Of a stretch of 64,000 nucleotides of DNA, positions 1-64,000 are shown piece after piece. The position numbers and the translations under genes are program-made. The notes below the pieces were generated by a model, which saw only the letters and a list, made by a program, of their open reading frames with translations, did not search any database and was not told the DNA's origin. How positions within the stretch are numbered: position 1 is the first letter of the stretch; every line of letters begins with the position of its first letter. The stretch lies in IMG/VR virus record IMGVR_UViG_3300020175_000005, positions 34,507 to 98,506 of that record, one strand, 5' to 3'. The stretch is from a virus.

Positions 1-283
1 CAATTTGACATGCAAAGTTCGCCTCTTGGATTGTTAAATTATTGTTGATAATGTCATCAAAAATATGCATAAATTTACTAATACCGAGTCCATGAGGTGT
101 TCCGGTTTTGGTAGTATGAAAATTATTCATATCAAATTGTATCATTGGATTATATGCAAAAAATACAATCCTCCTAAAGAGTGACTCTTTATTATACTTC
201 TGCAACACTGCAAGTTTTTCGTCTTGAGACTCTGCAGATATAATTTGGTCGTATATGCTTCTAGTTAATCCAGACTTGCTCAT
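1..283 (-). CDS. N-terminal part of a putative ATP-dependent DNA ligase-like protein (runs off the window edge)
   Basis: Hand-translated MSKSGLTRSIYDQIISAESQDEKLAVLQKYNKESLFRRIVFFAYNP..., resembling the N-terminal helical domain of T4-type ligases. A TAAATA late motif lies upstream (~306-311). Confidence 0.45.
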   Translation of the reverse strand, partial: MSKSGLTRSIYDQIISAESQDEKLAVLQKYNKESLFRRIVFFAYNPMIQFDMNNFHTTKTGTPHGLGISKFMHIFDDIINNNLTIQEANFACQI

Positions 284-336
284 TTGCTTCACCTTATGTT
301 ACTAGTATTTATCTATATAGTTAACTGCAATCATAG

Positions 337-364
337 AAAAAGGGAGCAGTATGCTCCCTTTTTT
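337..364. terminator. Bidirectional intrinsic terminator
   Basis: AAAAAGGGAGCA-GTA-TGCTCCCTTTTTT. Confidence 0.85.
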
Positions 365-383
365 CACTTATGTGTTTGTTATA

Positions 384-494
384 CTAGTCTAGCATAAGAG
401 CTCTGGCTGCTTCAATGTCGCCTGCTTCGGCAAGAATAGATGCACGTTTATATACAGCGAGCTTATCAAAAAATTCAATTATTAATTTAAGCAT
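384..494 (-). CDS. Small 36-aa protein (not in ORF track)
   Basis: MLKLIIEFFDKLAVYKRASILAEAGDIEAARALMLD*. It overlaps the stop of the upstream gene and ends just before the terminator. Confidence 0.65.
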   Translation of the reverse strand: MLKLIIEFFDKLAVYKRASILAEAGDIEAARALMLD

Positions 495-684
495 TTGCTG
501 TTTTACCAAAACGTTGTTCTTTAGCTTGTGCTTTTAGTTCACGTAACTTTGCTTCTGATACAGCACGGGCTTCATATAGGCTTTTAACATGTGCAGCAGT
601 AATTCCTGGTTGTCCTACCATTGCGCCAATTGCACGTGAGTATCCAATAATTTCTAAGCGAAGATTTAATTTTTCCATAAACAT
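487..684 (-). CDS. Small hypothetical protein
   Basis: 65-aa ORF, TAATG-coupled to the DUF1127 gene. Confidence 0.7.
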   Translation of the reverse strand: MFMEKLNLRLEIIGYSRAIGAMVGQPGITAAHVKSLYEARAVSEAKLRELKAQAKEQRFGKTANA

Positions 685-920
685 TATACAAATCCTCTCA
701 AGTTTTCATTTACTTTTACTTGTTCTGCTTTAACCGTCACTTTAGCTGGCTTCTTGAATGATTTATGTGCAATGTCATAAATCTCACCACGTGAGATACC
801 AATATCATTTAGTTCGTGATTGTTTAGTGCTGAAAGTTGGTTGTAAGTGTCGCGTACTTGCTTGTTGTATTCCATTGTGTTACGAATGTTTGTTAGTAGT
901 GCTTGAAGTTGTTTAATCAT
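684..920 (-). CDS. DUF1127 (YjiS-like) small protein
   Basis: RDTYNQLSALNNHELNDIGISRGEI is the DUF1127 signature. Start re-called at ATG 920 (TAATG overlap). Confidence 0.85.
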   Translation of the reverse strand: MIKQLQALLTNIRNTMEYNKQVRDTYNQLSALNNHELNDIGISRGEIYDIAHKSFKKPAKVTVKAEQVKVNENLRGFV

Positions 921-1108
921 TAGTTTATCCCTTGTGTGTATCTGTATGATGGACCATTTCCATTGTGTGTTAACATATAATTGTATGCAAATTGCCAATC
1001 ATTGCGATATTCTGTTTTTGCATATGTCATTAAGTCTGTGCGATAAGTGGCAGAATCTTTGCGTCCGCCAAGAAAATTAGTTATCGCACTAAAAAAGTTT
1101 AGTGTCAT
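920..1108 (-). CDS. Small hypothetical protein
   Basis: 62 aa with GGAGA RBS; first gene of the small-protein operon. Confidence 0.7.
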   Translation of the reverse strand: MTLNFFSAITNFLGGRKDSATYRTDLMTYAKTEYRNDWQFAYNYMLTHNGNGPSYRYTQGIN

Positions 1109-1130
1109 TTTAGTTCTCCATTCTGTTTTC

Positions 1131-1250
1131 GGATGCTTGAGGGAAGCAATACCCCTAGTCTTTTCTAGGCGTCAATCTCTTTTAAGGCATGGATCATGCC
1201 ACGGTCTTTCCCAGTTGCCACTCATTTTTTCTAAGCTGAGGTCGCTTGTA
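1131..1250 (-). ncRNA. Candidate structured 5' leader or sRNA of the DUF1127 operon
   Basis: Hairpins GGCATG-ATC-CATGCC, CCTAG-AAAAGA-CTAGG and TGCTT-CCCTC-AAGCA, downstream of TATAAATA (1280-1287). Confidence 0.5.
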
Positions 1251-1341
1251 AAAGTAAACGTTGTTTCCTTCTACACCTTTATTTATATCAATATAACACG
1301 AAAAATCCGTGTTTACTACTGCTATCCATGCAAACACGATA

Positions 1342-1354
1342 TGCATCTTATGCA
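1342..1354. promoter_or_regulatory. LysR-type T-N11-A palindromic box
   Basis: TGCAT-CTT-ATGCA, about 70 nt upstream of the presumed transcription start of the DUF1127 operon. Confidence 0.45.
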
Positions 1355-1377
1355 ACTGTGCAGATCTGCGCAGGTAG

Positions 1378-1406
1378 AAAAAGGGAGCATTAGATGCCCC
1401 CTTTTT
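1378..1406 (-). terminator. Intrinsic terminator after the FG-GAP gene
   Basis: AAAAAGGGAGCAT-TAG-ATGCCCCTTTTT imperfect stem with A/T tracts on both sides. Confidence 0.7.
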
Positions 1407-1446
1407 ATTTTTATTTCTGTACTGTTGTAGTATTATGCGTAAAATC

Positions 1447-3084
1447 TCAGCCAGCTGTAAAGATATATGCTTTACCTGAACTAGTACCACCAGCATCATC
1501 TTCATCATATGCACTAACAATAGCACGGCCGTCTGATATTGCTACTGATCGACCAAACCTATCATTTACTTCGGTGTCATATGCATTTGGATTATCTAAT
1601 GTTTCAACTAAGGCACCTGAAGTGACATTGTAAATATATACTTTTCCTGAATTGTAATTAGTCGGCGTTTTCGGCGACTCATCTTCTCCTGTCGCAGAGA
1701 CAATTGCATAGTCGCCTGATATTGCTACAAATCGTCCAAATTCATCACCAAGACTTGAGCCATCAGGATTTGGATTGTCTAGTGTATGAACTAGCGCACC
1801 AGTTGTTACATCAAAGATGTATGCTTTGCCTGAATAGTCACCGCCATTATCGCTTTCTGCATAAGCACCTACAATAGCATAGTCGCCTGATATTGCTACT
1901 GAATTACCAAAGTAATCATCGTCACTGTTACTATGAGCATTCGGGTTGTCTAGTGTATGAACTAGGGCACCAGTTGTTACATCAAAGATGTATGCTTTAC
2001 CACTACCAAAGCCGACAATAAATTCTTCATCACCATCATCATTTTCAAAAGCAACAGCATCATCTTCCATTTCAGCACCTACAATAGCGTAGTTACCTGA
2101 TATTGCTACCGCACCGCCAAACCTATCACCAGCACTTGTACCATAAGCAGTAGGGTTATCTAGTGTATAAAGTAAAGCACCAGTAGTAACATCAAAGATA
2201 TACGCCTTACCAGAAGCACTACCGTCTGCATCGTCTTCAGCATAAGCACCTACAATAGCATAGTCACCTGATATTGCTACTGAAATGCCAAAGTAATCAC
2301 TAGTACTCGTTCCATAAACATTCGGGTTGTCTAGTGTATGAACTAGGGCACCAGTTGTTACATCAAATATGTATGCTTTACCTGAAGTAGAACCACTTAC
2401 ATCGTCTTCTCTACTAGCACCTACAATAGCATAGTTACCAGATATTGCAACTGAGTTACCAAATTGATCTTCGGAACTTGAACTAAAATCATTAGGGTTA
2501 TCTAATGTATGAACTAACGAACTAGTTGATACATTGTAGATATATGCTTTACCTGAATTACCGCCACCTGCATCATCTTCATAAATAGCAGAAACAATAG
2601 CATAGTCTCCATCGACTGCAACTGAATAGCCAAAGCGATCATTAAGACTTGTACCATAAGGATTTGGATTGTCTAATGTATATGCTAGTGTAGATGCTGA
2701 CCAATCACTCCACTCAAATGTATTGCCTGATCCTGTATCGCCTGATGTTTCTGTACCAACGCTAACTATAGCAGTTGTGCTTAACAGCATATTGCCGTCT
2801 GTGTCTTGTGTAAATGTCCAGTCGCTGATCTGAAAACCTGCATCAGCAATGAAAGGTCTCTGTGAACCAGCCATTGCTCTGTTTTCTGTAACAGATAGCT
2901 CATCACCGTCTGCATACATTTCCCAGTTGCCAATTTTAATGCCGTGGTCAGCTCTAAATGCTCGTTGCGCATTGTTTGCATCAACTGCTACGTGACCTGC
3001 TGTTAAATCGCCATCTGAGTTTTGAGTAAGTAACCAGTCGCCTAGTCTAATACCCATGTCTGAAATAAATGGTTTTTGTGCCAT
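1447..3084 (-). CDS. FG-GAP repeat beta-propeller protein (putative tail or adhesion protein)
   Basis: About seven repeats of FGxSVAISGDYAIVGA..EDD...SGKAYIFDVTTGALVHTLDNP; N-terminus has three PFIxDxGxxIGxW repeats. Confidence 0.85.
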   Translation of the reverse strand: MAQKPFISDMGIRLGDWLLTQNSDGDLTAGHVAVDANNAQRAFRADHGIKIGNWEMYADGDELSVTENRAMAGSQRPFIADAGFQISDWTFTQDTDGNMLLSTTAIVSVGTETSGDTGSGNTFEWSDWSASTLAYTLDNPNPYGTSLNDRFGYSVAVDGDYAIVSAIYEDDAGGGNSGKAYIYNVSTSSLVHTLDNPNDFSSSSEDQFGNSVAISGNYAIVGASREDDVSGSTSGKAYIFDVTTGALVHTLDNPNVYGTSTSDYFGISVAISGDYAIVGAYAEDDADGSASGKAYIFDVTTGALLYTLDNPTAYGTSAGDRFGGAVAISGNYAIVGAEMEDDAVAFENDDGDEEFIVGFGSGKAYIFDVTTGALVHTLDNPNAHSNSDDDYFGNSVAISGDYAIVGAYAESDNGGDYSGKAYIFDVTTGALVHTLDNPNPDGSSLGDEFGRFVAISGDYAIVSATGEDESPKTPTNYNSGKVYIYNVTSGALVETLDNPNAYDTEVNDRFGRSVAISDGRAIVSAYDEDDAGGTSSGKAYIFTAG

Positions 3085-3175
3085 GTTATATCTCCTAAAA
3101 AATAAAAAGAAATAGATTCTTACTATTATTTAACCGATATTCACCATGAATAAACTATCTATATTATGGATGCAT

Positions 3176-4312
3176 CTATAGTTTAGTGGTTGTACTCTCA
3201 TATGTACGATTGAACTGATTATTTACACGGACAAATGTTGTACATTTGGTTAGTTGTTTTAATTCTTTTGCACCAACATATGTACAAGTTGAACGAATGC
3301 CACCCAAGATATTTTGCACTGTTCCAGCAATTGCGCCTCGATAAGGTACAAGGACTTCACGTCCTTCGCTACTGCGATAATCTTTTAAACCACCAAAGTG
3401 TTTTGTGTTTGCCGCATCTGAACTCATACCGTAAAACTGCACAAACTGTTTTTTATCAAACTTTCGAGTATTCCCGTCAATAAATTCATTTGTAATATAA
3501 CTTTTAGTAATAACTTCGCCGCCGCCTTCGTCGTGACCGGCAAGCATACCACCTAGCATCACAAAGTCAGCGCCAGCAGCAAATGCTTTTGCTACATCCC
3601 CAGGACAAGTGCAACCACCATCGGCAATAATATGACCGCCGAGACCATGCGCAGCATCTGCACATTCGATGACAGCGGAGAGTTGAGGATAACCAACACC
3701 AGTCTGTATGCGAGTAGTGCATACACTACCAGGACCAATGCCAACTTTAACGATATCAGCTCCATTTAAGATTAACTCCTGTGTTTGGTCTGCGGTAACA
3801 ACATTACCCCCGATAATTACTAGATGTGGATAAGTTTCACGGAAATGTTTCACATAATCAACAAATCGTTCACTATATCCGTTAGCAACATCGATACACA
3901 CATACTTTAGATTTTCACCAATTTGTGCGTAAACATCACTAAACTTTTTTTCGTCTCGTTCAGTAATACCAACACTCACTGCAACATGTGAGGTACGCTT
4001 AAAGCGGTCACTACCAGTATTAAAATACGCAACCAGTTCTTCTACACTGTATGTCTTTACTAGACAAGTAAACATATTCATGTCTGCTAATGCATCTGCT
4101 TGTTCAAATGTACCAACACCATCCATGTTACTTGCCATAATAGGAGTACCATAGTAGTGTACTGGTTCTACATTATCTGGGAAGTCTGGTACATAATTTA
4201 CAAATTTAAACTTGCGGTTCAAATCTACATCTTTGCGAGACCCTAGTGTACTACGCTTAGGACGAATAAGAACGTCACTGTAGTCTAGTAGAACTTCATT
4301 TTCAATTCTCAT
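3176..4312 (-). CDS. guaC: GMP reductase
   Basis: [39 protein letters not shown] and FYGMSS motifs. Start re-called at 4312 (ATGA overlap). Confidence 0.95.
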
Positions 4313-4848
4313 CGTACTGTTAACTCCAATTGTTGTAATACTTGTTGTACACACAATGCCTGCACTTTGCAGTCTTCTAGTGCGTTGTGTGCTTCAAAAT
4401 TCATCGCCTTGCGTGGATCGCTGGGCATGATTTGCATAAGTGTTCGTGCATCACGGATCTTCCAGAAAGGCCAAGGAACGTGTTTCTCATATTGTTTAAA
4501 TAAGTTCTCCATAATGGGTATATCAAAGGTACTTCCTTGAGCCCAGATCGCATCAACACCTACGCACCATCTAGTTAGGTCAGTTAATACTTGGTCCACA
4601 GAAGTACGATTTCCTTCGCCCATCGCTTCTTCCATTACCTTGGGATCCTGGCGCCCCCACCATTCCAACGTGCTTTCATCAGTTGTTCGTCCTCGAGCAA
4701 TTTGCTCATCTACTTCTAAACGATGATAAAAATGCTGATATGTTTCACTAATGCTATTAGGGTCAAACTTGACTCCACCAAAAGTTAGCACCACAGTATT
4801 GTTTTGGGCACCTAATGTTTCTAGGTCAATCATGGCATGTGTTGTCAT
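4309..4848 (-). CDS. DEDDh 3'-5' exonuclease (Rv2179c / ExoVIII-like)
   Basis: [24 protein letters not shown] and HNALEDC motifs. Confidence 0.85.
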
Positions 4849-4887
4849 TGCGGATTCTCCTTAATCCAAATACACTCTGAAATATCT

Positions 4888-5031
4888 TCAGGTTTTAGCA
4901 TTTTCTTCTTCCGTAACCACAAAGTGAACTTTTACAATACCGCCTTTTTGTTTTTTAACATAGTATTCGAGACCTGCATCTCTAAATATTTTTCTAAGCT
5001 CGTTGATGGTAGGATCAGACTTTTTAATCAT
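4888..5031 (-). CDS. Small hypothetical protein (47 aa, not in ORF track)
   Basis: MIKKSDPTINELRKIFRDAGLEYYVKKQKGGIVKVHFVVTEEENAKT* fills the gap between genes. Confidence 0.5.
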   Translation of the reverse strand: MIKKSDPTINELRKIFRDAGLEYYVKKQKGGIVKVHFVVTEEENAKT

Positions 5032-5443
5032 TCTTTTCTCTTTCTGCTACTCGTCGCCTCAAGTCGCTTGAGCTAAAACGATGATCTCTTTTGTTGAAGT
5101 ACAAGGATATTCCTCTGCTTCGACATATGTCTTTTCCAGTAAAATCCTTATTTCTATACTCTTCACCTAGTATTCTAACATCAATACTAAACATTGTCAA
5201 GATGTCTTCTAGATCCTTTTCGCTAGAATAAGGGATAATTTCATCAACAAAGTGTATTGCATTAAGTTGGGTGTATCTTTCCACAATACTTTGTACTGGA
5301 GGATTCTTTTCCGGACGATCTGGACTAGGATCCATCTGTAAACCGCAAATTAAATAGTCACAATGCTCTCTTGCTTCACGTAGCATTTGTACGTGGCCTG
5401 CATGTAGTAAATCAAATGTGCTACAGGTAAATCCAACTTTCAT
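5024..5443 (-). CDS. Glycerol-3-phosphate cytidylyltransferase-like (TagD family)
   Basis: TFDLLHAGH (HxGH) and RDHRFSSSDLR motifs. Confidence 0.9.
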   Translation of the reverse strand: MKVGFTCSTFDLLHAGHVQMLREAREHCDYLICGLQMDPSPDRPEKNPPVQSIVERYTQLNAIHFVDEIIPYSSEKDLEDILTMFSIDVRILGEEYRNKDFTGKDICRSRGISLYFNKRDHRFSSSDLRRRVAEREKND

Positions 5444-5495
5444 TCAGCTCTCCTCTTTGGCTGCATGACTAATATAACATAAAAAATTTAGGCTG

Positions 5496-6062
5496 TCAAG
5501 ATAATAAAAACAATGCCTCGTCTGGCATCCAATGATCTATCATCCGTTCAGGGTGCCATAACATAGTTACTATATTATCTAATTTCCAACTTTCGCAATT
5601 ACCCTGTGGATCTCGGGCAAGTACTGTTGCTCCTGGGGGAATAGTTCCCAATATTTCACCATGTCTACTGCATACATTTTTAGTAATGTCTTTATAGTAT
5701 ACAATGTGATCTCGGGCATGCCGATCATTTTTATCTATTGATCCACCAAGACTAGTCGTTAAGAATTGACAACCTCTGCTAATACCCAGTATGGGTTTAT
5801 TGTACAGTCTTGCCAAATCTAAAGTGTGTTTCTCTACCTGTAGGCGTTCTTGATTATATTGCCAATCTCCAGTAATCATACTATTGCCGCCAGTAAACAC
5901 TACGATATCGCTATCATGTATCCAATCTGTGCGATAATGATCTAATTTGTTTGGAATCGGCCTCAAAGTATGATCCTTGAACATGGAATAAAATCCATGA
6001 TCAAGTGCATCATATGGCCCGTTGCGATAGTCAATCACACGTTGCGTGATTGCTATTTTCAT
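5496..6062 (-). CDS. Class I glutamine amidotransferase / peptidase C26-like protein
   Basis: FTGG, PILGISRGCQ and WHPE motifs; the usual nucleophile Cys position (GICRG) is Ser. Confidence 0.8.
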   Translation of the reverse strand: MKIAITQRVIDYRNGPYDALDHGFYSMFKDHTLRPIPNKLDHYRTDWIHDSDIVVFTGGNSMITGDWQYNQERLQVEKHTLDLARLYNKPILGISRGCQFLTTSLGGSIDKNDRHARDHIVYYKDITKNVCSRHGEILGTIPPGATVLARDPQGNCESWKLDNIVTMLWHPERMIDHWMPDEALFLLS

Positions 6063-6374
6063 TTACTCATTTTCTTCGATAATAACGTCCAACGGATATC
6101 CAGCTGAACGGGACTCGGTAATAGTTTCGGTACTCTTCTGTTCTGCGATTTCAAAGCTATATGTACCCACAATGCACCGTCCTTTTTCGTGAACTTCCAG
6201 CATAATTTCTTTAGCTCTTTCCAGATCATGTCTGTAAATAACCATTAGAATCTGTACTACAAAATCCATGGGCGTAGATTCATCATTTAGCATAATGATA
6301 TTATACTTGTTGGGTGCTTTTAATTTAATTGCAGTGTTTTCTTGGTTAGCCGCTTGAGTCATTATATTTTCCAT
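6063..6374 (-). CDS. clpS: Clp protease N-end-rule adaptor ClpS
   Basis: YNIIMLNDESTPMDFVV...IMLEVHEKGRCIVGTY...GYPL. Confidence 0.95.
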   Translation of the reverse strand: MENIMTQAANQENTAIKLKAPNKYNIIMLNDESTPMDFVVQILMVIYRHDLERAKEIMLEVHEKGRCIVGTYSFEIAEQKSTETITESRSAGYPLDVIIEENE

Positions 6375-6417
6375 TTAGTTACAGTGGGGAATAATTTCCC
6401 CACTGTGTTAGTTATAC

Positions 6418-6846
6418 TTATTTAATTTTGATAGTCTTTGCTTTTTTCTCTTCTGGAACAATGCGTTCTAGTTCAATATAAAGCATGCCATTTTCCATTG
6501 TGGCTCCGTTTACAACTACGTCATCTGACAGTGTCCATGTACGTTTAAACTTGCGCTGTGCAATGCCACGATGTAGCCATTCACCTGCCTGTTCAACTTC
6601 TTGTGGATTATGTGTAATTGTTAGTTTGCCACCTTCAGCAGTGATATCCAAATCATCTTTGGTAACGCCAGCTAATGCAATTTCAATTTGAAATTTGTTT
6701 TCATTCTGGCGAATGTTGTATGGTGGATAACCAGTGCTTGCCACATTATTTTCGGCATACTGAAACATATCAGTAATGATTTTATCAAAACCCACCGCAT
6801 ACGGTGTAATTTTATTTAAATCAAGTGTGGTTAATCTTGTATTCAT
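6418..6846 (-). CDS. Small heat-shock protein (Hsp20 / IbpA family)
   Basis: GYPPYNI, IEIALAG, LHRGIAQRKF and MENGMLYIELER motifs. Confidence 0.95.
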   Translation of the reverse strand: MNTRLTTLDLNKITPYAVGFDKIITDMFQYAENNVASTGYPPYNIRQNENKFQIEIALAGVTKDDLDITAEGGKLTITHNPQEVEQAGEWLHRGIAQRKFKRTWTLSDDVVVNGATMENGMLYIELERIVPEEKKAKTIKIK

Positions 6847-7067
6847 TTCGTTACCCCTGTTGCTTTGATTGCATCTGCAACTGTTGCACCAACTGCATCA
6901 CCCATATCAGTTGCTGTCTTTGCAAGCTCTTTGGTGTATGTTGTTTGTGCATCAACAAAGTTATTCATAGGCTTTGCTAGTGATTCGGTTTTAACGAAAG
7001 TTTTAATCCATTCACGCTTGGCATTCTGCACAGCATCAATGAACATGTTTGTCATGTATGTATTCAT
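6843..7067 (-). CDS. Hypothetical helical protein, first gene of the hsp20 operon
   Basis: 74 aa, AGGAGA RBS, ATGA overlap with hsp20. Confidence 0.75.
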   Translation of the reverse strand: MNTYMTNMFIDAVQNAKREWIKTFVKTESLAKPMNNFVDAQTTYTKELAKTATDMGDAVGATVADAIKATGVTK

Positions 7068-7123
7068 CTTTTATCTCCTTTTAAGCAAGATGTATTTTTA
7101 GGACCCAGCTTAACTGGCATCCT
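7065..7123 (-). promoter_or_regulatory. ROSE-like RNA thermometer
   Basis: AUCUUGCU-UAAA-AGGAGAU hairpin (UUGCU paired with the SD, bulged G), preceded by hairpin AGGAUGCCAG..CUGGGUCCU; lies upstream of the sHSP operon. Confidence 0.65.
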
Positions 7124-7131
7124 GTTTTATT

Positions 7132-7176
7132 TATACGCTAGAGCGTATAAAACTATAATATACGCTAGAGCGTATA
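7132..7176. repeat. Two identical 18-bp palindromes overlapping the early and late promoters
   Basis: TATACGCT-AG-AGCGTATA at 7132-7149 and 7159-7176; TTGACT-17-TATTAT and TATAAATA (7128-7135) on the minus strand. Confidence 0.85.
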
Positions 7177-7184
7177 TAGTCAAG

Positions 7185-7406
7185 TTAAGAATTATTAATC
7201 TTAGCTTGTTTTTTACGCCAACGTGCTTTTCCAGCCGCCGCGGCTCTCAGACGTTTCTCAGTGTTAGTCGTAAACTGTGTACGATCCCTTAACTCTTGGA
7301 AAATGCCCTCGTTGGTTAAAACTTTTTTCAATCGGCGCATTGCCTGATCTACATTATTATTGCGAACGTCTACTGCCGCTCTTTCTGATTTAGGATGTTT
7401 TGACAT
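7185..7406 (-). CDS. rpsU: Ribosomal protein bS21
   Basis: VDVRNNNVDQAMRRLKKVLTNEGIFQELRDR...EKRLRAAAAGKARWRKK. Confidence 0.9.
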   Translation of the reverse strand: MSKHPKSERAAVDVRNNNVDQAMRRLKKVLTNEGIFQELRDRTQFTTNTEKRLRAAAAGKARWRKKQAKINNS

Positions 7407-7929
7407 TATTTTTTATCTTGGCACTTACTCGATTGCCAGCCCTGCTAATATTTTCTAATTCAACATCAATTAAGTTAGCAAATCTATGTAATACTTCTAT
7501 TGCTAAATGATGCTTTGCTCTCTCCCTGCCACGTAAGATAACAGTTAATGTAACTGTGGCTTGTTTTTCTAAAAACTTCTGAGCATGTTTCGCTTTGGTA
7601 TTCAAGTCATTTAGATCAGTGTTGATACCTAATCGTATCTCTTTCTGTTCTGTCGCTGACTCCCGCTGACGTTTCTTTGATTCTTTAGCCTTTTGTTTTT
7701 GTTCATAAAGATACTTATTTAGGTCCACTATTTTACAAACTGGCGGATCTGCTTTTTCCACAATCAAAACCAAGTCAAGCTCTAATTGTTTAGCAAGAGC
7801 AAGTGCTTCTGTGGTCTTCATAATTTCGCTATTATCATCCCAATTGACACGTATCGTTGATTGCGTGATGTTTCTATTTGCTATAACCCTTGGGCCTTTA
7901 TCCTTGGAATTATTATACTTATTACTCAA
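7390..7929 (-). CDS. infC: Translation initiation factor IF-3
   Basis: ALALAKQLELDLVLIVEKADPPVCKIVDLNKYLYEQKQK, KEIRL and LRGRE motifs. Confidence 0.95.
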   Translation of the reverse strand: MSNKYNNSKDKGPRVIANRNITQSTIRVNWDDNSEIMKTTEALALAKQLELDLVLIVEKADPPVCKIVDLNKYLYEQKQKAKESKKRQRESATEQKEIRLGINTDLNDLNTKAKHAQKFLEKQATVTLTVILRGRERAKHHLAIEVLHRFANLIDVELENISRAGNRVSAKIKNNVKTS

Positions 7930-9160
7930 TATTACTGCCTTTTTGCATGTGTGGTTTCTTACCTTTATTTATCACTTCGTCAGTAATTAACACACTAGTA
8001 AACCCCCTGGCATGATTGTCGGGAAGATTATACTGTGTGTCCATTAGTGCATCGTCTAAAATTTTTCGTAATCCCCTAGCACCAAGACCTTGATTAATCG
8101 CAATGTTAGCCACTGCCTTAACACTTTCTATTGTAAACTCTAAATTAAATTTGTCAAGTGCAAATAGAGCTTTATATTGTTCTACTAAGCTATTCTTGGG
8201 TTCTGTTAGTACTTTGACCAAGTCATCTTCAGTTAATTCACGCAATACACTTACACATGGAATTCTACCAACAAATTCTGGTATTAATCCGTACTGTACT
8301 AAGTCTCGTGTTTCCAGGTGTTCTTCCCATTGGTGTTCACTTAGTGATTTGTCAGTAAATCCAATCTTACTTTTACCTAACCGTTGCATTACCTGATTGT
8401 CTAAACCAACAAATGCTCCACTTACAATAAACAAGATATCCTTGGTATTTATTTCTATAGTTTCTGGATTAGCTTGTGGCTTATTTGGTACCTTTACCAC
8501 AGTGCCTTCCATTAACTTGAGTAAACTTTGCTGTACGCCTTCGCCACTCACATCTCTGCTCAGTGATACCATGTCGTTACGCTTTGCTTTTTTATCAATC
8601 TCGTCTACATAGATAATACCAATTTGTGCTTTTTCAATATTATAATCAGCAGCTTGAACTAGGCGCTGGATTAGTACCTCAGCATCGTCCCCGGCATATC
8701 CACTCTCAGTAATAGTAGTTGCATCAGTAATAACAAACGGCACTTCCAGTACTTTACTTAGAGTTTGGGCAATCAAAGTTTTACCTACGCCTGTGGGTCC
8801 TAATAATAACAAGTTACTTTTTTGTATGTCAACATCACCATCATTTAATAATACCCGCTTGTAATGGTTATATACTGCTACGCTTACACCTTTTTTAACA
8901 TGATCCTGACCAATTATATATTTGTTTAAATGCTCGTGTATTTTTGGAGGAGATATTCCACCAATATTTCGTTTAATATTATTAATAATTTTAGTTCGAC
9001 TATGGCGGCGCCGCTTCTTTTCTAGAATGTCATGACTCAACCCAACACATTTATCACAAATATGTATCTGCGGCGATTCGCCTTGCAGTAACTGGCTTAC
9101 TTCATCATTTGCTTTTCCACAAAAGTTGCAGTAGGGGTTATTGGATATCAGCTGGACCAT
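7922..9160 (-). CDS. clpX: ATP-dependent Clp protease ATPase subunit ClpX
   Basis: C4 zinc finger, GPTGVGKT, YVDEIDK, RDVSGEGVQQSLLK and GARGLR. Confidence 0.97.
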   Translation of the reverse strand: MVQLISNNPYCNFCGKANDEVSQLLQGESPQIHICDKCVGLSHDILEKKRRRHSRTKIINNIKRNIGGISPPKIHEHLNKYIIGQDHVKKGVSVAVYNHYKRVLLNDGDVDIQKSNLLLLGPTGVGKTLIAQTLSKVLEVPFVITDATTITESGYAGDDAEVLIQRLVQAADYNIEKAQIGIIYVDEIDKKAKRNDMVSLSRDVSGEGVQQSLLKLMEGTVVKVPNKPQANPETIEINTKDILFIVSGAFVGLDNQVMQRLGKSKIGFTDKSLSEHQWEEHLETRDLVQYGLIPEFVGRIPCVSVLRELTEDDLVKVLTEPKNSLVEQYKALFALDKFNLEFTIESVKAVANIAINQGLGARGLRKILDDALMDTQYNLPDNHARGFTSVLITDEVINKGKKPHMQKGSNIE

Positions 9161-9575
9161 AAAATTCTTTTTTTATCATTTGTTCGACTTCTTCCCAGTT
9201 TTGTAGTATCGGATATTTAGCTTGAACATTCAACAAGCGAATTGCATCTAATTTTTTATTTTTGGGAGAGTAAAATGCAACAAAACCGTTCTCTTTTGCA
9301 GTTGCAGCTAAAATATCAGTCCACTGGCACGTGTCTAGATCAACAATCATAATATCAACTGAACGGCTAACATACCAGAGCCAAGGGAGAGATTGCTCAT
9401 TGGTTGGTGTTTGTTGTACATAAAATATAATACTACTGGTAATACACTTTTCAATTAGTAGTTTTACATCATCAACAAACTTTTTTTGATTACTAATTAT
9501 CATTATACTAATGCCATTGTCTGTCAGCATTAAGTCGGGGCTAGTTACAGTGTAACTGCTGTTGTCTCGTTTCAT
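9138..9575 (-). CDS. Hypothetical protein
   Basis: 145-aa ORF overlapping both neighbours in the operon. Confidence 0.7.
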   Translation of the reverse strand: MKRDNSSYTVTSPDLMLTDNGISIMIISNQKKFVDDVKLLIEKCITSSIIFYVQQTPTNEQSLPWLWYVSRSVDIMIVDLDTCQWTDILAATAKENGFVAFYSPKNKKLDAIRLLNVQAKYPILQNWEEVEQMIKKEFYGPADIQ

Positions 9576-11449
9576 TTTTTACCTATATTAATTTCTTTGG
9601 TTAATGCTTGATACACTTGTTGTATAGTTTCTTCATCTGCGACTTCGAGCATTTTCTCAATTTCACCGGTTCCATCTGCATTAATAATATCTTTTACTGC
9701 AATGCGTTCAGTAGGTACATTGGATGACGGCCATAAGCCTTCTTGTTTCATATTAGCTACTGTTTTTCCAACTTGATTCAGGGTTGCTTCTCTATGCGCT
9801 TGCTTTCTTGATTTGTTGTTTAATTCATACTGTTGTTGATCAATAAGGTAGTTTTTCTTGCCTGTTTCTTCGTCAATAGTGTATTGCTGTCCTTGGTCGT
9901 CAACAAACACTACTGACTCAGCTACAGTCTGTGGTTCTGGTTTTTCTGTGACTGCTGGTTCTACAATTGGCTCTGGTTCTATCTTTTTATCTTTTATTAC
10001 TTTCTTTCGCTTGCTTGGATTGTTTTCTACAAGTGTGATACCAGCAATAACAAGAACAATTGCTAATGGATCAAATACAAATACCAATAGTAATATAACC
10101 CAACGTACTGCCTCCTCCAACATGTTTTCTGCACCGGATCCATATACCAACTCAGCAATATATTTAACTGGACCAACCTCTGCTTCAAGTTGTCTTGCAG
10201 TTGCCTCTAAAGTATACTTTTGTTCAATGAGAATGTCAATAGCAGAATTAGCAGATTTAATTTTATCAGTCTCTGCTTGAATAGTGTCTTCAACTTGATT
10301 GTCGGCACCGATTTGTATATTATTACGCAGGCGCTGTATTAGTTCTTGGCTTGCCAATACCTGTGCATCTGCACTATTTCTAATTCTAGCAATTTCATCT
10401 CTTGCTGTTGCGATTGCAGGAGACTCTGTAGAACGCACTTCTTCAATCTTACCCAGCATTGTTACTTCACGTTGTTTAAGTGTAGGTATTTGTGTTGTGC
10501 GAATGTTGTCAACCACGTTAGCTAATCGCTTACGTTCAGCTTCAACTTGTCCAGTTGCATCTACCCGTATTTTAGATACATCTGTTTGTATTTGTGTGAT
10601 GCGCTCACGTTGTGCATCAACCCAAGCTACCAATGCTCTGCGTGTGTTGTTACCAAATGCTCCGTCACTTGTTACTCCGATAATCGCCTGTCCAGCACGT
10701 ACTTGTTCACGCTCTTTGCTTTGTAGTTGATTGGTTACACGGATAATTTCTTGCTCAATGCTTGTGATGTTGTTTAGTAACGGCTCAACTGTTGAAGTAT
10801 CTGCATTTAGTGTTGTAATTTTTTGTTCATATTCATTGGCAGTTGCCTCGAGCCTTAATACTTCTGCTTTTATGCTAGTAAGTTGTTCTTCATACGGGGC
10901 AGTACGAGTTGCATCATCAGATCTTGCATTTTGTATAATAAGGTTTTGTTCTTCAATTGCAGGTTGAATGCGGATGTATGTGTTGTCAATACGCTGTTGT
11001 TCAGTATTGATTTGTTCTTGCAGACTGTCATTTTCATTACCAGTACTGGTTTCTGCTTTTATAATTTTTTGTTCCGCTCTAGCAATGATTGATTCATTAC
11101 GTGCGATATCAGTATTAATACGTTCAATCTGAGCCACGCCCTCAGTCGCTAAACTTGTTTGTTCAATATGTGCTTTGGATAGGAAACCAAAGATTCCCAT
11201 GCTCGTGATGAACATTAATGTTAATACTGCTACAGTCAAATATGTTTTAATGAGAAATGCTGCTTGCTTCCAATACAAATGTAACCACACTGCTGAAGTT
11301 AGCTTTCCTATTTCCAACACAACACCCATAATAATAATAGGCACCATGGCACTAGCAAAGATTGCCACTAACCCAATAATACTATAATATGCTGCAACTA
11401 TACTAATTGACAGGGCGGCAAATATTGTCCAAAAGCCGTATAATCTCAT
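9572..11449 (-). CDS. Membrane-anchored coiled-coil protein with an internal peptidoglycan-binding-like motif
   Basis: Three N-terminal TM helices, long coiled coil, GVTSDGAFGNNTRRALVAW motif, and a C-terminal TM (VFVFDPLAIVL). Confidence 0.7.
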   Translation of the reverse strand: MRLYGFWTIFAALSISIVAAYYSIIGLVAIFASAMVPIIIMGVVLEIGKLTSAVWLHLYWKQAAFLIKTYLTVAVLTLMFITSMGIFGFLSKAHIEQTSLATEGVAQIERINTDIARNESIIARAEQKIIKAETSTGNENDSLQEQINTEQQRIDNTYIRIQPAIEEQNLIIQNARSDDATRTAPYEEQLTSIKAEVLRLEATANEYEQKITTLNADTSTVEPLLNNITSIEQEIIRVTNQLQSKEREQVRAGQAIIGVTSDGAFGNNTRRALVAWVDAQRERITQIQTDVSKIRVDATGQVEAERKRLANVVDNIRTTQIPTLKQREVTMLGKIEEVRSTESPAIATARDEIARIRNSADAQVLASQELIQRLRNNIQIGADNQVEDTIQAETDKIKSANSAIDILIEQKYTLEATARQLEAEVGPVKYIAELVYGSGAENMLEEAVRWVILLLVFVFDPLAIVLVIAGITLVENNPSKRKKVIKDKKIEPEPIVEPAVTEKPEPQTVAESVVFVDDQGQQYTIDEETGKKNYLIDQQQYELNNKSRKQAHREATLNQVGKTVANMKQEGLWPSSNVPTERIAVKDIINADGTGEIEKMLEVADEETIQQVYQALTKEINIGKK

Positions 11450-11799
11450 TTTAAATAATATGGATTAGCAAATCCACGCTCCACCAATGTATCATTTATA
11501 TTAGTCGTTTCCTGTGTTTCAGGATCAATAGAATATATAATTCCCAAGATCCTTCCAAACTTTCCTCGTTTATTTAATATAGTTTCAACAATAAATTCAG
11601 AGGTCAATAATTCAGTTAAGCATTGTTTTGATCCCAAGCCTAATATTTTTTCTTCTTCATTTTTAGATCTACTAGTGGGAGTATCAATACCATATAATCG
11701 GATCCGCTGTTTGACAAAAACACTAAATCCAAGATCAATCTCAGCATCGATTGTGTCACCATCAATGACTCTAATTAATTTTGCTTTATATGTATACAT
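11446..11799 (-). CDS. Thermonuclease (SNase-like)
   Basis: RVIDGDTI, RIRLYGIDTP and KFGRILG motifs. Confidence 0.9.
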   Translation of the reverse strand: MYTYKAKLIRVIDGDTIDAEIDLGFSVFVKQRIRLYGIDTPTSRSKNEEEKILGLGSKQCLTELLTSEFIVETILNKRGKFGRILGIIYSIDPETQETTNINDTLVERGFANPYYLK

Positions 11800-11884
11800 G
11801 CGCTTTACCTTTGTTTAAAAAAAGATACACATGTATCTTCCATATATTATTTATTACTTTATCAGCAATCCAAATATTACTACT

Positions 11885-12568
11885 TTATTTTTTATTATCC
11901 TGTATCCAACGTTTGGCGGCTGGCATCTTGGGAGGTGTACCCAAAAATTTACGTAGATTTTTGTCTACTTCTTGGAAGTTTTCTGCGCGATCTGGATCTT
12001 CCAATCCACCCGAATTATCAACAACTAGGAAATTTGCCGCGCCAAACAGTTGTTGAAATTTCATAAGGTTCTGTTGTACAGATTGCCACATTTTAGTGAC
12101 CATCTCAGCGGGTATACTTCTTGCTCGAGCTTGGTTACGTTGTTGTGCTACTGCTTCGCTGGTGTTGACAAAAATCATCAGTGTGTCATAGCCAAGTTCT
12201 TTGAGTGCTTTGTTTGCTTTGGATACTTTGGCAACATCTTTACCAGTGCCGTCGATAATAAGACCCAAGCGTCCATCCAGGTAGATATTTTCACGCTTTT
12301 TAGTAAGTGACTTGGCACGGTCTCGTGTCTCTTGTCCTTGTGGACTAGCAATAACTTCTGGATCACTCATATCCATGTCATGCTTTTGCATCAAATATTC
12401 GTAGATTTCATCACTATTGACACTTTTAAGACCAGAACCAGCAAGCATCCGGTTGGCGACAAAACTTTTGCCACTGCCAGGACCACCTGCTAGGAATACT
12501 GCTTTAAAAATGTGAGGATCGTTGGGACCTTCTTCAATCTGCTGTTCTAGTATATCATGTATTTTCAT
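11885..12568 (-). CDS. P-loop kinase (zeta-toxin / AAA_33-like)
   Basis: AVFLAGGPGSGKS, VNSD, IIDGTG and RNQARAR motifs. Confidence 0.8.
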   Translation of the reverse strand: MKIHDILEQQIEEGPNDPHIFKAVFLAGGPGSGKSFVANRMLAGSGLKSVNSDEIYEYLMQKHDMDMSDPEVIASPQGQETRDRAKSLTKKRENIYLDGRLGLIIDGTGKDVAKVSKANKALKELGYDTLMIFVNTSEAVAQQRNQARARSIPAEMVTKMWQSVQQNLMKFQQLFGAANFLVVDNSGGLEDPDRAENFQEVDKNLRKFLGTPPKMPAAKRWIQDNKK

Positions 12569-12576
12569 GCCGATAT

Positions 12577-13425
12577 TTATGCAGGGTTGTCAATTAGGAT
12601 TACACAAAATGAACTACTTACTAGTGAATTATTTGTAGTACTGTAAGCACGAACTTCAATATCATCACATTCATTTACTACAATTGGGATATTATAGTTT
12701 TTAGCATATGTTGTTGCGCTTACTGTGATAATATCACGAGCATTCCAACTACCGTCGCCTGGTGCATCTGGATCACGTGTCATAAGCATTGCAATTGCAT
12801 CTGTATTTTGTTTACCAGCACCAACAGTCCATTGTGTAATATAACCTGTCTTACCTGCCGGAATTGTATATTGTGCCATAAACGTTTGTCCACGTCCTGC
12901 TGCATTTGAACCTGTTCCATCAATGCCGATAATTGCTAATACTGTTGATGTATCATCACTAGTAATACTGATAGTTCCTTCGTTAACACCACTAGAACCT
13001 GCTGTTAATATTTTAACACGAAACACACGTTTAAATGCTCCAATGGTGGTTGTGCCAACATCAACTGTTTCCACAACAACTTCACCTGCTTGATTCATGC
13101 CTTGTATCTCTACAATTCTAGCACCAGAACCAGCTGGCGCATCTTCTATGCTATCACTTGTTACAGTAAGTGTTTCGGCTGTTTCAATGTATGTGTAAAT
13201 TCCGCCGCCGTCCCAGATGGTTTCTTTATCACTGTCTACGTCTAGGTTCATACCAAACTTTTCAATATGGCTTACGCCGTCAATATCGCCGTCTGCTAGT
13301 TGTATACCCCAACCAAAGTTATTTCCAATAACTCGTAGTGCAGGAAGTCCTGCAGCGTTGTATTCCATTGCGCGGTTTGGTCCGCTTAAATTTGGATCTT
13401 TATGTGGATGTTGATAATCACTCAT
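12577..13425 (-). CDS. Hypothetical protein, probably virion-associated (beta-rich)
   Basis: 282 aa, Gly/Thr/Ser rich. Confidence 0.65.
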   Translation of the reverse strand: MSDYQHPHKDPNLSGPNRAMEYNAAGLPALRVIGNNFGWGIQLADGDIDGVSHIEKFGMNLDVDSDKETIWDGGGIYTYIETAETLTVTSDSIEDAPAGSGARIVEIQGMNQAGEVVVETVDVGTTTIGAFKRVFRVKILTAGSSGVNEGTISITSDDTSTVLAIIGIDGTGSNAAGRGQTFMAQYTIPAGKTGYITQWTVGAGKQNTDAIAMLMTRDPDAPGDGSWNARDIITVSATTYAKNYNIPIVVNECDDIEVRAYSTTNNSLVSSSFCVILIDNPA

Positions 13426-13436
13426 TGTTTAATTCC

Positions 13437-13913
13437 TTACCATTTTCTACAAGACCAATAACGTGCTTTTGTCTTTGGTCCTGGATTGTCACAATTATGT
13501 CTTGCTCTAAAACTCTTACGTGCTTTGGGATTATTTTTTCGAATCTTCATAGCTTTGCCTTTGACACTGCTTCCGCCGTGACCAAAGTTAACTTTCTTAA
13601 CGTTTCCTGTTTTTGGGTCCTTAACATATACTTTAAACTTCTTTACATCGCCTTGCATTGGCTTGTTTAGTTTAACAGTACGTCCTTGATATTCCGCTTC
13701 AAAAAGTTCACTTTCGCACAGGCTATAACCCAAGTAACCATAATCTTCAAAAAATTCTTCGTCACATTCATAAGTGTATTCTGTTTCACTTACTTTAACA
13801 CAATTATTAACACGCTTGCCACCTTTCATTTTGGTGCCATCCTTACGGTAGCCCTTCCAACATGATGGATCTAAACGTTGTTCTGCTTCTGTTACGAATT
13901 CATCAATTTTCAT
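13437..13913 (-). CDS. Conserved phage protein (ARKSFRARHNC...YWSCRKW family)
   Basis: Motif common in large T4-like phages. Start re-called at MKIDEFVTEA. Confidence 0.7.
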   Translation of the reverse strand: MKIDEFVTEAEQRLDPSCWKGYRKDGTKMKGGKRVNNCVKVSETEYTYECDEEFFEDYGYLGYSLCESELFEAEYQGRTVKLNKPMQGDVKKFKVYVKDPKTGNVKKVNFGHGGSSVKGKAMKIRKNNPKARKSFRARHNCDNPGPKTKARYWSCRKW

Positions 13914-13933
13914 TTTATGCTTCCTTAGATGAT

Positions 13934-13957
13934 AAAGGGGAGCAGAAGCTCCCCTAC
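13934..13957 (-). terminator. GC-rich hairpin or terminator after clpP
   Basis: AGGGGAGC-TTCT-GCTCCCCTTT. Confidence 0.6.
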
Positions 13958-13982
13958 TATACATCTATTTATGCATATTTAA

Positions 13983-14597
13983 TTATTTTTTAACGATAAC
14001 CTTGTCTGCCAAGCCCCATTCAACTGCTTCTGATGCTGATAGGAATGTATCAAACTTCATTGTCTCAAACATATCTTCATATGTCTTGCCCGCTGTATTG
14101 TGCTTGACATATGTTTCAGTAAGCTGACGATTTAGTTTTTTGCTTTCTTCAAAGCTGCGGATTGCGTCTTCCATCTCAAGTTCTTGTACATGTACACTGC
14201 CGCTTGTACCACGTGTACCTGAGCTAACACGGTGAATCATTGTACGACTGTTGGGCAATACAAGACGCTTGCCGGGTTCACCTGCCATTGCCAAGAAGCT
14301 GCCCATACTGCATGCTTGTCCCATTACAATTGTTGATACTGGTGCATTGATAAACTGCATTGTATCGTAAATCGCAAGGCCGCTTGTTACACTACCGCCT
14401 GGGCTGTTAATATAGAAGTTGATATCTTCTTCACTGTTTTGTGATTCTAGGAAAAGCATTTGTGCTACTACTAAGTTTGCACTGTTATCGTTTACTTCGC
14501 CGTTGAGCATTACAATACGGTCTTTGAGTAGACGGCTGTAAATGTCGTATGAACGTTCACCACGTCCTGTTTGTTCTACCACCATAGGTACTAGCAT
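13983..14597 (-). CDS. clpP: ATP-dependent Clp protease proteolytic subunit ClpP
   Basis: [33 protein letters not shown] (catalytic Ser) and MIHR. Confidence 0.97.
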
Positions 14598-14654
14598 GTT
14601 TGTTTTCCTTTTTAGATTGTATACTATATAATTTATAGTATGACTGTGTTTATG

Positions 14655-15527
14655 TCAATATATTTTTTTTGTATTGTACCTAGCTTGTAAATCAAAGATA
14701 ATACTGTAACGGGTATCTAAATTTGGATCTGGGTTGTGTGTCATGCCATGTGTAGTAACTTTCCAGCCGCTTCGTTCTGCATGCTCGCCGAACATCCACA
14801 GCATCTGGTTGTTTTCCAAACCATCCATTGTTTCCCATTTCTCAGTTTTTGTATTTTTTGCATGAAACTCCACATAATTTTCTCCTAGATGTAAACCAGC
14901 CAATGTCTCGTCACAATGCTCGTCACCAAAACGTTCAGTATTGTGAGCTCTGTGTTCTGATCTATTTGCATCATTGGCTGTAGGAGTACTGTACTCAATA
15001 ATCATTAGTTTATGCAATACACGTCCCCAATCGGGCTTTTGTTCACTATAGCATTCGTCGGTATAATATTCAAGAATTGGTTTAAAATCCGTATGCATGT
15101 TTACAAAATACTGCAATTCTTCAGGTGCCGTTTCATTTAACTTGTCCGCAGTCCAATCAAAGATATACACTTTGCGGCGCTGGACATAGTCATCAGCATC
15201 GCCAATATCACCATGCCAGTCAGTTGGTCCCACCATCGTGTCTATATCATAACCGTACACAGGTCCCTGATGCCAGTGAGAAAAACTTTTATCAGGAATG
15301 TTTTCATCCTTCCAATTCTCAACTACTGGAGATTCATCATTCTCAATATTATTGATTTCAAAAAATACATCTGTATTCATCTTCTTCATTAGACGTTCAG
15401 CCATCGCAAACCGATCTTTATACTTGGTTGCCAATAGTTGACTATCCACAATAGGCCACTCTCCAGTTTCCTGCATTGACCTCAATTCTTCATTTTGAAA
15501 TACTTTTTCATTCATATTGTTTTGCAT
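14655..15527 (-). CDS. Putative 2OG-Fe(II) oxygenase (HxD...H...RxS), paralog of 63108-63854
   Basis: EHCDE...TTHG...RYSIIF motifs. Confidence 0.6.
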   Translation of the reverse strand: MQNNMNEKVFQNEELRSMQETGEWPIVDSQLLATKYKDRFAMAERLMKKMNTDVFFEINNIENDESPVVENWKDENIPDKSFSHWHQGPVYGYDIDTMVGPTDWHGDIGDADDYVQRRKVYIFDWTADKLNETAPEELQYFVNMHTDFKPILEYYTDECYSEQKPDWGRVLHKLMIIEYSTPTANDANRSEHRAHNTERFGDEHCDETLAGLHLGENYVEFHAKNTKTEKWETMDGLENNQMLWMFGEHAERSGWKVTTHGMTHNPDPNLDTRYSIIFDLQARYNTKKIY

Positions 15528-15837
15528 ACTTTGCTTTTACCTTTCCAGCTTTCGTAAAGAATTCTTTTCTTACACTTTGTAAACTGCCTCCAACCCGTCC
15601 GGGATATTCACCGAGATATGTTCCTGCGCTTAAATCATCTTTACTGATATAATGCTTATGAAAATGTTCAATATCATCCCATACAGCTAGCATCGTTTTT
15701 CCCATCTCATCAAAGAATCCATCACTTAATATAGCATCATCTTCTTTATAATAGGCATATGACGCCATGAGGTACCATGGGACCATCATATTTATATTTT
15801 TTCTAAAAAGAGATGCAGCATGGTTATCAAGATTCAT
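15508..15837 (-). CDS. Stand-alone protein resembling NAD-dependent DNA ligase domain Ia
   Basis: YAYYKEDDAILSDGFFDEM resembles YYxxDxPxISDxxYD. Confidence 0.6.
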   Translation of the reverse strand: MNLDNHAASLFRKNINMMVPWYLMASYAYYKEDDAILSDGFFDEMGKTMLAVWDDIEHFHKHYISKDDLSAGTYLGEYPGRVGGSLQSVRKEFFTKAGKVKAKYAKQYE

Positions 15838-15991
15838 CAGTAAATCCTTTTTTAACATGCTTGGGCCTACGCTTGTATTCATTTGCAGACTTAATAGATT
15901 TTTCTCGAAACGGACCGCCGGGATCTCTTACCTGCTGTGCCAACCAATTACGTTGCTTGGGCGCTTGGGGACGTTTCACTTTCTTGGACAT
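15827..15991 (-). CDS. Small basic protein, ArfA-like (not in ORF track)
   Basis: MSKKVKRPQAPKQRNWLAQQVRDPGGPFREKSIKSANEYKRRPKHVKKGFTDES*. Confidence 0.55.
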   Translation of the reverse strand: MSKKVKRPQAPKQRNWLAQQVRDPGGPFREKSIKSANEYKRRPKHVKKGFTDES

Positions 15992-16003
15992 TGTAAATAT
16001 CCT

Positions 16004-16237
16004 TCACCTTACTTCCATACCAGTGAAGCCGGTTTGAGTCCACCCACGTGCCTTGGCATGTGCATCAACAATATCTTTATATTCAGCTGATTCCCACATT
16101 CCAACTTTAATTGCCCATGCTTTCATGTCAAGTTGAATCATAATAGATTGCTCACCTTGTGTTGGTTGAGCATAGATGCGTTCAGCTTCACACTCTACCA
16201 TGTTCCACTTTGCATTTTCATTTTCAAATTTAGACAT
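16004..16237 (-). CDS. Hypothetical protein
   Basis: 77 aa with AGGAGA RBS. Confidence 0.7.
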   Translation of the reverse strand: MSKFENENAKWNMVECEAERIYAQPTQGEQSIMIQLDMKAWAIKVGMWESAEYKDIVDAHAKARGWTQTGFTGMEVR

Positions 16238-16250
16238 TGTAGTCTCCTGA

Positions 16251-16484
16251 TTATACTTCTATTGTCGAATGAAAGTAGTTAGATTCAGCAATACCGTAAC
16301 GGTACACAGGATCATTTACAGTTTCAAGCAAGTCTGCTCTATATCGCTTGCTCATTTTAGTTAGTGCAGTTTTAGCTGCTGGCATTGTCTTGTAAGACTT
16401 AGTAGCATCTGGACGTACTAAGCCTGTACGCTGATTCATTTTACCCATGATAAAAGTGCTTGAACGTTCATAGATATAATACAT
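16251..16484 (-). CDS. Hypothetical protein
   Basis: Start re-called at MYYIYE (TAATG overlap). Confidence 0.65.
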   Translation of the reverse strand: MYYIYERSSTFIMGKMNQRTGLVRPDATKSYKTMPAAKTALTKMSKRYRADLLETVNDPVYRYGIAESNYFHSTIEV

Positions 16485-16858
16485 TACGCTGCTTCCAGTT
16501 CGTTTGCTGCACAAACATAAGCTCGGTTGTACTGTCCAATTTCAATGTCCGTGTAGTGCGAACGATGAAAGTAATCAGACATTGCGTCATCATTGTTGAA
16601 GTACTTGGGACCTTTCATAGCGTCCAGCAGTTCGTTAAGGAAGTCACGTGCTACACCATTGTAGTGTGTGTCGATCCAGTATACGTTTACATCTTCGTAA
16701 CCGTCACGGATATCAAAGTCAATAACACCGCTCTTAACTTTAACAACCAAGGTGCTGTGGTTGCGAATAGCAATAGTAGCTTTCATGTTGTACTTTTTAA
16801 GCACGGCTTTGATAGCTGGAGCAAGTTCTTTTTTATCTGCTTGGGATACGTATGCCAT
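16484..16858 (-). CDS. Conserved early phage hypothetical protein
   Basis: 124 aa with FNNDDAMSDYF motif; first gene behind a strong early promoter. Confidence 0.75.
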   Translation of the reverse strand: MAYVSQADKKELAPAIKAVLKKYNMKATIAIRNHSTLVVKVKSGVIDFDIRDGYEDVNVYWIDTHYNGVARDFLNELLDAMKGPKYFNNDDAMSDYFHRSHYTDIEIGQYNRAYVCAANELEAA

Positions 16859-16894
16859 TTTGTGCGTCCTTTGTTTTGCTTAACTTATACATAT

Positions 16895-16965
16895 AATATA
16901 ACACCAAGACGTCTTGATGTCAAGAGAAAAGTGAACAAAGGTTATTAATGATTACAATAGGTTAT
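16895..16965 (-). promoter_or_regulatory. Sigma70-type early promoter with spacer palindrome and upstream CAATAGGTTA box
   Basis: TTGACA-tcaagacgtcttggtgt-TATATT, with the AAGACGTCTT palindrome in the spacer. Confidence 0.8.
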
Positions 16966-16973
16966 AAAATAAT

Positions 16974-17471
16974 TTAAATTTTATTTCTGCTGTCAATTAC
17001 TTCAAATGTGGGAGTAATTATATCCTGTGATTTGATGTCTGTAAAGATGCCGTGCTTGCACACATACTTTCCACTGAATGTGGGAGACCATAATCCAACA
17101 GTGAGAGTTTCTGGAATTCTTAGTGAAAAGTTTACTGGTATATTTTTGCCAGGATACATGCTGGCAGAGGGCGCCTTTACCAAATGCCGTGGAGTTAATA
17201 CGATCATATCGCCATTTTCTGTATTGGTAAGATACACTTTGAAATCTATCAAGTTACACATTACTGGTCTATCAAGTGTTCCTGAAGTTTCTAACACAGT
17301 GTCGGTGGCGAGATCTACTGGAGTCACAACATAACCGGTAAAGTTTTCCAATGGACTTGCATATTGTAGTTTCATAAAGGTGTGAAACATAATCGTGATA
17401 AATGTAATCATGGCAACTGTGATTAGTGCCAAAAGTATATTCACTCCATGTATGCTAAAGATTGCTTTCAT
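16974..17471 (-). CDS. Hypothetical protein with N-terminal TM helix
   Basis: Hydrophobic N-terminus; late TAAATA motif upstream. Confidence 0.7.
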   Translation of the reverse strand: MKAIFSIHGVNILLALITVAMITFITIMFHTFMKLQYASPLENFTGYVVTPVDLATDTVLETSGTLDRPVMCNLIDFKVYLTNTENGDMIVLTPRHLVKAPSASMYPGKNIPVNFSLRIPETLTVGLWSPTFSGKYVCKHGIFTDIKSQDIITPTFEVIDSRNKI

Positions 17472-17483
17472 ATATGTATTTAG

Positions 17484-17873
17484 TTAATCCCAATGATTTT
17501 TTTCCGTTAACTGACGTTGGAATTCTGCCATAATACTACGCCAATAATCTGTAGAGTATCGCAAACTCCAACCTCCAATGTTTACTACTACAAAGTCAGC
17601 TGAAACACGTTCTGGGCGAGGACCGCTTCTGCTACGATAAATCCAATACTTGCCATCACGTGTGTGTAAACCTTGTACGCCTTCGCCATCAGGACCATGT
17701 TCCCAATTGTCAGCAATATGTTGAAATTGTTCAATTGACATTTGACGACTAAAGTTTACATAGTCAGTAACACGGAAACTGATTTTTACCGTGCTTTCGT
17801 CTTTAAAAACATAAATCTTCAGCGGCTCGCTCATTCGCCATACATTATTTTCGTCTAAATTTGGATGTGTCAT
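17484..17873 (-). CDS. Hypothetical protein
   Basis: 129 aa, ATGA-coupled. Confidence 0.7.
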   Translation of the reverse strand: MTHPNLDENNVWRMSEPLKIYVFKDESTVKISFRVTDYVNFSRQMSIEQFQHIADNWEHGPDGEGVQGLHTRDGKYWIYRSRSGPRPERVSADFVVVNIGGWSLRYSTDYWRSIMAEFQRQLTEKNHWD

Positions 17874-18145
17874 TCGATTGATTTTCTTTTCTCTTTTATG
17901 GCTTCTTCAATATCCATTATTTGTTCATTTTCAATTAATCTAATAATTGTTTCTGTTACGCCAATTTCGTGTTGTAACATTCCCATCTTATCCATTAGCT
18001 TTTGTAATTCAGTTGTATAAAACTCAAGTTCTTTTCTTTTCCGGGATCTCTGATCATATATGTCGGTAATGTCAATTATTAGCCTGGGAGACTTTAATTC
18101 ATCGCCACCACTATTGTGTCCTATTAAACTCATTTTAAACTCCAT
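17870..18145 (-). CDS. Hypothetical coiled-coil protein
   Basis: IGHNSG motif near the N-terminus; likely start is MSLIGHNS at 18133. Confidence 0.7.
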   Translation of the reverse strand: MEFKMSLIGHNSGGDELKSPRLIIDITDIYDQRSRKRKELEFYTTELQKLMDKMGMLQHEIGVTETIIRLIENEQIMDIEEAIKEKRKSIE

Positions 18146-18154
18146 TTTTAAAAG

Positions 18155-18229
18155 AAGCAGGTTGTGCTGTCCGCTGACGCTATTCCTCTCGGGGGTTCAA
18201 GACCCGGGCCAATTAATGCCAACCCGCTT
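18155..18229 (-). ncRNA. Candidate ~75-nt structured small RNA
   Basis: GC-rich island with a 10-bp closing stem AAGCGGGUUG/CAACCUGCUU and internal hairpins GGGU-CUUGA-ACCC and CC-GAGA-GG; TAAATA immediately upstream. Confidence 0.55.
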
Positions 18230-18243
18230 GTGGTTATTTATTA

Positions 18244-19008
18244 TCAGATAGTTTCCACAAAAGCTCGCTCTTGAACAAAATGACCGGGTGATCTCATTGT
18301 ACCATGTTCCCAACCAGCAGCTTCTAGCATGTCACGAATTTCATTGTTAAAGGCAGGCCCGCCACAAATCATTATTCTGTCTCTGCTTTTGTCGAAGAAT
18401 TCTTGGTCAATTCCCAGGTCACGGAACACGCTACCGTCGGCGATGTTGTCCGTAATTCTTCCAGTGAATCTACCCTCTCCAGGTTCTTCTCTAGTGACGG
18501 TTTGATACACTCGAGCTCCGTGTGCTTCAATTTCTTCCCGGAACACGAGCTCATCGTTAGTACGACAAGTGTGAGTAACGATAACTTCTTCATAATATTC
18601 ATATACCTCTGGATGTCTTGCTAGACTTAAGAAAGGTGCTAGTCCTGTACCTGTGCTAACCATCCAAAGTCTACCATTTTCATTAATACATGGCTCTGGA
18701 TCAAGATTACGAAGCAACAATGTACCGATAGCACGATGACTCACTTCTACAATATCTCCAACTTTAATGTGTTGTAGTTTACTTGTTAGTGGACCGTCTT
18801 GTACTTTGATACTAAAGAACTCTAAGAATTCGTCATCTGGAGAATTAGCAATTGAGTATGCACGTGTTACATCCGCATCCGGTATACCAATCATAGTAAA
18901 CTCGCCAGGCTGGAAGTTTTTCTTTTCCCACTCTGGGCCTTTTGTGGTTTTAAACCAAAACAAATCATCTGTGAAATGTTTAATCTCTAATACTGTTTCT
19001 TCGTTCAT
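18244..19008 (-). CDS. fpr: Ferredoxin--NADP+ reductase
   Basis: RAYSIA, GPLTSKLQ, STGTGLAPF and MICGGP motifs; ERAF near the C-terminus. Confidence 0.93.
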   Translation of the reverse strand: MNEETVLEIKHFTDDLFWFKTTKGPEWEKKNFQPGEFTMIGIPDADVTRAYSIANSPDDEFLEFFSIKVQDGPLTSKLQHIKVGDIVEVSHRAIGTLLLRNLDPEPCINENGRLWMVSTGTGLAPFLSLARHPEVYEYYEEVIVTHTCRTNDELVFREEIEAHGARVYQTVTREEPGEGRFTGRITDNIADGSVFRDLGIDQEFFDKSRDRIMICGGPAFNNEIRDMLEAAGWEHGTMRSPGHFVQERAFVETI

Positions 19009-19775
19009 TATACTTCCTTATAGAATTGTATGTTTATCCCACTCTTTAGCCAACGATAATTTGGCTTGCTTCTGCGTGTGCAACTGGCATGTATCTGACA
19101 AGCATCAAAAAGCATCACATCACCAGGCGTGTATGTAAAAACTTTTTCTATGCTCAAGCCTCTTAAATTACCAGAAGGTATTTGTGGAAATAAAAACTCA
19201 GTTTCTCTTTTATATTCTTTCTGCATGTCTGCTATTTTACCATCAATAGTAGTACATTCAGGATATTCTCTTGCAACAGTATAGTCGCTGTTGCCTTGCT
19301 CACTTTTATGCAATCTGTCCAAAGTAACACTGTAACCAATGTGTCTCTGATCAAAAAAGGCAGTTTGTGCGTCACTCCAATTGGTAATCATAAGTGGTAT
19401 CACACAGCTCTTGTATGGTATGATATTGTTAGTCCACTCCTCGTTGCATTCACGCTCACTCAATAAGTCAACATGAGCATCATGTAACTGTGTGGTTATG
19501 TAAAAGTTTCCGCTGTGATTGTCGCTAAATTCACCTATTTCTTTCTGAAACTTTTCTTTTAGGACTGGCATGTGTTCAAAAAGTTTGTTGACATCACATA
19601 CTGGTTGCATATTGTTGCTGCTAGGTGCCCACTTTAGACGATCAGCTAACTGAAATTGTAACAAACTTAATTGTTCAATTTCGTCAGGGGTAAACATATT
19701 GTTGACCAGCCTAGCAGGCTCATAATTGTCAACAATGGTCCGTTGATGTTTTTTGCAATTTTCTATATATGTCAT
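19008..19775 (-). CDS. Putative 2OG-Fe(II) oxygenase-like protein
   Basis: HDAHVD...PGDVMLFDACQIHAS; paralog of the next ORF. Confidence 0.6.
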   Translation of the reverse strand: MTYIENCKKHQRTIVDNYEPARLVNNMFTPDEIEQLSLLQFQLADRLKWAPSSNNMQPVCDVNKLFEHMPVLKEKFQKEIGEFSDNHSGNFYITTQLHDAHVDLLSERECNEEWTNNIIPYKSCVIPLMITNWSDAQTAFFDQRHIGYSVTLDRLHKSEQGNSDYTVAREYPECTTIDGKIADMQKEYKRETEFLFPQIPSGNLRGLSIEKVFTYTPGDVMLFDACQIHASCTRRSKPNYRWLKSGINIQFYKEV

Positions 19776-20497
19776 TTTAAATATGTAAAAACACTAAGTC
19801 CTAATTTTTTACTAATACCGTTTTTATTAAAATTGGCGCCGCAGTGTATTCTTGCTGTATCAAATACAATAATATCGCCTGGCTTCCAGGTAACAATATT
19901 TTCCACACTCAATCCATGAAATGCATCATAATGCTGGTGTGAAAAATATTCAGTGTGCGTCTCTCGACAAAATTCCTTACCAGTATTATACTTTAACAAA
20001 CTGTTATCTGTCAAGTCTTGATTGTAATATACACTGGGAGATTGGTGACCAGGTCTGCGTATTTTTACAGGACCATTAAGGTAACACTGATCAAAAACTC
20101 CAAATTGTGTGGGCTCTATAATATCTAGAGGTATTACAACTGTTTTGTGTAATCTAGGCCATAGTCGCTTATTATCATCATTGTGCAATATATGTGGCTT
20201 TCTGACTTCATAAAAATTACCAGCAAATGTCCCATGTGGCCCTATAAGGTCAGTAATAAGACGATCAACATCAAACCACCAACCAGGTAATACGTCAGTT
20301 CTCTCTGGCCAAAAATCCACTGTTACTGGTCCAGTATTCTTGTAATTCTTTTCACTATTCTGGAAGGCGTGAATTAGCCTTTCCAGCAAGCGTTCACTTA
20401 CTACATTTTCATGAACCACAGTCGGTTCAAGTCTGGATAATATTTCTCTTTTTTCTGATACTGTTCTTGTCATAATGATAAATAGCTTTATATACAT
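19772..20497 (-). CDS. Putative 2OG-Fe(II) oxygenase-like protein
   Basis: HILHND...PGDIIVFDTARIHCG. Confidence 0.6.
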   Translation of the reverse strand: MYIKLFIIMTRTVSEKREILSRLEPTVVHENVVSERLLERLIHAFQNSEKNYKNTGPVTVDFWPERTDVLPGWWFDVDRLITDLIGPHGTFAGNFYEVRKPHILHNDDNKRLWPRLHKTVVIPLDIIEPTQFGVFDQCYLNGPVKIRRPGHQSPSVYYNQDLTDNSLLKYNTGKEFCRETHTEYFSHQHYDAFHGLSVENIVTWKPGDIIVFDTARIHCGANFNKNGISKKLGLSVFTYLK

Positions 20498-20523
20498 ACT
20501 TATTTATACTAGGAGAAAAATTC

Positions 20524-21876
20524 ATGGAAAAATTTATAGGTACTGAAACCCCATCTGAATTCATTAAACATAACTTGGTAGTAGGAATTCTTGCCAACAA
20601 TCGTATCAAAGACCAAATAGCTGACGGATACTTGAAAAACCTAACTGAATTTTATACTCAGGAATTTTTCCTAGGAGGACTAACAGTAATATACGGAGAA
20701 AATCCAGAAGACTTGATGGCTCAAACAAGCGAATTAGGAAAATCACATCTAGTTGCATTAAAGGTCGGTAATATCACTACATCTTTCCTAGACACTCTCA
20801 TTAACTTTTTTGAAAGGTTTTATGATGATGAAGTTTTAATTGGTCACATCTTAGACAGGGGAGATAGCTATTATGAGATACACCCGCAATTCTTCCTAAT
20901 AGATATTAAATGGTGGGAAAGTGTTGGAAAACCAATGTTTGGTATTCGTAGACACAACACTGAGTGGGAAGCTACTATTCCCGAAAGAAGCAATGACAAT
21001 TGGCATGACGATTACACTCCTAAATGGATTAAAAATGGATCAACAAAAAGAACATATACCTCCAAAGAGTATGGCTGGAACATTATATCTCTTGCATTAG
21101 ATAGTGGCAAAAAAGTAGGGGTATGGCAAAAGTATATGCGCGACAGTAAAAAATATCTTTATCCCGAAGTCGAAGAAGCATATGCAGGAAACATTAATGA
21201 AGTTCTTAGATTGTTAGATACATCAAAGTTTTTTTGCTCAAATACCGAAGACATTCATGTTAGTGGAAACATTGTTGCAGATACAGTAATATGTACCGCA
21301 GGTGGACCATCGCCAATTCTACATGCGTTTGCTTATAACATGAAATCTGGAGGAAACTTAGTAGTAGTAGATGTTAGTGAGCTTGCATTAAATATTATGC
21401 AAGATATGTTTGCTACATGGGATGGCAGAGATTACCATAGTTGGCTAGAAGAATATAGAAAAAACTCTTCAGCAATTCGTGGTCGTATGATAGCATTTGA
21501 AAGAGTGGAAAAGCAAAGTAAATGGATGGACGAAATTCCAGGTTTTGAAGAGTGGTATAATGAAGTTTGGCCGCATATCAATAAACAGTTCATTAAACAA
21601 AGTATTTTAGATGTTGACCAATTCACAAAACGCATTGATAGTTTTTTCCAACCTGATAATATAGTAGTAGTGCATACCAGTAATATTTTCCATTATTTGC
21701 CAACTTCATTGTTTTACAACTATAATATAAGATGGCATTTGTTTTGGAAACTAAAAAATTATGTAACGAGAAAACAAGCTACTGTTGAAGGTCTAAAAGT
21801 TATTCAGAGAATACTGTTTAATGATCATCATAGAAAGATAATGGAGATTTTACCATGGTACAAGAAGATAGACTAG
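20524..21876 (+). CDS. Hypothetical protein
   Basis: 450-aa ORF with AGGAGA RBS; one of the few plus-strand genes. Confidence 0.8.
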   Translation: MEKFIGTETPSEFIKHNLVVGILANNRIKDQIADGYLKNLTEFYTQEFFLGGLTVIYGENPEDLMAQTSELGKSHLVALKVGNITTSFLDTLINFFERFYDDEVLIGHILDRGDSYYEIHPQFFLIDIKWWESVGKPMFGIRRHNTEWEATIPERSNDNWHDDYTPKWIKNGSTKRTYTSKEYGWNIISLALDSGKKVGVWQKYMRDSKKYLYPEVEEAYAGNINEVLRLLDTSKFFCSNTEDIHVSGNIVADTVICTAGGPSPILHAFAYNMKSGGNLVVVDVSELALNIMQDMFATWDGRDYHSWLEEYRKNSSAIRGRMIAFERVEKQSKWMDEIPGFEEWYNEVWPHINKQFIKQSILDVDQFTKRIDSFFQPDNIVVVHTSNIFHYLPTSLFYNYNIRWHLFWKLKNYVTRKQATVEGLKVIQRILFNDHHRKIMEILPWYKKID

Positions 21877-22604
21877 CAAAAGTTTTAGATTTCATACAAG
21901 AATGCAAGCAACATAAACACTACGCATATATTGAGTCGCCGCCAGAAGCGTATAGTTATTGGAAAGAAATAAGACAAACACGACAGTTATATTTTAAATG
22001 GATCATGAAACACAGTAATTGTCCCAGTTTACGTTTGAGCATTGATATACCACACCGAGAAATACTAGCAGAAGCAGAAAATGCAAACGAATACTTCGTA
22101 AAGCATCGTGGAAATAATCATCCTGGCTGGGAGAGTATGACATTGCATGGCCAAGGAATACATTATACCGACAACATAAAACAATATCCAGATGCGCCAC
22201 AAGAATATAATTGGACTGAATTAACAAAATATTGTCCTATAACAACTGAGTGGTTCAAAGATGTGTGGCCTAATTCAGGCAATATGCAACGTGTTAGATT
22301 TATGATGCTGCGTCCTGGAGGTTGGATTACACCACATCAAGATTTAGATCGTCGAGAAATTAGTGCATTTAATATCGCTCTCAGCAATCCAGAAGGATGT
22401 GAATTTGCAATGGAAGATGCAAATATTATTCCTTGGAAACCAGGAGATGTTAGAGGGATTGATGTTGGGAGAAAGCACTGCGTATACAACGGAAGCAATC
22501 AGGATCGCATACATATGATTGTTCATGACAACTGGAGTCCAAACAAATATGACCTCGTTTGTCAAGCATATGATGACTTGTTAATAGAGAATAACACTTT
22601 GTAA
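21855..22604 (+). CDS. Aspartyl/asparaginyl beta-hydroxylase-family 2OG-Fe(II) oxygenase
   Basis: RVRFMMLRPGGWITPHQD...HCVYNGSNQDRIHMIV. Confidence 0.85.
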   Translation: MVQEDRLAKVLDFIQECKQHKHYAYIESPPEAYSYWKEIRQTRQLYFKWIMKHSNCPSLRLSIDIPHREILAEAENANEYFVKHRGNNHPGWESMTLHGQGIHYTDNIKQYPDAPQEYNWTELTKYCPITTEWFKDVWPNSGNMQRVRFMMLRPGGWITPHQDLDRREISAFNIALSNPEGCEFAMEDANIIPWKPGDVRGIDVGRKHCVYNGSNQDRIHMIVHDNWSPNKYDLVCQAYDDLLIENNTL

Positions 22605-22606
22605 TG

Positions 22607-22781
22607 TGCGACTATTCTGTTGCTAGGTCAGTCGCCAACCCCCACGTGCTTAAATTAAGCCGCTAATGCCATTTCTGGCGCTTTATTTGCGTTTGCAATT
22701 AAAAAGTTTGTTCGCGGTAACGGCGCTTACATCCCGGTAACTCCACTCTTCTATCCTGCCTGTCGATCCTATTTCGACCCC
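22607..22781 (-). ncRNA. ssrA: tmRNA coding piece of a permuted two-piece tmRNA; tag ANANKAPEMALAA*
   Basis: 5' end GGGGTCGAAATAGGATCGAC; tag ORF GCA AAC GCA AAT AAA GCG CCA GAA ATG GCA TTA GCG GCT TAA (22696-22655); terminal hairpin GCGACT...AGTCGC. Confidence 0.92.
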
Positions 22782-22793
22782 ATCATAAACACA

Positions 22794-23027
22794 CTATTCA
22801 AACCAAAGTAGGAAATCCATACTTCCTGTAATATTATATAATACGATTAGTATCATACAAAACCACAGTAGCCAAAATAACCAAAAGCCTAAAAATCTGT
22901 ACACCTTTTCCATAGGCAAATACTTTTCTAGAAGTGTAGTGATATCCCACACATATCTAAATTGTAGGAACCAACAAAACCATCTTACGTATTTGTTAGG
23001 TGTATTTTCTTTTGTTATCTTAGTCAT
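22794..23027 (-). CDS. Small Trp/Phe-rich membrane protein within the tmRNA intervening segment
   Basis: 77 aa, AGGGA RBS, C-terminal TM helix. Confidence 0.7.
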   Translation of the reverse strand: MTKITKENTPNKYVRWFCWFLQFRYVWDITTLLEKYLPMEKVYRFLGFWLFWLLWFCMILIVLYNITGSMDFLLWFE

Positions 23028-23045
23028 TATTCCCTAATGTGTTTA

Positions 23046-23105
23046 TGGTGGAGTCGCTGGGTACCGCCCCCAGGTCCAGTTCAGTCGTCAAATTGCTTCA
23101 ACGTT
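23046..23105 (-). ncRNA. ssrA: tmRNA acceptor piece (3' half with T-arm and CCA)
   Basis: ...GACCTGGGGGCGGTACCCAGCGACTCCACCA; CGACTCC pairs with GGGGTCG, giving the G3:U70 Ala determinant. Confidence 0.9.
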
Positions 23106-23112
23106 ACAATAC

Positions 23113-23143
23113 TATTTATAACATATGTATTCAGAGTTGTCAA
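23113..23143 (-). promoter_or_regulatory. Overlapping early (TTGACA-17-TATAAA) and late (TATAAATA) promoter for the tmRNA
   Basis: TTGACA actctgaatacatatgt TATAAATA. Confidence 0.8.
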
Positions 23144-23152
23144 GTATTAAAT

Positions 23153-23180
23153 AAAAAAAGGGAGCATTAAGCTCCCCTTT
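23153..23180 (-). terminator. Intrinsic terminator after the porin-like gene
   Basis: AAAGGGGAGC-TTAAT-GCTCCCCTTTTTTT. Confidence 0.85.
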
Positions 23181-23204
23181 AATAATAACAATGTTATTGT
23201 TAGA

Positions 23205-23597
23205 TTAGAATGCGAATGATGCTGTAAGTGTAATCTCACCACGTTCTTCTGCTTCTAAGTCATATGATGTCACTGCTTCGATTGTAAGATCGTCACGTAG
23301 TGCATATGAACCACCAAACTCTAGTACTGGAAGATGATCGAATTCGTCATCCATTGTAAAATCATTTGTGTTATCCCATACTGACAATTTAGTGCCTGTT
23401 GTTAGCTCTAGGCCGTCAACCTGTGGTACCACAAATGTTAGCTCTGGGTTGATTGTGATAATTGATGTATCAGCATCTACTTTACGTTCTGCTTTTACTT
23501 CTGTTTCTAGTGAGAAACCATTACCCAATTGTGTTTCAGCTTGTGCTGTGCCAGCCAAAAGTGTCGCTACAACTGTAGCTGCGAAAATATTTTTCAT
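23205..23597 (-). CDS. Small outer-membrane beta-barrel (porin-like) protein
   Basis: Signal peptide ending AQA, alternating amphipathic strands, C-terminal Phe (TLTASFAF). Confidence 0.75.
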   Translation of the reverse strand: MKNIFAATVVATLLAGTAQAETQLGNGFSLETEVKAERKVDADTSIITINPELTFVVPQVDGLELTTGTKLSVWDNTNDFTMDDEFDHLPVLEFGGSYALRDDLTIEAVTSYDLEAEERGEITLTASFAF

Positions 23598-23760
23598 TTT
23601 TGTAAATCCTTATTAATAATGAAAACCGGCGCAAATCAACGCCGGTGCGGTATTATTTAATACTATAATACTTATCACTAATATAAGCTATAATTAAAAT
23701 TTTGCAAGTTATTCAGGAATTAATTATATATGTGTGTTAATTATGTTACAAAATATATTT

Positions 23761-23837
23761 TGGTCTCGGTGGTAGGATTCGAACCTACGGTCTCCTGGTC
23801 CCAAACCAGGCGCTTTACCATACTAAGCTACACCGAG
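23761..23837 (-). tRNA. tRNA-Pro(UGG)
   Basis: Cloverleaf, anticodon TGG, encoded CCA. Confidence 0.95.
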
Positions 23838-23843
23838 TAAACT

Positions 23844-23917
23844 TGGCAAAGGTGAGGAGAATCGAACTCCTGCTTCTGGTTTTGGAGACCAGCGTGATAC
23901 CATTTCACTACACCCTC
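23844..23917 (-). tRNA. tRNA-Trp(CCA)
   Basis: Cloverleaf, CT-CCA-AA loop, encoded CCA. Confidence 0.95.
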
Positions 23918-24002
23918 ATTTTTTAAAAACACACTAACCTCAATCCTTTCGGGATCTATGTTCTGCAAAACTTCCCATTGCAGTGGGACATAGTGTGCTT
24001 AT

Positions 24003-24036
24003 AAAAAAGCCCCTAATGAATTAACACTAGGGGCTT
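24003..24036 (-). terminator. Intrinsic terminator (candidate attenuator) upstream of tRNA-Trp and tRNA-Pro
   Basis: AAGCCCCTAGTG-ttaatt-CATTAGGGGCTTTTTT. Confidence 0.9.
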
Positions 24037-24066
24037 GCTTAAAATAACTTTTGTTAAAAAGTCACG

Positions 24067-24126
24067 TCAAAACATTCCCCAATCTCTTGGCGGCCAACAA
24101 GTAATATATGTTGTAGTATTTGACAT
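24067..24126 (-). CDS. Candidate attenuator leader peptide MSNTTTYITCWPPRDWGMF
   Basis: AGAGAGA RBS; TGG CCG CCA...TGG control codons; lies between a promoter and a terminator. Confidence 0.7.
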   Translation of the reverse strand: MSNTTTYITCWPPRDWGMF

Positions 24127-24153
24127 GTTATTATCTCTCTTTGTTATACACTT

Positions 24154-24182
24154 AATATAGTACATGTTGTACCGAATGTCAA
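24154..24182 (-). promoter_or_regulatory. Sigma70-type promoter for the leader peptide and tRNA-Trp/Pro
   Basis: TTGACA-ttcggtacaacatgtac-TATATT (17-nt spacer). Confidence 0.85.
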
Positions 24183-24212
24183 GTGTTTTCTTAAAAATAT
24201 TTATCTTTTATA

Positions 24213-24289
24213 TGGTAGAGACAAGTGGACTCGAACCACCGACCTTTCGCTTATCAGGCGAATGCTCTAACCAACTGAGCTATGTCTCT
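24213..24289 (-). tRNA. tRNA-Ile(GAU)
   Basis: Cloverleaf, CT-GAT-AA loop, CCA. Confidence 0.95.
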
Positions 24290-24293
24290 ATAA

Positions 24294-24368
24294 TGGCTGG
24301 AACGATAGGACTCGAACCTATACTCTGCGCTACCAAAAAGCGATGCATTACCATTATGCTACGTTCCA
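24294..24368 (-). tRNA. tRNA-Gln(UUG)
   Basis: Cloverleaf, TT-TTG-GT loop, CCA. Confidence 0.9.
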
Positions 24369-24384
24369 TTACCATTATGATTTA

Positions 24385-24459
24385 TGGTACTCCCTAGGGG
24401 AATCGAACCCCTCTTTCCAGGTTGAAAACCTGGCGTCCTAACCGATAGACGAAGGGAGC
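24385..24459 (-). tRNA. tRNA-Glu(UUC)
   Basis: Cloverleaf, TT-TTC-AA loop, CCA. Confidence 0.95.
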
Positions 24460-24471
24460 GTACTATAAAAA

Positions 24472-24548
24472 TGGCGCGGTTGACGGGACTCGAACCCGCG
24501 ACCCCCGGCGTGACAGGCCGGTACTCTAACCAACTGAGCTACAACCGC
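24472..24548 (-). tRNA. tRNA-Asp(GUC)
   Basis: Cloverleaf, CT-GTC-AC loop, CCA; TTGACA-17-TACGTT promoter upstream. Confidence 0.95.
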
Positions 24549-24602
24549 TTTTAAACAATTTATAAACTAACGTAACACATTGTCTTTATTGTGTCAACAA
24601 AA

Positions 24603-24998
24603 TTATTTATCTTTTTTAATTAATGCACTTATATCATTTGTTGAACGTGCATGTTCTTGTCCAGTTAATTGATCAATTTCCACACTGCACTCTTTAACAC
24701 ATATAGCTGATGGATTGTCACTTTCCCAACCAGGATACCATATATAATCGTTATAAAACTCGTGGTTAACAATTTCGTCTAGTGTATAGTTATCCAAATT
24801 ATTCCAATTCGGATCTTGATCGTGTGCTGCGATATATTTTTCATCATTTAGTAAGCGAGGTGGTTCATTTGCCTCATTAGCGAATCTCTTATCCCAAGCA
24901 TTGGCAAAATAACAACAAGGCCAAAGTCTACCATCACTGGTAACTTCCCAATCTCTGGTAGAGCCGTTAATAGCCATACAATCAATCTTGCACTTCAT
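24603..24998 (-). CDS. SPASM/twitch-like Fe-S domain protein
   Basis: VTSDGRLWPCC...NNL..YTLDEIVN...ICVKEC. Confidence 0.75.
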   Translation of the reverse strand: MKCKIDCMAINGSTRDWEVTSDGRLWPCCYFANAWDKRFANEANEPPRLLNDEKYIAAHDQDPNWNNLDNYTLDEIVNHEFYNDYIWYPGWESDNPSAICVKECSVEIDQLTGQEHARSTNDISALIKKDK

Positions 24999-25686
24999 AA
25001 CCAGTATCCTGTAATAACTCGTAAACGTATTTTAAATTATTCTCTGATATCAATCCATATGATCGATTATTCAATTTAAGCCAGAGCCTTGCGTTTATTT
25101 GTTGTGCCATTTTAATAGCATCAGAGACTTGATGCCAATTCCATTCAAATATAATAAATTGCCAAGATCCGTGTCCTTGATTTGCAAACCATGCCGTCAT
25201 GTTATCCATTGCACGTTGCCAATCAACGCCTTCACGATACATCCAGTTAGTGTCGTGATCAGTGCCGTCAACAGCAAAATGTATATAGAGCTTCCTAGGA
25301 TATTTTTGTGATAGTTTATTATACCATTCAGGATTTCTTAATCCACCATTAGTATTGATACAAACGTTATCGGAATATTGCATAGCAACATCAATAAAGT
25401 CTTCAATTTGTGGATGCATCATTGGATCCCCAAGCTCTCCACAAAAAACAATTTCATTAATTTTTAATGACGTGTTTTCAAGTCTCTTTTTGAATACGTC
25501 CAGGTCCATATGCTGTAACTGAACCCAAGATTCTTTCTGGCCCGTGTCTTCGTTTGTCCTAGCACAGGATCGACATCTGGCTTGACAATGAGTAGTTATT
25601 GCAAAATCAAAGCTATGTTTAGTTATTTCAGTCACACCAAGATTCTTTTTTATCACCATAATATTCACGGGCAAAGTTATTTTCAA
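24982..25686 (-). CDS. Radical SAM protein
   Basis: CQARCRSC (CxxxCxxC), CGELGDP, INTNG and FAVDG motifs; true start may be slightly downstream. Confidence 0.9.
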   Translation of the reverse strand: MKITLPVNIMVIKKNLGVTEITKHSFDFAITTHCQARCRSCARTNEDTGQKESWVQLQHMDLDVFKKRLENTSLKINEIVFCGELGDPMMHPQIEDFIDVAMQYSDNVCINTNGGLRNPEWYNKLSQKYPRKLYIHFAVDGTDHDTNWMYREGVDWQRAMDNMTAWFANQGHGSWQFIIFEWNWHQVSDAIKMAQQINARLWLKLNNRSYGLISENNLKYVYELLQDTGYEVQD

Positions 25687-26077
25687 TTAGTAAAAGGCGT
25701 AAACTCACGCCATCAATAATAATATCACCTAATACTCTGCCGCCATATTTGTCCCAATTGTAAATTGCAACTTTGATAGTGGTAGCACTATCAATTGCAT
25801 CTTGTGTAAACTGACTTGCTGCTGCACCTAATATTTTTTCAGCATCACATTTGCCGCGCCAGGACTTTTCTGGAGTATCTACCCCGTATACTCGAATACT
25901 TAATTCCTGCTTTAGTGGCTCAGGCAAAAAATCAGCTTTGAATGCCACAGTGTCTCCGTCAATCACACGGGTGACTTCAAAATCATATTCTACCATATCT
26001 GGCATATTTTCTTCGGCATAAACACTAGCTGTGCTGATTAATACAAGCATTATACTTGTTATTAGATTCTTAAACAT
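25628..26077 (-). CDS. Secreted thermonuclease (SNase-like)
   Basis: Signal peptide, RVIDGDTV, IRVYGVDTPE and DKYGGRVLG. Start re-called at MFKNL. Confidence 0.88.
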   Translation of the reverse strand: MFKNLITSIMLVLISTASVYAEENMPDMVEYDFEVTRVIDGDTVAFKADFLPEPLKQELSIRVYGVDTPEKSWRGKCDAEKILGAAASQFTQDAIDSATTIKVAIYNWDKYGGRVLGDIIIDGVSLRLLLIENNFAREYYGDKKESWCD

Positions 26078-26087
26078 TGGGGCTTCC

Positions 26088-26996
26088 TTAGATATATTGC
26101 TTGAATATTCGATCAAACTGTTCTTTTTTACTATTGTATTTATCAATGTATATTTTTAAATTTTCTTCTAATACATTGCTATTACTTATTTCTAAATAAT
26201 CCAGAATATACTCTGGACGATCGAACCAATCATCACCAACAACAATATGACTTTTATTTAATTTTTGATAAGTTTTTATAGTATAATTGATATCATCTGC
26301 ATCATTATCTTCTTGAAACTTTTTAAACAGCCTATCTGAATCGTCAGCCAATGTAATATCATTTGATCCATTTAATTGAGCATGATACAAATCCCAATGT
26401 GCAAAATTAAGTTGCCACATATACTTCAAAAGACCAGAATCAATTTGCTTGTGCATGTAGTCGTGATACTGATCATACCATACCTTTTTCCATTCACCAA
26501 TGTTTGATCCATCCATAAGCATATGATCTTGCCACCACAAATTTGTGTGACTATCTACATGCTGGTGTGATATAGGGTTAAAGGCGTACTGGCTAATATA
26601 AAAAAACTGAAACTCTTGTGCTGAAGTATTGTTAATAATAGTTTTTTCAACATTTATTGCGGTGGAGGTATCTTTAAGGCATCCAAAATAATTACTCCAC
26701 ACGCATATATTATAATCGTTTTCAATTTCATTAAATGGTGAAACGCAATCACTTATTTGATCTTCGGCATCCAAATTTTCCATGCGGCGAAGAGATTCTT
26801 GATGCAAGTCGTAAACTCTTTTGGATACAATACTGTTACCCCTGTCTTCAATTATAATTCCACCAATGTTTTTATCATTATCTGATTGTCTCGATTCGAA
26901 TTCATATAACTGGGGACCAAATCTACTATCTGATGCTAGCCACCAGGCTATAGCAGGTGCGCTTCCATTTACTGAATTGTACACTGCTACTTTCAT
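26088..26996 (-). CDS. Hypothetical protein
   Basis: 302-aa ORF between the two tRNA clusters. Confidence 0.75.
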   Translation of the reverse strand: MKVAVYNSVNGSAPAIAWWLASDSRFGPQLYEFESRQSDNDKNIGGIIIEDRGNSIVSKRVYDLHQESLRRMENLDAEDQISDCVSPFNEIENDYNICVWSNYFGCLKDTSTAINVEKTIINNTSAQEFQFFYISQYAFNPISHQHVDSHTNLWWQDHMLMDGSNIGEWKKVWYDQYHDYMHKQIDSGLLKYMWQLNFAHWDLYHAQLNGSNDITLADDSDRLFKKFQEDNDADDINYTIKTYQKLNKSHIVVGDDWFDRPEYILDYLEISNSNVLEENLKIYIDKYNSKKEQFDRIFKQYI

Positions 26997-27013
26997 TTTT
27001 TAGTCCTTTTGTA

Positions 27014-27088
27014 TGGAGCGGGTGAAGAGATTCGAACTCTCGACATTCTCGTTGGCAACGAGATGCTCTACCACTGAGCTACACCCGC
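27014..27088 (-). tRNA. tRNA-Gly(GCC)
   Basis: Cloverleaf, TT-GCC-AA loop, CCA. Confidence 0.95.
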
Positions 27089-27092
27089 ATCG

Positions 27093-27168
27093 TGGTGGGT
27101 AATAAGAGACTTGAACTCCTGACATCCTGCGTGTAAAGCAGGCGCTCTACCAACTGAGCTAATCACCC
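27093..27168 (-). tRNA. tRNA-Val(UAC)
   Basis: Cloverleaf, TT-TAC-AC loop, CCA. Confidence 0.95.
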
Positions 27169-27173
27169 TATTA

Positions 27174-27261
27174 TGGCGGAGAGACAGGGATTCGAACCCT
27201 GGGAACCTCGCAGTTCAACGGTTTTCAAGACCGCCGCATTCGACCACTCTGCCACCTCTCC
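27174..27261 (-). tRNA. tRNA-Ser(UGA)
   Basis: Long variable arm, CT-TGA-AA loop, CCA. Confidence 0.95.
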
Positions 27262-27266
27262 TGTAT

Positions 27267-27342
27267 TGGCTCCTTGTGTTGGGCTCGAACCAACGACCTA
27301 CTGATTAACAGTCAGTTGCTCTACCAACTGAGCTAACAAGGA
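27267..27342 (-). tRNA. tRNA-Asn(GUU)
   Basis: Cloverleaf, CT-GTT-AA loop, CCA. Confidence 0.95.
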
Positions 27343-27347
27343 ATATT

Positions 27348-27551
27348 TTACCTAGTAAAGTATTTAGTTAATACTTCTATTTGATCATCATACTCTGCGA
27401 TGACTTTTAATTCTACTTCAATTGCTTCCAGGATATCGGAATGTTCTCCAATACCCACAGGGTTAGCTAAGTACACCTCAACATTTGCTTTGTGTTTAGC
27501 AATATGTCCTTGGGCATGCGCAATTGCAGCTTGGATTAGAGTCTCTCTCAT
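27348..27551 (-). CDS. Conserved small phage protein (VGIGEHSDI motif)
   Basis: 67 aa; motif typical of marine T4-like phages. Confidence 0.8.
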   Translation of the reverse strand: MRETLIQAAIAHAQGHIAKHKANVEVYLANPVGIGEHSDILEAIEVELKVIAEYDDQIEVLTKYFTR

Positions 27552-27725
27552 ATCATATCTTTCTGTGATTAAAATGAGAGCGTTTAACGTCTGCTCTCAT
27601 AAGACGGCACGGGTTTGCCGGCATCATTCATTCAATTATTTCAAAAGAGGAATGAAACTCTTTACAGTCCTGATACCTAACCGTAGGTATTGGCGTGCTT
27701 ATTAAGTAGCAACCCTTATTATAAT

Positions 27726-27801
27726 TGGTGGAGCGTATCGGGATCGAACCGATGACCCCCTGCTTGCAAAGCAGGTGCTCTCCCATCTGAGCTAACGCCC
27801 C
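27726..27801 (-). tRNA. tRNA-Ala(UGC)
   Basis: G3:U70 pair, TT-TGC-AA loop, CCA. Confidence 0.95.
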
Positions 27802-27924
27802 AATTAAAATTTACTCTTCTATGTCTTTCCTAACGTGTGTGGCTCGACACTGTCCATTTTAAATATTACCATATTGGTACGAGCTTCCTAATTACTATAT
27901 ATCTATTTATGATATTAGTGTGTA

Positions 27925-28165
27925 TATGCTAACAGTTCAACGCTTTCGCTCCACGCTTCGCACTAACGACAAACACCTGCCGGCATACTTGCATCGACCC
28001 TTTTGTTGTGACTGCGAACTCACTTCATCATATGGGACTTGGTAACCCATACTAGTTAGTGGCAAACTAACGTGTCCTTTAAACACCGAGCAGTTTTGGG
28101 ACCTACTCAGGTCATCCTGGGCACCATTTGCTCAATTGTTTAACAAGGGGAACAAAACCCTTTAA
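27925..28165 (-). ncRNA. Candidate ~240-nt structured ncRNA within the tRNA operon
   Basis: No ORF; serial hairpins GAGCA..TGCTC, GTGT..ACAC, GTTAGT..ACTAAC, TATGGG..CCCATA, GTGA..TCAC. Confidence 0.5.
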
Positions 28166-28167
28166 CT

Positions 28168-28252
28168 TGGTACGAGTAAGAGGACTTGAACCTCCACGCA
28201 TTGCTGCACTAGAACCTAAATCTAGCGTGTCTACCAATTCCACCATACTCGC
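28168..28252 (-). tRNA. tRNA-Leu(UAG)
   Basis: Long variable arm, TT-TAG-GT loop, CCA. Confidence 0.95.
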
Positions 28253-28255
28253 ACG

Positions 28256-28331
28256 TGGTGCCCCCACACGGACTCGAACCGCGGACCTACTGATTACAAA
28301 TCAGTTGCTCTACCAGCTGAGCTATAGGGGC
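28256..28331 (-). tRNA. tRNA-Thr(UGU)
   Basis: Cloverleaf, TT-TGT-AA loop, CCA. Confidence 0.95.
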
Positions 28332-28333
28332 AT

Positions 28334-28503
28334 TAAACTACTTACTAGATGCGCCCTCAGTATCTCCAATCTCTCCGCACGGCCTTATTGACATTGCCGC
28401 TCTAGTTCGACTGAAACTAGTAAAACTTGACATCTAAGCCTAACAGTTTTAGAGTTTTTAGCTGATCAACGCCTCTACACGGACGTATCTAGTAAGTAGT
28501 TTA
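28334..28503 (-). ncRNA. Candidate ~170-nt RNA closed by a 20-bp stem
   Basis: TAAACTACTTACTAGATACG ... CGCATCTAGTAAGTAGTTTA inverted repeat (one mismatch on the minus strand). Confidence 0.55.
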
Positions 28504-28558
28504 TTCTTATTCAATTGTCAAATAACGTGTTAATGTCTTTGCATCAACTTATGTATTC

Positions 28559-28587
28559 AATATAACGTATAATGATGTCGTTGTCAA
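28559..28587 (-). promoter_or_regulatory. Sigma70-type promoter of the tRNA operon, followed by a boxA-like element
   Basis: TTGACA-acgacatcattatacgt-TATATT; GTTATTTGACAA at 28515-28526. Confidence 0.75.
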
Positions 28588-28643
28588 CACCTTTTTTATT
28601 TTTCCTACGTTTTATTTATCCTTTTTATCTACGTAGATAATTA

Positions 28644-29168
28644 TTATTCTTGTATAGATGCAGATAGATTAATAATTACCGTTTGACCCTCATAAAATCT
28701 ACGAGTAGTTTTTTGTGTAATTGTGGCACCACCATATTCTACAGTTGTGGTCCAGCCGCTTGCTACACTTCGTGTCTCGTTTACGTGGACTGTGCGACAA
28801 CTTTCTTCCTGGCGGTAGCCAACAATTTCACGTCCGGGTTTTGCGCCTGATTTATCTGCACCAATAACACCACCTAATATTGCGCCGGCTGCTGCGCCGC
28901 CGTCGTTTCCACCAATTGCTTTACCGAGGATGCCGCCAATAATCATACCAGCTAGGGCGCCTTCACCAGCACTCCCTTTATTTTTAGAGTAGATAGGTAT
29001 ATCTTTAATAGTACATTTTGTAGATGGTACTTTAACCGTTTTGTTATGATAATGAGGCACGCTGCTCAATACTGTTCCACGAACAGTAGTAGTGTTGTCA
29101 TAACTTTCAGCATTGACGATAGATGTGGTCATCGCCACTGCTGTCATCGCTATCAAAAACTTTTTCAT
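28644..29168 (-). CDS. Glycine-zipper 2TM domain secreted protein (YcfJ-like)
   Basis: Signal peptide, GALAGMIIGGILGKAIGG...GAILGGVIG and CRTV motifs. Confidence 0.85.
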   Translation of the reverse strand: MKKFLIAMTAVAMTTSIVNAESYDNTTTVRGTVLSSVPHYHNKTVKVPSTKCTIKDIPIYSKNKGSAGEGALAGMIIGGILGKAIGGNDGGAAAGAILGGVIGADKSGAKPGREIVGYRQEESCRTVHVNETRSVASGWTTTVEYGGATITQKTTRRFYEGQTVIINLSASIQE

Positions 29169-29267
29169 CTTCTAACTTCCTTACTATATCTATTCCGAGT
29201 TCCCTATCTATATCAGACATGACTAGTTGCACACTGTGCATAAACCATTCATCTGATATATCATTTA

Positions 29268-29555
29268 TCATAGCAACTCTGGAAACATTCTCTTTACATA
29301 ATTATTGACAATTACCTGGGTATCTCGATCCACTTGAGATATATTGCCTCTGGGGGCATCAACGCCTTGTGTTCGAATTTCACCCTTGGCTACACGCAAA
29401 AGTTCACGCTTGTTTAGTTCTTGTACTTGATCTAAGGTGACTTGTCGTTGAGCGATTGCACTTATAATATATTCGGATACATCGCCGTGAGTCATTGGTA
29501 TTTCAATTTTCGCATTAATGCGTTTTATACCATCAGGATAAAGTTGAGCTCTCAT
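29268..29555 (-). CDS. Hypothetical protein
   Basis: 95 aa behind a TTGACA promoter at ~29620. Confidence 0.7.
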   Translation of the reverse strand: MRAQLYPDGIKRINAKIEIPMTHGDVSEYIISAIAQRQVTLDQVQELNKRELLRVAKGEIRTQGVDAPRGNISQVDRDTQVIVNNYVKRMFPELL

Positions 29556-29650
29556 GTTTCTACCATTGTTGTTTGTTTACATCTTATGTTCTTAATATAA
29601 CATAACCGTTCTAGATGTCAAGTAAAAGATGTTACTTTTTAAAAGATATC

Positions 29651-31018
29651 TTACCAAGTTCCTAAACTAGCACGTTTCCAAATATTGGTCACGCCGTCAT
29701 AGTCTGCTGTCGCAATATACATATGCTCACCATCAGTGGCAATTGCACCTTTTTTGTCACCAGCTTTGCCGATTGGACTAGATGGGATGTCTTCTTGCGC
29801 AATAGGGTTAGGATTGGTTAAATTCGTTGTGGCGTTAGATGGTGTATTAACTACTGTGCCTGTGGTTGCTATAGCTGTTGCCGCTGGCTGTGCAGATGGC
29901 TCTACTGGAGAACCAGCACTTACTGCTGAAGTCGCTGCATCTGGAACATCAGTATAACCAGTTACTCTCCCACAGTAGTCATATGTTGCTACACGTGTCA
30001 CGCCTTGTATTTCTGGATCAGTTTGATTGCGTAGCTTTGAAATTAGCTCTGGTTCTAGTATATAATCAAATATGCTTTTGCCAGATGCGTCAACTTCATA
30101 TGGCTCCAATTGATTAAATGCTGCTTGTAATCCAGCGCCCAGTCTCTGTGCTTGCGCCAGTGTCATTGTTGATGGATCAATAGCAACACCAACACCAGTG
30201 TGTATTCTATCCACTGGACTGAACACACTCCCGCCGTTGCCAGTTTCACCAGTTGTGCTATCAGGTTCGGTTCCCTTAAAGTTATTTTCAAACTCTATAA
30301 GGTTTTGCATATCATCAGCAAAGGCATCTATATGTGAAGCAAATCCATCAAGCACACTTTGGGGCGCATTAACTAGTTCCTGAATACTAAATGAGCCATC
30401 AGGCTGTCTCATTAGATCGGCAATGTCTCCCAGAGTTCCTCCAGTAAATATACCAGCACTAAATGAAGCACCTGCAGATCCGCCAGCACCTGGGAGGCTA
30501 ATACAGCCTCCGATATCACTGTTTGCGATTGTTCCCAGTTGGTCTAATACATTTTGTCCTGCGCCAGTAAAGCTACCAAATAAATCACCAAGTACATTGG
30601 GGATTGCTCTTGGCATAATTGGTGTTCCACAAAAATTAATCATATTGGCAATTGCGGCAAATTCAGCTATTGCATCATTCAACCTTCCAATAATATTTTC
30701 AATATTGGTGTGCGCAATGAACGAGTCAAGTGCAGCCTGTGCTTTATTGAGAGCGCCTTGTAGTTTAGCTAATGCTCCATTAATATTAATACCAATCTCA
30801 GCCAAAAGCCCTGCAATGTTAGCTTTAAGACAAATTTGCAAGTTAGGTAGTTTAATACCATTACCTGCCAATAAACTACAAATTAGTTCTCGCAAACTAA
30901 AACTAGTTTCGCCTTTTATAATTGCTCCTGCTGGCCCAATATCAATAGAATTTGGAATACTTACTGTGCGATTTAAATAATCATTAGCTGAAGATAAACC
31001 GCTTGTAAAGTCAGTCAT
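29651..31018 (-). CDS. Putative baseplate or virion structural protein
   Basis: Coupled to the PAAR gene; C-terminal GKAGD..G.IATD..HMYI...WKR motif found in tail proteins. Confidence 0.6.
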   Translation of the reverse strand: MTDFTSGLSSANDYLNRTVSIPNSIDIGPAGAIIKGETSFSLRELICSLLAGNGIKLPNLQICLKANIAGLLAEIGININGALAKLQGALNKAQAALDSFIAHTNIENIIGRLNDAIAEFAAIANMINFCGTPIMPRAIPNVLGDLFGSFTGAGQNVLDQLGTIANSDIGGCISLPGAGGSAGASFSAGIFTGGTLGDIADLMRQPDGSFSIQELVNAPQSVLDGFASHIDAFADDMQNLIEFENNFKGTEPDSTTGETGNGGSVFSPVDRIHTGVGVAIDPSTMTLAQAQRLGAGLQAAFNQLEPYEVDASGKSIFDYILEPELISKLRNQTDPEIQGVTRVATYDYCGRVTGYTDVPDAATSAVSAGSPVEPSAQPAATAIATTGTVVNTPSNATTNLTNPNPIAQEDIPSSPIGKAGDKKGAIATDGEHMYIATADYDGVTNIWKRASLGTW

Positions 31019-31308
31019 TACCCGCCTACCTTCACATCACCACTACAACCAACAGCACTGGGCGCACAATGCGATCCTCCAGGGATAGGACACTTCCCAT
31101 CTGGCGAGGCACTGTTGCCTTGTATTACCACTAACTTACCATTAATACGAACATTGGGATTAGCGGCGTTCAATGTACCGCCGCCATGTGAGTTTGGATC
31201 ATTGTCAACACTGACTAATTTAGTGTTTGCATAGACAGTAGCTTGTCCCGAAACAATGTTACTTGCTCCACAACTTCTTTGATCGCCATTTCTATGCACA
31301 CCGCTCAT
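31018..31308 (-). CDS. PAAR-type baseplate spike protein (gp5.4-like)
   Basis: VHRNGDQRSCG, NVRINGK and GCSGDVKVG, with Cys/His metal ligands. Confidence 0.85.
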   Translation of the reverse strand: MSGVHRNGDQRSCGASNIVSGQATVYANTKLVSVDNDPNSHGGGTLNAANPNVRINGKLVVIQGNSASPDGKCPIPGGSHCAPSAVGCSGDVKVGG

Positions 31309-31598
31309 TATACTGTTACAATTCCTGTTGTCTGTTGTGTGTACGTATCAGTGGTGTCTTTAGCAGACTTGACAATACATACAATACTATTTAGTTTTAG
31401 CTTAATCTTAGCATCTGGGCTAACAGTAAACATGAATGGTGCTAGGCCCATACCTTGCTCAGTTGCCATAAGCATTAATGGTTTAGTTACTGTAGCGTGT
31501 GATGAATCTTCCGCATCTAAACGTGCAATCATTTCCTCGCCACTGCTGAGTTTAATACTTACTACATCACCTGTTTTGTATGGTGTTTCAATAATCAT
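31308..31598 (-). CDS. Conserved Sm-like fold phage protein
   Basis: VVSIKLSSGEEMIAR...KPL...YTQQTTGI. Confidence 0.7.
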   Translation of the reverse strand: MIIETPYKTGDVVSIKLSSGEEMIARLDAEDSSHATVTKPLMLMATEQGMGLAPFMFTVSPDAKIKLKLNSIVCIVKSAKDTTDTYTQQTTGIVTV

Positions 31599-31846
31599 AA
31601 TGTGTATCCGGTTCCGTTGTAATTGGTTTCTTCTAAGTAAGTACCTAATTGATCCTTACCGCCTATTGATGTTCCATTGACTTTAATCTGTGGGAAGGTA
31701 CGTGCTCCGGGGAACATCTCTAATACTTCCTCACGAGTAAAGTCTGTGTCGAGTTGAAAATACTTGTATTTTAACTCACGTTGTTCGCAAAGCCGCTTTG
31801 CTTGATCACAATGCGGACATGCTGGTTTACCATAAATTTCAATCAT
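31595..31846 (-). CDS. Glutaredoxin
   Basis: CPHC, RTFPQI and IGG motifs; downstream of nrdAB. Confidence 0.95.
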   Translation of the reverse strand: MIEIYGKPACPHCDQAKRLCEQRELKYKYFQLDTDFTREEVLEMFPGARTFPQIKVNGTSIGGKDQLGTYLEETNYNGTGYTL

Positions 31847-32970
31847 AAACTAAATCCTTTAAATGTGTCTTCACTGACATCTTTTTTAACGCCGCCCAGT
31901 ATATATGAACTAATTTCTGTTTCTTGTGGTGCTACTTGAACTTCTGCACCGCTAATCCATTTCTGCGTCCACGGTAGTGGGTTGGCTTGTGTGGTAGTGT
32001 ACGGGCATTTTAGTCCCAACGCTGTCATACGCTTACAACAGATCCATTCAATATAGTTATTTAATAGTTCAGCGTTCAGGCCAATCATTGACCCGTCCTT
32101 GAATAGGTATTGTGCCCATTGCTTTTCCTGTTCTACTGCATCTACAAACATTTGAATAATGTCTGATTCGCACTCTTTTGCAATTTCCGCAAATTCAGGA
32201 TCTTCTTTAACAAGAACTTTGGTAAGAAGATATTGTGTTGATGCAAGGTGTATGTTTTCGTCACGTGCAATAAATTTAATAATTTTAGCATTACCTTCCA
32301 TCTTCTTGAGTTCTGCAAATGCCCAAGAGCAAGCAAAACTTACATAGAAGCGAATACCTTCTAATACGTTTACACTGTTTAAACACATCCAGATTTTCTT
32401 TTTAAGTTCACGCTTGTCAACAGTAATCTTTTTACCATTAACAGTGTGTGTGCCTTCGCCCAACAATTGATACCACTGTTGATATTCGATAAGATCATCA
32501 TAATACTTTGAAATGTCATCAGCACATTCCACAATCTCTTTGTTATCCAAAAGGCTGTCAAATACTATGCTTGGATTTGAGTAGATATTACGAATAATAT
32601 GAGTGTAACTACGTGAGTGAATTGTTTCGCTAAACGCCCAAGTTTCAATCCATGTTTCCAGTTCTGGAAGCGTAGTAATTGGCAACAATGCCAAGTTAGG
32701 GCTACGTCCTTGTACACTATCCAACAAGATCTGACGCTTTAAGTTACTTGTAAAGATATGCTGTTCATGCTCAGTAAGTTTCTTAAAATCACTACTGTCT
32801 TTACTTACATCTACTTCTTGTGGTTGCCAGAAAAAACCCAATTGCTTTTCTGTTAGTTTATCAAATTGTTTATATTTTAATATATCGTATCTTTGAAAGC
32901 CTAGGCCTTCATCCAAAAACGCATTTGCTTGCGTATGGTGTTTTTTGTTCTCTGTGTTTAGTACTGACAT
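31843..32970 (-). CDS. nrdB: Ribonucleotide reductase class Ia beta subunit
   Basis: FFWQPQEVD, LLDSVQGR, ETIHSRSY, EGIRFYVSF, RDENIH and VAPQETEISSY. Confidence 0.97.
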   Translation of the reverse strand: MSVLNTENKKHHTQANAFLDEGLGFQRYDILKYKQFDKLTEKQLGFFWQPQEVDVSKDSSDFKKLTEHEQHIFTSNLKRQILLDSVQGRSPNLALLPITTLPELETWIETWAFSETIHSRSYTHIIRNIYSNPSIVFDSLLDNKEIVECADDISKYYDDLIEYQQWYQLLGEGTHTVNGKKITVDKRELKKKIWMCLNSVNVLEGIRFYVSFACSWAFAELKKMEGNAKIIKFIARDENIHLASTQYLLTKVLVKEDPEFAEIAKECESDIIQMFVDAVEQEKQWAQYLFKDGSMIGLNAELLNNYIEWICCKRMTALGLKCPYTTTQANPLPWTQKWISGAEVQVAPQETEISSYILGGVKKDVSEDTFKGFSL

Positions 32971-32979
32971 TATTATTTC

Positions 32980-35283
32980 CTAAATTACGCAACTATCGCA
33001 GTCATCATCATCGATGTCTGAGATAGCCAATGGGGGGTCGTCTTTGAAGTCAATTTCGCCTTGACCATCATATGTGTTAAAGTAATACAATTGTTTTCCG
33101 CCGTATTTGTAGAACATTATAAGATGCTGTAGCATTGTACTCATTGGAATCTTTTCATCTTCATAAAATTCCGGGTTGTAACTTGTATTAACACTGATGC
33201 CCTGATCGATATACTTTTGTAATATTGCCATAATCTTCAAATAGCCTTCTGGACTATGTTGACTCCATAATAAATCATACTTGTTTTTCAGTCTAGGATA
33301 TCCTGGAACCACTTGCTTTAGTACACCGTGCTTTGATTGCTTGACTGACACAAACGCACGTGGTGGTTCAATACCGTTTGTGCTGTTTGAAATCTGTGCG
33401 CTTGTCTCTGCTGGCATAAGTGCCATTAGTGTCGAGTTTCTAATTCCAGTTTCTTTAAGTTGTTGACGTAGACTGTCCCAATCCATACGCTCAACGTGTG
33501 GTACTAGTTCGTCTACTTCTTGTTTATAAGTTTGGTTTGGTGTAATGCCTTGTCCGTATTTTGTTTCGCATACACCTTCAATATTGCCTTTTTCGATTGC
33601 AAGGTCTGCACTGGCTTTAATTAAGTAATAACTCCATGCTTCTGTCCATTCGTCTACTAAGGCTAGTCCCTCGGCATCAATATGCTGATAGGTTAAATTG
33701 TTTTTAGCTAGCCAGAAAGCAAAGTTAATAATACCCACACCCAAAGGGCGGCGCTTCATTGTTGATAACTGTGCTGCTAACACAGGATAATTTTGATAGT
33801 CTAATAGTTCATCCAGTCCACGTACTGCTAATGCACAAACACGTTCAAAGTCTGCTGGAGTTTTAATATTGCCCCAATTGATAGCACTGAGCGTACATAG
33901 TGAAATTTCTCCCTCTTCATCGTTAAATGCATTGAGAGGCTTTGTTGGCAAGTTGATTTCACAGCACAGGTTACTTTGCTTAACAGGAGCCATTGACTCG
34001 TCAAAACTACCATGGGTATTGGCGTGATCTACGTTCATCAAATAGATACGGCCAGTATTTTTACGTTCTTCCATAAATGACCCAAACAGGTCACCTGCTG
34101 GAACAACTTGCTTGCGAATATCTTTCCTACGTTCAGCTGCTTCATATAGGCGCTTAAACTCGTCCTGATCTGCAAAGAATGCATCATACAACCCTGGCAC
34201 ATCGCTAGGAGAGAACAGTGTGATATTGCCGCCAGTTAGTAGACGCTCATACATTAGCTTGTTAAACTGTACGCCGTAATCTAGGTGACGAACACGATTG
34301 TCTTCTGTGCCTTTATTGTTTTTAAGCACTAGTAGGTCTTCTACTTCATAGTGCCAGATAGGATAATAAAGAGTTGCAGCGCCGCCGCGAACACCGCCTT
34401 GGCTACATGACTTAACTGCACTTTGAAAGTGCTTATAGAAAGGAATAACACCTGTGTGGCTTGCATCACCTTTGCGTATTGGCGAACCGATAGCACGAAT
34501 GCTACCAGCACCAACGCCAATGCCAGCTTTTTGACTTACGTACTTAACAATAGCTGAACTAGTAGCACTGATACTGTCAAGGCTATCACCAGTCTCGATA
34601 AGAACGCAACTACTGAACTGCCTCTGTGGCGTTCGTAATCCCGCCATAATAGGAGTAGGCAGACTGATATCAAAATTACTAATAGCATCATAAAAATCCT
34701 TTACCCATTTCATTCTTGTTTCTTGGGGATAGTTAGCAAAAAGTGTGGCTGCAATCATCATGTATGCAATCTGCGGAGTTTCAAAAATCTCACCAGTAAC
34801 ACGATTCTGTACCAAATACTTACTGCGGAATTGTTCCATACCAACGTATGCAATATTCTCGTCTCGATCATGTTTGATATAACTGTTTAATTGCTCAATT
34901 TCATTATCACTATAAACAGAAAAAAAACTCTCATCATAGTATCCTAGCTCAACATTCTTGCGAGCAATATCTGCAAGATGGAACGGAGTATATGTACTAT
35001 ACACTTGCTTTCGAATATGATAGTTAATTAAGCGTCCTGCTACCCACTGGTAATTAGGTGTCTCTTCTGAGATAAGATCGGCGGCTGCTTTGATTAATGT
35101 CTCTTGTACGTCTGAAGTTTTGATGCTGTTATAAAATTGCAAGTGACTTCGCAACTCAACTTCACTGGCACTTACACCAGTCACACCTTCACAAGCAAAA
35201 AATACAACTTTGTGCATTTTTTCCAAGTCTAAATTTTCTGATGATCCATCTCTTTTCAAGACAGAAATTTGGCTGTTATTCAT
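32980..35283 (-). CDS. nrdA: Ribonucleotide reductase class Ia alpha subunit with ATP cone
   Basis: QFSSCVLI, SCSQGGVRGG, QSNLCCEI, LYYFNT and C-terminal CDSC. Confidence 0.97.
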   Translation of the reverse strand: MNNSQISVLKRDGSSENLDLEKMHKVVFFACEGVTGVSASEVELRSHLQFYNSIKTSDVQETLIKAAADLISEETPNYQWVAGRLINYHIRKQVYSTYTPFHLADIARKNVELGYYDESFFSVYSDNEIEQLNSYIKHDRDENIAYVGMEQFRSKYLVQNRVTGEIFETPQIAYMMIAATLFANYPQETRMKWVKDFYDAISNFDISLPTPIMAGLRTPQRQFSSCVLIETGDSLDSISATSSAIVKYVSQKAGIGVGAGSIRAIGSPIRKGDASHTGVIPFYKHFQSAVKSCSQGGVRGGAATLYYPIWHYEVEDLLVLKNNKGTEDNRVRHLDYGVQFNKLMYERLLTGGNITLFSPSDVPGLYDAFFADQDEFKRLYEAAERRKDIRKQVVPAGDLFGSFMEERKNTGRIYLMNVDHANTHGSFDESMAPVKQSNLCCEINLPTKPLNAFNDEEGEISLCTLSAINWGNIKTPADFERVCALAVRGLDELLDYQNYPVLAAQLSTMKRRPLGVGIINFAFWLAKNNLTYQHIDAEGLALVDEWTEAWSYYLIKASADLAIEKGNIEGVCETKYGQGITPNQTYKQEVDELVPHVERMDWDSLRQQLKETGIRNSTLMALMPAETSAQISNSTNGIEPPRAFVSVKQSKHGVLKQVVPGYPRLKNKYDLLWSQHSPEGYLKIMAILQKYIDQGISVNTSYNPEFYEDEKIPMSTMLQHLIMFYKYGGKQLYYFNTYDGQGEIDFKDDPPLAISDIDDDDCDSCVI

Positions 35284-35345
35284 ATTTTTACCTTCTCGTT
35301 GGTTTACAGTGTCAGTTATTTAACAATAAAAAAATTTATATAAAG

Positions 35346-35780
35346 CTAGGTTAACTGCTCAGTGTCCCAACTCTTTAGTATATCACAATGTGATATGTCC
35401 GCAAGTTTATTAATTATACCATAAGTATAGTTTAAAATGTACTCGTCGTCAACTAAAATAATTAATTTTACTTCACTTTTATTTTTGTCCTGTATCAGTT
35501 TTATTTCACATGACCAGTCGATTAATTCCAAAGTATAAGCCATACCAAGAGTAATTACGTTCTCATCGTAATCTCCAGTGTGTAGTAAATCCCATGGATT
35601 CGGCCAATCAGTATTGTCATAAGGATCAATTACTCTCGAATTAATCGGCGCTGATTTCCACCAGTCAACTACTGCTTGTAGGACCTCTTCTTCATCATCA
35701 ATATTTAGCAATTCATTTCTGAAATTACGCCAAATTTTTAATCTTTCTCGGGGACTTTCTAACCATACATTTGCAATCAT
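35346..35780 (-). CDS. Conserved hypothetical protein
   Basis: 144 aa with WPNPWDLL motif. Confidence 0.75.
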   Translation of the reverse strand: MIANVWLESPRERLKIWRNFRNELLNIDDEEEVLQAVVDWWKSAPINSRVIDPYDNTDWPNPWDLLHTGDYDENVITLGMAYTLELIDWSCEIKLIQDKNKSEVKLIILVDDEYILNYTYGIINKLADISHCDILKSWDTEQLT

Positions 35781-35783
35781 TAT

Positions 35784-37331
35784 CTACTCGCCCCTTATGC
35801 TGGTTTTGTTTGGTTTGTTAAAAATGTTATATGCTATCAAATCTTCACTTCCACGCAAATGGCGTGTTTCAGAATATTCACCAGTTGTAATTGTCCAATC
35901 AGCATGAGGAGTTGTATCAGGATTAATCTTTCCTGAAGTAGCATTGTGCTGCATATGAGCTATTAGTTGTCGTGGAGTTGCGTGTGGATTAGCTTGTAAT
36001 ACCAATGCTCCCATACCTACAATTTGGGGAGATGCCATTGATGTTCCCGATAAAAATCTCTGGTTATATTCACTGTTACCTGAATACGGGTCGCCGTTAA
36101 CGTGTGCGCTCATGATTTGATCACCAGGGGCATATATATTAGTTGCTGTTCCCGAGTTACTGTCACCAGAAGGAGTTTCCAAACCGCTCTCAGTATCCAG
36201 AGGTAAATTTAAATTTCCTACATTGAACATATCAACACTGTATGGTGCTGATTTTCTAGAGAATAGGTTGGTATAAGTTCTTCTAGCTGGATCAACGTAA
36301 TAATCAAAACTGTTATTATAATCTGGACCATCTGGCGCACTTACCGTAATAAAATCATTGCCAGCTGCAAAAGAAAAGTGTACTCCAGCATCAATACACT
36401 CTTGAAGTGCTGCATTTAGTGAGTTGATGACCGCCGGTACTTTTCGTCCACCAAAATAGTTAGTCTGCATTCCTGTGAATTTTCTTAAATCATTTTGGTT
36501 GGTACCCCAATTTGCTGGATTATATGCTTGTCCCCTCCAAGTAATTGAAGTTACAGGCCAATCATTAAAATTCCATGTACCCCAACTACAGTTTACAATA
36601 GTAGGGCGTTTAAAGCCAGTTGCTGGGTCTACTGGCTTATTATTATGCCAGCCCAGGATGCAATCAAATAATTCACTCGTGCCTAATCCATTTGGATTAC
36701 CGCCGCGAAGACCAGACATTGCTATACAGTATATGTGAGCATTTTTAGCCCATCCAAACGTTTTTCCTGCTGCAATACCGGTACAGTGAGTTCCATGGCC
36801 ATCAGTATCTAAATAAAAATCGTCGATATCCATTGTTCCAGAAACACCACTTTCTAAAAACCAATCGATCTTCTGTAACCTCGATACTCCGTTAGCATCT
36901 TCCCATTCTGGATGATCTGCTACAATACCAGTATCTACCACTACTACATCTACGCCAGTGCCATCTAATGAATAAGAAAAATCTTCATCAATAGTTTCTG
37001 TCCTGTCTCTAAAATTACAACGTAACAGTCCCCAATTAGTTGTTTCCGTCGAGCCTAATGTTTGGGTTGAATGATTTCCAACAATGATACTATCATCTTG
37101 GTCTACATCTATTTCAACCGACATAACTCTTTCATCTTGCTCTAGTAATTCTGCCTCATCTGCAGTTAAAACATAATGACACAATCTACGCATGCCATTC
37201 CTACTGTTAGCAATATCTACACGTCTACTCGGCACGAAGCCGTCAGTTTCACTTTGGTTTTCGATTTCTTCCCAAAATTCTGCATAATTAATATCTTGAT
37301 TTAATACAACTACATATTCAATAAGTTCCAT
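35784..37331 (-). CDS. Subtilisin-like S8 serine protease
   Basis: VVVVDTG, HGTHCTG, AAGN and GTSMASP catalytic motifs. Confidence 0.93.
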   Translation of the reverse strand: MELIEYVVVLNQDINYAEFWEEIENQSETDGFVPSRRVDIANSRNGMRRLCHYVLTADEAELLEQDERVMSVEIDVDQDDSIIVGNHSTQTLGSTETTNWGLLRCNFRDRTETIDEDFSYSLDGTGVDVVVVDTGIVADHPEWEDANGVSRLQKIDWFLESGVSGTMDIDDFYLDTDGHGTHCTGIAAGKTFGWAKNAHIYCIAMSGLRGGNPNGLGTSELFDCILGWHNNKPVDPATGFKRPTIVNCSWGTWNFNDWPVTSITWRGQAYNPANWGTNQNDLRKFTGMQTNYFGGRKVPAVINSLNAALQECIDAGVHFSFAAGNDFITVSAPDGPDYNNSFDYYVDPARRTYTNLFSRKSAPYSVDMFNVGNLNLPLDTESGLETPSGDSNSGTATNIYAPGDQIMSAHVNGDPYSGNSEYNQRFLSGTSMASPQIVGMGALVLQANPHATPRQLIAHMQHNATSGKINPDTTPHADWTITTGEYSETRHLRGSEDLIAYNIFNKPNKTSIRGE

Positions 37332-37340
37332 GATTTACCT

Positions 37341-38534
37341 CTAATGCAAATCTACCCAAGCACCATTTGCATAGCCTTGGAATTTGTTTGTATCAGTATT
37401 ATAAATCGTATCTCCATTTATAGCAATAATTGCATCTCGCTCAATAGTAGTTAAATTTACCATTCTAAAAGGTGCATTTGTGCTTACTCTATTAGGAGCA
37501 TCAAGAACAATATTACTACCAGATTCAATTACAGTTGTTCCTGCTCCAGTAATAGTTAAATCTGAAACTGTTAAACTGTTAAACTCTACATCATCAGTAG
37601 TATTCAAACTTTGATCATATGCAGCGCCGCCGCCTACTGTGTCTGGCGACCATGCGGCGCCATCCCATACTAATGCTTGTCCAGTAGAAGGAACAGTTAC
37701 AGATACGTCTGCAAGATCACTTAGATTAGACGATGACGATATCGTAGTCGGTGTTACAACTGGTGCATCACCTGATGGTACAACAAAGCCTGATACTAGA
37801 GGGTTGTTATTGGCTGTGGCTGATCCGTCAGACTTAAAGTTATCTTCAATCCAAGAGAACAAAGATTCATCTGTATCAGTAGTAGTATAATTTAAAATAA
37901 ATGTTGTGCCATTTAGTGTACCATCAAAAACGTGATCAAGGGCAGTGCCGGTGCAATTAGAATTATAAGTGTCTTCAATTGAAAACGTTTCGCCAACTCT
38001 ATCAATTGAAATACGCAACGTACCTTGACGTTTATTTGATGTCAGAACATCATTCAATGTATATCTAATAAGAATATCGTCAAAGCGGTTAGAATCAATA
38101 GTAATATATGGAAATGCTTGTTCTGTTGCTGGGCCTGCTATTCCAACTGCTCTTACTGGATCACTGATGCCTTCTGGAGCCTGTGCAGTCATAATTTCAG
38201 TATTAAAATAAAGAACAACACGTTCACTTGTAGGAGCATCATTAAAAGTTAGAACAAAATCTCGATATGTGTAATTAGATGCTTTTATCGGTGCAACACC
38301 GTCACTTTCAAAATACACTTCCCATGATCCGGCGTACATACTATCTAAATCCACCGGCATACGATAGTTTACAGTTCCGTTACTATCCTGCGAATATTGT
38401 TCGTTACCAATGAAAAGTCTATACTCGTCAGTTGCATAACCAAATTCGCCAGCCAATAGTCCATTGTCAGGACCTACTGGTAGATCAGATAAGTCGCCTT
38501 GGCGCTGTGTGTGTTTAGATAGAATGTTTGCCAT
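37341..38534 (-). CDS. Tail fibre-like structural protein
   Basis: N-terminal LLAGEFGYATDEYRLFIGN; LSDLADV..GQALVWDG and GDTIYNTDTNKFQGY modules. Confidence 0.75.
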   Translation of the reverse strand: MANILSKHTQRQGDLSDLPVGPDNGLLAGEFGYATDEYRLFIGNEQYSQDSNGTVNYRMPVDLDSMYAGSWEVYFESDGVAPIKASNYTYRDFVLTFNDAPTSERVVLYFNTEIMTAQAPEGISDPVRAVGIAGPATEQAFPYITIDSNRFDDILIRYTLNDVLTSNKRQGTLRISIDRVGETFSIEDTYNSNCTGTALDHVFDGTLNGTTFILNYTTTDTDESLFSWIEDNFKSDGSATANNNPLVSGFVVPSGDAPVVTPTTISSSSNLSDLADVSVTVPSTGQALVWDGAAWSPDTVGGGAAYDQSLNTTDDVEFNSLTVSDLTITGAGTTVIESGSNIVLDAPNRVSTNAPFRMVNLTTIERDAIIAINGDTIYNTDTNKFQGYANGAWVDLH

Positions 38535-38563
38535 TTTTTAAAATCTCCATATGTATATTTATC

Positions 38564-39235
38564 CTATAGGTTATAAAACTCAGCTACTCTTTCAGCCCAT
38601 TTTGTTGCCCAATAATCAAACTCATCACCAGTAACTTCAAACAACTGCCAATTACATTGTTTACTACACATAAAGATAGCAATACTATTAATGTCAGTAT
38701 CGTAGAGTTCATTATGTGCAATAGCATATGCGGCGCCCTGAAGGAAGTAGTCGTCAATCCATTCACGCTTTTTAGGCTTATTAGTTTGCTTGTAATCCAT
38801 GATAGTTGGCTTGCCTTTGTACACACCAACTAAATCTGTTGTACCAGCATATAGGTTAGGAGCACATAGTCTAACTTCTGCGCCCCAAACTTCTTGCAAA
38901 TCAGGTTCAATATTATCAATAATAACTTGTGCCATCATGCGTGACAGTGGGGTAGACTTGCCAGTGTACTCAACACCTTTATTCCAAGCCTCAAGTTGAT
39001 CATGCATCATTGTTCCGTTGCCAGCAGCTTCAGTAACAATTTTCTGTGCTTCTTCTTCACCCACACGCTTCTTCCAATTAGCCAAAGCCATACGCTTTTC
39101 ATATGGTTTAGTTTTATCTAGAATCGTAGTAACACTTGGAACAGGGTTGCCCCATGGGTTTTCATATAGACGCTTACCACCGATTTGCTTACGCTTCAGT
39201 TCTTTATACGGGTATGGAGAATTTATTTTAATCAT
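38564..39235 (-). CDS. PD-(D/E)XK exonuclease (Cas4-like phage family)
   Basis: PSVTTIL, AGTTDLVG, IMDYKQ and YFLQGAAYA. Confidence 0.88.
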   Translation of the reverse strand: MIKINSPYPYKELKRKQIGGKRLYENPWGNPVPSVTTILDKTKPYEKRMALANWKKRVGEEEAQKIVTEAAGNGTMMHDQLEAWNKGVEYTGKSTPLSRMMAQVIIDNIEPDLQEVWGAEVRLCAPNLYAGTTDLVGVYKGKPTIMDYKQTNKPKKREWIDDYFLQGAAYAIAHNELYDTDINSIAIFMCSKQCNWQLFEVTGDEFDYWATKWAERVAEFYNL

Positions 39236-39247
39236 ACTGCTATATTA

Positions 39248-39943
39248 CTATGAATGATTTAGAATGTCAATAACTTCTTTGGTTAAAACAAAATTATCTA
39301 AAACCCATTGATTTCCCTTGAACGTCCAGTGGTCATCGTCAAGACCTAATATTATTCCAGCGTTGTATAGCGTTTCCATGTTATATGCATTAAACTGCTT
39401 GTATATCTGATACCAAACACAATTCTCGTCCATAAACTTATGTTCAGACACAAAGTTTAGCATTACGATATGTTTAAAATTATACAACTTTGTAATATTT
39501 TTATAGAACTTCTTAATATATGTGTTTCTATTTTCACTTATAGATTGTAAATTTATCGCATCTTGAAACAAACGACCACTATATTTATTATGCCCCAATA
39601 CTCCATGATTAGCCCACACATGAGGTGACTCCAACTGTCTTAATTTAAAATTTTCAGTTATTTTAGTATCTACGAATGTAAAGTTATCTAATGACGAACC
39701 GCCATCCACCAAGTATCCAACTCGACTGGGATAGGTGGTATTTACAAAAATGATATCAATGTTTTGTTCTTTGGCGTCCAACAAACACCACTGGAGATAA
39801 TCAATTCCCCTGCCGCCAAGGGCATAATTGTAATATTGATGCTGGGGAAATTTTTGAGCTAATTGGTATGTCCAACTATTCTCCTGTACGCTTTTTTGGT
39901 CATAAGCACTATAGCTGCATCCCAAGAATCCAACCTTAGTCAT
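39248..39943 (-). CDS. SGNH hydrolase-like hypothetical protein
   Basis: GCSYS, NYALGG and DDHWT motifs. Confidence 0.55.
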   Translation of the reverse strand: MTKVGFLGCSYSAYDQKSVQENSWTYQLAQKFPQHQYYNYALGGRGIDYLQWCLLDAKEQNIDIIFVNTTYPSRVGYLVDGGSSLDNFTFVDTKITENFKLRQLESPHVWANHGVLGHNKYSGRLFQDAINLQSISENRNTYIKKFYKNITKLYNFKHIVMLNFVSEHKFMDENCVWYQIYKQFNAYNMETLYNAGIILGLDDDHWTFKGNQWVLDNFVLTKEVIDILNHS

Positions 39944-39948
39944 TTAAT

Positions 39949-40569
39949 CTACCAATATAGATTCCAGATAAATGTTTTACCTGTTTGTGGATGTGCTAGC
40001 TTTTGAATACGATATCCCAAGTTATTAAAGTATTTTTCAACACTTGAAATTTGTTCAGAGATCGCTCTATCAGTGTTAACGCCTTGCCATGCATTATAAT
40101 ATGAAACACTTGTTGGGTCAGATACTGTGTACACGCCAACTGTTAGTCCTACTTTTGCAGTAGCAGTAGCACCACTGTTAATTTCATATTGCCAAACCTG
40201 ACTTGGTAAAACTGTTATTTCCAATACAAGATAGTCATTATCTTTCGATGCACTTACTCCCGGTACATTGGCGTCGTTAATGTCAGCAATAATAGCATTG
40301 AGATTAGTGCCAGTTGCTCCCAAAACAATAGTCTGGTTATTGATAATAAGAGTGTCTCCAGGAACAATTATGGGATCATTCACAGTACCAATTCTAGTAG
40401 CAATGGGTGTCGACTCTGTCATGGTAGTACCATCACTTACATTTGCTTCATAAACGCCGTTTGCACTAGAAGCTAGTACTGCGAGCATAATTGCATTAAC
40501 TTCGTTATATATGATCATGTCTTGTTGGCTTTTTGCTCTAGCCTGTGCTGCGTTTAATCCTACTGTCAT
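39949..40569 (-). CDS. Putative virion structural protein
   Basis: GDTLIINNQTI...IADINDANVPGVSAS, a tail-sheath-like module. Confidence 0.6.
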   Translation of the reverse strand: MTVGLNAAQARAKSQQDMIIYNEVNAIMLAVLASSANGVYEANVSDGTTMTESTPIATRIGTVNDPIIVPGDTLIINNQTIVLGATGTNLNAIIADINDANVPGVSASKDNDYLVLEITVLPSQVWQYEINSGATATAKVGLTVGVYTVSDPTSVSYYNAWQGVNTDRAISEQISSVEKYFNNLGYRIQKLAHPQTGKTFIWNLYW

Positions 40570-40895
40570 TTGTTTAACTCTTTTTTCGTTTGCTTGCGAG
40601 CCATTCTATCAATGGTCTTGTCTTGCTTTTCTGGATCTACTTGATTATCGTAACCACTTTCTTCACTATTAGAGTTGAAGTAGACAATATCGTCTTTAAT
40701 ATTGTCTACTATTGCGAGGTTTTGTACTACATCAAAAACCATATCTCTGTCTACTGCAACTCCATTTTTTTGTAGTGAACTAGTTAAGCTGTCTATACCG
40801 ATACTATTCAGTCCTTCTGCATCAAGAGCAGTTAAGTGATCAATTATTGTTTGATCAACTTCTTGTACTTCACGAATGATATCAGTGATTCTCAT
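40566..40895 (-). CDS. Hypothetical head-associated protein
   Basis: MRITDIIRE N-terminus; in a late operon. Confidence 0.6.
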   Translation of the reverse strand: MRITDIIREVQEVDQTIIDHLTALDAEGLNSIGIDSLTSSLQKNGVAVDRDMVFDVVQNLAIVDNIKDDIVYFNSNSEESGYDNQVDPEKQDKTIDRMARKQTKKELNK

Positions 40896-40899
40896 AATA

Positions 40900-41664
40900 T
40901 TACTTCTTCAGTAGAGAAAATGCTTGCTTTAGAACTTCAGGAGAAACTTTTCCTTCTGACTGTTGTTCTTTAACCATTTTAAGAGCTGAAAGATATGCAT
41001 CCTCTTTCATTTCACGACCATCAATGTCTGTATCCATGTCTGCAGAATCATCACCGGCAAATTCGTCGCCCATTTCTGGTTCCATATCCATGTCATCGCC
41101 GCCCATTTCTGGTTCCATGTCCATGCCATCCATTTCCATGTCCTGTGCTGGTGCTTGTCCTTGAGCTACTAATAGCGCATTGTTAACACCTTCATTAGCA
41201 GCTTTTACTGCTTCTAGTGCTGCACTGATTGACTGCTCTGCTGATGCATTAAATGCGTCTGCTTCTGCTATGCCAACTTGCTCTTTCATTGCATTGTGAA
41301 TGCTCATTAGTTCTTCAACTTGCATGCTTGCTAATGTTTCTGCCATTTTCTGTAGGTCATCGCCCATTTGTTTTGCAGCCAATAGTACTTCAGCTTGATC
41401 AAGATCTGCTGATTCTGTTACTGTGCCATGTGCTTCAGCAACAACAAGTTTTAAGCCTTCTGCAATTAGCAGTAGCTTTTGGTAATCTCGGTGGCTTACG
41501 TCCACTCCGTTTTCTCTCAGTGTAGCAATGCGTCCTGCTGTTGCTTCCTGAATTTGAACTAGTTTTTTGCCGTCCATATCAAAGTTGAAATCACTTTCAA
41601 ATACTTCTGATAGAGTACGGCGTAGTTTTGCAAACTTGTTCTCTTGTAAATCGAATAAATTCAT
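40900..41664 (-). CDS. Putative prohead core / scaffold-like acidic protein
   Basis: Helical with DMEPEMG acidic repeats; TATAAATA upstream (41695-41702). Confidence 0.55.
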   Translation of the reverse strand: MNLFDLQENKFAKLRRTLSEVFESDFNFDMDGKKLVQIQEATAGRIATLRENGVDVSHRDYQKLLLIAEGLKLVVAEAHGTVTESADLDQAEVLLAAKQMGDDLQKMAETLASMQVEELMSIHNAMKEQVGIAEADAFNASAEQSISAALEAVKAANEGVNNALLVAQGQAPAQDMEMDGMDMEPEMGGDDMDMEPEMGDEFAGDDSADMDTDIDGREMKEDAYLSALKMVKEQQSEGKVSPEVLKQAFSLLKK

Positions 41665-41715
41665 AGTTAAACCTCGCTATAATTGTATATAATGTATTTA
41701 TACATATCTTTAAAA

Positions 41716-42291
41716 TTACATCAAATTTTTGATGTGACGCTTTATATTCTTCATCTTATCCACTGCTGATGTGTGTTTTGCAACAAAAATGTCATACTTT
41801 ACATCCTCAGTAACAATCTTTAGTCTTTTTTTGTAGCTCGCTGCTTCAAGCAATACACTATCATAACGATTATCATATTCTACAATTTTTTCAATGCCAT
41901 TTTTGTTAAACATTAGTTTTTTAACAATAGCCATTGCGCTTTCAAATAAAGCAAGATCTTCATAAATTACTTTTTGGTCCTGTGTAACAGTATAGTATGT
42001 TTTTTTGTAACCTTCAACAATCTTTTTATTTAATACAATGTGATATCCGCCAATACCAACATTGTCATTTTCAGATGATGGTGAAGGTGACTGCTTGACA
42101 ACATTTGTTGCAGCACTATTTGTGGCTTCATTTAGCTTGTTTAGGATATTATACATTTCGTCTACTTCAGGACGTCCAGATGAACGAACTACGTTTCCGT
42201 CAGACATTTCAACTTCTTTACCAACATTTTCAGCGGCGTTTTCTAGTTTTGCTAGAATATCCATCATTCCCTTTACTTCTGGTGTAGGCAT
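41716..42291 (-). CDS. Hypothetical protein
   Basis: Start re-called at MPTPEVKGMMDILAKL. Confidence 0.7.
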   Translation of the reverse strand: MPTPEVKGMMDILAKLENAAENVGKEVEMSDGNVVRSSGRPEVDEMYNILNKLNEATNSAATNVVKQSPSPSSENDNVGIGGYHIVLNKKIVEGYKKTYYTVTQDQKVIYEDLALFESAMAIVKKLMFNKNGIEKIVEYDNRYDSVLLEAASYKKRLKIVTEDVKYDIFVAKHTSAVDKMKNIKRHIKNLM

Positions 42292-42292
42292 T

Positions 42293-42499
42293 TTAAAGAC
42301 TCCCTTTTGCTTTACTAAAATAAACCTTGCCTTCTTTGACACGTTTAACCGCAACTCCTTTAGTTACAAGTTGTTGCGCTATGTGTGCCTGGCGTGGTGA
42401 CATATCATTCTTACATGTTTCATCTAGAGTGTCAAGAGTTTTATACTCTGCATTTGACAATAATACTTGGATACCACCTGGTGATTCAAAAACTCTCAT
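42293..42499 (-). CDS. Small hypothetical protein (wHTH-like)
   Basis: SPRQAHIAQQLVTKGVAVKR. Confidence 0.6.
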   Translation of the reverse strand: MRVFESPGGIQVLLSNAEYKTLDTLDETCKNDMSPRQAHIAQQLVTKGVAVKRVKEGKVYFSKAKGSL

Positions 42500-43363
42500 T
42501 TACTTTCCCCTTGCCACTTTCATAACAAGATCTTTAAGTCTATCAATTTCTTGTGAGTTTGAATTGGCTTGCGCTGAGTTTTGATTACGCTGGTTATCGC
42601 TTGGATCAGCAACACTTCGTGAACCAGTGGAAGTTTTATTACTTCCTGCCACTGTGCGCTGTGTAGATGTTTGGCGGCTTGCTTTTAATTCTGCATTCGT
42701 TGCGCGGCGATTGTCAGTTGCTGCAAGTGTTCCTTGTGAACGTATTGTAGCACTACTAGGCTGTGATGTTGTTGATGTGCCGTATGCCTCATCAATATCT
42801 TTTACTATTTTGCCTGCAATTTTATTTGATACATTGCTTTTGAATTCTGGACTGTCGTAATCATAAACCATAATATCCGGATCGCTTATTGGAAGTCCGC
42901 CTTGATGATCATGTCCAATAGCAAGTGTATCTGACTTTTTGTATTTTACACCATTACGTTCGTTATTGTAGTCTAATCTAGAATCTAAATCTAATTTTTT
43001 AATTACTTCGTCATCCACATCGTCAATTTTAACACTAGTGGCGCCATCACTAGTAGGACCATGTAATGAAGTAGTATTTCTATAATCAACTTTTTTATAT
43101 GTTTTGTCTGGCATTCTTATGTATAAACGTTCTGGTGCTAGGAGATTTAATTCGTCCAATTGCGCTTCATCAATACTTAAATCAATTAAATCACTAAACT
43201 GGTCATTGTCTTCATCTTTGATTGCACTGGTTAATTGCATCAATTCACCAAAACTACGTTCTTTCAGCTGTGCTGACACTGTATCTTTTTCTAGTTCCAC
43301 ACCAAATTTTACATTTGCATATTCAATTACGGTATCTACAATACTGTTGTTTAAAATTTTCAT
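42500..43363 (-). CDS. Hypothetical protein
   Basis: 287 aa with low-complexity C-terminus ending EIDRLKDL. Confidence 0.7.
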   Translation of the reverse strand: MKILNNSIVDTVIEYANVKFGVELEKDTVSAQLKERSFGELMQLTSAIKDEDNDQFSDLIDLSIDEAQLDELNLLAPERLYIRMPDKTYKKVDYRNTTSLHGPTSDGATSVKIDDVDDEVIKKLDLDSRLDYNNERNGVKYKKSDTLAIGHDHQGGLPISDPDIMVYDYDSPEFKSNVSNKIAGKIVKDIDEAYGTSTTSQPSSATIRSQGTLAATDNRRATNAELKASRQTSTQRTVAGSNKTSTGSRSVADPSDNQRNQNSAQANSNSQEIDRLKDLVMKVARGK

Positions 43364-43647
43364 CTTCTTGCCCTGTTTAGTTTTGCTGCAATCTTACTTG
43401 CTGGATTAGTACGTTTTGTTCTTTTGGCTTTCTTTGCCATTCTCGCACCCATACTTGCCTTTGTTCTTTTTAATACGAATCTCTTTTTTAGGTCGATAGG
43501 AGCCGCACATTGCTGTGGGTTACTCACTACTCTGCCCTTGCGCTTGCCAACTGTACAACGAAATTTCTTAGTTAAACTCTTGCCTCGGCGAGCAAAGACT
43601 ACCTTTGCTTCGCTAACAATTGTTTGGTATGATTCGTTTAAAAACAT
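43360..43647 (-). CDS. Basic protein, prohead core-like
   Basis: Very Lys/Arg rich; FRCTVGKRKGRVVS motif. Confidence 0.6.
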   Translation of the reverse strand: MFLNESYQTIVSEAKVVFARRGKSLTKKFRCTVGKRKGRVVSNPQQCAAPIDLKKRFVLKRTKASMGARMAKKAKRTKRTNPASKIAAKLNRARR

Positions 43648-43932
43648 TTATCCGCCCATCATTGGTGTTACAGTTTGTAAATTCAACAATAACAATACTA
43701 CCGTTGATAACAAACCAGCAATCACTGTTGCTGCTGCACCTATTACTAATTTATTATTACTTGCTTTGTCTGTTTGTTGCTTTTCAACCATCAATGCAAT
43801 AGTATCTGCTAGACTGTCAACTTTGGATTCCAGTCTAATTAATTTTTCTTCTAACACGCGGTACCTCTCTGCACATAAATCAACATGTGCCTCGAGATTT
43901 TCACGCTCAAGTCTTGACTGCGTTATTGCCAT
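43648..43932 (-). CDS. Coiled-coil protein with a single C-terminal TM helix (holin / XhlA-like)
   Basis: LEAHVDLCAERY...TM helix. Confidence 0.6.
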   Translation of the reverse strand: MAITQSRLERENLEAHVDLCAERYRVLEEKLIRLESKVDSLADTIALMVEKQQTDKASNNKLVIGAAATVIAGLLSTVVLLLLNLQTVTPMMGG

Positions 43933-44013
43933 TCTCTGTCTCCAAAGTTTATCATTCGCCGCCTCTTAAGGAGCCTGCTTATCGTCACTATACGTCTTGT
44001 ATACTATATGTAT

Positions 44014-44433
44014 TTATGCGATTAGCACTTCTTTGAAGTATATATTTAATTTATCAGTGCAAGTACTATTAAAAAATTTATCAATATTAGCAGTTTCTTT
44101 TAGTTGAGTATAGACTGGAACAGTATTAGTGTCAGTAATTGCATGGTAAAATAAATTATCATCACGCGACCATGTAGTTTGGTGTTCACTGCTAAAAGTA
44201 AATTTCCATACACGTTGCAATCCAGTGTATTGATTGCCGAATTTATAGTCATCCATATTGCACTGCTCTGCAAATGTAGTCTTAAGAGTCATTAACTGTG
44301 ATCTCAAACTAAGAACTTGTATTAGCATACTTAAATTCTGTGCTTGTAAAAACTCCAGGGTGTTTCCACGTGGATCATTATACTTAGTGTCAGTGATATC
44401 CACCAGCGTATACGCTGTAAAATGATATTCCAT
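44014..44433 (-). CDS. Hypothetical protein
   Basis: YTLVDIT motif. Start re-called at MEYHF. Confidence 0.7.
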   Translation of the reverse strand: MEYHFTAYTLVDITDTKYNDPRGNTLEFLQAQNLSMLIQVLSLRSQLMTLKTTFAEQCNMDDYKFGNQYTGLQRVWKFTFSSEHQTTWSRDDNLFYHAITDTNTVPVYTQLKETANIDKFFNSTCTDKLNIYFKEVLIA

Positions 44434-44434
44434 A

Positions 44435-45193
44435 TTAAAGTTCTGTTGATTTGCCGGCTGCATAGCCAGCTGCAAATGCAGCGGCGCCGCCAAGTACTGC
44501 ACGTTTGATTGAGGACTTTTTCTCTTTGCTGATATCTAAACTATTATCTTTCGCAAACCCATTAAACATAGGAAACAAGTCACTGCGTCTAGCATTAGTT
44601 CTATAGTATTTCATTAGCTGTGAACCTACTAGTTGCTGTTGCTGAGTAGTTAATGTTTCCCAATCTTGTGTTAGTCGTCTTGCTGCTCTTAGTTTTGGAT
44701 CCTGTATAGCCAAGTCACGTTCCAGCTTAAAGAAGAATGCCTGTGCTTGTCCTCGATTGATATTTCCGCTACGCATTTGATCTAGGAAACGTTTAACGTG
44801 CTTGTCATTTACTTTTAATTTTTTCATTAAGGCAGTGTCTTTTTCATTTCCTGACAACAGCTCTGGGTGCTTTAGACTGTATAGTGTTTGATACACGTCA
44901 GTTCCGCCAGGGGCTGGGCTATTAAACCCTCCACGCATTGTTGTTTGCTGTGCATATTTTTGAGCCTGTGGTGCATAATTATAATCATTACTCATTGCAT
45001 ATAGACTTAGTAAACTGACAAACAAATGATCAGATAGTCCACGGGCACCTTCACGACCAATCTGTTCACGGCTTCGAAACATTTTTGCTTCTCCCAACGT
45101 TTGCATAAATGATAGTTCTTTTGAGGTTTCATCCATTGTATGGCCGCCTTCAATTGCAGCCCATTGCTTTGCTGTATATTTTTTATCACTCAT
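44435..45193 (-). CDS. Hypothetical virion-associated protein
   Basis: 252 aa; N-terminal YTAKQWAAIEGGH. Confidence 0.7.
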   Translation of the reverse strand: MSDKKYTAKQWAAIEGGHTMDETSKELSFMQTLGEAKMFRSREQIGREGARGLSDHLFVSLLSLYAMSNDYNYAPQAQKYAQQTTMRGGFNSPAPGGTDVYQTLYSLKHPELLSGNEKDTALMKKLKVNDKHVKRFLDQMRSGNINRGQAQAFFFKLERDLAIQDPKLRAARRLTQDWETLTTQQQQLVGSQLMKYYRTNARRSDLFPMFNGFAKDNSLDISKEKKSSIKRAVLGGAAAFAAGYAAGKSTEL

Positions 45194-45405
45194 TGCTTGT
45201 CTAACCTCGCTGCTAATTCTTTAATTTTATCACTTGCATATGTCTGGCAACATCTCGGAACAAACATATGTACTAGGATAGCAAGTTCAGCTTTCTTTAA
45301 TTCCATCATGATGCCAAACGCAAATTTAAAGTGTTGCCATCTGGTCATACCAGCTTCTTTCATGTGTAATTTACATTCTTTACTAAACATCAGTTTGGTG
45401 TCCAT
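45190..45405 (-). CDS. Small protein, DUF6356-like
   Basis: HMKEAGMTRWQHFKFA...VHMFVP...ASDKI. Confidence 0.65.
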   Translation of the reverse strand: MDTKLMFSKECKLHMKEAGMTRWQHFKFAFGIMMELKKAELAILVHMFVPRCCQTYASDKIKELAARLDKQ

Positions 45406-46553
45406 CTATGTCGAGGTACAAGTTTCGTTTTACTATTCTGTGCTACATATCCTTCCCCACCACGCTCTTCGCCTGTGGATGCTGTGATATCTGCTGGCGC
45501 TGAATCTAATTGATCAATAACATTATTTTTCGCTGACATGACAGCATTTACTAACTGGAATATAGATGCCAGTGCATTTGGATTTTCGTTATTCATTGCA
45601 GTAATTTTAGCTTGTTTATTTGTACTTACTTTTGAGTTTTGTAGCCAATTAAAAAATCCCTTGGTGCTGATAGCATCAAGATTTTTTGTTTTTACTAATT
45701 GGTTGACAAACGTGTATATGATATTTCGCAAATCACTAAGTCCTTTAACTGGTGCAAGGAATGCGTCAATATCATTACCGTATTTTTTGGCTATTGATCG
45801 AATATTATCTGTTCCAGACACATCAACTGTGGGCTGATGTGTTACATAAGTCTGTCCAATAGTAAACACATCACTGCTGTCAAAAGCGGAAACATCTTTA
45901 ATTGGTTCGCTGGTTTTACTTCCAAACTCTGGGTATACTGTATGCAGGGTAACGCCAACTTTACTTTGGCCGATACGCTTGCCAATCTCACTATTTGGAT
46001 CAACAGTGTATGTTACTTTATTGGGAGTAAATGTTATTGCATTTCCAGTTTGGAAAGGTTTTCCTGGATGATATAGCAGGTCTCCATATACATAGCCACG
46101 GAAGTTTTCTGGAAAATCTTTTTTAATAATTTCAAACATGTTTGCCATACCATCAGCAAACTCAGCTCTCCAGTCTTCACCTTTGCCAGTACTCATGATA
46201 AAGTTTTTCAAGTCTTCGCTAGATGTAGATTTATTTCTTCCCCAACCATTTTTGCCCACAAGTACAAACGTACCGTCTGGCTCACGCCCATAATAAACTG
46301 TTGGGTTGCCATCCCATTTAATAGCCACGTCACTACTATCTTTTCCCATATTGTCAAGTATGTCTGCAGCTTCCATTGCGCCGCGACTACCTTTGACGAA
46401 TACAAGATCTTCTAGGTGTTGATACTCTCTGCCTACACTTTCACGTAGCTTGGAGGCATCTACAGTATACAAACTATTTTGTGTAATACGGTGTTTTCTA
46501 GAGCTGCGATGCTTACGCTTCTTTGATCCACCTAAGATATCGCTTATTTTCAT
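45390..46553 (-). CDS. Conserved large-phage protein (DUF6267-like)
   Basis: QHLEDLVF, KWDGNP, GDLLY, FTPN, GEGYV and KLV motifs (nucleotidyltransferase-like pattern). Confidence 0.75.
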   Translation of the reverse strand: MKISDILGGSKKRKHRSSRKHRITQNSLYTVDASKLRESVGREYQHLEDLVFVKGSRGAMEAADILDNMGKDSSDVAIKWDGNPTVYYGREPDGTFVLVGKNGWGRNKSTSSEDLKNFIMSTGKGEDWRAEFADGMANMFEIIKKDFPENFRGYVYGDLLYHPGKPFQTGNAITFTPNKVTYTVDPNSEIGKRIGQSKVGVTLHTVYPEFGSKTSEPIKDVSAFDSSDVFTIGQTYVTHQPTVDVSGTDNIRSIAKKYGNDIDAFLAPVKGLSDLRNIIYTFVNQLVKTKNLDAISTKGFFNWLQNSKVSTNKQAKITAMNNENPNALASIFQLVNAVMSAKNNVIDQLDSAPADITASTGEERGGEGYVAQNSKTKLVPRHRWTPN

Positions 46554-46798
46554 GAGTCGCCTCTTAGTTTTTTAATACCACGAAGGAATCGTGTATTGTC
46601 ACGACTTTTAATACTGAGTAGAACTCTTTTCTGAAAATCTGCTGCTGTTTCAGCATCATAATTAGAATCAATCATTTCCAATAGATTAATAATGGCACCA
46701 AGTGCATTGGTGCCACGGCTTTCTATCAGTTGCGTTTTGTCACGCTTTGGAGAAATGCTGTTAATTTCTTGTAATAGGCTTTTTGTTCTTTTTTCCAC
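46550..46798 (-). CDS. Conserved hypothetical protein
   Basis: KRTKSLLQEI...IESRG; GTG start. Confidence 0.7.
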   Translation of the reverse strand: MEKRTKSLLQEINSISPKRDKTQLIESRGTNALGAIINLLEMIDSNYDAETAADFQKRVLLSIKSRDNTRFLRGIKKLRGDS

Positions 46799-46839
46799 AG
46801 TATTATCCTTCCGCTATGTGTATTTAGCAAAAAATAGGT

Positions 46840-48240
46840 TTAGTCTTGTTTTTTTAGAATACTGCGTAGCCTGTCACTGTTAACCACTGCCGCTTCTGTT
46901 GCTTCACTTTGATTTGAATTGTTGGTGTGTGATGTCATGTTAGTTTTGTTTTTAATTTTATCATAGATTGTACTTGGTTGATGCACTGGAGTATGATCAT
47001 CATCTTCATCTAAATCAGTAATACGCAAACCTGCAATATCAAACGACAAGTCAACTTTCTGGCCAACGCCACTACTGCTACGTGTTTTCATGAACTGGAT
47101 CTGATAACGACCACGTTCACGCATTGCGTTTGATGTAAAGATACCAATAACATTATCTGCTGTCTGGATCTTACTCAAACCTCCGCTAATATGACTGTGA
47201 TCAAACTCTACCTCTTCAACTGCGCTACGATTCAACTGTGATGCAGTTGCAAACAACAAGTCATTTTCTACTGCAAAGTTACGTAGTTCTTCACTTACAT
47301 ATTTGTCTTTAACAAACATGTCGCTTACATTAACTTTAACACCTGCTGGCATCATCAAGTCCAAATAGTCTACACAAATCGCATCTACTTTAGTACCAGT
47401 TTTAATCTCATATTCTTTCATAAAGCTAGTCAAGTCGTTACATGTAATGCCGTTTTTAAGTTGTACAATCTGCAATGCACCAGACTTCTTGCCTTGCATA
47501 CCAACTTTAAGACTCACATCATCAACGTTCTTGAATACATCCTTTGTATTCATGCCAGTTAGCATACTGTCTAGTCGCATACTGCATAGTTCTTCGCTAA
47601 GTTCCAATGAGATGTAGACAACATTATGTCCTGCAATCGCCCAGTTAAGTGCCAAGTTCTGCAAGAACAAACTTTTGCCGCCGCCAGACGCCGCTGCAAA
47701 GATATTCAACTCTCCGCGGTTAAATCCACCATACAATTTGTGATCAATATCTTTCCAACCAGTACTTGTGCCGCCACGTGCATTTCTCACTCGCTCGATC
47801 CGTTCTGCTGGGCTTTCCCAGTAGTTTGTACCTAAGTGTTTTGCAAGTCCAATTTGAACTGCTTCTTTAATCATCTTTTCAACTGCGCCAAACTCGCCCT
47901 TTTCCAGCAAGTCTGTTGACTTTAGGATTGCACCTTCCAATGCCTTGTGTTTACAAAACTGTTCAAACTCATCAATAAACCAATCCTTATGCCGGCTATC
48001 AATTTTGTCACCAAGCCCTGCTAACTCCAATCCGCTAGATGCTGTAATTTGTTGAATTGTTGGTAATGCACCATAGTCATTTGCATGCATGCGAATAAAC
48101 TCAACACCCTTGCGCAAACTACGATCAAAGAAGTCACTACTGAGAATATTATTAACACGAACAAACAATTCTTGATCCTGTGCTAAAAATTCAACAAATA
48201 ATTTCTGTAGCTCTAGTGTATATTCTTTTTGTTCGCTCAT
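46840..48240 (-). CDS. Replicative DNA helicase (T4 gp41 / DnaB-like)
   Basis: AASGGGKS, ISLELSE, VDYLDL, TASQLNR and MKTR. Confidence 0.95.
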   Translation of the reverse strand: MSEQKEYTLELQKLFVEFLAQDQELFVRVNNILSSDFFDRSLRKGVEFIRMHANDYGALPTIQQITASSGLELAGLGDKIDSRHKDWFIDEFEQFCKHKALEGAILKSTDLLEKGEFGAVEKMIKEAVQIGLAKHLGTNYWESPAERIERVRNARGGTSTGWKDIDHKLYGGFNRGELNIFAAASGGGKSLFLQNLALNWAIAGHNVVYISLELSEELCSMRLDSMLTGMNTKDVFKNVDDVSLKVGMQGKKSGALQIVQLKNGITCNDLTSFMKEYEIKTGTKVDAICVDYLDLMMPAGVKVNVSDMFVKDKYVSEELRNFAVENDLLFATASQLNRSAVEEVEFDHSHISGGLSKIQTADNVIGIFTSNAMRERGRYQIQFMKTRSSSGVGQKVDLSFDIAGLRITDLDEDDDHTPVHQPSTIYDKIKNKTNMTSHTNNSNQSEATEAAVVNSDRLRSILKKQD

Positions 48241-49250
48241 TTGCAGTACCTTTTTGCCATTACTTGTATTTTAGTTGGATTGCTGATAGCACTATCAATT
48301 ATACTGCGCACTGTAAACAATCTACCATATTTTATCTGCGCATCACCTGCGTCTTTGCATCCATCCCATTCGGGAAAACTTACACTCCAACCACGTTCTA
48401 AAGCTGTAGTAATAGCTTTTAGGCCAGGCTTATCTGCATCCGGTATCAGTATAACATTCTTATTCAATTTGTCAATAACGTTTGCCTGATCATCATTAAT
48501 ATTATTTGAGCCGATGGCAATGCCGTCTGTTACAATGGCATCTAATATTCCTTCAGTAACAATAACAATTTGTTTGTCTGATGTCTGCCGGTCTAATCCA
48601 TAAACGAAGTTTTTGGGAGGCTGTTTATTATAATACTTGGGCATCCCTTCTGGTGGATTACCGATCCAACGGCCAGTATATCCCACTATCCTATTTTGAT
48701 AATAAAATGGGATTATAATACGTTTATTCATTCTGGCAGGTTGTTTGCTAGTACTATACATAAACCTACTGTCAGAAGCATCATATCCCCGACTGTGCAA
48801 ATACTGAGCCGCCTCTATAAAGTTGGCATCAGGGTGAGTCTGTTCACTAAATGTCTGTGTTTCAGGAGGAAGTTCCATGTCTGGCCAATCAATAACAACT
48901 GGTTCGTCTCGGCGCCGCTGTTTCATCAGAACTGCTGCCATTTCATCTTCTTGCATTAGCTCAAGCTGTAAACGTTGCACATCGCTTTCGTCTGCGCCAA
49001 GTTGCATCATGAGTTTTTTAAGACGATGGCTTAGTCGCTTGCCAGGGCTCCAACCTGTGGCATATCCACAGTTAAAGCAATTGTATTGGAATTTTTCATC
49101 TTCAAATCTAAATCCACCCCTGCCTTTGGTATCAGGGCGGCTTTCACCATTAATAATACATACAGGGCAGTTGCCTGATGTCCAACCGCTTGGATTAGGT
49201 CGCCAGTTGCCAGGAATCAGAGTTCTAATGTAGTCTGTAATTAAAGCCAT
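48237..49250 (-). CDS. DNA primase (T4 gp61-like)
   Basis: Zinc-binding CPVC...CFNC; TOPRIM VTEGILDA, PDAD and KDAGD. Confidence 0.93.
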   Translation of the reverse strand: MALITDYIRTLIPGNWRPNPSGWTSGNCPVCIINGESRPDTKGRGGFRFEDEKFQYNCFNCGYATGWSPGKRLSHRLKKLMMQLGADESDVQRLQLELMQEDEMAAVLMKQRRRDEPVVIDWPDMELPPETQTFSEQTHPDANFIEAAQYLHSRGYDASDSRFMYSTSKQPARMNKRIIIPFYYQNRIVGYTGRWIGNPPEGMPKYYNKQPPKNFVYGLDRQTSDKQIVIVTEGILDAIVTDGIAIGSNNINDDQANVIDKLNKNVILIPDADKPGLKAITTALERGWSVSFPEWDGCKDAGDAQIKYGRLFTVRSIIDSAISNPTKIQVMAKRYCK

Positions 49251-49259
49251 ACACTTATA

Positions 49260-50081
49260 TTACAGTCTAATTTGCAATTTGTCAACTGTTCCGTTGCCGG
49301 TCAGTTCCCATTTTCCTCTGAAGAACATAATGTTGGATTGGAAGTTGAATGCTTCTATTCCTGTTTCATCATTAAACATGTGATAGAAGTTTTGGATACC
49401 TAGTTCAATGTCAAACCAGTCACCATCTTGTGGTTCTATAGCAGTTGTACCCTGTAAGAAAAATTTACCGCTATATCCAGAAACATAAACTGCCAGTGTG
49501 ACAAGTCCATTTGATTTGCCGTAATAGGTGGGACCATACATAACACTACCATATGTATAATCTTGATCTGGTAACCAAGTTTCGTTTATTTGTGTTTTTA
49601 ATGGTATCTGTTGTGCATCATGACTAATTTCAACTGCCAAGTTAGGACGCATATTTAAATCAGTATATAGTGGAAGAACTAATCCTCTGTCATTTGTATA
49701 TGTTAGCACAAGGTCACAAACTTGTTTGTCTAATCCATTAATGTCGCTAGCTCGTAATACTAAACGACAAAAACCAGCGACTGGATCCAAAATATCAAGT
49801 CTACGCCTAATAATTGCACCGCCAGTTTCTCTATTAACTAATGTGGCATTTAGTTCCATTCCAGATAACATAATAGGCTTTCTGTCTTGGTTTTTTACAT
49901 AGAATAATAATTCAGAATCAAGTCCACGAAAAATCTTAGCTTTTCTATAATTTACCGGCGCATTAATAGTTGTACCTCTACTGCCACCATACTGTGACTG
50001 CCCAGTAGCAATACCGCTGTCTCCCAGTGCGTACAAATCGCCTGATTGATTAATGCTGTAGCTTGTTGAATAATTACTCAT
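49260..50081 (-). CDS. Hypothetical structural protein (BppU-like Ig fold)
   Basis: IFRGLDSELLFYVKNQDRKPI; late promoter upstream. Confidence 0.6.
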   Translation of the reverse strand: MSNYSTSYSINQSGDLYALGDSGIATGQSQYGGSRGTTINAPVNYRKAKIFRGLDSELLFYVKNQDRKPIMLSGMELNATLVNRETGGAIIRRRLDILDPVAGFCRLVLRASDINGLDKQVCDLVLTYTNDRGLVLPLYTDLNMRPNLAVEISHDAQQIPLKTQINETWLPDQDYTYGSVMYGPTYYGKSNGLVTLAVYVSGYSGKFFLQGTTAIEPQDGDWFDIELGIQNFYHMFNDETGIEAFNFQSNIMFFRGKWELTGNGTVDKLQIRL

Positions 50082-50146
50082 ATGTGATACCTCTGCATGT
50101 ATTTATGCAAATCAGTTGAAATCGTGATTGTATAAATAAAAGTATA

Positions 50147-50515
50147 ATGATAGCGAAGTACCAAGAATTATTAAATGAATATCCGTTTTTAACGGTGATA
50201 AACTATTCTGGCAAAGAATATTTGGGTATAATTCAAAATATTGATACCCAAATTGCCAGTATGTATGTTTATGACAAAATTATAGAGATAGATCAAAAGC
50301 AAAAGTTTCTTGAACTCGGAGAAGAATGGTGGTGGGAAACAAATAGAAAATTACCTATCAATATTGCATTACTTAATAGATGGTATTTTCAATACTGCGT
50401 ACAGAGTTTTAATGTTAAGCAAATGGAAATAGTATCCGGCCCTGGAGTAAAGTTAAGTGACAGTATCACTAAACGTATCAAACGCAGAAGTATTAATCTA
50501 GTTAAAAAAAGTTAA
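50147..50515 (+). CDS. Conserved hypothetical late protein
   Basis: TATAAATA at 50131-50138; WWWETNRKLPINI motif. Confidence 0.8.
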   Translation: MIAKYQELLNEYPFLTVINYSGKEYLGIIQNIDTQIASMYVYDKIIEIDQKQKFLELGEEWWWETNRKLPINIALLNRWYFQYCVQSFNVKQMEIVSGPGVKLSDSITKRIKRRSINLVKKS

Positions 50516-51084
50516 TCTGGGTATGCTAACAGGTTCATTTGTAAGATAATTGCTTGTGCATATGCATATGCGTGTGCCTTTTTGAAGAAATATTGATTGT
50601 CTGTTGGACGTTGCCAAACAGAAGTTTCAATCGTATTCCAATCTTTTCCAATTAGATGTCTTTTTGCTGGACGAATAATAGCCAAAACCATTGCCAATTG
50701 CGGTAACGACTTTGGTTGCATCTTCTTGACAATTTCAAAGTGATTGTGTATGTGAAACAATTGTGAAACAATGTCTTGATGTTCTAATAATTCCCACACT
50801 GGATCCTTTGACAATACCCTATCCATATGTTCTTGATTATCAATTTTATCGTAAATATTTACATTTAGGATATCAATTTTAAAGTAACCAATCTCTTCTG
50901 CTTGCTTATAGTCTAGTGTGCATAGTCCTGTTATTGGATTACTTGGGACTTCATGGAAATAGACGCCAGTATTGTGTTTTTTAAATTTGTCATCGTTTTT
51001 AATACTGGCAGGTGTATTTTTAATTAAACGCAATAACTTATCACGATTAGCAATGTCAATATCAATATCAGTATTAACGATCAT
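50512..51084 (-). CDS. Minimal DNA polymerase III alpha (DnaE) palm-like protein
   Basis: DIDID, KHNTGVYF, YFKIDILNV, LAIIRPA and FFKKAHAYAYA motifs in only ~190 aa. Confidence 0.8.
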   Translation of the reverse strand: MIVNTDIDIDIANRDKLLRLIKNTPASIKNDDKFKKHNTGVYFHEVPSNPITGLCTLDYKQAEEIGYFKIDILNVNIYDKIDNQEHMDRVLSKDPVWELLEHQDIVSQLFHIHNHFEIVKKMQPKSLPQLAMVLAIIRPAKRHLIGKDWNTIETSVWQRPTDNQYFFKKAHAYAYAQAIILQMNLLAYPD

Positions 51085-51755
51085 AGCTGTGCCTCTTTCA
51101 TTACACTTTCTACCCAAACAAAATCTTCTACTTTGCGTTTGATCCTTATGCTCCAAAAATGTGGATCAACATATTCGCTTATAATTCTAATCTGTTCATC
51201 ATTCATTCTATTAAGCAACTCTTGCGCACCCTTGCTTGCATACAACACCCAAGGACTGATTTTTCCACTACATATATGAACCACTGCAATATTTGTGTTT
51301 ATCATAGTAAAATAATTATCATAATTTGTATTGTTTTCGCTCGCCCACTCATTTAAAAATAGTACAGTTCTTTCCACTGCACGACTTACACTCTCATTCT
51401 TTAGTCTATCTTTAATATAATTATTAAATACCGTGTCACTTGCCCACTTATCCAAACGTGTCTGATTTCTAATCAACCATGTAGTATAGTTTTCTACATT
51501 ATCAATTTTTAAATCTATACAGTATGTTGCAAATTTAATAAATGCAGTGTAGTAATGACTGTCAGCAAAATCTTCATATGTTTTTTCTTTTTTACTGTTT
51601 GTTCCAACTTTGTAAAATAATTGATATGTTCTAAATCCAAGCTGAGCATCTTTGTTATCGCGAACCATATGTCTGCGTTTCTTTTCACAGACATGCACTG
51701 CTAACGTGCTTTCCTTTTTAAAACTTTTTTTACAAAATCCACATTTAAAGGTCAT
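51081..51755 (-). CDS. Conserved hypothetical protein with N-terminal zinc finger
   Basis: FKCGFCKKSFKKESTLAVHVC; GKISPWVL. Confidence 0.75.
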   Translation of the reverse strand: MTFKCGFCKKSFKKESTLAVHVCEKKRRHMVRDNKDAQLGFRTYQLFYKVGTNSKKEKTYEDFADSHYYTAFIKFATYCIDLKIDNVENYTTWLIRNQTRLDKWASDTVFNNYIKDRLKNESVSRAVERTVLFLNEWASENNTNYDNYFTMINTNIAVVHICSGKISPWVLYASKGAQELLNRMNDEQIRIISEYVDPHFWSIRIKRKVEDFVWVESVMKEAQL

Positions 51756-52213
51756 TTAAGTAGCTTCTTAATTTCTTTTTTATCAATGCCGTGTTGTTCT
51801 AAGAGTTCAGTTAGTTCATCCTTGTCATGCATATTAATCATGATGTCTAATTCATCATCATTCAGATGACGATAAATCTTTTGGAATGTTTGATGTAACT
51901 TATTACTTGTGCCTTTTTTTCCCGGTGCAATCCAAGGATGGTACATACTTATACCCAAGCCGATTGCCTGCATGAGCTGTATTTGTAATTGAGGATGATG
52001 GCTCAGTGAATTAAAGTGAGTGTTTACTAGCTCATTAGTCCACTCAAGATAGTGTTCTTCAAATTGCTTGTTGTTATTTTTGCAGGCACTAGTATATCGC
52101 ATAAGGATCCACGGTCCTACCTTTTTGCGTTCTTCATCAGTCAATCGGTTCCACCATCCTCGATCTTTGGTGTCAATTGCTAACATTTCATTTTTAATAC
52201 TAATGTTTGACAT
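51752..52213 (-). CDS. Clamp-loader small subunit-like (gp62)
   Basis: PWILMRYTS...NELVN..F..L..HP.LQ...HPWI pattern; replication context. Confidence 0.6.
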   Translation of the reverse strand: MSNISIKNEMLAIDTKDRGWWNRLTDEERKKVGPWILMRYTSACKNNNKQFEEHYLEWTNELVNTHFNSLSHHPQLQIQLMQAIGLGISMYHPWIAPGKKGTSNKLHQTFQKIYRHLNDDELDIMINMHDKDELTELLEQHGIDKKEIKKLLK

Positions 52214-52713
52214 TAAAATAATTCACTGATATCTAATACTTCTGGAATCTTGTTTGCTTCTTTAATAAACAATGCACATACTGGGTTTTCTTTATCTTCT
52301 AGTGGTACTACCAAAATATGACCAAACTTGAGCTTGGGTGCATACCATTTAACATCAGTATATATGTTAGATATACTCAAGTCAAGATATGATGGCATAA
52401 ATCCAGTAAGAGGGTTAAATGCAAACGCATGAAATCCGCGATCATTTAAACTCATCAAGCTCATTACTTCTGGTTCGCCAACCATTGGATCACATACAAC
52501 AACACTCCAGTCTAATGGAATATTAACTGTGTGTTTTCCTATCCTGAGCACTGCCGCTGGTGAATAAAAGCTCTCCATAAACACCAAAGGGTAAAAATAA
52601 TAATCTACATTCTTTGGGTTACTATAATCTAATACACTATATCGTATATCTTCCACTGTGTCAGGGATTTCGTCTAACTCATATGGCTTATTTTCAACTG
52701 TTAAAATTTTCAT
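52213..52713 (-). CDS. Conserved hypothetical protein (possible degenerate Hint fold)
   Basis: 166-aa beta-rich ORF coupled to uvsW. Confidence 0.7.
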   Translation of the reverse strand: MKILTVENKPYELDEIPDTVEDIRYSVLDYSNPKNVDYYFYPLVFMESFYSPAAVLRIGKHTVNIPLDWSVVVCDPMVGEPEVMSLMSLNDRGFHAFAFNPLTGFMPSYLDLSISNIYTDVKWYAPKLKFGHILVVPLEDKENPVCALFIKEANKIPEVLDISELF

Positions 52714-54161
52714 CTGTAATCTACCTTTTCTATGCTGAAAGGATAATTAGCTTCCTTATAAAACTTCTTTCTTTCAGCTAAATGTTTTTTGCTGTACTTT
52801 GCTGTACTAGCCATATCCCATATCTCCACATGGTCCTTGTCACTTGCTTTCCGAACACCACGCCCAATACTTTGGATAACCCTTACAAAGGATTTTCCAG
52901 GCTCCAATAGAACCATATTAAAAATACGAGGAATGTTAATACCCACGGAAGCCACACCATAGGTTGCCACAAGAATGTGATTAGTTCCTTCATTAATGTC
53001 ATCATATTGGTCTTTTCTGTCATTGGTTTTCATTGCTCCATTAACAAATGACGAGCCTTCTATATTTTCAACTAATAGCTCACCTGCTTTAATTCTATCT
53101 ACTAATACCAGAGTATTTCCTGTTTCGCTGATACGTTTGATTAACTCTGCAATATATTCCATACGAGTTTTATCAGTAGTCAAATAACTCAGCTCTGCCT
53201 GATAATTCGTATACTCTGATATTTCCTTTAGTTGTACAATATTGACATGGCAATTACTCAACACACCCATATCCTGTAACTCACTTGCAGCTAGTTTATT
53301 AACGACTTCGCCCAAACATGCCTGTAGACTGATCTTTTCATGATCTGCTTTTGGAATTGTGCCTGTTAATCCCCATCGTAACGGAACCCGTGCCATATCT
53401 TTAGTAAGCATTTCCTTGAGAACATCTGCCTTGGCTTGGTGGACTTCGTCTACAATAACACAAACCACATCTTCGATAAAGTCCTGTAGACTAAAATCAG
53501 TCTTGCCATCACGGAATTGCTTCTTGATGCTATTTAAACTTTGCCATGTACAAATTGTGTGAGTTTTTCCAATGTCTTTTTTATCACCATAATATACGCC
53601 CACATCCAAACCCAAGTTGATATAATCAGCTTCTGTCTGCTTAACAAGATCCTTGTTGGGAACAATTACAATACTGCGTCCATATTGTTCTACACAATTA
53701 CTCAGTGCGGCTGTAATAAGTGTCTTACCTGCACCTGTTGCAATCTCTTGCAAGCAATGCGGAGTTTCCAAGAACTTGTTTACAATCTCAATCTGATAAT
53801 CACGAAGTGTAACTGGTTGTCCTGCTACTGGATGTTTTTCAGGCCATACTTTGTGTTGGAATGTAGTCTCATCAACAGCTGCTAATGGCAAGCTATGGTG
53901 TTCACGCATGTCTTCTATATCTGGCTGATAACCAGCTGCCATGATAATCGGTAACACTCTTTCTAGGAGGTTAACATACGTTACCCCACCAACAGTAAAA
54001 TAATTAACACAGCCATCCCATCTGCCCAACTTATATGCTGGGAGATGGTAGGCATGCGGAAGGAAAAACTTGAGTTCTTTTTCACACTTCTTTCGTGTGT
54101 CAAGATCAAGTCCTTCAATCTTACAGTTAACTTCGTCTTTTAGGATAATTTTGCATTTCAT
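52710..54161 (-). CDS. uvsW: SF2 DNA helicase UvsW
   Basis: LRDYQ, ATGAGKT, VDEVH, GLTGT and QSIGRGVR; TTGACA-17-TATATT promoter upstream. Confidence 0.93.
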   Translation of the reverse strand: MKCKIILKDEVNCKIEGLDLDTRKKCEKELKFFLPHAYHLPAYKLGRWDGCVNYFTVGGVTYVNLLERVLPIIMAAGYQPDIEDMREHHSLPLAAVDETTFQHKVWPEKHPVAGQPVTLRDYQIEIVNKFLETPHCLQEIATGAGKTLITAALSNCVEQYGRSIVIVPNKDLVKQTEADYINLGLDVGVYYGDKKDIGKTHTICTWQSLNSIKKQFRDGKTDFSLQDFIEDVVCVIVDEVHQAKADVLKEMLTKDMARVPLRWGLTGTIPKADHEKISLQACLGEVVNKLAASELQDMGVLSNCHVNIVQLKEISEYTNYQAELSYLTTDKTRMEYIAELIKRISETGNTLVLVDRIKAGELLVENIEGSSFVNGAMKTNDRKDQYDDINEGTNHILVATYGVASVGINIPRIFNMVLLEPGKSFVRVIQSIGRGVRKASDKDHVEIWDMASTAKYSKKHLAERKKFYKEANYPFSIEKVDYR

Positions 54162-54199
54162 AATAATAATATACTACATATAAGGACAGGTGTCAAGAT

Positions 54200-54535
54200 T
54201 TACTTCTTTATATAGAGTAACAGACAATACAGACATATCATTGTTACTGCTATTGATGTTGCAAGTGATGGCCAAAATGTATAATTGACAATCATATAAG
54301 AAAATATAGGAAAGAATACCAGGCTAACTAGAACAAAATAGACAGTTTCTTTTGCCAATTGGGCAAATGTATTGGATTCAATTCCACCACCAAACTGCAT
54401 AAAAACTAGACTAATAATAGTACCCAATGGTATTCCCAAAATAAGAGCGCCAATTGTGGGATTACCTTTTTGTGCCGCCGAGACGACACTGGCGACAATA
54501 ATGCCGCCAATGATTGCTTTTATTAAAAATTCCAA
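54200..54535 (-). CDS. Small 4-TM membrane protein (DUF3147-like)
   Basis: FLIKAIIGGIIVASV...GALILGIPL. Confidence 0.7.
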   Translation of the reverse strand: MEFLIKAIIGGIIVASVVSAAQKGNPTIGALILGIPLGTIISLVFMQFGGGIESNTFAQLAKETVYFVLVSLVFFPIFSYMIVNYTFWPSLATSIAVTMICLYCLLLYIKK

Positions 54536-54536
54536 A

Positions 54537-55397
54537 TTATGACCTTCGCATGCATGTTACTTCAGCAGTTCGCATCCACTTACTGCCCATGCTCTTTTTT
54601 AAGTCCGCAAGTTTAGTGACCATACGCAAGCTGATCTCACGCATCTTTTCTTTGTTCTCGATCATAAAGTCCATAAGAGAGGCTTCCTCCTCCTTGGTAA
54701 AATCATACTCATTAAGCATGCCGTCATTTACAATTTGTTTACAACGCAAAACTTTTTCACGAGTGGTATCCATTGTAAGATCCAAATAGTGACAGCGTGA
54801 CATGATAGCGTCCAAGTGATCTTTAATCTTACCACGTACCTTGTCAAACTTGAGGTTAGTAATAAAAATAACACTGCCTTTGAACTCAAATGTGTCAGGT
54901 ATACCTTCACGGCGCAGCAATGCACTGTCAGTGTTCCAGCTAATGTTACGCTTCTTGCTGCTGTCCAGTGCCGCTTTGAGCAGGTTAAGGCTTGTTTCGT
55001 CATACAATACAGTATCACAGTCATCTAACACCAGTACGTTATTACGATCTGCGTTTTGGAATAGTACCTTATACAAACCAATAGCAGAGCTGGCGCCTTT
55101 GATTACATCAAAGCGAAGTTTGTTGCCTGCTAGTTTATCAAACAAGCTGTTTTTTTCTAGTACAGCCTCAACGCCAAAGCTCTTGCCTACGCCTGGAGGT
55201 CCTGTTACAACCATGCCACGCACAACGCCGTCAATTGATGCCTGTGTCATATCATCTAAGATACTAAAACGTTCACGCATACGCTCAACAATTTGCTCAT
55301 CTGTTTCGTTTGGGTTGTCAACTGCGTCATTTACTACTTCTACAATTTTAGTAGCTTTTTTAACACGAGTTTTTTTAAGTTGCATTGCAGTAGCCAT
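54537..55397 (-). CDS. AAA+ / P-loop ATPase (early gene)
   Basis: GPPGVGKS, VLVLDDCD, IFITN and AIMSR. Confidence 0.85.
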   Translation of the reverse strand: MATAMQLKKTRVKKATKIVEVVNDAVDNPNETDEQIVERMRERFSILDDMTQASIDGVVRGMVVTGPPGVGKSFGVEAVLEKNSLFDKLAGNKLRFDVIKGASSAIGLYKVLFQNADRNNVLVLDDCDTVLYDETSLNLLKAALDSSKKRNISWNTDSALLRREGIPDTFEFKGSVIFITNLKFDKVRGKIKDHLDAIMSRCHYLDLTMDTTREKVLRCKQIVNDGMLNEYDFTKEEEASLMDFMIENKEKMREISLRMVTKLADLKKSMGSKWMRTAEVTCMRRS

Positions 55398-55466
55398 GTT
55401 GTCCTCCTAGACATTTCTTTAACTTACCTATACACTCTACAGTAAGACACAATACTAGTCAAGCGA

Positions 55467-55503
55467 AAAGCGAACAATAAAATCGTTCGCTTTCAATAGG
55501 TTA
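55467..55503. repeat. 37-bp promoter-upstream element, copy 1
   Basis: AAAGCGAAC-aataaaatc-GTTCGCTTT-caataggtta, identical to 57123-57159; lies just upstream of a TTGACT-17-TAGAGT promoter. Confidence 0.9.
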
Positions 55504-55508
55504 GTATT

Positions 55509-55724
55509 TTATTTGAAGACACCTTCAGATTTATCAAGAGCCAAAAGTAACTTCTTCCACATTTCATGCGTCATTGCTACATAGTCATAGTCATCCATGT
55601 TTTCATTCCACTGGCGCAGAACAACATTATTGTCACTAATAACCAAATGCACATCATCTAAACTGCCACTATCATCTAAAACGGTAGTAACACTTGCTTC
55701 CGGAAAAAATTCATTAGTGAACAT
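55509..55724 (-). CDS. Hypothetical protein
   Basis: 71 aa, TAATG-coupled. Confidence 0.7.
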   Translation of the reverse strand: MFTNEFFPEASVTTVLDDSGSLDDVHLVISDNNVVLRQWNENMDDYDYVAMTHEMWKKLLLALDKSEGVFK

Positions 55725-56005
55725 TAAAACACCGTTAGGTTAAGAATTCCATAGATATTGATAAATGTAAAGTATACACTCAGCAATGCAATCCAGGCAG
55801 CATTTCGTCTAATACCTGCGTATGCAGTAAACAAGCTACTGGCAAGATAAAAGGGATAGATCCAAATTAGTGGGGGATTGTCAGCAGTAAAACTCAGCCA
55901 CCCACTTGCAACAATCGCTGTTAGAGTGCCCATCAGCTCTGCATAAAATGCCCTTGGGTCTGAAGTATAACTACTTTTAAAAAACGTCTTGATATTATTA
56001 ATCAC
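55724..56005 (-). CDS. Small 3-TM membrane protein
   Basis: Hydrophobic helices. Confidence 0.7.
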   Translation of the reverse strand: MINNIKTFFKSSYTSDPRAFYAELMGTLTAIVASGWLSFTADNPPLIWIYPFYLASSLFTAYAGIRRNAAWIALLSVYFTFINIYGILNLTVF

Positions 56006-56703
56006 TCAACAACTCCCATAATTTTAACACGGTTCATCATAGTTTCCTTTGCATTGGAATATTTGCTATTCTCGTGCTTATTAACCGTGCCGCGGATTTT
56101 AATTTTTTTACCTTCGATCATATCGCTCAAATCAGGCTGATCTCGCCACCAAAACTTAATAATATCTTTACCTGCATATACACCAGTAATCATATAAACT
56201 GCACTGGTTTGAATGAATTTACAATCAAGGATTTCAACGTTAATGTCATACCTTTTTTTAATTTCACCCATATACTGACTACTATGCTTTAGCTGTGACA
56301 TACGATCATTGACAGACTCACGCTTGCGATCAATTTCAATACTGTGTGGGAGACTAGCAATAATGCTAACACCAAAATTATTGGCGTCTTCCATATCAGA
56401 AAATATCTTTATGATGTTATTATCAAAACTAGATAGATTCCCTGTCATTTTTTTAAGCATTAGCTTGCCGTTCAAATCATCAATTATCTTTTGAGCGGCG
56501 GCATAATTTTCCAAAGTAAACGAATGATTGTCTTCTAATAGGTTAATAATAGAAGTTTTATTATCATTGATAACTACCCCGTTCTCATTTTCATCTGTTG
56601 CTGGTTGGATATATCCCATGCCGCTACGGATAAATCCTTGTCGATTATGAACTTCAACAGAAGCTGCCATTACATCAAGTACTGGACGTTGAATACGTTT
56701 CAT
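56002..56703 (-). CDS. Hypothetical protein with C-terminal OB-fold-like region
   Basis: KIKIRGTVNKH...ETMMNRVK. Confidence 0.7.
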   Translation of the reverse strand: MKRIQRPVLDVMAASVEVHNRQGFIRSGMGYIQPATDENENGVVINDNKTSIINLLEDNHSFTLENYAAAQKIIDDLNGKLMLKKMTGNLSSFDNNIIKIFSDMEDANNFGVSIIASLPHSIEIDRKRESVNDRMSQLKHSSQYMGEIKKRYDINVEILDCKFIQTSAVYMITGVYAGKDIIKFWWRDQPDLSDMIEGKKIKIRGTVNKHENSKYSNAKETMMNRVKIMGVVE

Positions 56704-56715
56704 GTTACTACTTCC

Positions 56716-57054
56716 TTATTTGAGGTACTGTGGACCAGTCCATCCTACGGTATAATGATCAGCGAGTATGTTTCCACGTGCTGCGTTGCGTGTTGGAGTG
56801 TTAAAGCCGGCTGCTTTCAATATATCACCCTTATAGAACTTTTTATCATTTTCAGATTTAACAATAAAACCCCAAACTGAACTCTTAGTGATAATTTTAA
56901 TATATTTAATGCCTTCTTTAACTTCGATACGATCATTAAATTCATCAATCATTTTTTGGGTATGCGCTTCAACTTTGCGAGTACCATTTCGTGTCATAAA
57001 CTTAGCATAGTCTGCTTTAATTGTTTCAATCAACATATTGATTTCATTTTGCAT
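56716..57054 (-). CDS. Conserved early phage protein
   Basis: KYIKI...SVWGFIV...GDILKAAGFNTP..AARGNI. Start re-called at MQNEIN (GGAG RBS). Confidence 0.75.
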   Translation of the reverse strand: MQNEINMLIETIKADYAKFMTRNGTRKVEAHTQKMIDEFNDRIEVKEGIKYIKIITKSSVWGFIVKSENDKKFYKGDILKAAGFNTPTRNAARGNILADHYTVGWTGPQYLK

Positions 57055-57122
57055 ATCGTGTACTCCAGCTTTGTTTAACTTACTCATATAATATAGCAGT
57101 AAGACATCTTGATGTCAAGAAG

Positions 57123-57159
57123 AAAGCGAACAATAAAATCGTTCGCTTTCAATAGGTTA
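57123..57159. repeat. 37-bp promoter-upstream element, copy 2
   Basis: Identical to 55467-55503; upstream of TTGACA-tcaagatgtcttactgc-TATATT. Confidence 0.9.
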
Positions 57160-57178
57160 TAATTTTTATTAAAAATAA

Positions 57179-57637
57179 TTACAAAGAAATATCTTCAAGT
57201 CCAGCCGCACGTAGTTTAACAATGTTATTAATTTGAAACTGTTTTGCCTCAAGTGCTTTAATCACACCGATAAATCTATTTCGCACTAAGCTGAAATCGT
57301 TGATGAGGTATTGTAAGTTAACTACTTCCTCTTCCCCATCAACGAATTTTTCAGCATCTCGACTAGACAGAGCCCTATTGTAGGATTCTAAAAACTTGCG
57401 AAAGATCTTACTGCGAGTCCTACGCATTTCTGTATTTAGAAATTCCAGTATCGCTTCGACTTCCTGAAGCTGATTGAAACGGTGCTCGACAATACCCGGC
57501 ATGTCACGGCTCTGTTTTTCGAGATTACCTTTCATTCCACATTCATATCTAGCTGAGTCAATTTCACGCTCAAAGTGAGAAATTGCACTAACAATCTCAG
57601 CCATATTTGCAGTAACTTTACGATACCAAATGCTCAT
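57179..57637 (-). CDS. uvsY: Recombination mediator UvsY-like protein
   Basis: Helical, C-terminal KQFQINNIVKLRAAGLED; downstream of uvsX. Confidence 0.8.
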   Translation of the reverse strand: MSIWYRKVTANMAEIVSAISHFEREIDSARYECGMKGNLEKQSRDMPGIVEHRFNQLQEVEAILEFLNTEMRRTRSKIFRKFLESYNRALSSRDAEKFVDGEEEVVNLQYLINDFSLVRNRFIGVIKALEAKQFQINNIVKLRAAGLEDISL

Positions 57638-57640
57638 TTT

Positions 57641-57913
57641 TTACCAATCTAACTCTTCGTCATCTTCATTGGCGTCTTCAAAAACATCAACATCTTCTTC
57701 TTCCATTTCGAGATATGCATCAACTGCGTCACTTAAAAACTGGCAATGCTCTGCTAATTCTGCAACATTGTCTTTAATTTCAAATCCGTGGTCAACCAAA
57801 TGGCCGACCACTTCTTCTGCGAAAGAATCTTTATCTTTGTTTGATATGATTAACGAAGTCGCACTATCATACATTTGGAATACAAATTCCAGATCTGAAT
57901 CACTCAATACCAT
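57641..57913 (-). CDS. Acidic hypothetical protein
   Basis: Start re-called at MVLSDSD. Confidence 0.7.
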   Translation of the reverse strand: MVLSDSDLEFVFQMYDSATSLIISNKDKDSFAEEVVGHLVDHGFEIKDNVAELAEHCQFLSDAVDAYLEMEEEDVDVFEDANEDDEELDW

Positions 57914-59030
57914 CGGCTGTCTCCTCGATATAAGGAGTTTCCTCCGTTGTGATATCCAATGTATCTTCTTCTGCAATTACTTCAATAGCATCAACAACCT
58001 CATCGTCATATTCGGTCATAATGAGATCTAATGCACCATCCTTGTTAGCATTCCAAGGCTTACGGAACATCTTGATTACTTCACCAGTTACATGGCTAGT
58101 ATATTCCAAACTATTGCCGCTTTTCTTGAGAATATCTTTTGCTTCCAAAAACTCTACAAGACCACTATATGGGCTCATACCTGTTTCATAAGGAATTTCA
58201 ACTTGGACGCTTTCAAAAGGTTTTGCATAACGTGTTTTCATAACCTTACATGCTGCACGAATACCATGCACTTGCGAAGTTTTATTGCCGTCTGCATCTG
58301 TTTTCAATTTCAATTTACGCATCGCAACAACAATGCTTGATGCATAGATGAAACCTTGACCACCTGAAATCTTATCATCTGGGTCAAACATATCTTGTGA
58401 TGCGTATGTGTGGTTAGTTGCCATTAAGCCTACGTTGTATTCGCCAAACATATTAACTGTGTTGCGAACAAGTGATGTTAGTGCCTTGGGCTTACGACCC
58501 AGATCACCTTTCATATCACCAGCTTCAAACTGTTTAACATCTGTCGGCGTGAGCATCATGCCCAATGAGTCAACTACAAACAATACTTTAGGGCGCTCGT
58601 CCTTTTCCTTATCTGCAAACTCTTTCTTATAGTCTGTCATAAAATCACTAATAACTTTAGCAACATCATCGATCATAGCCAAGTTGAGTTTTAGTAGTTT
58701 TTCTGGAGACGTGTCTACGTCTAGAGCATGTAGCCAGCTTTCATCAAGTGCATTTTCTGTATCAATTAGTACAACAAAAATTCCTTGATCCTGTGCTTGT
58801 TTAACAATATTACCTGAAGCAATATATGATTTACCTGCGCCGGATTCTCCAGCTAGTACTGATACTTTACCAAGTGGAATACCTTTGTTGAAGTCTCCAC
58901 TGATTAGTTTGTTTAGGGTATAATTACCCGTGCTGATCCATGTATCTGGATCATTAAACCCGACACTAAGTCCAGGTACCGCCTTAGTAATACTCTTGCG
59001 GAATTTACTTACATCAAATGGTCGTGCCAT
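57900..59030 (-). CDS. uvsX: RecA-like recombinase UvsX
   Basis: AGESGAGKS, IDTENALD, VVDSLGM, NHTY and SGG. Confidence 0.95.
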   Translation of the reverse strand: MARPFDVSKFRKSITKAVPGLSVGFNDPDTWISTGNYTLNKLISGDFNKGIPLGKVSVLAGESGAGKSYIASGNIVKQAQDQGIFVVLIDTENALDESWLHALDVDTSPEKLLKLNLAMIDDVAKVISDFMTDYKKEFADKEKDERPKVLFVVDSLGMMLTPTDVKQFEAGDMKGDLGRKPKALTSLVRNTVNMFGEYNVGLMATNHTYASQDMFDPDDKISGGQGFIYASSIVVAMRKLKLKTDADGNKTSQVHGIRAACKVMKTRYAKPFESVQVEIPYETGMSPYSGLVEFLEAKDILKKSGNSLEYTSHVTGEVIKMFRKPWNANKDGALDLIMTEYDDEVVDAIEVIAEEDTLDITTEETPYIEETADGIE

Positions 59031-59089
59031 ATGTATCTCCTAAATTAATATCGGAGGCGACTCATTGTCGCCTCCATAATGTGTTGGAT

Positions 59090-60094
59090 TTAGTCTTCTT
59101 TGCGTGACCGGATCATTGCAAGAATGTCTTGCGCACTTGCTTGTGGTGCCTCTGCTGCTGGTGCAGGTGCTGCTGGAGCGGGTGCAGGTGCTGCTTCTGC
59201 TACTGGAGCAGGTGCCGCTGGAGCGGGTGCAGGTGCTGCTTCTGCTACTGGAGCAGGTGCCGCTGGAGCGGGTGCATATGAGCGTGAGCCTGATGCTGGA
59301 GCATCTACGCCGTATGGACGATAGAACTCTGCAAAACGCTCAGGATCATATAGTTGACCATCTACACTTGCTTCAAACATTTCCATGATTGCATTAAGTG
59401 CGTTTTGGTCTGGCTTCTTTGGAAGGAAGTCATTGAGATTAAACAAGCCATGTGTTGCAATTGCATCACGTTCTGCTTGATCTAGACCACGTTCGCGGCG
59501 AGCCCAGTTAGATGTTCCGTAATCTGCATACTGACCTTTTTTACCTTTGGTAACTTTAAAGTCTGTGCCCAACTCATAGTCAGTTGGAAGTTCTTGGAAC
59601 TCTGGATCCATAAGAGCCGAACTGATAATTTTATAAATTTGAGGAGAGATTACAAAACGTCGAATTGAATTCTCAGGAACATTGTCTTCTGCCATATCAC
59701 TTTGTGTTACAAAGCCTTGGAAGATATATGAACGTTTTTTCCAATACTTTCGAGCCATGTCTTCCATTGAAGGATCTTTAAACCATGGACGAATTTCTGC
59801 GTGTACCGGACAGCTCTGTCCTTCCCACATTTCTACACAGGGTACCTGTACAGTTACTGGTTTATTCTCGTCGCCGCCTTTGACGCCGGAAAACTCCATG
59901 CGAATCATTTGACGCTCTTTCCAAAAGAACGTATTCATTTCATCTGCATCTGGGAGGAAACGCAATGTTGCGCTAGTGTTTTCTGGAATGTTCCAGTGTG
60001 CGAAAATAGCGTTGTCTCCGCCGCCTGTTGTTCGCTTGTTATTTTGTGAATTATCTTGTGCGAGCAATTTTGCTCTGATTTCTGCTAGTGACAT
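59090..60094 (-). CDS. Single-stranded DNA-binding protein (T4 gp32-like)
   Basis: LRFLPD, CPV, YWKKRSY and ADYGTSNW motifs; Ala/Pro linker before the C-terminal helix. Confidence 0.92.
   Translation of the reverse strand: MSLAEIRAKLLAQDNSQNNKRTTGGGDNAIFAHWNIPENTSATLRFLPDADEMNTFFWKERQMIRMEFSGVKGGDENKPVTVQVPCVEMWEGQSCPVHAEIRPWFKDPSMEDMARKYWKKRSYIFQGFVTQSDMAEDNVPENSIRRFVISPQIYKIISSALMDPEFQELPTDYELGTDFKVTKGKKGQYADYGTSNWARRERGLDQAERDAIATHGLFNLNDFLPKKPDQNALNAIMEMFEASVDGQLYDPERFAEFYRPYGVDAPASGSRSYAPAPAAPAPVAEAAPAPAPAAPAPVAEAAPAPAPAAPAPAAEAPQASAQDILAMIRSRKED
59172..59276. repeat. 45-bp tandem repeat (about 2.3 copies) encoding the Ala/Pro linker of the SSB
   Basis: Repeat units start at 59172, 59217 and 59262. 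Confidence 0.9.
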
Positions 60095-60189
60095 AATGTT
60101 TTTCCTTTATTAGCCTATATTAGTAGCGAAGAACTATTCTTCACTTTGTGTGTTGTAGTCTATTGACTACTTGCCTTTGTTTGCCTATA

Positions 60190-60218
60190 CAGTATAGTAC
60201 TTTGAGTGCTTACTGTCA
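60190..60218 (-). promoter_or_regulatory. Sigma70-type promoter for the SSB gene
   Basis: TTGACA-gtaagcactcaaagtac-TATACT. Confidence 0.8.
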
Positions 60219-60237
60219 AGCACTTTTTGCAAAATAA

Positions 60238-61518
60238 TTATCCAACCATTTTGCGTAGTGTAAGCATAACACCTTCATCAAGTGCAATGCTTTCAACTGG
60301 TTCTGAAACACGGTTGGCTGTTTTGTTTAAATACATAGCCATCTGTGCAACTAAGTTTAATGTTTTTGGTGACATCTCTGTAACCAATTCACTTAGTCTT
60401 AGCAAGTGATTTGCACCTGCGTCATTTTTAGCATTTGTTCCTAGGAAAGTAAGCATGGAGGCCAGCTTTGCTGACGAACCATGTTGTCCACCAAATTTAT
60501 TTGGATCCTGATGATCAGGATGGTCTGGATCATTTGCATCAAACGAAATACCAAAGTCTTGCTTGTCTTTAATCATATCGTATAGTGCAGAAATGGTTTC
60601 TTTCTCCATGCTATCTTTAAATGCTGCTTCGCCTACAATCTTATTGACACGAGTCATTGCTTTTTCCAAATCTTCAGTTGTAATAGTATTGTATAGGAAT
60701 TTTTCTGAAATGTCAACACCTTTGTCTTCTTCTGTCACTTCTTGTGCTTGGAAGTTGTTATAACCTTTAAGTGTTGTGAGACTATTGATTGTTTCTTTTA
60801 GTCGGGCCATGTGGCCACGTACTGTTTCTACAATCTCGGTATTATTCTCATTTACCAATTTGTTTGATCTAACATGTCTTACAAACTTGTTTAAATCTGC
60901 GATCTCTTCACATAATGATAAAATACTTACACCTTTATCATCATAAGGAGTACCGCCTTCGTTGACGTGCATCGCCATCGCTTTTGCTCCTGCCATGTAT
61001 TTGTATGGGAAGCTAAATCTTTCACCTTGGGAGTTTTCAATGAATAAGCTGTGTATGTTACGGCTACGTGATCCACGTACTTCTTCGTTAACACCTTTTG
61101 TGTGCTTAATGATTAGTTTGGCTTTTTGCATTGGCATATAGCTCGTTTTTACGCCGCCAAAGGCTTTGCCAAATGCTGCTGATTCTGTTACACTTTGATG
61201 TGCAAAATCTTTTGGGGTTATTGTTTTATCAAACTTTTTCACTGTAAATTCACCTAGGTTCTTGTGGGCTATGTTTTTAATAATAGATATTAATTTTTTA
61301 TTTGCTACGACGTCGAAATCATGTCCCGCCTGAACTAAAACTTCTGCTTTTGTATCATTGAAACGTATACTTACCATTAAGTCAGCGTCTGACGAATAGA
61401 AGCGTGTAGCTTCTACCGGATCAGTTGTTTTACTTCCATCATTCTTATATAGCAATAGGCTGTAATTTGCGCCTTTTAATACATTGAATATTTCTGAACT
61501 TAAATCTTCGTTTTCCAC
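60238..61518 (-). CDS. Conserved hypothetical protein between terminase and SSB
   Basis: RSRNIHSLFIENSQGERF...AMAMHVNEGG motif; GTG start; late motif upstream. Confidence 0.8.
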   Translation of the reverse strand: MENEDLSSEIFNVLKGANYSLLLYKNDGSKTTDPVEATRFYSSDADLMVSIRFNDTKAEVLVQAGHDFDVVANKKLISIIKNIAHKNLGEFTVKKFDKTITPKDFAHQSVTESAAFGKAFGGVKTSYMPMQKAKLIIKHTKGVNEEVRGSRSRNIHSLFIENSQGERFSFPYKYMAGAKAMAMHVNEGGTPYDDKGVSILSLCEEIADLNKFVRHVRSNKLVNENNTEIVETVRGHMARLKETINSLTTLKGYNNFQAQEVTEEDKGVDISEKFLYNTITTEDLEKAMTRVNKIVGEAAFKDSMEKETISALYDMIKDKQDFGISFDANDPDHPDHQDPNKFGGQHGSSAKLASMLTFLGTNAKNDAGANHLLRLSELVTEMSPKTLNLVAQMAMYLNKTANRVSEPVESIALDEGVMLTLRKMVG

Positions 61519-61557
61519 ATTGATGCCCTCTTGTTATATGTATTTATGCAAATAGGC

Positions 61558-63111
61558 TTATAAAAAGCTCATTGGCATTGGCTCGTCATAATCGTCATCA
61601 TCATCTGTTCCTAGATATTCAAATGCTGCATCTTCATACCTAGTCACTTCCTGTGCCATGCGTACAATTAATACTAATGACATAACTAGATCATCAGTTT
61701 CACCTTCTTTAGCACTAAAACTATTACCACGGGCAATAAATGTTTTTAATTCTCTTAATAGAGGTGCGCTGGCTATCTCAATTTTATCTGTCTCAACCCA
61801 ATGCTTTAATTTAGCACATGCTGATAGCTTTGTTTTGTGTGTTGTAGTGAACCCACGTCTGAGCTTTGTACTGTTGCCACGTTTTTTTGGTTCAGTTAAA
61901 AATGTTCCTGGTATATTTTCTTCGCCAATACCTTCAACCGTGACAAGTGCCGCTTCGCCAAGGGTGTTGTTTTCTATACTATAGTATATTTCACTCTTTC
62001 CTTTACTTTCTGTTTCAATATATTTGCATAATGTCTGCAATATTTTAACCTGCTGTTGTATTGGGGTTTTATTATGCATCCACTCTGCCACTTGTAGCAT
62101 GCCAGGAAGTTCGTATACTTGTATAGCTGCATTGTCGCCTCCTGTTCCTAAGCTAGGATCTAATGACAGCAAATACAGTGCGCCAGGTTTAACTGGCTTG
62201 TACCAACGTACCTGTCCTTGTTTAGCCCATGGATCTTTTGATTCCATCATGGTTAACTTTAAACCACTAATTAAAGTTTCATCAAAGGCAATAAATTCAT
62301 TTAGGTGTTCGCGGCGGAAACGTTCTTCACCAATTTTAGCTTCTTCCTCATCTGCCCATTCTTGATCTCTATCTGGATGTTCTTTCCAATCAGCGTTATA
62401 GCTCTTGAACCCATTCTTACCTGTTGCTTTTTTGTTGCCATACTCGTCAATTGTATTGCATGCTTCACGCCAAATTTGTGCAAACTGATCATCGTCCTGG
62501 TTGGGTGTACTGGTAATAATACATTTACCGCCAGTACTTAGGGTAGGAGATAGTGCTGTCCAGAATTCACGGGCAATGCTGGGACGCACAAATGCAAATT
62601 CGTCCAAGTATGCTAACGATATACTCAAACCACGTCCGGTGTTATCTGTTGTTGCCTGTGCAATGATTCGGCTACCATTGTCAAACTCTATACTACCTTT
62701 GTTGTAGCTAGTAACACCAGCTCGGATAAAGTTAGGCAATAATTCATAGCTGAAACGAATACGTGTCATAATCTCTTGTGCACCACTATATTTGTGAGCT
62801 GCAATAAGGATGGTTTGGTCAGGCATAAACATACTGTACCACAGTAAATACGCACCAGCTGCTGTTGACTTGCCCATTTGACGACTAATCAATGCAATAC
62901 TATACCTATAATCATGATATGATCGTATTAGCTCTTTTTGGTACCCAAAAAGTTTAAATTTCATACGTCCCTTTGTTGGATGTTGTATCCAGCAATATTC
63001 TTCAATAAAATACAAAGGGTCATCCATGCATTTAGCAAGTTCTAATATCTGCTCTTGGGTGTATGTTTCTTTTATATAAGGGGTTTTAGTTAATTTAGTA
63101 TCTACACTCAT
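61558..63111 (-). CDS. Terminase large subunit (T4 gp17-like)
   Basis: SRQMGKS, LDEFAFV, ITSTPN, LDPSLGTGGD and DDLVM. Confidence 0.96.
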   Translation of the reverse strand: MSVDTKLTKTPYIKETYTQEQILELAKCMDDPLYFIEEYCWIQHPTKGRMKFKLFGYQKELIRSYHDYRYSIALISRQMGKSTAAGAYLLWYSMFMPDQTILIAAHKYSGAQEIMTRIRFSYELLPNFIRAGVTSYNKGSIEFDNGSRIIAQATTDNTGRGLSISLAYLDEFAFVRPSIAREFWTALSPTLSTGGKCIITSTPNQDDDQFAQIWREACNTIDEYGNKKATGKNGFKSYNADWKEHPDRDQEWADEEEAKIGEERFRREHLNEFIAFDETLISGLKLTMMESKDPWAKQGQVRWYKPVKPGALYLLSLDPSLGTGGDNAAIQVYELPGMLQVAEWMHNKTPIQQQVKILQTLCKYIETESKGKSEIYYSIENNTLGEAALVTVEGIGEENIPGTFLTEPKKRGNSTKLRRGFTTTHKTKLSACAKLKHWVETDKIEIASAPLLRELKTFIARGNSFSAKEGETDDLVMSLVLIVRMAQEVTRYEDAAFEYLGTDDDDDYDEPMPMSFL

Positions 63112-63854
63112 CTTGCTCTTTCCAGATTAAAAATAATACTGTATCTAGGTGTTTTATCACCGCCTAGATATGTTACTCCATGAGTAGTTGGCTCATAACC
63201 ATTTTCAGTTGCGTAATCTCCCCATCCCCACAGGGTATAATTATTTGAGAGTTCATTGCCTGTAATCATGTGGTTATTTTTCATATAATAATATGCACGA
63301 CTACTTTCTCCCAAATGCAAACTTCCATAATTTTCATCTTCGTGGTCGTTGCCAAAACGTACAAAATTCCAAAACATATAGCTATGGTAATCTACATTTT
63401 TTGGTATGTCATATTTTACAATCATTAATGTTGTTTGAGTTGCATTGTTAAACAATTTTCCTTTTTGTTTAAGATCGCCTAAAAACGTGTCTCTTATATT
63501 ATAAAAATATTCCAGTGCTGGAATTTCGGTTGTATTAGCCCACTCTGGTATATATAATTTATCCCTAGTAACTATATCGTTTATGGTTGAACCTCGATCG
63601 TCTGGTTGTTTTTCTGGTGGTAAATTTGCTCCAGGTTGGTGCCAATCATGTAATCCTGCCATACAGTCTTTATCCCAGGCTATACACTTGTTAGTATACT
63701 TATATGTCCAAACCCTGCGAGGTGTTTTATCGTCTGCAACAAAAGTTAAATCAAAAAGGTCCTTCTTTCCTTCTAATTGATTAAAAAGTTCATTACACTT
63801 TTCCCATCTGTCGTTGAACTGACCTAATCTAGGTTCTTTTTTAATCTCAATCAT
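63108..63854 (-). CDS. Putative 2OG-Fe(II) oxygenase, paralog of 14655-15527
   Basis: DHEDE..LHLGE...TTHG...RYSIIF. Confidence 0.6.
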   Translation of the reverse strand: MIEIKKEPRLGQFNDRWEKCNELFNQLEGKKDLFDLTFVADDKTPRRVWTYKYTNKCIAWDKDCMAGLHDWHQPGANLPPEKQPDDRGSTINDIVTRDKLYIPEWANTTEIPALEYFYNIRDTFLGDLKQKGKLFNNATQTTLMIVKYDIPKNVDYHSYMFWNFVRFGNDHEDENYGSLHLGESSRAYYYMKNNHMITGNELSNNYTLWGWGDYATENGYEPTTHGVTYLGGDKTPRYSIIFNLERAR

Positions 63855-64000
63855 CGACCAAATGCCCATTCACGTTCACGACACCACCAACATTCACCAC
63901 AAGTTGTGGTCATCCAAACTGGACTGTCTCGATTGTGTCTGGCTTCCTGTTCACAACTTCTAGTGTAGGGAAATAATAACTTTATCATTCCCAATTGGGG
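63851..64000 (-). CDS. C-terminus of a QueC-like (7-cyano-7-deazaguanine synthase-like) protein, truncated by the window edge
   Basis: Hand-translated ...YTRSCEQ...CGECWWCREREWAFGR*, matching the QueC Zn-binding tail pattern. Confidence 0.6.
   Translation of the reverse strand, partial: PQLGMIKLLFPYTRSCEQEARHNRDSPVWMTTTCGECWWCREREWAFGR

Follow-up and report, generated by a model that had tools for sequence, protein, structure and literature searches.

In the DNA of a giant marine phage analysed here, a tRNA-Trp gene and the tRNA-Pro gene co-transcribed with it are likely to be gated by a ribosome-mediated (leader-peptide) transcription attenuator, a codon-specific element of approximately 140 nt. 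The phage would probably make tRNA-Trp (and tRNA-Pro) only when ribosomes read the Trp codon UGG slowly. Judged by comparative anatomy, the attenuator reading appears well supported for tRNA-Trp; the corresponding reading for tRNA-Pro, put forward in a preliminary description of the same DNA, appears unsupported.

The stretch that was analysed (64 kb; hereafter, the window) belongs to an IMG/VR viral record of 98.5 kb with a CheckV completeness of 27%, which implies a parent phage genome of approximately 300–400 kb. The window encodes a large terminase, a ribonucleotide reductase and DnaB-type helicases, and its terminase shares 54.5% identity with the terminase of the Pseudomonas jumbo phage PA5oct. 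The G+C content of the DNA is approximately 38%. Thirteen tRNA genes are located on the minus strand between positions 23761 and 28331. No terminator-like site was found on the minus strand upstream of the window's other tRNA blocks, and covariance model R1 detected no further attenuator in the 64-kb window, its sole match being the tRNA-Trp leader. A Trp-rich proteome was considered as a reason for such a device and rejected, because Trp usage in the phage ORFs (1.5%) is ordinary.

The module lies on the minus strand, to which all coordinates below refer. Its σ70-type promoter, TTGACA-17-TATATT (24154..24182), agrees with the consensus at 11 of 12 positions. A purine-rich Shine-Dalgarno site of the GAGAGA type (approximately 24140–24131) precedes the leader ORF, MSNTTTYITCWPPRDWGMF, which consists of 19 codons and a UGA stop codon (24067..24126; ATG at 24126, UGA at 24069–24067). 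Codon 11 is the putative regulatory codon, an invariant UGG (24094..24096) located 17 nt ahead of a GGGG run; it is directly followed by the Pro-Pro codons CCG-CCA (24093–24088), and a second UGG occurs at 24081–24079. Within the same part of the ORF, segment 1, CCGCCAA (24087..24093), is predicted to pair in the free RNA with segment 2, UUGGGG (24077..24082), which contains the G-run and has either segment 1 or the 5′ arm of the terminator as its partner. Helix P0, with its 5′ strand at 24116..24124, joins the start-codon region to the stop-codon region (24073–24066), and hairpin A (24095..24113), which lies within the ORF, has a 3′ arm that finishes on the UG of the regulatory UGG. The stop codon is directly followed by a small hairpin, GUGACUUUU-UAAC-AAAAGUUAU (24044..24065), and then by UUUUA. 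In the predicted antiterminator (24030..24080), GGGGAAUGUUUUGA pairs with UUUUAAGCAAGCCCC. The intrinsic terminator (24003..24036) has a 12-bp stem (24036–24007), a 6-nt loop and a T6 tract. Behind it come a spacer RNA of approximately 90 nt (23918..24002), in which a closing stem and three hairpins give a cloverleaf-like fold, and the gene that the proposed switch would regulate, tRNA-Trp with anticodon CCA (23844..23917). The tRNA-Pro gene, with anticodon UGG (23761..23837), starts only 6 nt behind tRNA-Trp, and the two are therefore co-transcribed. Each of the parts listed in the preliminary description, namely the promoter, the RBS, the 19-codon ORF, the terminator and the two tRNA genes, was thus found on the minus strand at these coordinates.

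This anatomy suggests the following mechanism. Transcription would start at the σ70-type promoter, and a ribosome would load onto the 19-codon leader. When Trp-tRNA is plentiful, the ribosome would reach the UGA and would there mask both the G-run and the small hairpin's 5′ half; the 5′ arm of the terminator would stay free, and the terminator would form and stop transcription before tRNA-Trp (OFF). With no ribosome on the leader, the start- and stop-codon regions would pair, hairpin A would form and CCGCCAA would pair with UUGGGG, an arrangement that would also lead to the terminator (OFF). When UGG is read slowly, the ribosome would stall with this codon in its A site, covering CCGCCAA and ending just before the G-run. 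GGGGAAUGUUUUGA would then pair with UUUUAAGCAAGCCCC and occupy the 5′ arm of the terminator (ON), and the antiterminated RNA polymerase would read through into tRNA-Trp and tRNA-Pro. Since the tRNA-Trp so produced would relieve the stall, the circuit would amount to negative feedback on the tRNA-Trp pool. The leading edge of a ribosome that has a given codon in its A site lies approximately 12–13 nt further on. A ribosome on UGG would be expected to mask the CCNCC partner and to free the G-run, and the spacing fits this footprint. That the switch would operate in this way in cells, and that the phage would have a need for it, we infer from the sequence.

Comparison with relatives supplied the observations that bear on this mechanism: the shared anatomy and its conservation, the exclusive link to tRNA-Trp, the spacing around UGG and the covariation of the terminator state. 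Twenty-one viral contigs contained an exact 38-mer from the tRNA-Trp gene of the window; this set was chosen by tRNA-Trp independently of the leader sequence, and 17 of the 21 carried the module directly upstream. A search motif comprising the last part of the ORF and the small hairpin behind it, with GGG lying outside the motif, matched 61 viral contigs and at least 119 metagenome contigs; 12 unrelated metagenome contigs obtained with a loosened pattern, mostly of a termite-gut type with no tRNA behind, were dropped. Overall, the module was found in at least 167 marine viral or metagenomic contigs, which contained at least 79 unique sequences and at least 52 distinct leader peptides of 18–22 aa. 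Among the matches listed, a TTGAC-N17-19-TAnnnT promoter occupied the corresponding position in 72 of the 79 unique relatives and a Shine-Dalgarno-like site in 68 of the 79. Promoter-like matches in the region were no more frequent than in shuffled sequences (16 versus 15.5), so that the case against chance rests on the conservation of the module in relatives; given this conservation, the arrangement is not due to chance. Outside these contigs, a blastn search with the leader and spacer found no match in 50,697 GenBank phage records, and covariance model R1 found none in the two cultured phages with the closest terminases, Pseudomonas phage PA5oct and Sinorhizobium phage Phosso. Among 185,579 prokaryote species, each represented by one genome, three contigs matched the motif; all three failed covariance model R1 and appear to be chance matches. 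Relatives reached through the neighbouring radical-SAM gene were too distant and did not carry the module.

The constant partner of the module was tRNA-Trp. Among the matches listed, tRNA-Trp(CCA) was the first downstream gene in 160 of the 161 instances with enough DNA, and the remaining instance had an inserted tRNA-Cys followed by tRNA-Trp; five further instances ended at a contig edge before the downstream tRNA. Conservation of the upstream ORF and terminator ahead of tRNA-Trp, which had been proposed as a check, held in all 161 of these instances among the matches listed. The tRNAs behind tRNA-Trp were Pro, Cys, Gly, His, Tyr, Met, Ala, Lys, Gln, Arg, Ser, Asp, Glu or none, and an identical leader peptide may precede different tRNA sets. 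Because these tRNAs vary freely, it is tRNA-Trp that is tied to the leader.

The position of the tRNA gene also bears on how it could be transcribed. In 36 of 73 unique relatives among the matches listed, tRNA-Trp starts no more than 10 nt from the end of the T-tract, which leaves no room for a promoter and indicates that the tRNA can be made only by read-through. In the window, no promoter-like site was found between the terminator and tRNA-Trp (23918–24006), the place at which, according to the preliminary description, a separate promoter would speak against attenuation. One promoter-like site does occur within the leader itself (TTGACG…TATTTT, 24070–24041); if it drove tRNA-Trp, the upstream ORF would be irrelevant. 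This site matches 9 of 12 positions, and a spacing of 16–18 nt is kept in 63 of the 79 unique relatives among the matches listed. Its predicted start (approximately 24034), however, coincides with the base of the terminator stem; its transcripts would therefore keep the hairpin and the U-tract and would terminate. Moreover, 11 unique relatives (UAG-stop lineages) have CTAGTG with a spacing of 11–12 nt at this place and keep the rest of the module, and the ORF and its UGG would be left unexplained. This promoter cannot bypass the terminator and is missing in the 11 unique relatives; we therefore rejected it as the source of tRNA-Trp, a role that we regard as extremely improbable.

The leader ORF was constrained in a manner that points to translation. 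Among the matches listed, the ORF was open in 79 of 79 unique relatives, every complete relative had an in-frame UGG, and the distance from UGG to GGG was at least 14 nt in all relatives (17 nt in the window), being 14, 17, 20 or 23 nt in 74 of the 79. Four unique sequences were shifted by one base (15 or 18 nt) and ended at a second UGA, located four bases further on within a conserved GUGAC, and the last of the 79 fitted the in-frame UGG–GGG pattern. Indels were multiples of three or were compensated by the second UGA. GGG was invariant while being read as W-G, G-G, R-G or E-G, and this constancy across differing codon pairs points to a constraint at the nucleotide or RNA level. Taken with the terminator, the conserved upstream ORF and its single UGG support the earlier proposal of a trpL-type attenuator architecture tied to tRNA-Trp.

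Apart from the UGG, the peptide varied widely, an observation that bears on whether the module could be an independent small gene or RNA. Such a gene would encode a 19-aa peptide or an RNA of approximately 140 nt with a role in trans, and its adjacency to tRNA-Trp would be incidental. The promoter, ORF and terminator do make up a complete transcription unit, and trans functions of the trpL attenuator RNA and peptide of Sinorhizobium are reported (PMC7968998). However, the wide variation of the peptide outside UGG, the absolute adjacency to tRNA-Trp, and the half of the relatives that have neither a spacer nor a possible tRNA promoter make an independent gene very unlikely. A function in trans could accompany attenuation.

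The residues around the invariant Trp could also be taken to mean that the peptide is what slows the ribosome. W-P-P-type motifs are known stalling sequences. A nascent peptide of the form …YIT-C-W-P-P… would itself slow the ribosome at W-P-P, as in EF-P-dependent polyproline stalling or in arrest of the TnaC/SecM type, and the quantity reported would be free tryptophan, EF-P activity or the general capacity for elongation, not the supply of Trp-tRNA. In most of the 52 peptides the invariant Trp is followed by W-P-P or W-P context, and Pro is kept although its codons differ at the third base (CCA, CCG, CCU), both of which would be consistent with sensing through the peptide. However, W-P-P is replaced by WCS, WPL, WPS, WTP, WCP or WWS in several lineages that carry the module. 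The conserved leader codons also fall within covarying helices, and the conservation of the N-terminal part is at least partly due to RNA helices with compensatory changes. In leaders with the 14-nt spacing, furthermore, a ribosome with the second or third codon past UGG in its A site would cover the G-run and thereby lead to termination. On these grounds, a sensor of nascent peptide or translation capacity seems improbable.

The attenuator reading further predicts that the leader RNA can adopt alternative folds. The window leader was more stable than shuffled sequence (z = −3.8), and its predicted free-RNA fold comprised the P0 helix, hairpin A, the helix between CCNCC and the G-run, the small post-stop hairpin and the terminator. 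When the 79 sequences were aligned to a covariance model built on the terminator-state fold, a fitted alignment that leans towards its model, 91.6% of cells were paired and 15 pairs were changed on both sides. None of 500 shuffles reached any of the five measures, slid controls were 31–53% paired, and an unfitted MAFFT alignment (32 sequences) gave the same result. The terminator helix was paired in 96% of cells, with 9 of its 12 pairs changed on both sides across relatives. Helix P0 (helix 1) was 81% paired and had two pairs with double changes, hairpin A (helix 2) showed compensatory changes in three of five pairs, and the CCNCC/G-run helix (helix 3) was paired in 92% of cells. The base of the stem of the small post-stop hairpin (helix 4) was invariant; in the modelled folds this hairpin would form the apex of the antiterminator, and it is a possible pause hairpin.

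The antiterminator was the minimum-free-energy fold when the 3′ arm of the terminator was absent or a ribosome was placed on UGG. It pairs the G-run and the AUGU-stop region with UUUUA-linker-CCCC, thereby taking the 5′ arm of the terminator. In the window, the two states have similar energies (antiterminator, −18.3 kcal/mol; terminator, −19.5 kcal/mol). With the 3′ arm withheld, which mimics the moment of decision, 34 of 34 variants folded as the antiterminator, one long irregular hairpin, at −14 to −25 kcal/mol, as compared with −15 to −22 kcal/mol for their terminators. On the unfitted alignment, the RNAalifold consensus was the antiterminator. Its columns paired in 93% of cells versus 41–69% with the partner slid, but covariation was no better than in shuffles, because these columns barely vary, a constancy due in part to the search motif. 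The potential for antiterminator pairing therefore appears to be conserved, and compensatory changes do not prove the antiterminator. One lineage, with UGCUCU as the codons after UGG, has a changed G-run context, GAGGGCA; there the self-pairing is retained, and so is an antiterminator, of 18 bp and shifted in register.

The antiterminator first proposed for this leader, GGGG-AA-UGUUU paired with AAGCA-AG-CCCC round a UGAC...GUUA hairpin, was accordingly recovered as the best fold without the 3′ arm of the terminator. A comparison of folds with and without the ribosome-covered region, proposed at the same time, was borne out in part: the antiterminator appeared when the 3′ arm was absent, whereas the full leader stayed in the terminator state. 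At equilibrium the terminator won in full-leader folds even with a ribosome on UGG, and in truncated RNA the antiterminator formed even without a ribosome; the switch must therefore depend on kinetics. The equilibrium folds would also suit a constitutive damper, in which the promoter, ORF and terminator set a fixed low level of tRNA-Trp by leaky read-through and nothing is sensed. Under such a scheme the terminator would be expected to be the most stable structure, as it was in every equilibrium fold, and the absence of covariation in the antiterminator would need no account. A damper would, however, leave unexplained a conserved translated ORF with three-nucleotide indels, an invariant in-frame UGG at a minimum distance from the G-run, the invariant GGG, and a link to tRNA-Trp that is exclusive among the approximately 12 tRNA species in the clusters. 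We therefore consider a damper unlikely and favour the attenuator.

The part of the proposal that concerned Pro was not supported by the comparison. CCG-CCA had been taken as control codons for tRNA-Pro, but Pro after UGG is near-universal with or without tRNA-Pro. Matches between the codons at +1/+2 and a downstream tRNA numbered 26 versus 25.8 expected (P = 0.57), no association was found between Pro codons and a downstream tRNA-Pro (Fisher P = 0.17), and phylogenetically independent pairs for Pro gave 0.4 in the same direction versus 0.8 in the opposite one. Pairing with the G-run explains the CCNCC stretch better than a function as Pro control codons does. At a spacing of 14 nt, the G-run would lie under any ribosome that paused on the Pro codons, which favours termination; with the 17-nt spacing of the window, a pause at CCG would just clear the G-run and may have a minor Pro effect. 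The original idea that the control codons match both tRNAs holds for Trp, with its invariant UGG and with tRNA-Trp first in 160 of 161 instances, and is not supported for Pro.

A second correspondence was observed on the other side of UGG. All five tRNA-Gly combinations had Gly just before Trp, 19 of 20 tRNA-Cys combinations had Cys within two codons of Trp (W−2 to W+1), three of four tRNA-Tyr combinations had Tyr within the same interval (W−2 to W+1), and the sole tRNA-Asp set had Asp just before Trp. At position −1 alone, 26 of 75 matched versus 11.4 expected, a figure reached in 0 of 5000 shuffles by a test that ignores relatedness. On a tree built without the tested codons, independent pairs in the same direction numbered approximately 3.9 for Cys, 1.9 for Gly, 2.1 for Tyr and 1.0 for His, with 0 in the opposite direction; no single amino acid was significant, and the pooled count of approximately 9 to 0 is not strictly independent. 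No matching codon was present near UGG for Met, Ala, Ser, Gln, Arg or Glu tRNAs, and many Cys-Trp leaders, including that of the window, have no tRNA-Cys behind. These counts suggest that the identity of the codon before UGG (Cys, Tyr, Gly, Asp) tends to agree with that of the operon's second tRNA. The expectation that control codons would shift with the downstream tRNAs was thus disappointed for Pro, and the codon before UGG does tend to follow them. One tentative interpretation, which we consider possible but hold with less than even confidence, is a programmable and partly multivalent gauge of the tRNA pool, in which UGG is fixed and the preceding codon is rewritten to suit the second tRNA. 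The spare tRNAs would then be switched on when their host counterparts become limiting, for example through an anticodon nuclease, as a regulated counter-defence.

Among known systems, the module resembles the trpL leader of enterobacteria and the his, phe, leu, thr and ilv leaders, a class modelled in PMC1183508, in having a promoter-proximal short ORF with a regulatory codon. It also has the intrinsic terminator of this class, and it appears to share the alternative 1:2, 2:3 and 3:4 pairings and the principle that the position of the ribosome decides between antiterminator and terminator. Unlike that class, which controls amino-acid biosynthesis genes and has tandem regulatory codons, the module would control tRNA genes, is phage-encoded and has a single UGG, and its stop codon overlaps the 5′ strand of the antiterminator. 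Having only one regulatory codon in the leader counts against strong sensing; by the model in PMC1183508, a single such codon gives modest sensitivity. Between positions 21000 and 30000, the Rfam model Trp_leader (RF00513) had no match at E ≤ 1, and no sequence or structure homology was found; nor did the Rfam model of the T-box riboswitch match at E ≤ 1 in the same interval (21000–30000). T-box riboswitches are similar in that one tRNA species is sensed and a terminator/antiterminator pair is switched, but they bind uncharged tRNA directly and without translation, whereas the module has a conserved translated ORF. A cellular case in which a leader-peptide attenuator controls a synthetase is found in E. 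coli, in pheST, the operon of phenylalanyl-tRNA synthetase. Leader-peptide attenuation acts in pheST, and would act in the module, on part of the machinery that decodes the very amino acid specified by the regulatory codons; this part is the synthetase in pheST and would be the tRNA itself in the phage.

The nearest functional analogue in print appears to be the trn tRNA operon (L-array) of Anabaena PCC 7120, a spare tRNA set that is silent until translation is impaired (PMC8421152). That operon is induced by translational stress via promoter repeats and not by attenuation, and the strings 'attenuat', 'leader' and 'terminator' do not occur in the text of PMC8421152. It is also global and cellular, whereas the phage module is codon-specific and phage-encoded. 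A full-text literature search found no published description of leader-peptide attenuation of tRNA genes.

For decades there has been debate over the purpose of the tRNA genes that phages carry, with codon compensation and the replacement of tRNAs destroyed by host defences as the proposed roles (PMC10264068, PMC11555353). If the attenuator reading is true, at least some phage tRNAs would be spares regulated by demand, and the logic of trp-type attenuation would extend from the supply of amino acids to the supply of tRNA. The purpose of the switch would then presumably be to sense starvation or an anticodon nuclease. If the multivalent gauge proves true as well, tRNA genes of marine giant phages would serve a regulated counter-defence instead of constitutive codon compensation. 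The module would offer a simple cis element with which demand regulation of phage tRNAs could be tested and, being compact and codon-specific, it is a candidate sensor of decoding speed.

The spacer RNA ahead of tRNA-Trp had no match in Rfam. It folded better than shuffled sequence (z = −3.3), and in relatives 9 of its 28 pairs showed compensatory changes. It is optional, being missing in about half of the relatives among the matches listed. As a separate observation, AAGUUAUUUUA was conserved more strongly than pairing requires; our guess is that it might act as a pause signal that keeps polymerase and ribosome in step.

Between the leader terminator and tRNA-Trp, the minus strand of the window encodes a conserved, structured spacer RNA (positions 23918–24002), in which a 10-bp closing stem encloses three hairpins. 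Its outline resembles a cloverleaf, with loops too small for a tRNA, and comparison of the relatives revealed compensatory changes in 9 of the 28 pairs. In the related contig L048, the loop sequence CUGCAA is replaced by CUGCAU jointly with a change of UUGCAG to AUGCAG; because the two elements are altered together, a loop–loop contact within the spacer RNA is suggested. A search against Rfam returned no match for this RNA, which is missing from half of the relatives, and a processing signal is one possibility for its role. In the lineage of the related contigs L053 and L080, its place between the terminator and tRNA-Trp is taken by a second mini-ORF, MTDSEYWRWMKSQVE (L053, 12982–13053), which has its own Shine–Dalgarno site and contains two Trp codons.

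In six relatives (L048, L097, L101, L119, L143 and L193), the Pro codons of the leader ORF are followed by an indel of a single base. These ORFs remain open and terminate at a second UGA located within the conserved GUGAC that forms the base of the small hairpin following the usual leader stop codon. The hairpin base therefore also serves as a back-up stop codon.

In a distant relative, L002, a perfect TTGACA-17-TATAAT promoter lies immediately 5′ of tRNA-Glu, with no leader between the promoter and the tRNA gene (region 7079–7191). This arrangement shows that tRNA genes in the phage group of the window are driven by host-type promoters. A TTGACA-17-TATATT promoter was also observed on the minus strand of the window (28587–28559), where it precedes a non-coding stretch at 28332–28558; another such stretch is found at 27802–28167 on the same strand. 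Both lie inside the tRNA cluster and fall in the range of about 230–360 nt, neither contains a tRNA, a terminator or an Rfam match, and they may encode novel small RNAs.

The tRNA cluster also contains, on the minus strand, genes for a 234-aa radical-SAM protein and an overlapping Cys-rich 131-aa protein (24603–25686). Synteny of these genes with tRNA genes was found in distant relatives, and a role of the pair in tRNA modification is our guess. Immediately downstream of the cluster is a two-piece (permuted) tmRNA gene (22605–23147, minus strand), detected by the Rfam models alpha_tmRNA (108 bits) and tmRNA_permuted (95 bits). ARAGORN did not call this gene in the window; in the relative L003, it called a permuted tmRNA with the tag ANDNRAPAMAIAA. 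These results offer a hint that the host or donor is alphaproteobacterial.
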